From the NCBI RefSeq assembly GCF_033372575.1, contig NZ_CP104094.1, forward strand, positions 124,923 through 156,922: DNA of 32,000 nt. The letters run 5' to 3'. This stretch comes from Candidatus Saccharimonadota bacterium (lineage in GTDB: Bacteria > Bacteroidota > Bacteroidia > Flavobacteriales > Blattabacteriaceae). Numbering within the stretch: the first letter of the stretch is position 1; the number at the start of each line of letters is the position of its first letter. This document shows, piece after piece, positions 1-32,000 of this stretch. Made by a program: the position numbers and the translations under genes. The notes under the pieces were generated by a model, which ran no database searches, was not told the origin of the DNA, and saw nothing but the letters and a program-made list of their open reading frames with translations.

Positions 1-742
1 TGAATTTAGCAGTATTATTAAAATTATGTAAATATGTTGATTCATGGTATAATAAATCTACTTTATTTAAATATTTAGTAATTTCAGGAGAATATGAAGT
101 ATCTGTACAAAATGCATATGATAATGGTTTTTTTGGTTTAAATGTTAAATAACTATTAGGTATTATTTGACCATTTTTTTTAATAAAATCTTTACCTTTT
201 TTAATATTTAAATAATCAGAAATTTTAATTTCTTTTATTTTTTTTACATTATTAATATTTAAATTTTTTAATCTTTTTTTTTCTTTAAATAAAAAACCAT
301 TTGTATATATTTTATGTTTTAAAGGAATTATATATATTTTTACAGTATCATTATCAAATATTTTTTTAAATTTTTTAGAATTTAATATTATAAAATTTAA
401 CTTATATGTAATATTTGATTTAGACCATTTAAAATTTTCATAAATTATTTTATTTAATCCATTAGGAGTATAAATATTTAATGGGTTTTTTCTACCTAAT
501 AATTGATAAGTTGCTAAAATTCCCATAATACCATAATAATGATCTCCATGTAGATGAGAAATAAATATATTATTTATTTTATTAATTTTTATTTTAGATT
601 TTATTAATTGTACTTGAGTGCCTTCTCCACAATCAATTAAAAAATAATTTTCTCTCATATATAATATTTGTGAAGTAGGATAATAATTATTAGTAGGTAA
701 TGATGAATTACAACCTAATATTGTTATGTTTGATTTTATCAT
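1..742 (-). CDS. rnz: Ribonuclease Z (tRNA 3-prime endonuclease); C-terminal part runs off the window start
   Basis: A minus-strand frame is open from the ATG at 742-740 to position 2. It is absent from the supplied track because it has no stop in the window. My translation starts MIKSNITILGCNSSLPTNNYYPTSQILYMRENYFLIDCGEGTQVQLIKSKIKINKINNIFISHLHGDHYYGIMGIL, which carries the metallo-beta-lactamase HxHxDH motif (HLHGDH). Near position 60-1 it reads VDLLYHESTYLHNFNNTAKF, an RNase Z HE(S/A)T-type motif. Confidence 0.8.
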   Translation of the reverse strand, partial: MIKSNITILGCNSSLPTNNYYPTSQILYMRENYFLIDCGEGTQVQLIKSKIKINKINNIFISHLHGDHYYGIMGILATYQLLGRKNPLNIYTPNGLNKIIYENFKWSKSNITYKLNFIILNSKKFKKIFDNDTVKIYIIPLKHKIYTNGFLFKEKKRLKNLNINNVKKIKEIKISDYLNIKKGKDFIKKNGQIIPNSYLTFKPKKPLSYAFCTDTSYSPEITKYLNKVDLLYHESTYLHNFNNTAKF

Positions 743-787
743 TATATTATATTATTATTAATTATTTATTAAAATAAATAATTAATA

Positions 788-3211
788 ATGTATAAAGAAA
801 CCCCTTTAATAAAACAATATTATAATTTAAAAAAACAATATCCTGATAATATATTATTATTTCAAGTAGGTGATTTTTATGAAATATTTGGTTATGATGC
901 AATATATTGTTCAAAAATACTAGATATTACTTTAACCAAAAGAAATAAAAAAAATAATAATAGTATTTATTTAATAGGCTTTCCATGTAAAGCATTAAAT
1001 ACTTATTTAAAAAAATTAATAAAAAATAATATTAAAGTGGCAATTTGTAATCAAACTAAAAACGAGATAGAAAAAGATAATTTAATAGATAGAAAAATTA
1101 CTAATATTGTAACATCTGGAATTTCTATATATGAAGATATAACAAAAACAAAAAAAATAAAAAAATTTGTAGCTTCATTATATATTGAAAAAAATAATAA
1201 ACAAATTGGTATATCATTAATTGATTTTTCAACTGGAGAATTATTAACTACAGAAGGAAATTTAAAATATATTAAACATATAATAAATTGTTATAAACCA
1301 ATAGAATATTTAATACAAAAAAGTAAAAAAAAAATATTTAATAATTACTTTAATAATATTAAAAATATTAATTTATTAGACGATAATATTTTTAATTATA
1401 ATAATTTATATAATAAATTATTAGAACATTTTAAAGTTTTTTCTTTAAATGGTTTTGGTTTAAAAGATATGAGATTAAGTATTATATCATCTGGTATATT
1501 AATATTTTATATAAATAATTATTATAATTTAAATTTAAATCATGTTAATAGAATTAAAAAAATACAAATTAATAAATATGTTTGGATAGATGATTCAACA
1601 TTAAAAAATTTAGAAATTATAAAATCTATTAATAAAACAGGAAAATCTTTATTAGATATATTAGATAATACATATACATCAATGGGTTATCGTCTTTTAA
1701 ATAATTGGTTAATATTTCCTTTAAAAGATAAAAAAAAAATTTATAATAGACAAAAAATAATAGATAATTATTTTAAAATTAAAGAAAATATTAAATTTAA
1801 TATTATTTATAATTTAAAATTTATTTATGATATAGAAAGATTATTATCTAAAATATCAAATAATAAAATTAATCCAAATCAATTATATAAATTAATAAAT
1901 TCAATAAATAGAATTAAAATTATATTTAAATTATTAAAAATTAATAATAATAATAAAATATTTAATTTTAAATATAAATATATTAAAAAATTAAATAAAA
2001 TATATAATAATATTAATAATGTTTTAATAGAAAATCCAATTAATAAATTTAATAAATTATTTTTTATTAATAAAAATATTTCTAAAAAATTAGATTTATA
2101 TAAAAAAAAATTAAAAAATAATAAAAAATATATATTCAATTATTATAATAAATTAAAAAAAAAATTAAATATAGATTATTTAATTATTAAAAATAATGAT
2201 ATTTTAGGTTATTATATAGAAATTAAAAAAAGTGATAACAAAAAAATTCCTAAAAGTTGGATAAAAAAACAAAAATTATCTTTACATATTAGATATACTA
2301 CTAAATTAATTAATAAATTTGAATATAACATTTATAATATTAAAAAATTAATATTTTCATATGAAAATATTATTTTCAATAAAATAATTAATTATTTAAA
2401 TAAAAAAATAATAGTTTTAAAAAAAATTTCATATTATATTGCTAAATTAGATGTTTTATTATCTTTTTATTTAGCAGCTAAAGAAAATAATTATACTAAA
2501 CCAAAAATAATAAAAAACAAATTAAATAGCATTAATATAATAAAAGGTAGACATCCAGTAATAGAAAAAACTATGGAAATTACAAATAATTATATACCTA
2601 ATAATATATATTTAGATAATTTTAATAATCAAATATTAATTATTACTGGACCTAATATGTCAGGTAAATCAGCTATATTAAGACAAACTGCTTTAATAGT
2701 AATAATGGTACAAATTGGTAGTTTTGTACCTGCTAAAAAAGTAGAAATTAATATAATAGATAAAATATTTAGTAGAATAGGAGCATCTGATAATATATCA
2801 ATGGGTGAATCTACATTTATGGTAGAAATGAATGAAACAGCTAATATATTAAATAATTTTTCAAAAAATAGTTTAATTATAATGGATGAAATTGGAAGAG
2901 GTACAAGTACATATGAAGGAATATCTTTATCTTATTCAATAATAAAATATTTTATTAATAATAAATTAAAACCTAGAGTATTATTTGCAACACATTATCA
3001 TGAATTAAATAAATTATTAAATTATAAAAATTATATAAAATATTATTATTTTACAATAAAAAAAAAAAATAATAATTTTATATTTATTAGAAAATTACAA
3101 GAAGGTTTAAGTAATAATAGTTTTGGTTATTATATTGCTAAAATTGCGGGTATACCTAATCAAGTAATTAAAGAAACAAAAAAAATTAATTTATTATTAA
3201 AAAATAAATAA
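788..3211 (+). CDS. mutS: DNA mismatch repair protein MutS (807 aa; middle domains strongly diverged)
   Basis: The N-terminal mismatch-binding motif is FQVGDFYEIFGYDA (Phe-x-Glu). Other motifs present are Walker A GPNMSGKS, STFMVEMNE, Walker B/signature MDEIGRGTSTYEG, and THYHEL. Confidence 0.9.
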   Translation: MYKETPLIKQYYNLKKQYPDNILLFQVGDFYEIFGYDAIYCSKILDITLTKRNKKNNNSIYLIGFPCKALNTYLKKLIKNNIKVAICNQTKNEIEKDNLIDRKITNIVTSGISIYEDITKTKKIKKFVASLYIEKNNKQIGISLIDFSTGELLTTEGNLKYIKHIINCYKPIEYLIQKSKKKIFNNYFNNIKNINLLDDNIFNYNNLYNKLLEHFKVFSLNGFGLKDMRLSIISSGILIFYINNYYNLNLNHVNRIKKIQINKYVWIDDSTLKNLEIIKSINKTGKSLLDILDNTYTSMGYRLLNNWLIFPLKDKKKIYNRQKIIDNYFKIKENIKFNIIYNLKFIYDIERLLSKISNNKINPNQLYKLINSINRIKIIFKLLKINNNNKIFNFKYKYIKKLNKIYNNINNVLIENPINKFNKLFFINKNISKKLDLYKKKLKNNKKYIFNYYNKLKKKLNIDYLIIKNNDILGYYIEIKKSDNKKIPKSWIKKQKLSLHIRYTTKLINKFEYNIYNIKKLIFSYENIIFNKIINYLNKKIIVLKKISYYIAKLDVLLSFYLAAKENNYTKPKIIKNKLNSINIIKGRHPVIEKTMEITNNYIPNNIYLDNFNNQILIITGPNMSGKSAILRQTALIVIMVQIGSFVPAKKVEINIIDKIFSRIGASDNISMGESTFMVEMNETANILNNFSKNSLIIMDEIGRGTSTYEGISLSYSIIKYFINNKLKPRVLFATHYHELNKLLNYKNYIKYYYFTIKKKNNNFIFIRKLQEGLSNNSFGYYIAKIAGIPNQVIKETKKINLLLKNK

Positions 3212-3276
3212 AAATTATTAAAATTATTTAATTATTTTATATTATATTTTATATTATATTAATTAATATAACTATA

Positions 3277-3349
3277 GCGATAGTAGTTCAATTGGTAGAA
3301 CATAACTTTGCCAAGGTTAAGGTAACGGGTTCGATCCCCGTCTATCGCT
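3277..3349 (+). tRNA. tRNA-Gly (anticodon GCC), 73 nt, no encoded CCA
   Basis: Hand-folded cloverleaf: acceptor GCGATAG/CTATCGC, D arm GTTC-AATTGGTA-GAAC, anticodon stem TAACT/GGTTA with loop TTGCCAA, T arm ACGGG-TTCGATC-CCCGT, discriminator T. It is a local G+C island. Confidence 0.9.
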
Positions 3350-3352
3350 AAC

Positions 3353-3441
3353 GCCTAGATGGTGAAATTGGTAAACACGCAGGACTTAAAATCCTGTTAT
3401 TCAATTAATGAATTTTGCGGGTTCAAGTCCCGCTCTAGGCA
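3353..3441 (+). tRNA. tRNA-Leu (anticodon UAA), type II with long variable arm, 89 nt, no encoded CCA
   Basis: Acceptor GCCTAGA/TCTAGGC, anticodon stem CAGGA/TCCTG with loop CTTAAAA, variable-arm helix ATTCA/TGAAT, T arm GCGGG-TTCAAGT-CCCGC, discriminator A. It starts only 3 nt after tRNA-Gly. Confidence 0.9.
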
Positions 3442-4727
3442 TATATGTTTTTTTTTTTGATGTAGAAACAACTGGTTTACCAAAAGATAATAAATTTATT
3501 GTAGAAAAAATTTTACAATGGCCTCGTTTAATACAAATATCATGGCAATTATATAATAATAAATATAATTTAATAGATATAAAAAATTATTATATAAAAA
3601 ATATAAAATTAAATAAAAACAATAGATATATAATATATGGAAAAAAAAGAACAATTAAAGAAATATTAAAAGAATTTTATAAAATTTTAAAAAAATCCTA
3701 TTTTATAATAGGACATAATATTAATTTTGATTGTAATATAATTATAGGAGAATATTATAGATTAAATTATAAATTTAAAAATATTTTTATAAATAAAAAA
3801 AGAATAAATACAATAAAAATAAAAAATAATAATTACTATTTAAGTTTAAAAAATACTTTTAATTTATTATATAAAGAAAAAAAAAATTATTTATTTCATA
3901 ATTCATTATATGATATATATATTAATATTTTCGTATTTCTAAAATTAATATATTATAAATTAATAAAATTTAATTTTAAATTTAATATAAAAAAGTTTTT
4001 AGTTAATATACCAATTTATAATAATAAGAATATAAAATTAAAGAATAAAATAAATTATTTTAATATACATAATCACTCATATTATTCAATATTTAATTCT
4101 ACTATAAAATTTAAAAATTTAATTAATAAATCAATAAAATATAATATGAAAGCAGTAGGCATAACCGATAATAATATGATGGGAGTATATAATTTTTATT
4201 ATGAAATTAATAAAATTAATAAAATTAATAAAATAAATAAAAAAAAATTTATAAAAGGTATAGTAGGATGTGAAATAAATATAAAAATAAAAAATAAATT
4301 ATATCCTTATATTTTAATAATAAAAAATATAAAAGGTTATTATAATTTAATAAAAATTAATTCTTATAGTTATATAAAAACAAAAAATATTAATTATATA
4401 GATAGAAAAATTATTAAAAAATATTCAAAAGGTTTAATATTTTTAACAGGGACTTTAAAATCTGAAATTTCTTATTATATAAAAAAAAATAAAATTAAGA
4501 AAGCAATAAAAATATTATTATATTGGAAAAAAATATTTAAAAATAATCTATTTATTGAAATTTTTAGATATGGTTTGAAAAATGAAAAAAAAGTTAATAA
4601 ATATTTAATTTTTTTATCTAAAAAATATAATATTAAATATATTAATCAACAAGAAACTTTTTATCTTAATAAATCAGATTATAAAATCTATAAAATTTTA
4701 TTATGTATAAAAAAAAAAAAAATATAA
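3408..4727 (+). CDS. dnaE: DNA polymerase III alpha subunit, upstream segment: N-terminal DnaQ/epsilon-like DEDDh 3-prime-5-prime exonuclease domain plus the first part of the PHP domain. The frame ends inside a poly(A) tract. The true start is uncertain because the first 34 nt of the ORF are tRNA-Leu.
   Basis: Exonuclease motifs: Exo I FFFDVETTGL, Exo II IIGHNINFDCNII, Exo III HNSLYDIY. The PHP domain begins FNIHNHSYYSIFNS...AVGITDNNMMGVYNFY, comparable to E. coli DnaE HLRVHSDYS...ALAITDFTNL. The ORF terminates at a TAA just after the A14 run at 4709-4722. Confidence 0.85.
   Translation: MNFAGSSPALGIYVFFFDVETTGLPKDNKFIVEKILQWPRLIQISWQLYNNKYNLIDIKNYYIKNIKLNKNNRYIIYGKKRTIKEILKEFYKILKKSYFIIGHNINFDCNIIIGEYYRLNYKFKNIFINKKRINTIKIKNNNYYLSLKNTFNLLYKEKKNYLFHNSLYDIYINIFVFLKLIYYKLIKFNFKFNIKKFLVNIPIYNNKNIKLKNKINYFNIHNHSYYSIFNSTIKFKNLINKSIKYNMKAVGITDNNMMGVYNFYYEINKINKINKINKKKFIKGIVGCEINIKIKNKLYPYILIIKNIKGYYNLIKINSYSYIKTKNINYIDRKIIKKYSKGLIFLTGTLKSEISYYIKKNKIKKAIKILLYWKKIFKNNLFIEIFRYGLKNEKKVNKYLIFLSKKYNIKYINQQETFYLNKSDYKIYKILLCIKKKKI
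3448..3458 (+). repeat. T11 homopolymer between a candidate ATG (3445) and the first conserved exonuclease codons
   Basis: Counted directly: ATG at 3445-3447, then 11 T, then GAT GTA GAA ACA ACT GGT (DVETTG). Confidence 0.95.
4204..4239 (+). repeat. 9-bp tandem repeat (AAATTAATA x3 plus one degenerate copy) inside dnaE, encoding (INK)n
   Basis: Direct reading: aaattaata aaattaata aaattaata aaataaata. The protein reads EINKINKINKINKK. Confidence 0.8.
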
Positions 4728-7477
4728 ATAATAATAATGATACATTTCCTAAAAATATTTTTTATTTAAAAAAATATTCAAAAATAAAAAATAAATTTAA
4801 AAATTTTAAAAAAGGTTTCAAAAATTTAAATATTTTATTTAAAAAAGTAAAAAATATAAATCTTAAATATAATATTTTATTACCAATTTATAAAATTTCA
4901 AAAAGAAATTATAATAAAATTAATAAATTATTTAAATTAAAAATTAATAAAAAAAACGTTAATTATTTATATTTAAAATATTTAATTTATAAAGGGGCTA
5001 AAAAAAAATATATAAAAATTAATGATATAATAAAGAAAAGAATTATAAAAGAATTAAAAATAATAAAATATAAAAAATTTGTAAATTATTTTTTAATTGT
5101 TTATGATTTAATTAAAACAGCTAAAAAATTAGATATTTACGTTGGTCCTGGTAGAGGTTCAGTGGCTGGTTCTATAATAGCATATTGTTTAAATATTACT
5201 AAAATTGATCCTATAAAATTTAAATTAATATTTGAAAGATTTTTAAATAATGAAAGAATTAAATTACCTGATATAGATATTGATTTAGAAGATAAAGGAA
5301 GAAAAAAATTATTATTATATATTTATTACAAATATGGAGGTAATGTAGCAAATATTATAACTTATAATAAAATAGGTGCAAAAACTGCAATTAAAGATGT
5401 ATCTAGAGTATTTTATTTATCGTTTAAAGAAGCTAATAAATTATCTAAAATGATAAATAATAATTTTACATTAAAACAAATTTTATCAAAAAAAAATAAT
5501 ATTTTAGTATTTAAAAAAAAATTATCATTAAGTAAATTTAATAATATTTTAAAAATTAGAAAGATATATAATGATAAAAATTCTATAAAAAGTAAAATTT
5601 TAAAATACGCAAAACACTTAGAAGGATTAATAAGATGTATTGGAATACATGCTTGTGGGATCATAATAACTAGTAAAAAATTATTTAATTATATCCCATT
5701 AATGTATAATAATAAAAATAATAATTTGTTATTAACACAATATGATAAAAAATGTATAGAAAATATTGGATTATTAAAAATTGATTTATTAGCGTTAAAA
5801 ACATTAAATATAATTAAAAATAGTTTATTAGAAATTAGAAATAACAAAAAATCAATTAATTTTAATTTATATGATTATAATACATATAAATTATTTAATA
5901 GTTCAAAAACAATAGGAATATTTCAATTTGATTCAGATAATATAAGAATAATATTAAATATTATGAAACCTAATTGGTTTAAAGATTTAATTGCTATTAA
6001 TGCATTGTATAGACCTGGTACAATAAATAATTTATATGAATATTTATTAAGAAAAAAAAATAAAAAAATTATACATTATGAAATTAAAGATATAAAAAAA
6101 TATTTAATTGAAACATATGGACTAACACTTTATCAAGAACAAGTAATATTAATTGCTAGAAAATTATCAGGTATTAGTAATACTGATGCAGATCTTTTAA
6201 GAGAAGCAATAGGAAAAAAAAATATTAATAAATTAAATTTAATTAAAAAAAATTTTTTTAAAAAAGCAATTAAAAAAGGTTATTTATTAAATAAATTAAA
6301 TAAAATATGGAGATCTTGGGAAAATTTTGTTTTATATGCTTTTAATAAAGCACATGCAACTTGTTATTCATATATTTCTTATCAAACAGGATATTTAAAA
6401 ATTAATTATCCAATAGAATTTATGTGTACTTTATTAAATAATAATATAAAAAACAAAAACAAAATTGAAAGTTTTATAAATGAGGCAAAAAGATTAAAAA
6501 TAAAAATTTTACCACCTGATATAAATATTAGTAAATATAATTTTATTATAGAAAAAAAAATATATATTAGATCAGGTTTAGGAATAATTAATAATTTAGG
6601 AGAAAAAACAGTTAAAAAAATAGCCAAAAATAAACCATTTAAATCTTTAACCGATTTTTTAAATAAAATAAAAATTAAAATAATTAATAAAAAAGTAATA
6701 AAATCATTAATATTATCAGGTGCTTTTGATAGTTTTAAAATAAAGAGATATATATATTTTTTAAAATATAAAAATGATTTAAATGTAATTAATTATTTGT
6801 TATTAAAAAAAAAAAAGAATAAAAAAATTGATAAAATAATTAATAAAATATTAAAAATTAAAAATAAAATTAATAAACAATATATTAAATTATATTATAT
6901 AAATAAACAAAAAAAGATATTAGGTTATTATGTAAAATTACATCCTTTATATTATTATAAATTGGAAATAATATATTTAAAATTAAATAATTTAAAACAA
7001 AAATATTATAAAAATAATAAATTTTATTATTTTTATGGAATAATAAAAAAAATTTATAATAATAATAATAATTATTATATATTAATCGAAGATAATTTAT
7101 ATCAAAAAAAAAAATTATTTATTAATAATAATTTATATAATAAAAATATAATTAAATTATATAATATAATAGTTATTAAATGTTATTTTATATACAATAA
7201 TATAAAAATATTAAATATTTTAGATATAAATGATATTTTTAATTATTATAAATTAATGTTATTAACCATTAATATTAATATTATTATTAACTATAAGAAG
7301 ATAATAAAAAAATTTTTATATTTTAAAAAAATATATAAAGGAAAACAAAAAATATATATTCTAATTTATTATTTTAATAATATATATAAAAAAATTATTA
7401 TAAATAATATAAAAATTAATAGAAATATTTTAATATTTTTAAATAAACATAAAAATATTAAATATTCATTATTATAA
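4703..7477 (+). CDS. dnaE: DNA polymerase III alpha subunit, downstream segment (rest of PHP, palm/fingers with catalytic aspartates, C-terminal region). It continues the 3408..4727 ORF in the -1 frame.
   Basis: Motifs present: VGPGRGSVAGSIIAYCLNITKIDP, FERFLNNERIKLPDIDIDLEDKGR (catalytic D-x-D), GIHACGIIIT, IGLLKIDLLALKTL, ALYRPG, TYGLTLYQEQV, FNKAHATCYSYISYQTGYLKINYP. The ATG at 4703 is probably not a real start, because homology is continuous across the junction. Confidence 0.9.
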   Translation: MYKKKKNINNNNDTFPKNIFYLKKYSKIKNKFKNFKKGFKNLNILFKKVKNINLKYNILLPIYKISKRNYNKINKLFKLKINKKNVNYLYLKYLIYKGAKKKYIKINDIIKKRIIKELKIIKYKKFVNYFLIVYDLIKTAKKLDIYVGPGRGSVAGSIIAYCLNITKIDPIKFKLIFERFLNNERIKLPDIDIDLEDKGRKKLLLYIYYKYGGNVANIITYNKIGAKTAIKDVSRVFYLSFKEANKLSKMINNNFTLKQILSKKNNILVFKKKLSLSKFNNILKIRKIYNDKNSIKSKILKYAKHLEGLIRCIGIHACGIIITSKKLFNYIPLMYNNKNNNLLLTQYDKKCIENIGLLKIDLLALKTLNIIKNSLLEIRNNKKSINFNLYDYNTYKLFNSSKTIGIFQFDSDNIRIILNIMKPNWFKDLIAINALYRPGTINNLYEYLLRKKNKKIIHYEIKDIKKYLIETYGLTLYQEQVILIARKLSGISNTDADLLREAIGKKNINKLNLIKKNFFKKAIKKGYLLNKLNKIWRSWENFVLYAFNKAHATCYSYISYQTGYLKINYPIEFMCTLLNNNIKNKNKIESFINEAKRLKIKILPPDINISKYNFIIEKKIYIRSGLGIINNLGEKTVKKIAKNKPFKSLTDFLNKIKIKIINKKVIKSLILSGAFDSFKIKRYIYFLKYKNDLNVINYLLLKKKKNKKIDKIINKILKIKNKINKQYIKLYYINKQKKILGYYVKLHPLYYYKLEIIYLKLNNLKQKYYKNNKFYYFYGIIKKIYNNNNNYYILIEDNLYQKKKLFINNNLYNKNIIKLYNIIVIKCYFIYNNIKILNILDINDIFNYYKLMLLTININIIINYKKIIKKFLYFKKIYKGKQKIYILIYYFNNIYKKIIINNIKINRNILIFLNKHKNIKYSLL
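4709..4722 (+). repeat. A14 homopolymer at the junction of the two dnaE reading frames
   Basis: Counted directly: positions 4709-4722 are all A. The upstream frame reads ATA AAA AAA AAA AAA ATA TAA. The downstream frame reads TAT AAA AAA AAA AAA AAT. Confidence 0.95.
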
Positions 7478-7496
7478 TAATTAAAATATTTATAAA

Positions 7497-8474
7497 TTAT
7501 ATTATTAAACCTAATTTTTTTTTAATTAAAAAAATTTTTTTTTTAGCTATTTTATTAACCTTTTTATAACCATTATATAAAATATTTTTTATAATATTTT
7601 TATTATTAATATAATAATAATATTTTTTTCTTTCTTTTTCGTAAAAATATAATATATATTTATATAATTTTTTTTTAATATTATAAAATCCTATTTTATT
7701 ATTTTTAATTTTTTCTTTTAAAGATGTAAATTCTTCTTTATTTGTAATTATTTTATATAATTTTAATAATATAGTATTTTTAATTTCCTCATAATTAATT
7801 GATTTTATTGATTTATTAGTAGTTTTTATACTCATTATTTGTTTATTTAAATTATCTTTATCATCAAAAATATTAATAATATTATTTTTTGATTTACTCA
7901 TTTTATTACCATCTATACCTGGTATTATATAATTATATTTAATTTTATATTTAGGTATAATAAACAAATTATATTTTAATTTGTTATTTATTATTTTTGC
8001 TATTTTTCTAGTAATTTCTATATGTTGTTTTTGATCTTTTCCAATAATTACTTTATTAATGTCATATAATAAAATATCAGATGCCATTAATATTGGATAA
8101 TTAATTATTCCAGTATTTAAATTGTTTTTATTACTTTTAAAAACATGACATAATTTTAATCTATTAAATGGATAAAAACAATTTAAATACCAAAATAATT
8201 CATTTATTTCTTTAATATCAGATTGTCTATAAAAAAATACATTTTTAGTAAATTTTAAAAATGATAACCAAGTAGCAGCATTTTTATATATATTATTTTT
8301 TAAAGTATTATTATTTTTATAATTAGTAATAGAATGTAAATCAGCTATAAAAATAAAAAATAAATAATTTTTTTTTGATTTAATATATGATAAAGTAGGT
8401 AAAATAATACTATAAATATTAGCTATATGTGGAATTCCTGAACTTTGTATCCCTGTAATAATTTTTTTATTCAT
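7497..8474 (-). CDS. trpS: Tryptophan--tRNA ligase
   Basis: 325 aa class I synthetase. It has TGIQSSGIPHIANIY (HIGH-type), FIADLHSIT, YPILMASDILLYDINKVIIGKDQKQHIEITRKIA, and KMSKS (GNKMSKSKNN). Confidence 0.9.
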   Translation of the reverse strand: MNKKIITGIQSSGIPHIANIYSIILPTLSYIKSKKNYLFFIFIADLHSITNYKNNNTLKNNIYKNAATWLSFLKFTKNVFFYRQSDIKEINELFWYLNCFYPFNRLKLCHVFKSNKNNLNTGIINYPILMASDILLYDINKVIIGKDQKQHIEITRKIAKIINNKLKYNLFIIPKYKIKYNYIIPGIDGNKMSKSKNNIINIFDDKDNLNKQIMSIKTTNKSIKSINYEEIKNTILLKLYKIITNKEEFTSLKEKIKNNKIGFYNIKKKLYKYILYFYEKERKKYYYYINNKNIIKNILYNGYKKVNKIAKKKIFLIKKKLGLII

Positions 8475-8491
8475 TATATAATATAGGTAAT

Positions 8492-8511
8492 GGATAAATT
8501 ATTATTTATCC
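8492..8511. other. Perfect 8-bp inverted repeat with a 4-nt loop (GGATAAAT-TATT-ATTTATCC) in the rplU-trpS spacer. It may be a terminator/attenuator hairpin or a protein-binding palindrome.
   Basis: Read directly. It is one of the few G/C-containing motifs in any spacer in this window. No clear U-tract follows it on the minus strand. Confidence 0.25.
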
Positions 8512-8526
8512 TATCCTACTTACAAT

Positions 8527-8847
8527 TTAAATATGTTTTATTTTAATAATTTTTAATTTAGTTAATATTTGTCTATGTCCAATTTTTTTTTTATATCCTT
8601 TTCTTTTTTTTTTTTTAAAAATAATAATTTTATTAGTTTTAATATGATTTATTACTATAGCTTTAATAATAAAATTTTTAATTATTGGATTTCCAATTAA
8701 TATTTTATTATTTTTATCTTTTATCAATAAAATATTATTTTTAAATTTAATAATTTTATTAATTTTATAATTTAATTTATTTAAATAAATAAATTTATTA
8801 GGAAATATTAAATATTGAATATTACCAATTTTAATTACTGCTTCCAT
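8527..8847 (-). CDS. rplU: 50S ribosomal protein L21
   Basis: 106 aa. N-terminus MEAVIKIGNIQYLIFPNKFIYLNKL, and the conserved KKKIGHRQILTKLKI (GHRQ motif). Confidence 0.85.
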   Translation of the reverse strand: MEAVIKIGNIQYLIFPNKFIYLNKLNYKINKIIKFKNNILLIKDKNNKILIGNPIIKNFIIKAIVINHIKTNKIIIFKKKKRKGYKKKIGHRQILTKLKIIKIKHI

Positions 8848-8864
8848 ATAATTATTAAATTAAT

Positions 8865-10313
8865 TTAAATATTTTTTTTAAAAAATAATGAAATATCAAA
8901 CTTTTTTTTAAAATATTTTATTAAATTTTTTATTTTACATCTTATTTGTTTCATATTATCTCTAAATCTTATTGAAACTGTTTTATTATTTAATGTAAGA
9001 AAATCAATAGTTATACAATATGGAGTACCAAATGAATCTTGAATTTTATATCTTTTTCCAATTGATTTATTTTCATCATAAATAGTAGTAAATTTATATT
9101 TTAAACTATTAAAAATATTTTTTGAAATTTTAATAATTTTATTGTTTTTTATAATTGGAAATATAGCTATTTTAATAGGAGAAATAAATTTAGGTAATTT
9201 TAAATATATTCTTTTTTTATTATTAATATTTTCTATTTTTAATGAATTAGTTAATATTGAATAAAATAATCTATCTAATCCTAAAGAGGTTTCTATAACA
9301 TATGGTATATAATTTTTTTTTGCTTTATTATCATAAAAATATAATTTTTTTTTAGATAAATTATTATGATTTTTTAAATCATAATTTTTTCTAAAATGAA
9401 TACCTTCTAATTCTTTAAATTTATTTAATATTTTAAATTCTATATCAATAGCAAATTTACAATAATGCGATAATTTGTTATGAATTTTTAATTTATATTT
9501 TTTTTTTTTATTAATTAAATAATAAAACCATTTTAATCTAGATTTTATCCAATATTTATACCATTTTTTTTCTTGACCAGGATAAAAAAAATATTGCATT
9601 TCCATTTGTTCAAATTCTCTAGTTCTAAAAATAAATTGTTTAGATATTATTTCATTTCTAAAAGATTTTCCAATTTGTGCTATTCCAAAAGGAAATTTCA
9701 ATCTATTAGATAATTTTACATTTTTAATATTTACAAAAATTCCTTGAGCTGTTTCAGGTCTTAAATAAGTATATTTTTCTTGATCATTATCAAATGAATT
9801 TAATTTTGTTTTAAACATTAAATTAATATTATTTATATTTTCCCATTTAAATAATTTAGATAAATTATATTTTTTTATTATTTTTTTTAAAAACAAATTT
9901 AATTTATTTATATTTTTATTTATTAAATAATAATTAAATATTAATTTAATTTTATTTTTATTTTTAATTTTTATTAATTTATTATCAATTATATTATTAA
10001 TTAATTGATCAATTATATAGATTTTATTATCAATATTATTTATAATAAATAATTCATTAAAGTTTTTAATATGTCCAGAAGCTTTCCATACTTTATTATT
10101 CATTAATATAGATGAGTCTATTCCAACTATATTATTTCTATATTTTACCATATAATTCCACCAAAATTTTTTAATATTATTTTTCATTTCTATTCCTTGT
10201 GGTCCATAATCATATATTGATTTTATACCATTATAAATTTCACTTGATTTAAATATAAAACCATATATTTTAGCATGATTAATTATTAATTTAAGTTTCT
10301 TATTGTAATTCAT
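8865..10313 (-). CDS. glyQS: Glycine--tRNA ligase (alpha2 dimeric GlyQS type)
   Basis: Motifs present: HAKIYGFIFKSSEIYNGIKSIYDYGPQGIEMKNNIKKFWW, YLRPETAQGIFVNI, PFGIAQIGKSFRNEI, REFEQMEMQYF, VIETSLGLDRLFY. I place the start at the ATG at 10313 (MNYNKK...) because the track ORF's first 15 codons run into tRNA-Phe. Confidence 0.9.
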   Translation of the reverse strand: MNYNKKLKLIINHAKIYGFIFKSSEIYNGIKSIYDYGPQGIEMKNNIKKFWWNYMVKYRNNIVGIDSSILMNNKVWKASGHIKNFNELFIINNIDNKIYIIDQLINNIIDNKLIKIKNKNKIKLIFNYYLINKNINKLNLFLKKIIKKYNLSKLFKWENINNINLMFKTKLNSFDNDQEKYTYLRPETAQGIFVNIKNVKLSNRLKFPFGIAQIGKSFRNEIISKQFIFRTREFEQMEMQYFFYPGQEKKWYKYWIKSRLKWFYYLINKKKKYKLKIHNKLSHYCKFAIDIEFKILNKFKELEGIHFRKNYDLKNHNNLSKKKLYFYDNKAKKNYIPYVIETSLGLDRLFYSILTNSLKIENINNKKRIYLKLPKFISPIKIAIFPIIKNNKIIKISKNIFNSLKYKFTTIYDENKSIGKRYKIQDSFGTPYCITIDFLTLNNKTVSIRFRDNMKQIRCKIKNLIKYFKKKFDISLFFKKNI

Positions 10314-10326
10314 AAATTCATAAAAA

Positions 10327-11139
<813 letters not shown>

Positions 11140-11166
11140 TAATATATATAATTATTATACTAATTA

Positions 11167-11856
11167 TTATTTTTTATTTTTTATTTTAATTATTGAATTT
11201 AATAATATTTTAAATATCAATTTTATTGCTTTTGAGGAATCATCATTTGATGGTATAGGTAAATTAACATTTTCAGGGGAAGAATCACTATCAACAATTC
11301 CAATTATATATAATGATTTTTTATTTGCTTCTTTAACTGCTATATTTTCTTTTTTTACATCTACAATAATTACTAATAAAGGAATTTGATTCATATTATA
11401 TATAGAACCAAATTTTTTATCTATTATTTTATATTTTCTTTGTATATATTTAATTTCTTTTTTTGATAAATATTTATATTTTTTTTTTATTTTATTATCT
11501 ATTTTATTAATTTTTTTTATAGATAATTTAGTAATATTAATATTAGTTAATAAACCTGCTGGCCATTTGTAGTTTATATAAGGCATATTAATTTTAAGTG
11601 CATATTTTTTAATTACCTCTTTAATTATTTTTTTAGTTCCTACAAATAATATACTACCCCCAATGTTTATACATTTTTTTAAAATTTGTTTAGCAATTTT
11701 TATATTTTTAATAAACTTAATCGGATTAAAAACGTCTATATTATTTTTTTTTAATAATATATATTTAGACATTTTAGGATGTCTATAAGTAGATTTATGA
11801 CCTAATAATATATTATATTTAAATATTTTATTTAATAATTTTTTATTTTTAATCAT
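11167..11856 (-). CDS. rpsB: 30S ribosomal protein S2
   Basis: Motifs present: LLGHKSTYRHPKMSKYIL, ILFVGTKK, WPAGLLTN, PLLVIIVDVKKENIAVKEANKKSLYIIGIVDSDSSP. I choose the ATG at 11856 (MIKNKKLL...) because the longer track ORF overlaps the end of rpsI. Confidence 0.9.
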   Translation of the reverse strand: MIKNKKLLNKIFKYNILLGHKSTYRHPKMSKYILLKKNNIDVFNPIKFIKNIKIAKQILKKCINIGGSILFVGTKKIIKEVIKKYALKINMPYINYKWPAGLLTNINITKLSIKKINKIDNKIKKKYKYLSKKEIKYIQRKYKIIDKKFGSIYNMNQIPLLVIIVDVKKENIAVKEANKKSLYIIGIVDSDSSPENVNLPIPSNDDSSKAIKLIFKILLNSIIKIKNKK

Positions 11857-11869
11857 TATTAATTTTATT

Positions 11870-12274
11870 TTAACGTTTAGAAAATTGAAATTTTTTTCTA
11901 GCTTTTTTTCTTCCATATTTTTTTCTTTCTACTATTCTTGAATCTCTAGTAAAAAGATTATTTTGTTTTAAAAGTTTTTTATATTTATTATTTATTTTAC
12001 AAATAACTCTAGAAATTGCTAAAATAATTGCTTCAGATTGTCCAGTAAATCCTCCTCCTTTAACATTTATTTTAATATTATTAAATTTATTAATTAGCTT
12101 AGTTAATAATAAAGGATATAATATTTTATATTTTATATAATTATTATTTTTAAAATAAATATTTATATCTTTATTATTAATAATAAATTTATTAATTTTA
12201 TTTTTTTTTACATTTACATATATTAAAGCTACTGATGTTTTTCTTTTTCCTATAGCATGATAATATTTAATCAT
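11870..12274 (-). CDS. rpsI: 30S ribosomal protein S9
   Basis: GKRKTSVA, GGGFTGQSEAIILAISR, and the typical C-terminus KKARKKFQFSKR. Confidence 0.9.
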   Translation of the reverse strand: MIKYYHAIGKRKTSVALIYVNVKKNKINKFIINNKDINIYFKNNNYIKYKILYPLLLTKLINKFNNIKINVKGGGFTGQSEAIILAISRVICKINNKYKKLLKQNNLFTRDSRIVERKKYGRKKARKKFQFSKR

Positions 12275-12714
12275 TATTTTAAAATTTTTATTTTTTTAAT
12301 TTTTATATTAAAATTATGATTACTATTATTAAATATAAATATATTTTTTTTAACATATTTACCTAATAAATTTTTAGGTAACATTCTATATATAGATTTT
12401 TTTATTAAAATACTAGGATTTTTTTTAAATAAATTATACATTGTATATTGTTTTTTATTTCCTATATAGCCAGTATATTTATAATATATTTTATTTTTAA
12501 ATTTATTATAATCAACTTTTATTTTTTTAGCATTTATAATAATTATTTTATTTGTAAAACTATTATTAGGTGTATATTTAGGCGAATTTTTTCCCATTAT
12601 TAATTTAATAATTTGTGAACATAATCTACCTAATATTTTATTATTAGCATCTATTAAAAATATTTTTTTTTTATTATTAAAATAATATTTAGTTTTTAAA
12701 GTTAAATACTTCAT
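12274..12714 (-). CDS. rplM: 50S ribosomal protein L13
   Basis: FLIDANNKILGRLCSQIIKLIMGKNSPKYTP, YKYTGYIG, MLPKN. Its stop overlaps the rpsI start by 1 nt (TAATG). Confidence 0.9.
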   Translation of the reverse strand: MKYLTLKTKYYFNNKKKIFLIDANNKILGRLCSQIIKLIMGKNSPKYTPNNSFTNKIIIINAKKIKVDYNKFKNKIYYKYTGYIGNKKQYTMYNLFKKNPSILIKKSIYRMLPKNLLGKYVKKNIFIFNNSNHNFNIKIKKIKILK

Positions 12715-12762
12715 AATTTTTTTTTATTTTATTAAATTATTATTAATAATAAAAATATAATT

Positions 12763-14748
12763 ATGAATAATAAAATAATAGGTATTGATTTAGGTACTAC
12801 TAATTCATGTTTAGCAGTAATGGAAGGTAATAATCCAGTAGTAATACCTAATTCTGAGGGTAAAAGAACAACTCCATCAATAGTAGCTTTTACTGAAAAT
12901 AATACAAAAAAAATAGGTGATCCAGCAAAAAGACAATCAGTAACTAATCCTAAAAATACTATTTATTCAATAAAAAGATTTATAGGAAGAAAATATGATG
13001 AAATTAAAAATGAAATAAAAAATTTCCCATATATAATTAAAAAAGGTAAATATAACACACCTTGCGTAGAAATAGATAATAAATTATATACGCCTCAAGA
13101 AATATCATCTATGATATTACAACAATTAAAAAAAAATGCTGAGGATTATTTAGGAATAAAAATTAATAAAGCAGTAATTACAGTACCTGCTTATTTTAAT
13201 GATGCACAAAGACAAGCTACAAAAGAAGCTGGTGAAATAGCAGGTTTAAAGGTTGAAAGAATTATTAATGAACCTACAGCAGCTTCATTAGCATATGGAA
13301 TCGATAAAAATAATATAAATAAAAAAATAGCAGTATATGATTTAGGTGGTGGTACATTTGATATTTCAATTTTAGAATTAGGAGATGGAGTATTTGAAGT
13401 ATTATCAACTAATGGAGATACATATTTAGGAGGTGATGATTTTGATCAAATATTAATAGATTGGTTAGTAGATGATTATTATAAAAAAGAAAAAATAAAT
13501 TTAAAAGAAGATTCAATAGCTTATCAAAGATTAAAAGAAGCGGCAGAAAAAGCAAAAATAGAATTATCATCAAGTTTACAAACTGAAATTAATTTACCAT
13601 ATATTACTTCTATAAATAAAGAACCTAAACATTTAGTAAAAAATATAACAAGATCTAAATTTGAAAAATTATCATATAATTTAATAGAAAAAACATTATT
13701 ACCTTGTAAAAAAGCATTAAAAGATGCAAAATTAAATATTAATGATATAGATGAAATTATATTAGTTGGGGGATCAACAAGAATACCTAAAATACAAGAA
13801 AAAGTAGAAGAATTCTTTAATAAAAAACCTTCAAAAGGTGTTAATCCAGATGAAGTAGTAGCTATAGGAGCAGCAATACAAGGCGGAGTATTAACAGGGG
13901 ATGTAAAAGATGTTTTATTATTAGATGTTACACCGTTATCATTAGGTATAGAAACATTAGGTGGAGTATTCACTAAATTAATAGAAGCTAATACTACTAT
14001 ACCAACTAAAAAATCTGAAATATTTTCAACAGCAACTGATAATCAATCAGTAGTTACAATAAAAGTAGGTCAAGGGGAAAGACCAATGTTTAAAGATAAT
14101 AAAGAAATAGGAAGATTTGATTTAATTAATATTCCATTAGCTCCTAGAGGAGTTCCTCAAATAGAAGTTACTTTTGATATAGATGCTAATGGTATTTTAA
14201 ATGTATCAGCAACTGACAAAGGAACAGGAAAACAACAATCAATTAAAATTCAACCATCTTCAGGTTTAAACAAAGAAGATATTGAAAAAATGAAAAAAGA
14301 AGCAGAAATAAATTTTGATAAAGATCTTAAAGTAAAAGAAGAAATAGAAAAATTAAATATGACTGATTCTTTAATATTTCAAATAGAAAAAGAATTAGAA
14401 AATAATAAGAAAAAAATATCTAAAGAAAACGTTAAAAAAATTAATGATATTTTAAATAAATTAAAATCTGCTCATGTATCAAAAGACTTTAAAGATATTG
14501 AAAAATATACTAATAAATTAAATAAAAAATGGAGTAAAATATCAAGAGATATATATAATACAACACAAGATAATACTACTGAAGATAAAACTACTGAAGA
14601 TAATACTACTGAAGATAAAACTACTGAAGATAATACTACTGAAGATAAAACTACTGAAGATAATACTACTGAAGATAAAACTACTGAAGATAATACTACT
14701 GAAGATAATACTACTGAAGATAAAACTACTGAAGATAAAACTACTTAA
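12763..14748 (+). CDS. dnaK: Molecular chaperone DnaK (Hsp70) with a repetitive C-terminal tail
   Basis: [100 protein letters not shown]. It is the most conserved and most G+C-rich CDS in the window. Confidence 0.97.
14566..14745 (+). repeat. 12 tandem copies of a 15-bp unit (GAAGATAA[A/T]ACTACT) forming the last 60 codons of dnaK, encoding (E/Q)D(N/K)TT x12
   Basis: Read directly. Units start at 14566, 14581, 14596 ... 14731. Eleven units differ only at the third base of the AAT/AAA codon, and the first unit has CAA instead of GAA. The TAA stop follows immediately at 14746. Confidence 0.95.
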
Positions 14749-14776
14749 AATAGTCAATAAAATATAAAATTTATTT

Positions 14777-14802
14777 AAAAGCATAATTATTATTATGCTT
14801 TT
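14777..14802. terminator. Hairpin downstream of dnaK (AAAAGCATAAT-TATT-ATTATGCTTTT) followed by a T-rich stretch; a candidate intrinsic terminator between convergent dnaK and tRNA-Arg
   Basis: An 11-bp perfect stem with a 4-nt loop, starting 29 nt after the dnaK stop. The 3-prime arm ends in TTTT. The stem is mostly A/T, so stability is modest. Confidence 0.45.
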
Positions 14803-14825
14803 AAATAATTTTATTTTAAATAATA

Positions 14826-14899
14826 TAACCCCGAAAGGATTTGAACCTTTAATCTTCTGATTCGTAATCAGATATTTTATCCAATTAAACTACGGGGTT
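14826..14899 (-). tRNA. tRNA-Arg (anticodon ACG), 74 nt, no encoded CCA
   Basis: Reverse complement: AACCCCG-TA-GTTT-AATTGGATA-AAAT-A-TCTGA-TTACGAA-TCAGA-AGATT-AAAGG-TTCAAAT-CCTTT-CGGGGTT-A. Confidence 0.88.
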
Positions 14900-14956
14900 A
14901 ATAAATAATATTTTATTTAATATTTAATTTAATATTAAATAAAAAAAATAAATAAA

Positions 14957-16063
14957 TTATAATTTTTTTGAAATTATAGGAATAATATAATTTTTCCATT
15001 GTAAAAAGGTATCATTTTTTATATGATGTCTTGCTTTTTTAATTAAAGATTTATAAAAATATAAATTATTAATAGAAGCAATTAATTTAGCAGAATATTC
15101 ATTACATTTAAATAAATGTCTTAAATATGCTTTACTATATAAATTATTATATATAGTTGAAAAATCATATTTCCATTTTTTGTTTTTTATATTTATTATT
15201 CCATTCCAAGTAAATAACATTCCATTTCTACCATTTCTAGTAGGGATTACACAATCAAACATATCCACTCCTAAAGAAATAGAATTTAATATATCCCAAG
15301 GCATTCCAACACCCATTAAATATATTGGTTTATTATTAGGTAATTCATTTATTACATATTTAATAATTTTATACATTTTTTGTTTAGTTTCACCAACTTG
15401 TAAACCTCCTATAGCATATCCATCTAATTTTAATTCAGATGTTTTAATAGTATATTTAATTCTTATATCTTTATATAATCCTCCTTGTATTATACCAAAT
15501 ATATATTGATTATGATTATAAATATTTTTTATTTTATTAAAATAATATAAACATTTTATTAACCAATTATAAGATCTTTCAGTAGCAATTTTAACATAAT
15601 TTTTACTTGTATTATATATTATACATTCATCAAATGATGTTATTATATCAGACCCTATATATTTTTGTATATTAATTGATTTTTTAGGAGTAAAAAAATA
15701 ATTTTTACCATTTTTATAACTTTTTATATTAGCTCCATATTTATTAATTTTTTTAGGATTACATAATGAATATACTTGAAAACCTCCACTATCAGTAATA
15801 ATAGGATTATTCCATTTCATAAAGGAATGTAAACCTCCAGATTTATAAATTATTTTAATACCAGGTTCTATATTTAAATGAAAAGTATTACTTAATATTA
15901 TTTCAGGATTTATAATGTCTAAATATTCTTTATTTATAGTTTTTATATATCCTTTTGTTGCAATTGGCATAAAAATAGGCGTTTTTACTTTTCCATGATC
16001 AGTTAAAAAATATCCTACTTTTGCTTTTGATTTTTTATCTTTATGTAATATTTTAAAATACAT
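14957..16063 (-). CDS. tgt: Queuine tRNA-ribosyltransferase (tRNA-guanine transglycosylase)
   Basis: TPIFMPIATKG, ILSNTFHL, ITDSGGFQVYSL, FGIIQGG, GYAIGGL, YLMGVGMPWDILNSISLGVDMFDCVIPTRNGRNG, YSKAYLRHL. I choose the ATG at 16063 (MYFKILHKD...); an upstream in-frame ATG at 16096 is possible. Confidence 0.9.
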   Translation of the reverse strand: MYFKILHKDKKSKAKVGYFLTDHGKVKTPIFMPIATKGYIKTINKEYLDIINPEIILSNTFHLNIEPGIKIIYKSGGLHSFMKWNNPIITDSGGFQVYSLCNPKKINKYGANIKSYKNGKNYFFTPKKSINIQKYIGSDIITSFDECIIYNTSKNYVKIATERSYNWLIKCLYYFNKIKNIYNHNQYIFGIIQGGLYKDIRIKYTIKTSELKLDGYAIGGLQVGETKQKMYKIIKYVINELPNNKPIYLMGVGMPWDILNSISLGVDMFDCVIPTRNGRNGMLFTWNGIINIKNKKWKYDFSTIYNNLYSKAYLRHLFKCNEYSAKLIASINNLYFYKSLIKKARHHIKNDTFLQWKNYIIPIISKKL

Positions 16064-16177
16064 AATTATTAATTTTAAACATAAATTTACTAACAAAATT
16101 AAATATTATTTTAAAACATTGCAATATATTTTATATTTTATTAATTCATAAAAAATATAATTTTTTAATGAGTAAAG

Positions 16178-18394
16178 TTATTTTTTTATTTCAGCATTTA
16201 ATTTGTTTTTAAATAAATTTATTAATACTAATAATATATTGTTAATATATTTTTTTTTTTTCCCATATTTATTTTTTATAATAAAACGAAGAGTATAAGA
16301 TTTTTTATTTTTTGGTAGATTATTTTTATATATATCAAATAAATATATATTAATTAATTTATTTTTTAATTTCTTTTTAGCTAATAAATAAAAATTATTA
16401 AAATATATATTTTTATCAATAATAAATGATAAATCTTTTACAAAATATTGAAACTTATTAATTTTTTTATATTTTATATTTTTATTATTTATAATTTTAA
16501 ATAAATTATTAATATTAATTATTGCTAAATATATATTTTTATTAATATAAAAATTATTTAATTTACCAAATTTTATAATTGGTATATTTTTGTATTTAAA
16601 AATTATTTTAGTTTCAAATATTTTACTATTATATATAATTAATTTATTATATTTTTTAATTCCTACTTTTTCTATAATTAAATTTAAAATATTATATAAA
16701 TAATGTAAATTATTAAAATAATTATTATTTTTATTAGTTAATAATATTTCTATATTTTTTTTTTCTATTATTTTATTATTTTTTTTTATATAAATATTAC
16801 CTATTTCAAAAATTTTTATAGTATTAATTTTTCTATTAATATTATAAATTATATTATTCATCATATTTATAAATAAATTATTCCTTAAATAGGTTAATTT
16901 ATTAATAATTTTATCTTTAAACGAAATATAATTATTATTAATAAAATTTAAATAATAATTATTTTTTACAAATGGTGAATTAATAACTTGAAAAAAACCA
17001 TAATCTATTAATAAATTTATTATTTTATTTTCAATATTTTCAATATTTAAATAATTATTATTTATATAATTATTGTTCTTAATTAAAATATTATATTTAT
17101 TATTTTTAAATTTTATATTATTAATTCCATAAAATCTTATTATATCGTTTATTATATTAATTTTTTTATTAATATTATATTTAAATAAATTTTTATTTAT
17201 TAATATAATATATTTTTTATTATAATATTTAATTTTATAATTTAAAACTAACAAAATTTTTAATATTTTTTTTATTGAAATTTTTTTACCTATTAATTTA
17301 TTTACCTCACTAAATTTCAGTTTTATAAGATTATTATGAATTTTATAATTTTTATAATAATAAACATATTTTATATTATTTATATTATTTATATTTAAAT
17401 ATTTATTTAGAAAATATATATATATATTATATTTAGGTAATATAATAATATTATTATATAATTTAGTAATATTATTATTAATATTATATTTATTTATTAT
17501 ATATCTTATTTTATTTTTTTTATATAATGAAAATGAAATCAATAAATTTTTAGTTTTATTATTAATTTTATTTTTATTACTATTTATAATGTTTGATAAA
17601 TAAATAGGATAATTATTATAAAATAGTATTATGTTTTTATTTTTTTTTAATAAATATTTATTTTTATTTTCCGTAATGAAATTAATATTTTTATTATTTT
17701 CTTTTATTATTAAATTACTTTTACTATATTTAAAATTTATAATTTCTATCGGAATACCAATTTCTTTAATAATAATATTTTTAATATCTATAATATTATT
17801 AATAGGTTTTATATTAGACAAAACTAATTTTTTTTGAATAAAATAATTAGAATATTTAAATTTAAAATTATTTATTAAAAATGTATTATAATATATAATA
17901 TTTTTACTTTTTATTTTTAAATTTATTTTGTTTAATTTTTTAATATTAATATTTTTAATACTAATTAATTTAGTATTAATATTTTTATATTTTAAATAGG
18001 AATATAATTCTCTACTTAAATAATAATAATATGATAGATAACTAATATTATGAGTAATATTAGTATTAATAATATAATCATAATCATATTCTTTACATAC
18101 TATAAAATATTTTTTATTAATTTTTTCTACTAATATTTTAATATTCTTTTTAATATAGTGTTTATTATATATATTAAATATATCATTATTAATAGTTTTT
18201 ATTTTAATTTTATAAATATTATTAATTTTTTTAATTTTTATTATATTACCTAAAATTATATTATTATTATAATTATATTTAATAGGATAAACTTTTTTAA
18301 TAGAAATAATTTCTATTCCTATTTCATTAAATAATTTACTAATATTATAATTAAAATTAATAAATTCTTTTATCCAACTTAATAAAAATATCAT
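16178..18394 (-). CDS. pheT: Phenylalanine--tRNA ligase beta subunit (highly diverged, 738 aa)
   Basis: The N-terminus LSWIKEFINFNYNISKLFNEIGIEIISIKKV matches the typical PheT start (SxxWLKEYI...L...GxEVE). Size and domain spacing are compatible. The rest is almost pure I/K/N/Y/L. Confidence 0.75.
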   Translation of the reverse strand: MIFLLSWIKEFINFNYNISKLFNEIGIEIISIKKVYPIKYNYNNNIILGNIIKIKKINNIYKIKIKTINNDIFNIYNKHYIKKNIKILVEKINKKYFIVCKEYDYDYIINTNITHNISYLSYYYYLSRELYSYLKYKNINTKLISIKNINIKKLNKINLKIKSKNIIYYNTFLINNFKFKYSNYFIQKKLVLSNIKPINNIIDIKNIIIKEIGIPIEIINFKYSKSNLIIKENNKNINFITENKNKYLLKKNKNIILFYNNYPIYLSNIINSNKNKINNKTKNLLISFSLYKKNKIRYIINKYNINNNITKLYNNIIILPKYNIYIYFLNKYLNINNINNIKYVYYYKNYKIHNNLIKLKFSEVNKLIGKKISIKKILKILLVLNYKIKYYNKKYIILINKNLFKYNINKKINIINDIIRFYGINNIKFKNNKYNILIKNNNYINNNYLNIENIENKIINLLIDYGFFQVINSPFVKNNYYLNFINNNYISFKDKIINKLTYLRNNLFINMMNNIIYNINRKINTIKIFEIGNIYIKKNNKIIEKKNIEILLTNKNNNYFNNLHYLYNILNLIIEKVGIKKYNKLIIYNSKIFETKIIFKYKNIPIIKFGKLNNFYINKNIYLAIININNLFKIINNKNIKYKKINKFQYFVKDLSFIIDKNIYFNNFYLLAKKKLKNKLINIYLFDIYKNNLPKNKKSYTLRFIIKNKYGKKKKYINNILLVLINLFKNKLNAEIKK

Positions 18395-19515
18395 ATTATA
18401 TTCATTATAATGATATATATATATTTATTTTTAAAATTTGTAATAATAATATAATTAAGGTCAATAGAAAGTTTAATAACAATTAATTTAGTATTTATAT
18501 ATTTAATAAATTTAAATAATAAAAATAAATTAATTTTAAATTTAATAATATTTTTATTTATATTATTATTAATTTTAATTTTTTTATAAAATAATAAATT
18601 ATTAATATAATTTTTAAATATTAAAATTATATTATTATTACTTATATGTATATTTAATATTTTATTTAAAGAATTATAATTTATTAAATTATAAAATACT
18701 GTTAAAGAATTAAAAAATTTTTTTTTATCAATTAATAATTTAATTAATTTGTTTTTATTATATTTATTAATTTTTTTTAATAAATTATTAATATTATTAA
18801 CAGTATCTATTTTAAAATAATAAAAAAAATTATATTTTTTAATTAAAATTAGATTATTATATATCTTTAAATTAATAATTTTATTATTAGAAATTAATAA
18901 TATTATTTTATTTAAAATTTTAAAAAATTCATTATTAATTTTTAAATAATATTTCTTATTAATGTTTATTTTATTATTAATTAATATTTTTTTTTTTATT
19001 AAATATTGTTTGTAATCAGTCAAATAGAATATAATAATATTATTATAAATTTTAATATAATTATAATTATCTTTTTTATTAAAATTAAAATAATTGATTA
19101 ACTTTAATATTTTTTTTTTTGTTAATTTTAAACTTAATATTTTATTTTCTTTTCTAATTTTTAAAATATTAAGATTATTATTTTTATATAGTTTAAATTT
19201 AAATAAAAAATTATAATTTTGTAAAATTAAATATTTTTCATTTAATATTAATAATAAATTATTAATATATTGTTTATTAAAAAAAAAATATAAAAAATTT
19301 ATTAAATTATTAAAATTTTTAATAATAAAAAATTTTTTTTTTTTAATATATTTATTAATTTTAAAATTACAATTAAGAATGTAATAATTATTTATAAATA
19401 AAAAAAAAATTTTTTTTTTATATAAAATAATATTAATTTTTTTTAAATTATAATTAAAAAATGATATAAAGTATTTTAATTTTTTAAAGTATTTAATATT
19501 AATAATAATATTCAT
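18391..19515 (-). CDS. Highly diverged 374-aa protein, possibly the DNA polymerase III beta sliding clamp
   Basis: The length matches DnaN (about 370 aa). The C-terminus KYIYIIIMNII resembles the DnaN ending (y-l-l-M-P-x-r). There is a weak by-eye N-terminal pattern match. A long intact ORF is unlikely by chance in sequence where TAA is so frequent. It overlaps the pheT start by ATGA. Confidence 0.4.
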   Translation of the reverse strand: MNIIINIKYFKKLKYFISFFNYNLKKINIILYKKKIFFLFINNYYILNCNFKINKYIKKKKFFIIKNFNNLINFLYFFFNKQYINNLLLILNEKYLILQNYNFLFKFKLYKNNNLNILKIRKENKILSLKLTKKKILKLINYFNFNKKDNYNYIKIYNNIIIFYLTDYKQYLIKKKILINNKININKKYYLKINNEFFKILNKIILLISNNKIINLKIYNNLILIKKYNFFYYFKIDTVNNINNLLKKINKYNKNKLIKLLIDKKKFFNSLTVFYNLINYNSLNKILNIHISNNNIILIFKNYINNLLFYKKIKINNNINKNIIKFKINLFLLFKFIKYINTKLIVIKLSIDLNYIIITNFKNKYIYIIIMNII

Positions 19516-19560
19516 ATAATTATTAATTATTAATTATATTAATATTATAAATATATTTTT

Positions 19561-19636
19561 GGTTTGGTAGTTCAAATTTGGTAAGAATACGTGCCTGTCA
19601 CGCACGAGGTTACGGGTTCAAATCCCGTCCAAACCG
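19561..19636 (+). tRNA. tRNA-Asp (anticodon GUC), 76 nt, no encoded CCA
   Basis: GGTTTGG-TA-GTTC-AAATTTGGTAA-GAAT-A-CGTGC-CTGTCAC-GCACG-AGGTT-ACGGG-TTCAAAT-CCCGT-CCAAACC-G. Confidence 0.9.
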
Positions 19637-19637
19637 T

Positions 19638-20426
19638 ATGAAAAAGATAAAAAAAACTATAGCTAAAATATATACAATAAGTATTATAGAGAATAAAATT
19701 AAAAATATTAATAAACTAATAAATTATAAATTAAATAATAATTATAAATATTTAACAAATAAGTTATTTAAAAAATTATATAAATTATTAATATCAATTA
19801 AAAATAAAAAAAAAATAATATTAAAAAAAATAAAAAAAAAAATAAAAAAAAACAATTATTATAATAAATTAATAAAAAAATATAAAAAACAAATATTAAA
19901 TATTAAAAATAATATTGAATTAATAATAATAAAAAAAGAAATAAAATATTTTAAAATAAAAAAAAAAATAAATAATAAAATAAATAATAAATATAATAAG
20001 ATATTAAAATATTTAAATAAACAAAAAAAAATAATAAATAAAAAAAAAAATAATATTATAATATTTTTAATATTTTATAAAAAAAAAAATAATAAATTAA
20101 AAAAAAAATTAAATAAAATAAAATATAAATTAAAATTTATTTTAAATATTATTTTAAATAAAAAAAAAGTAAAAAAATTAGAAATTTATAAAATTTATAA
20201 TTATATAAAAAATAATTCAAAAGATAAAAAAGGAATATTATCGGTAGATTATAATAGAGTAGTAAATAATGTAAACTTGAAAATACCGATACAAAAATAT
20301 ATAGATTTATTAAATTATGAATATATTAATTATGATATATATACAGGAAAAATATTAATTGATACTTATTTAGCAAATAAAATAAATAAAAGAGTAAATA
20401 AATTAATAAAGAAAATAATAAAATAA
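19638..20426 (+). CDS. Lys-rich coiled-coil protein whose C-terminal segment resembles the COG1579 (DUF164) zinc-ribbon family but has no cysteines
   Basis: The start is placed at the ATG at 19638 (MKKIKKTIAKIY), 1 nt after tRNA-Asp. The C-terminus KKGILSVDYNRVVNNVNLKIPIQKYIDLLNYEYINYDIYTGKILID aligns by eye to the family pattern G-x-A-V-V...C-x-x-C...IPxQ...C-x-x-CGRIL. The N-terminal roughly 200 aa is K/N/I-rich and probably coiled coil. Confidence 0.35.
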   Translation: MKKIKKTIAKIYTISIIENKIKNINKLINYKLNNNYKYLTNKLFKKLYKLLISIKNKKKIILKKIKKKIKKNNYYNKLIKKYKKQILNIKNNIELIIIKKEIKYFKIKKKINNKINNKYNKILKYLNKQKKIINKKKNNIIIFLIFYKKKNNKLKKKLNKIKYKLKFILNIILNKKKVKKLEIYKIYNYIKNNSKDKKGILSVDYNRVVNNVNLKIPIQKYIDLLNYEYINYDIYTGKILIDTYLANKINKRVNKLIKKIIK

Positions 20427-20452
20427 TAAAATAATAAAATAATAAAAATAAA

Positions 20453-21754
20453 ATGAATAATATAAAAAAAATTAAAGGAACTTTAGATTTATTTAATAAT
20501 GATATTGATAATATTAATAAATTAAAAAATATAATAAAAAATAATTTTATATTATATGGATTTAAAAATATAGAAACTCCATCTATAGAAAATAAAAATA
20601 TAATTAAATTAATTAAAAAAAATTTAAATATTCCTTTATATTATTCTATTTTAGAAAAAAAAAATAATAAATTTTTAATTTTTGATTTAACTATTTCATT
20701 AATTAGATTTTTATTAACTAATACTAATAATATTAATTTTCCGTTTAAAAGATATCAAATACAAAAAGTATGGAGAGGTGAAAAACCACAAAATAATAGA
20801 TATAGAGAATTTTATCAATGCGATGTAGACATAATAAGTTATAAATATAACCTAGAAGAAATAGAAATTATATCACTTTGTGATAAAATATTTAATGATA
20901 TTAAATTAAATATAGATTTTTTAATTAATCATAAAGATATATTATATGGATTATGTGAATATTTATTAATTCATAAAAATAAATGGGAATTTATAATAAA
21001 GACAATAGATAAATTAAATAAAATTGGTAAAGAAAATGTTAAAAATATTTTAATAAAAAAAATAGATAAAAAATATATAAAAAAAATATTTAAAATATTT
21101 GAAATAAAAAAAAATAATATTAATTATTTATTATATTTAAAAAAAAAATTTAATAAAAATAAATTATATGGTAAATATGGAATAAAAAAATTATTAAATA
21201 TATTTAAAATAATAAAGAAAATAAAATTAAAAAGAATAAAAGTAAAATTTAATTTAAGTCTCTCAAGAGGGTTAAATTATTATTCAAAAACAATATTTGA
21301 AATTAAATTAATGAATAAAAAAAATGATTTATCATTAGGTGGAGGAGGAAGATATGATAATATAATAAAAATAAATAATAAAAAGATACATGGAATAGGA
21401 ATTTCGTTAGGATTATATAGAATATATAATACATTAAAGTTATATAATAATAATGTATTTACAAAAAATAAAAATAAAAAAGTAATAATTTTAAATTTTG
21501 ATATAAAAAATTATGTGTTAATAAATAAATATGCAAATATATTAAGAAATAATAATATAATTACTGAAATTTTTTTATATAAAGAAAAAATAAAAAAACA
21601 AATAAAATATGCAATAAGAAATAAATTTAATTATTTAATAATAATAGGGGAAAAAGAAATAAATAAAAATATAATAAAAATAAAAAATTTAAAGAATAAA
21701 AAAGAAAATATATTTTATAATATAAAAGATTTAATAAAATATATAAATTATTAA
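20453..21754 (+). CDS. hisS: Histidine--tRNA ligase
   Basis: IKGTLDLF, YGFKNIETPSIE, motif 2 YQIQKVWRGEKPQNNRYREFYQCDVDI, motif 3 LGGGGRYDN, and a C-terminal anticodon-binding-domain pattern. Confidence 0.9.
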   Translation: MNNIKKIKGTLDLFNNDIDNINKLKNIIKNNFILYGFKNIETPSIENKNIIKLIKKNLNIPLYYSILEKKNNKFLIFDLTISLIRFLLTNTNNINFPFKRYQIQKVWRGEKPQNNRYREFYQCDVDIISYKYNLEEIEIISLCDKIFNDIKLNIDFLINHKDILYGLCEYLLIHKNKWEFIIKTIDKLNKIGKENVKNILIKKIDKKYIKKIFKIFEIKKNNINYLLYLKKKFNKNKLYGKYGIKKLLNIFKIIKKIKLKRIKVKFNLSLSRGLNYYSKTIFEIKLMNKKNDLSLGGGGRYDNIIKINNKKIHGIGISLGLYRIYNTLKLYNNNVFTKNKNKKVIILNFDIKNYVLINKYANILRNNNIITEIFLYKEKIKKQIKYAIRNKFNYLIIIGEKEINKNIIKIKNLKNKKENIFYNIKDLIKYINY

Positions 21755-21758
21755 AATT

Positions 21759-22766
21759 ATGGATTGTGGAATTATAGGTTTACCAAATGTTGGAAAATCT
21801 TCGTTATTTAAGTTATTATCTAATTCAAATGTAAAAGATATTATAAAAAATTATCCTTTTAGTACAATTTCCCCAAATAAATCAAAAATTAATGTATATG
21901 ATGATAGATTGATAAAATTATCAAAATTATTAAATTATAATAAATTGCAATATAATAATATTAATTTAATAGATATAGCAGGAATAATAAAAAATTCTTA
22001 TAAAGGTAAAGGTTTAGGAAATTTATTTTTATCATATATAAGAGAAACAAAAATATTAATTAATATATTAAGATTTTTTTATAATAATAAAATTATTAAT
22101 ATTAATAAAATTATTGATCCAATATATGAGAAAAAAATAATATTTAATGAATTAATAATGAAAGATATTGAAATAATAGAAAAAAATATAAAAATTAAAA
22201 AAAATAATATTAATAAATTAAACAAAATATTAAATATTTTTAAAAAAAAAAATAAAAATGATATAATAAAAATATGTAATGAGGAAAAAAAAATAATAAA
22301 AAAATTTAATTTTTTATGTTTAAAACCAATATATTATATATGTAATATTGATAAAAATACTAAAATTGATGAAATATCGTATATTAAAGAATATTTTAAT
22401 AATAAAAAAGAAAATATTTTATTTTTAAATATTAAAGATATAATAAAAAATAAAAATAAGAATAAAAAAATAATTAATAAATTAATAAATAAAATATATT
22501 ATAAATTGAATTATAACACATATTTTACTATTGATAATAATAAAAAAATTATATGTTCTTGGAAAATAAAAAAAAATTCATATGCCTATAAAGCATCAGA
22601 AAAAATACATTCAACATTTAGTAAGAAAATTATTAAAGTAGAAGTAATTAATAGTAAAAAAATAATAAATAATAAAATAATAAATTATAAAAAATATTTA
22701 TCTATAAAAAATAAAAATTATATCGTAAAAGATGGGGATATATTATATTTTAAATTAAAAAAATAA
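21759..22766 (+). CDS. ychF: Ribosome-binding ATPase YchF (short, 335 aa)
   Basis: CGIIGLPNVGKSSLFKLLS, NYPFSTISPN, LIDIAGII, ICNIDK, and the TGS-like C-terminus KASEKIHSTFSKKIIKVEVI...YIVKDGDILYFKL. Confidence 0.9.
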   Translation: MDCGIIGLPNVGKSSLFKLLSNSNVKDIIKNYPFSTISPNKSKINVYDDRLIKLSKLLNYNKLQYNNINLIDIAGIIKNSYKGKGLGNLFLSYIRETKILINILRFFYNNKIININKIIDPIYEKKIIFNELIMKDIEIIEKNIKIKKNNINKLNKILNIFKKKNKNDIIKICNEEKKIIKKFNFLCLKPIYYICNIDKNTKIDEISYIKEYFNNKKENILFLNIKDIIKNKNKNKKIINKLINKIYYKLNYNTYFTIDNNKKIICSWKIKKNSYAYKASEKIHSTFSKKIIKVEVINSKKIINNKIINYKKYLSIKNKNYIVKDGDILYFKLKK

Positions 22767-22848
22767 ATTTATTAGTAAATAATTTTAAATATAAAAAATA
22801 TTTTTAAAATTAAAATAATTATATTAATTAAATTTAACATATATTAAA

Positions 22849-23715
22849 ATGAAAAAATTAAAACTTTTTATTCCTTTAATAACACCATTTGATAATAATA
22901 ATAATATTGATTTTTTTTCTTTAGAAAAATTGATATTATATATAAACAATTTAAAATATATAAACTATATAATATTATTTAGTAATTTTTCAGAATATAG
23001 TTTTATTTCTAATAATGAAAAAATAGACATAATAAATTGTATTAAAAATAATAATAAAAATATAAAAATAATATTAAAAATTAACAATATTTATAATTAT
23101 AAGGATATTGAAGAGCAATTAAGTCAAAATATATATAATAATATAAATTATATAATAATTGATTATCCAAATATTAATAATATATACAAAGAAGAAATAA
23201 TAAATAATTTTAATAAAATATTTAATAAATTTAAATATTTATTTTTTATTATTAATATAAAAAAAAAAATTAATGATGATATATTATTAAAAATAAAAAA
23301 TAAAAATAATAATTTTATAGGAATAATTAATAATAATTTAATAAAAAATTATGAATTAATTAATAAAATAAAAATTTTTATAAATAATGATATAGAGTTA
23401 TTTTTAAATAATAAAATATTTAATAATATAGATGGTATTATTTCACCATTATTAAATATTATATTTAATTTTATTTATAATAAAATTATTATAAAAATTA
23501 ATAATAATCAATATATAGAATATGATGAAAAATATTATAAATTTATTGAATTAATTAATATTTTATATAATAAAATTAATCCTATTTCAGGCGTTAAATA
23601 TTTATTAAATTACATAAAAATTTGTAAATTTTTTATTAAATTACCATGTAATAAAATTGATAATATAAAATTATATAATAAAATTGTAAATATATTTAAT
23701 ATTATTTATAATTAA
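22849..23715 (+). CDS. dapA: DapA-family (4-hydroxy-tetrahydrodipicolinate synthase-like) protein, strongly diverged
   Basis: 288 aa (E. coli DapA is 292 aa). The N-terminus LFIPLITPFDNNNNIDFFSLEKLILYI matches the family start (a-l-v-TPf...iD...l..li). FIGIINNNL aligns to IIGIKEATGNL, and NPISGVKYLL to NPIPVKWA. The active-site residues appear not to be conserved (see findings). Confidence 0.5.
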   Translation: MKKLKLFIPLITPFDNNNNIDFFSLEKLILYINNLKYINYIILFSNFSEYSFISNNEKIDIINCIKNNNKNIKIILKINNIYNYKDIEEQLSQNIYNNINYIIIDYPNINNIYKEEIINNFNKIFNKFKYLFFIINIKKKINDDILLKIKNKNNNFIGIINNNLIKNYELINKIKIFINNDIELFLNNKIFNNIDGIISPLLNIIFNFIYNKIIIKINNNQYIEYDEKYYKFIELINILYNKINPISGVKYLLNYIKICKFFIKLPCNKIDNIKLYNKIVNIFNIIYN

Positions 23716-23791
23716 ATATTTAATTAAATTAATTATAATTTTAATAAAATAAAAAATTATTTTTAATATTATAACAAAATAAAGTTAATAA

Positions 23792-26284
<2,493 letters not shown>

Positions 26285-26286
26285 AA

Positions 26287-26676
26287 ATGAAAAATAATAG
26301 TAATAATATTATAAAAATGTTAGAAAAAGAATTAATTAAAAATAAAAATAAACATTATAAATTTAATGTAGGGGATAATATAACAGTATATTATTATAGT
26401 ACAATAAATAAAAAAAATAAAAAAAAAATTTTATTTTTTACAGGATATGTAATAAGTAAAAAAGGTAATAATAAATTTAATAAAACATTTATAATAAGAA
26501 ATACAATTTATAATATAGGAGTAGAAATAACATTTTTTTTATATAGTCCATATATAAAAAATATAAAAATTAATAAAAAAGGTAAAGTAAGAAAATCTAA
26601 AATATATTATATAAGAAAATATAATTTTAATAAAATAAAAAATTTAAAAATTAATAGAAATTTAAATAAAATTTAA
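26287..26676 (+). CDS. rplS: 50S ribosomal protein L19
   Basis: FNVGDNITVYY, FTGYVISKKG, FIIRNTIYNIGVEITFFLYSPYIKNIKINKKGKVRKSKIYYIRK. Confidence 0.9.
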   Translation: MKNNSNNIIKMLEKELIKNKNKHYKFNVGDNITVYYYSTINKKNKKKILFFTGYVISKKGNNKFNKTFIIRNTIYNIGVEITFFLYSPYIKNIKINKKGKVRKSKIYYIRKYNFNKIKNLKINRNLNKI

Positions 26677-26751
26677 ATTTCTATTAAATGTAATAAATAT
26701 TTAACAAAACCTTACTTTGATTTAATTTAAAATTAACATAATATAAATAAT

Positions 26752-26910
26752 ATGAAAAGAACTTATAATCCATCAAAAATAAAAAGATTAAGAAAATTTG
26801 GATATCTAAAAAGAAATAATAGTAAAAATGGAAAAAAAATATTACAAAGAAGAAGATTAAAAAAAAGAAAATTTTTAACAATAAGTAATAAAAATAAATA
26901 TAAATATTAA
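26752..26910 (+). CDS. rpmH: 50S ribosomal protein L34 (52 aa; below the ORF-track size cut-off)
   Basis: My translation is MKRTYNPSKIKRLRKFGYLKRNNSKNGKKILQRRRLKKRKFLTISNKNKYKY. This matches the L34 consensus MKRTFQPS..KR...HGFR.RM....G..VL..RR.KGRK.L. Confidence 0.9.
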   Translation: MKRTYNPSKIKRLRKFGYLKRNNSKNGKKILQRRRLKKRKFLTISNKNKYKY

Positions 26911-26920
26911 AATTTAATCT

Positions 26921-27481
26921 TTATTTTACATCTTCTTTAGTTATTTTTAACATTTTAATTGATACTATAATTTGATTAATTGGATGTAAAAATTTTATAT
27001 TTTTATTATTTTCTAAAATATCTTTTATATATATTTTATCACCAATATCTAAATTAGTAATATCAATTTTAAAATATTTAGGATAATATTTTAATAAAGT
27101 TTTTATTTTAATTTTTTTTAATGGATTATTACATATTCCACCTTTTGAAACACCTATTGAATTACCTATAATTTTTATATTTATAAAAGCAATAAATGGT
27201 TTATTTACGTTAATTTTATATAAATCAATATGCAGAATTTTATTTCTAAAAACATTATATTGTATATCTTTAATTAAACATATATGTTTTTTTTTATTAT
27301 TATTTATAGTTAAATAAATAATATATTTTTTTTTATTAATTAATTTATTAATTTCAGATAAAGATATATAAAATGGGAAATTTAAATTTTTATTATATAT
27401 AACTCCAGGAATATAATTATTATTTTTATATTTTTTAATTTTATTTTTACAATTGATATTTAATAATTTATTTATTTTCAT
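26921..27481 (-). CDS. rplY: 50S ribosomal protein L25 (long Ctc form)
   Basis: 186 aa. KKYKNNNYIPGVIYNKN (R..G.iPaviYG pattern), LIKDIQYNVFRNKILHIDLYKI, and a second beta-barrel domain. Confidence 0.8.
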   Translation of the reverse strand: MKINKLLNINCKNKIKKYKNNNYIPGVIYNKNLNFPFYISLSEINKLINKKKYIIYLTINNNKKKHICLIKDIQYNVFRNKILHIDLYKINVNKPFIAFINIKIIGNSIGVSKGGICNNPLKKIKIKTLLKYYPKYFKIDITNLDIGDKIYIKDILENNKNIKFLHPINQIIVSIKMLKITKEDVK

Positions 27482-27564
27482 CTTTATAATTAAATTAATA
27501 ATTTAATTAAAAACAAATAATAAATTTATTTTTAATTAAATTATTTAATTTAAATATTTAATAT

Positions 27565-27909
27565 TTAATTAATATATAAAATAGGTAAATTTTTAAATAA
27601 TTTATCAATCATATAATATTTTCTTATTTTTTTTAAAAATATATTAATAATAATAAATCTATAATCAATTAATATCCATTTATTATTATTTTTTCCCTCT
27701 ATATTAAAAGGTTTAATTTTAAAAATATTATATATAGTATTTTCTATTTTATTATAAATTGATTTTACATGTAAATAAGATTTACCTTCACATATGATAA
27801 AAAAATCAAATAAATTATTTATTGTTTTTCTATTATCTATAATTTTTATTTTATTATTATTAATAATATTAATAATAGTAATTATAAATTTTTTTTTATT
27901 TAATTTCAT
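27565..27909 (-). CDS. rsfS: Ribosomal silencing factor RsfS (iojap family)
   Basis: IKIIDNRKTINNLFDFFIICEGKSYLHVKSIYNKI, FNIEGKNNNKWILIDYRFIIINIFLKKIRKYYMIDKLF. Its start overlaps the rpoC stop (ATGA). Confidence 0.8.
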   Translation of the reverse strand: MKLNKKKFIITIINIINNNKIKIIDNRKTINNLFDFFIICEGKSYLHVKSIYNKIENTIYNIFKIKPFNIEGKNNNKWILIDYRFIIINIFLKKIRKYYMIDKLFKNLPILYIN

Positions 27910-30900
27910 TTTTTAATTTTATTATAATAATAACCAGTTCCAGCAGGTATTTGGTTACCAATTATAATATTTTCTTTTAATCCTTTTAAATTATCATATT
28001 TAGCACTAATAGCAGCTTCACTTAATATTTTAGTAGTTTCTTGAAAAGAAGCAGAAGAAATAAAAGAGTTAGTAAGTAAAGAAGATTTAGTAATTCCTAA
28101 TAATATTGGTTTTCCAATTGCAGGTAATAATTTTTTAGTAATTATTAGTTTAAGATTATTAAATTTTAAATATTCATTATATAAATCTATTTTATTTTTA
28201 TTAATTATTTTACCTATATAATATTTTTTATTATTACTTTTAGTAATAATTACCATATTTTTAATTTTTTTATTAATTTTTAAAAAATCTTCTTTATTAA
28301 TAATATTACCTTTTATTAAATTAGTATCTCCCCCATCAATAATAATTACTTTTTTAAGCATTTGATTAATAATTATTTCAAAATGTTTATTATTAATTTG
28401 TACTCCTTGAGATTTATAAATATTTTGTAAATTATTAATTAAATAATTTTGAATTTTATTTAAACCATTAATATTAAGTATATCATTAAAATTTTTTATA
28501 CCTTCAGTTAATTTATCCCCATGTTTAATAATATCATTTTTTTGAACTATTATTTGTTTATTATTTTTAATTACATATATTATTTTTTTTTTTAAATTAT
28601 TAGTAATATAAATTTTTACATAATTTTTTTTATATACTATATTACTTACTATTCCATCAATTTCAGAAATTATTGATTTATTAATAGGATTTCTAGCTTC
28701 AAATATTTCAGATAACTTAGGTAATCCACCAGTAATATCTTTATAATTATTATTTAATCTAGGAATTTTTATTAATATTTTACCTTTTTTTATTTTTTCA
28801 TTATTTTTTACATTTAAATATGAACCTATAGATAAATTATAATTTTTTAATAATTTACCATTATTATCTAAAATTAATAAAGTCGGATTTCTATTTTTAC
28901 TTTTAATTATAAATTTTTCACTATTTTTTGATTTATATGAAATGTTTTTATATTTTACTATACCATTATATTCAGATACTACTATAGAATAATATGGATT
29001 TATTTCATATATTTTATCTCCTATATTTACAATATCATTATTTTTAATATATAAAGTACAACCATAAGGAATATAACTATTATATAAAATATTATTATTT
29101 TTAATATCAATAATTTTAATATTTGTATATCTAGAAATTACTATATATTTATTATTTTTTTTAATATATTTTAATGAATTTAATAATATTCTACCTTTAT
29201 ATTTAGATTTTAATTTTGTTTTTTTAGCTATATAACTTGTAGAACCACCTACATGGAATGTTCTTAAAGTTAATTGAGTACCTGGTTCACCAATTGATTG
29301 GGCTGCAATAACTCCAACAGTTTCACCAATGTTAATTAATTTACCATTTGATAAATTAGAACCATAACATTTTGAACATATACCAAATTTACTTTCACAT
29401 GTAAATGGTGAACGAACAGTAATATATTTAATTTTATATTTTTTAATAGTATTAAAATTATTATAATCAATTAATTCTCCTTTTTTAATTATTATTTTAT
29501 TGTTAAATGATATATTATATATAACTACTTTTCCTAATATTTCATTTTCAGTTATTTTATTATTATAATTATAAATGTTTATTCCATTAAATGTATTACA
29601 ATCTTTTTCTTTTATTATTACATCTTGTACAACATCAACTAATCTTCTAGTTAAATAACCAGCATCAGCAGTTTTTAAAGCTGTGTCAGCTAATCCTTTT
29701 CTAGAACCATGTGTAGAAATAAAATATTCTAATATAGATAAACCTTCATAAAAATTAGATATTATAGGAAAATCTATTATTTTAGTATAATCTAAATTAT
29801 ATTTTTGAGGTTTAGTCATTAAGCCTCTCATACCTGATAATTGTCTTATTTGTTCAATAGAACTTCTAGCACCTGAATCTAACATCATATATAAATTATT
29901 TAAACCATTTTTTTTATTTTTAATATTATTAATTACTTTATTAGTTATTTTAGAATTAGTATTACTCCATTCATCTATTATTTTATTATCTTTTTCATTA
30001 TTTGATATTAATCCCATATTATAATGCTTTATTATATCATTAATATTTTTAATAGTATTATAAATTATTTGTTTTTTATCTTTTGGCGGTCTAATATCAT
30101 TTAAATTGAAAGATGTACCAGAATAAAAAGAATATTTTAATCCTATTTTTTTTAATTTTTCTAAAAAATTTGATGTTATAAATATATTGTTATAATATAA
30201 TACTTTTTTAATTAATATTTTAATATTTTTATTATCTATTAATAAGTTTATAAATCCTACTTTTTTTTTATTAGGTATTAGTTGATTAAATATTATTCTA
30301 CCTACTGTAGTAATTATAAATTCATTATTATATTTAAATTTTATATTATCATGGATATTTAATATTTTTAAATTATGTGCAATAATTATTTCCTTATAAC
30401 TTGAAAATAATTTTAATTTTTTTTTATTACTTTTAATTTTTTTAGTTAAATAATATAAACCTAATAAAATTTCTTGTGAAGGAATAATGATAGGTGACCC
30501 ATTAGCAATATTTATAATATTTATAGGTGACCCCATTAATAATTTAGCTTCTATTATAGATTCTGTTGATAAAGGTAAATGAATTGCCATTTGATCACCA
30601 TCAAAATCAGCGTTAAATGCACCACATACTAAAGGATGTAATTTAATTGCTTTACCGTTTATTAATATTGGTTGAAAAGCTTGTATACTTAATCTATGTA
30701 ATGTAGGGGCTCTATTTAATAAAATTGGATGTCCTTTAATAATCTGTTTTAAATATTGCCATATAAAACTGTTTTTATTTTTAATAATTTGATTAGCAAA
30801 ATTTATAGAAAAACCTTTATTGATTAATTTATTAATTAAAAAAGGTTTGTATAATTCTAAAGCAATAATTTTTGGTAAACCACATTCATATAATTTTAAT

Positions 30901-32000
30901 TTAGGATCTACAATAATTACTGATCTAGCAGAATAATCAACTCTTTTACCTAATAAATTTTGTCTAAATCTACCTTGTTTACCTTTTAAAATATCTGATA
31001 ATGATTTTAAAATTCTATTAGAGTCAGATTTTACTGCAAATAATTTTCTTGAATTATCTAATAATGAATCTATAGATTCTTGTAATATACGTTTTTCATT
31101 TTTTAATATTACATTAGGAGCATTAATAGATATTAATTTTTTTAATCTATTATTTCTAATAATAATTTTTCTATAAAATTCATTTAAATCTGAACTAGCA
31201 TATTTACCTTCATCTAATGTAATAATAGGTCTTAAATCAGGTGGAATAACAGGTAAAATTTTAATTATCATATAGTGAGGTTTATTTTTATTTTTTCCTT
31301 TATGGAATAATTCAATAATTTTTAATTTTTTTAATAATTTAATTTTTTTAATATTATTTTTTTCTTTTTCAAAATTATTTTTAAAATTTGTAAATAATTT
31401 AGTAATATTAATATTTTTTAATAATTTATAAATTGCTTCTCCCCCAGTAGTAGCAATAAATTTAATATTTTTTTTATTTTTATTTTTATAAATATATTTT
31501 TTTATATTTAAATATTCTTCTTCATTAATAAGATCTAATTTATTTAAATAATGACCATTTTGTTTTTTAAATTTTAAATTTTTTATTTTTATAACTATAT
31601 ATTTTTCATAATAAATAATTGATTCTATATCCTTAGAAGATTTATTTAATAAATAAGAAATTTTATTCGGTAAACATCTAAAATACCATATATGCACAAT
31701 AGGAACACATAATTTAATATGTCCCATTCTTTTTCTTCTTACATTTTTTTTAGTTATTTTAATACCACATATATCACATATAATTCCGTTATATAATTTA
31801 TTTTTATATTTTCCACATGAACATTCATAATTTTTTATAGGACCAAATATTTTTTCACAAAATAATCCATTAATTTCAGGTTTTTTAGTTTTATAATTTA
31901 TAGTTTCAGGGGATAATACTTCCCCATATGATTGTTTTAAAATATATTTAGGGGAAGCTAATTTAATATAAATTTTATTAATATTATTCATATTATTCAT
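27906..32000 (-). CDS. rpoC: DNA-directed RNA polymerase beta-prime subunit (ATG exactly at the window end)
   Basis: [41 protein letters not shown], N-terminal Zn site YECSCGKYK...CDICG, [16 protein letters not shown], catalytic [14 protein letters not shown], a second Zn site [40 protein letters not shown]-type motif ([28 protein letters not shown]), and C-terminal [11 protein letters not shown]. Confidence 0.97.
   Translation of the reverse strand: [1364 protein letters not shown]

Follow-up and report, generated by a model that had tools for sequence, protein, structure and literature searches.

Homopolymer frame breaks in the dnaE gene of a beetle symbiont and their possible rescue by slippage

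Introduction

How would a bacterium make its replicative DNA polymerase if the only recognizable gene for the catalytic subunit changes frame by one base? The window, by which we mean the whole 32,000-nt stretch of DNA analysed here, comes from a strain of Candidatus Shikimatogenerans bostrichidophilus, a beetle symbiont with a tiny and extremely AT-rich genome (156.9-kb genome contig; GC content of the window 13.8%) that is among the most AT-rich known. In this window, dnaE is spread over two overlapping open reading frames (ORFs). Frameshifts in poly(A) tracts that are rescued by transcriptional slippage have been described in Buchnera and Blochmannia (Tamas et al. 2008, cited in PMC5009743; Williams & Wernegreen 2010, PMC3017870), where 12-50% of transcripts are corrected (PMC5009743).

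Results

Two ORFs encode parts of one DnaE

An initial annotation had read the two ORFs (Table 1) as parts of a single DnaE, and profile searches bear this out: ORF1 covers positions 4-228 and ORF2 positions 229-1004 of PRK05673 (NCBIfam), which are exactly contiguous, and homology continues across the junction. Pfam assigns an RNase_T exonuclease and PHP to ORF1, and DNA_pol3_alpha, finger and HHH_6 domains to ORF2. With the exonuclease motifs DVETTG (DVE), HNINFD and HNSLYD in the upstream segment, the locus contains every element of a Bacteroidota-type DnaE (Exo I-III, PHP, pol3_alpha, finger and HHH), in one polypeptide only once the frame is corrected. The annotation had further divided PHP between the two halves; the polymerase motifs do lie downstream, but Pfam places PHP entirely upstream of the junction. 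ORF2 is identical to the NCBI protein WOX79106.1 / WP_318165751.1, annotated as 924 aa, and when the fused protein, ORF1 and ORF2 were looked up as exact sequences, only ORF2 was matched, from that same NCBI record. We read 3445-7477 as the sole, functional dnaE of this strain, an exonuclease-PHP-Pol III alpha fusion of the Bacteroidota type.

The 5' end required revision. The ATG at 3408, from which ORF1 had been taken to start, lies inside tRNA-Leu and is therefore not the dnaE start, which is instead the ATG at 3445. The same tRNA-Gly/tRNA-Leu pair is found 5' of dnaE in six related loci.

Table 1. Features of the dnaE locus, in window coordinates
Feature	Position	Strand	Remark
tRNA-Gly	3276-3350	+	5' of tRNA-Leu
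tRNA-Leu(taa)	3353-3441	+	ARAGORN; overlaps 5' end of mechanical ORF1
ORF1	3408-4727	+	frame 0
dnaE start codon ATG	3445-3447	+	3 nt past tRNA-Leu 3' end
T11 tract	3448-3458	+	between ATG and Exo-I GAT codon
Upstream dnaE segment, frame 0	3459-4724	+	DEDDh exonuclease and PHP
PHP domain	about 4065-4562	+	Pfam match
ORF2	4703-7477	+	frame 2; overlaps ORF1 by 25 nt
A14 tract (frame-switch point)	4709-4722	+	
Downstream dnaE segment, frame 2	4721-7477	+	structural PHP end, polymerase core, finger, HHH_6, C-terminal region
Frame-0 stop	4725-4727	+	directly past upstream dnaE segment
DNA_pol3_alpha	about 4970-5794	+	Pfam; core motifs PDIDID and GIHACG
Finger domain	about 5804-6280	+	
HHH_6	about 6497-6748	+	

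The frame switches within a strain-specific A14 tract

The switch had been placed in the A14 tract, described as the longest homopolymer found. Both statements hold: a single insertion fuses the frames only within 4694-4724, and the next longest runs in the window are one T13 and two A12. As had also been predicted, either A15 or A12 restores a single frame, encoding a 1356-aa protein without a stop. With one A added, the fused protein aligns end to end with the intact orthologues of two sister strains (1340 aa and 1338 aa), the junction reading LLCIKKKKNINN in the window versus LLCIKNKINI and LLCIKKKINF in the orthologues. The distance from the ATA to the GAT codon is 35 nt in the window and 36 nt in the orthologue, and the missing base therefore lies inside the tract. 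An A14 run is expected about 0.2 times per 32 kb at this composition and is not improbable alone; the non-random part is its coincidence with a frame switch in a conserved gene.

Comparison of the orthologous site, which had been proposed as a check, revealed that the A14 frameshift is not kept: the sister-strain tracts are in frame, one interrupted (AAAAAATAAAAT) and the other A11. The frameshift is therefore specific to this strain, and as both of the closest genomes are in frame, conservation provides no argument for the A14 site. Read in the ORF1 frame, the tract is ATA AAA AAA AAA AAA ATA TAA and contains the slippery sequence A-AAA-AAA. We found no downstream stimulatory RNA structure, as the region 4690-4810 has no folding advantage over shuffled sequence (z = -0.45; 63 of 200 shuffles fold as well).

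Apart from the frame breaks, dnaE is intact and under constraint

Apart from the A14 break, the 1356 codons of the fused dnaE contain no other stop or frameshift, even though 653 of them are one step from a stop codon. Under neutrality the probability of observing no stop would already fall to 0.05 at d = 0.006 substitutions per site, versus a divergence of 0.17 from the nearest strain at third positions. The dnaE branch leading to the window comprises 0.37 of the three-taxon tree length, within the span of the control genes (0.26-0.52), and thus there is no relaxation of constraint. The stop-codon calculation, together with the lack of any other defect, upholds the earlier argument that both halves are too open for an old pseudogene, and with the branch lengths it rules that reading out. 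The other genes of the window, about 22, are all intact despite 36 other homopolymers of at least 10 nt, and they include mutS (788-3211), a neighbour of dnaE.

A conserved start codon lies out of frame behind T11

The start codon is also out of frame, which adds a second putative slippage site to the one initially annotated. Across Bacteroidota the DnaE N-terminus follows the pattern M-x4-D-[TV]-E-T-T-G, and relative to the exonuclease domain the frame of the ATG at 3445 is off by one base: 12 bases are required and T11 is present. All 10 loci that we examined share an ATG immediately in front of the T run, and ATG+T11+GAT occurs in seven genomes, namely the window, CP104096, CP099822, CP099823, CP099824, CP099827 and the Logan assembly of ERR3173699, the last of which comes from an independent assembler. 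All seven belong to one major clade. Two other related loci are in frame at this site, one with T12 and the other with TTTTTGTTTTTT. The ATG+T11 loci retain intact exonuclease motifs, and in the five of them without a second frame break the ORFs remain open over 1323-1410 codons.

As T11 is common to seven genomes from different data sets and assemblers, it cannot be a random error. We also considered an in-frame non-ATG start and rejected it: ATA would be possible in the window and in three further T11 loci, and the remaining three contain no start-like codon. Given the T11 arrangement in seven genomes, three of them without a possible in-frame start, dependence of dnaE expression on slippage looks, from these sequences, both real and old in the Shikimatogenerans clade. 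The conserved T11 start would stand even if A14 were an assembly error.

Long homopolymers in related loci are mostly in frame

Coding tracts of at least 12 nt in eight loci comprise 55 that are in frame (up to A24) versus three at which the frame switches, which indicates that these assemblies size long tracts well. Besides A14, dnaE is broken at A21 in CP099823, where the exonuclease is separated from the polymerase, and at T15 in JAMYFC01; in CP099828 the exonuclease has been lost. Two further candidates were discarded. An A16 run in one related locus (L011, 8905-8920) lies at a switch between two ORFs of a PDDEXK-like gene, where homology is too weak to call a frameshift, and an apparent switch at A11 in another (L003) is only the trpS/rpmA gene boundary.

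Discussion

Is the A14 break real?

That A14 is a real frameshift rescued by slippage is our best reading, to which we give even chances. A one-base assembly error or length heteroplasmy at A14, taken together, is a substantial possibility that falls short of even. The anatomy, the continuous homology, the lack of decay and the conserved T11 are observed, whereas slippage itself, which of its two mechanisms dominates and the genomic length of A14 are inferred. Comparison does lend the proposed slippage rescue of dnaE genuine support, through T11 in seven genomes, the A21 and T15 breaks, and the 55 in-frame versus three switched tracts.

The foremost competitor, unlikely in our estimation although serious, is a sequencing or assembly artefact, in which the true tract is A15, the consensus has been shortened by one base through library-PCR stutter or a miscall, and the gene is ordinary. 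The in-frame ancestor rebuilt from the orthologues has exactly A15, one longer than assembled, and homopolymer errors are most often -1. The frameshift is strain-specific and falls in the longest homopolymer of the window, where assembly error is most likely, but 55 of 58 coding tracts of at least 12 nt in the same and sister assemblies are in frame, and correctly framed runs include A14, A16 and A23 in sister loci and T13 on the + strand in rplU of the window. The lack of decay or relaxed constraint is as expected for an intact gene; on the other hand, the recurrence of T11 in seven genomes argues that the clade tolerates an out-of-frame homopolymer in dnaE. No independent assembly of the strain was found for comparison: among the genome contigs covered, only CP104096 and CP099830 belong to Shikimatogenerans, and a metagenome scan with the junction sequence returned 0 hits. 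Frameshifts and homopolymers are nowhere mentioned in Kiefer et al. 2023 (PMC10284843), who reported closed genomes of 173-200 kb, and we found no paper citing CP104095 or CP104096.

Genomic length heteroplasmy, in which replication slippage in a polyploid symbiont would maintain A13, A14 and A15 side by side in each host, DnaE would come from the copies that are in frame and the assembly would report the modal length, seems improbable. The idea draws on how unstable long mononucleotide runs are known to be and on published indel hot spots at endosymbiont homopolymers (PMC3268670), and it is compatible with intact, constrained ORFs. The intact neighbouring mutS should nevertheless limit drift in run length, and a T11 fixed at equal length in seven divergent genomes argues for stable lengths.

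We regard as very improbable both a very recent inactivation of dnaE and a two-piece enzyme, with the exonuclease and PHP made from ORF1 and the polymerase from the ATG at 4703 of ORF2 as separate products of 52 kDa and 110 kDa. A strain that lost its only replicase could not survive, and the gene shows no decay. NCBI does annotate ORF2 from the ATG at 4703, and the exonuclease split in CP099823 and loss in CP099828 suggest that some modularity is tolerated. On the structure of Thermus aquaticus Pol III alpha, however, the break falls at about residue 232-236, within the structural PHP region and away from a domain boundary. The ATG at 4703 derives from the conserved codons TTA-TGT-ATA, is also present, out of frame, in the intact orthologues, and is probably fortuitous. 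No second DnaE of the 156.9-kb contig appeared among the top database hits, and the junction has no extra sequence. Finally, we reject a split-intein or two-gene reading on the continuous alignment and the position of the break off a domain boundary; no intein halves were found at the split, and Pfam shows only RNase_T, PHP, pol3_alpha, finger and HHH_6.

How slippage would restore DnaE

If the break at A14 is real and rescued by slippage, the tract may have arisen from an in-frame AAA-AAN-AAA-ATN context, in which two T-to-A changes produced A15 and one A was then lost. At each tract, a fraction of expression events would gain one base of register and so yield full-length DnaE, either through slippage of RNA polymerase that puts an extra U or A into the mRNA, or through a backward slip of the ribosome by one base (-1) on U-UUU-UUU or A-AAA-AAA. 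The N-terminus would in either case read MFFFFDVETTG... and the junction ...LLCIKKKKNINNNND..., and the corrected product would be a 158-kDa DnaE with a junction-spanning peptide (e.g. chymotryptic CIKKKKNINNNNDTF) and the N-terminal peptide MFFFFDVETTGLPK. Failure to slip at T11 would leave the 6-aa peptide MFFFLM, and failure at A14 an exonuclease-PHP fragment of 430-odd aa that stops one codon past the tract. Two independent corrections per molecule mean that the yield would be the product of two modest efficiencies, which speaks against rescue, but a low yield may be tolerated, since a cell needs very few molecules of DnaE.

We consider it somewhat short of an even chance that throughout the Shikimatogenerans clade the replicative polymerase can be made only via homopolymer slippage. 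The start would then have been kept out of frame behind T11 since the common ancestor of the clade, with single strains adding sites of their own: A14 in the window, A21 in CP099823 and T15 in JAMYFC01.

Comparison with known systems

Programmed -1 frameshifting of the dnaX type acts on A-AAA-AAG. A heptamer of the general form X-XXY-YYZ is present in the zero frame at A14 as A-AAA-AAA, and as in dnaX the unshifted product stops right past the site; unlike the dnaX type, the A14 site has no downstream stimulatory structure and is not conserved in sister strains. Cyanobacteria possess a naturally split DnaE, in which DnaE-N and DnaE-C carry a split intein. The dnaE described here likewise has Pol III alpha encoded by two ORFs, but at one locus, with a 25-nt overlap, no intein sequence and a one-base frame error.

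The closest parallels are Buchnera and Blochmannia, which are also AT-rich obligate insect endosymbionts with one-base indels in long coding homopolymers of genes that are otherwise intact and constrained. Both A14 and T11 present the single indel in a long run (at least 9 nt) that characterizes those cases. Conservation across strains is absent at A14 and present at T11 (seven genomes, one clade), and like some Blochmannia frameshifts the T11 start site is common to divergent lineages. The present case differs in coming from a Bacteroidota symbiont rather than a gammaproteobacterium, in the gene affected, in longer tracts (in-frame coding runs up to A24), and in having two sites per gene that need correction, one of them directly past the start. 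Application to the replicative polymerase had been presented as a distinguishing point; it is less of a novelty than that suggests, as another replication-gene case, frameshifted dnaX and dnaG homopolymers in Blochmannia vafer, has been published (Williams & Wernegreen 2010, PMC3017870). Transcriptional slippage, the rescue originally put forward, is a possible route but not the sole one: ribosomes slide robustly on homopolymeric A once the run reaches A11 (Koutmou et al. 2015, PMC4363877), a threshold that A14 exceeds, and a -1 shift there would give exactly the homologous protein.

Implications

Provided that the tract lengths are correct, the replicase owes its catalytic subunit to error-prone decoding at two homopolymers, and one of these sites has persisted throughout a deep symbiont radiation; should A14 prove an assembly error, that site is ordinary. 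Slippage rescue, if it occurs here, would reach beyond Gammaproteobacteria, to Bacteroidota symbionts and dnaE, and would illustrate how far expression can drift from genome sequence with coding runs of A14-A24. Were slippage required throughout the clade, the level of DnaE would be set by transcriptional or ribosomal infidelity, and the out-of-frame length would either be selected or be the 'effective in-frame' length for the symbiont's own RNA polymerase. NCBI lists a 924-aa 'DnaE' for this strain, and several related dnaE genes have been called from internal ATGs or from an ATG within tRNA-Leu, which makes pseudogene counts and 'missing exonuclease' calls unreliable in these symbionts.

A single dnaE gene is interrupted at a poly(A) tract

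The window, whose GC content is 13.8%, contains two ORFs that the initial annotation took to be parts of one DnaE split by a frameshift in a poly(A) tract, and profile searches bear this out. Matches to the NCBIfam DnaE equivalog PRK05673 are exactly contiguous, with ORF1 covering profile positions 4-228 and ORF2 positions 229-1004, and the addition of one A to the tract yields a stop-free ORF of 1356 codons. The exonuclease-PHP-polymerase order was found by database search to be the normal Bacteroidota DnaE architecture. The search also traced ORF2 to Candidatus Shikimatogenerans bostrichidophilus, which lives in bostrichid beetles as a Bacteroidota symbiont; ORF2 is identical to NCBI protein WOX79106.1/WP_318165751.1, encoded on a 156,922-bp contig.

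Fusion of the frames by a single insertion is possible only within a short interval, which homology narrows to the run of 14 A residues itself (A14). A homopolymer listing confirmed that A14 is the longest homopolymer in the window, although about 0.2 such runs are expected by chance per 32 kb of this composition, which is not improbable. The proposal that the junction splits the PHP domain holds only in part: the Pfam PHP match lies wholly in ORF1, but the junction, which corresponds to approximately residue 232-236 of Thermus aquaticus Pol III alpha, falls inside the structural PHP region and at no domain boundary.

Coordinates of features in the window and in related loci
Feature	Locus	Position	Details
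ORF1	window	3408-4727	frame 0; 439 aa; RNase_T exonuclease and complete PHP match (Pfam)
ORF2	window	4703-7477	frame 2; 924 aa; DNA_pol3_alpha, finger, HHH_6 (Pfam)
A14 tract	window	4709-4722	
Single-insertion fusion interval	window	4694-4724	
tRNA-Leu	window	3353-3441	contains ORF-finder ATG 3408 (MNFAGSSPALGI...)
dnaE start, ATG+T11	window	3445-3458	ATG 3445, T11 3448-3458, then GAT; one base out of frame
ATG+T11	L001 (CP104096)	3038-3051	
ATG+T11	L008 (CP099827)	2255-2268	
ATG+T11	L009 (CP099823)	2176-2189	
ATG+T11	L010 (CP099824)	2219-2232	
ATG+T11	L012 (CP099822)	2433-2446	
ATG+T11	L013 (Logan, ERR3173699)	1953-1966	
A12	window	6805-6816	in-frame run
T13	window	8604-8616	+ strand T, A13 in rplU sense; in-frame run inside rplU
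A23	L002 (CP104095)	6336-6358	in frame
A24	L008	3808-3831	in frame
A21	L009	5625-5645	in frame
A20	L009	7963-7982	in frame
A21	L009	2909-2929	dnaE frame break
T15	L015 (JAMYFC01)	~2140-2160	dnaE frame break; JAMYFC010000007
proS	window	8865-10358	GTG start; 497 aa
tRNA-Phe	window	10326-10400	
A16 in PDDEXK-family nuclease gene	L011 (CP099828)	8905-8920	possible split
PDDEXK-family nuclease	L010	7467-9465	split/fragmented
mutS	L012	1-2200	two pieces (452+ aa, 240 aa)
rpmA	L001	7998-8252	84 aa
trpS-rplU interval	window	8475-8526	rpmA missing
ORF	window	18391-19515	- strand; 374 aa
ORF	window	19578-20426	+ strand; 282 aa
tRNA-Asp	window	19560-19637	

An out-of-frame dnaE start is conserved in a major clade

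The ORF-finder start of ORF1 lies within tRNA-Leu, and the NCBI start of CP104096 dnaE is the equivalent tRNA-internal ATG, as are those in the public annotations of P0005 and P0011. Bacteroidota DnaE N-termini read M-x4-D-[TV]-E-T-T-G-L-P, in which the Exo-I aspartate sits exactly five positions after the Met. The ATG at this position in the window is followed directly by 11 T residues (T11), and its literal reading is MFFFLM-stop. In-frame starts are found in CP104095 (T12) and CP099830 (an interrupted stretch of 12 nt, TTTTTGTTTTTT).

The same ATG+T11+GAT arrangement is present in CP104096, CP099827, CP099823, CP099824, CP099822 and the Logan assembly of ERR3173699. Together with the window this makes seven loci, drawn from different data sets and assemblers, which fall into one major clade of the DnaE tree; the T12 strain and another with an interrupted run also belong to it. 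Random assembly error is therefore ruled out for T11. Three of the seven have no start-like codon in the exonuclease frame from the preceding stop to the aspartate (TAA TAT GTT TTT TTT TTT GAT). The Exo II and III motifs are intact in every one of the seven, and in the five with a single frame break the ORF extends into the polymerase over 1323-1410 codons. From these alignments, dnaE in this clade would start either by slippage (an mRNA U12 or a -1 ribosomal shift) or by another initiation mechanism, and the conserved start looks like an old, maintained, slippage-dependent feature. First recognised in this analysis, it makes a stronger case than A14 and is of greater interest.

The A14 frameshift is strain-specific and dnaE is not decaying

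When repaired, the window DnaE aligns over its full length to the intact orthologues of CP104096 (1340 aa, 82% identical) and CP104095 (1338 aa, 81%). Comparison of the orthologous site, a check proposed in the initial annotation, found the A14 frameshift absent from both strains, which are in frame; it is thus, on the available sequences, strain-specific. Across the junction the protein sequence is LLCIKKKKNINN in the window, against LLCIKNKINI for CP104096 and LLCIKKKINF for CP104095, encoded by ATA followed by A13 and TAT, by ATA AAA AAT AAA ATA AAT, and by ATA AAA AAA AAA ATT (an in-frame A11), respectively. From the flanking ATA to GAT there are 35 nt in the window versus 36 nt in CP104096, which together with the sister sequences indicates that the tract grew in the window lineage by two T-to-A changes to an in-frame A15, of which one A is now missing.

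A single substitution separates 653 of the 1356 codons from a stop. Under a mutation model that uses the base composition of the window, the chance that no stop has arisen drops to 0.5 after 0.0014 substitutions per site, and to 0.05 after 0.006, against a third-position divergence of 0.17 from the nearest strain. The window's share of three-taxon branch length is 0.37 for dnaE, within the range of the controls mutS (0.52), trpS (0.40) and rplU (0.26), and hence not accelerated. The top database matches included no further Pol III alpha from the contig that carries dnaE. By these measures dnaE is not decaying and is no old pseudogene, and the frameshift is therefore an artefact, a very recent event or one that function tolerates.

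Slippage and its alternatives at A14

While the frameshift itself was correctly observed, its interpretation as slippage is partly supported: we put at about even the chance that the A14 frameshift is real and that a functional dnaE is read through it by slippage. Poly(A) frameshifts with slippage rescue are of a known kind in AT-rich insect symbionts, with precedent in Buchnera and Blochmannia from 2008 work as summarised in PMC5009743; PMC3017870 quotes about 30% full-length transcripts and describes homopolymer frameshifts in two B. vafer genes, dnaX and dnaG. The window case differs in phylum and in affecting dnaE and, if true, would extend slippage rescue to both. In E. coli, robust ribosome sliding occurs on poly(A) runs of at least 11 nt (PMC4363877). 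T11 and A14 would need the same correction, namely a gain of one base (or loss of two) in the RNA, or a ribosomal shift of -1, and the slipped product would be expected to give the chymotryptic peptide CIKKKKNINNNNDTF (or one K fewer) and N-terminal MFFFFDVETTGLPK or MFFFDVETTGLPK. The fused protein would be 158 kDa, against 52 and 110 kDa for separate products; tryptic NINNNNDTFPK would arise from ORF2 alone as well. Unlike dnaX-type programmed sites, A14 has no stimulatory RNA structure 3' of it (fold z = -0.45), and is thus not of that type. Since in-frame coding runs reach A24 in the clade, transcripts must vary in length anyway, and we infer that genomic A14 and A15 may differ in function only quantitatively.

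A one-base assembly error at A14 is a possible but tentative alternative, and the collections searched gave neither reads nor a second assembly of the window strain. In the window and seven related loci together, coding runs of at least 12 nt are in frame in 55 cases and lie at a frame switch in three, so the assemblies get the length of long runs right in nearly all cases, although this certifies no single run. The in-frame runs include A14, A16 and A23 in sister strains and reach A24 elsewhere. Despite 36 further runs of at least 10 nt, the other window genes are all intact (mutS, trpS, rplU, proS, tsf, rpsB, rpsI, rplM, dnaK, tgt, pheT, hisS, ychF, gyrA, rplS, rplY, rsfS, rpoC and others). 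That 55 of 58 runs are in frame implies that run length is under selection, even though heavy slippage is expected. Very long poly(A) runs inside essential genes, dnaE among them, encode as many as eight lysines in a row as AAA.

Length heteroplasmy at A14 within the host is improbable. Least probable is a true recent pseudogene or a split enzyme, a two-piece enzyme being unlikely because the junction lies off any domain boundary and alignment to the intact orthologues revealed no intein or other insertion there; a split-intein DnaE was rejected on the same continuous alignment.

Further frame breaks and gene calls

Other dnaE genes are also broken: at A21 between exonuclease and PHP in CP099823, and at T15 inside the exonuclease in JAMYFC01, while CP099828 has lost the exonuclease completely. 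For strains with such breaks or loss, gene callers give a 1112-1188-aa 'DnaE' that lacks the exonuclease. The called proS start lies inside tRNA-Phe, and its product is longer than the 475 aa of relatives. A PDDEXK-family nuclease gene, split or fragmented in CP099828 and CP099824, and mutS, called as two pieces in CP099822, may be further cases of homopolymer-linked splitting or decay.

The gene for ribosomal protein L27, rpmA, lies between trpS and rplU in CP104096 and is missing from this position in the window and CP104095; a tblastn search of the whole 32-kb window gave no L27. Two further long window ORFs have no Pfam match, and the plus-strand one carries four runs of A11 and, at its 5' end, overlaps tRNA-Asp.
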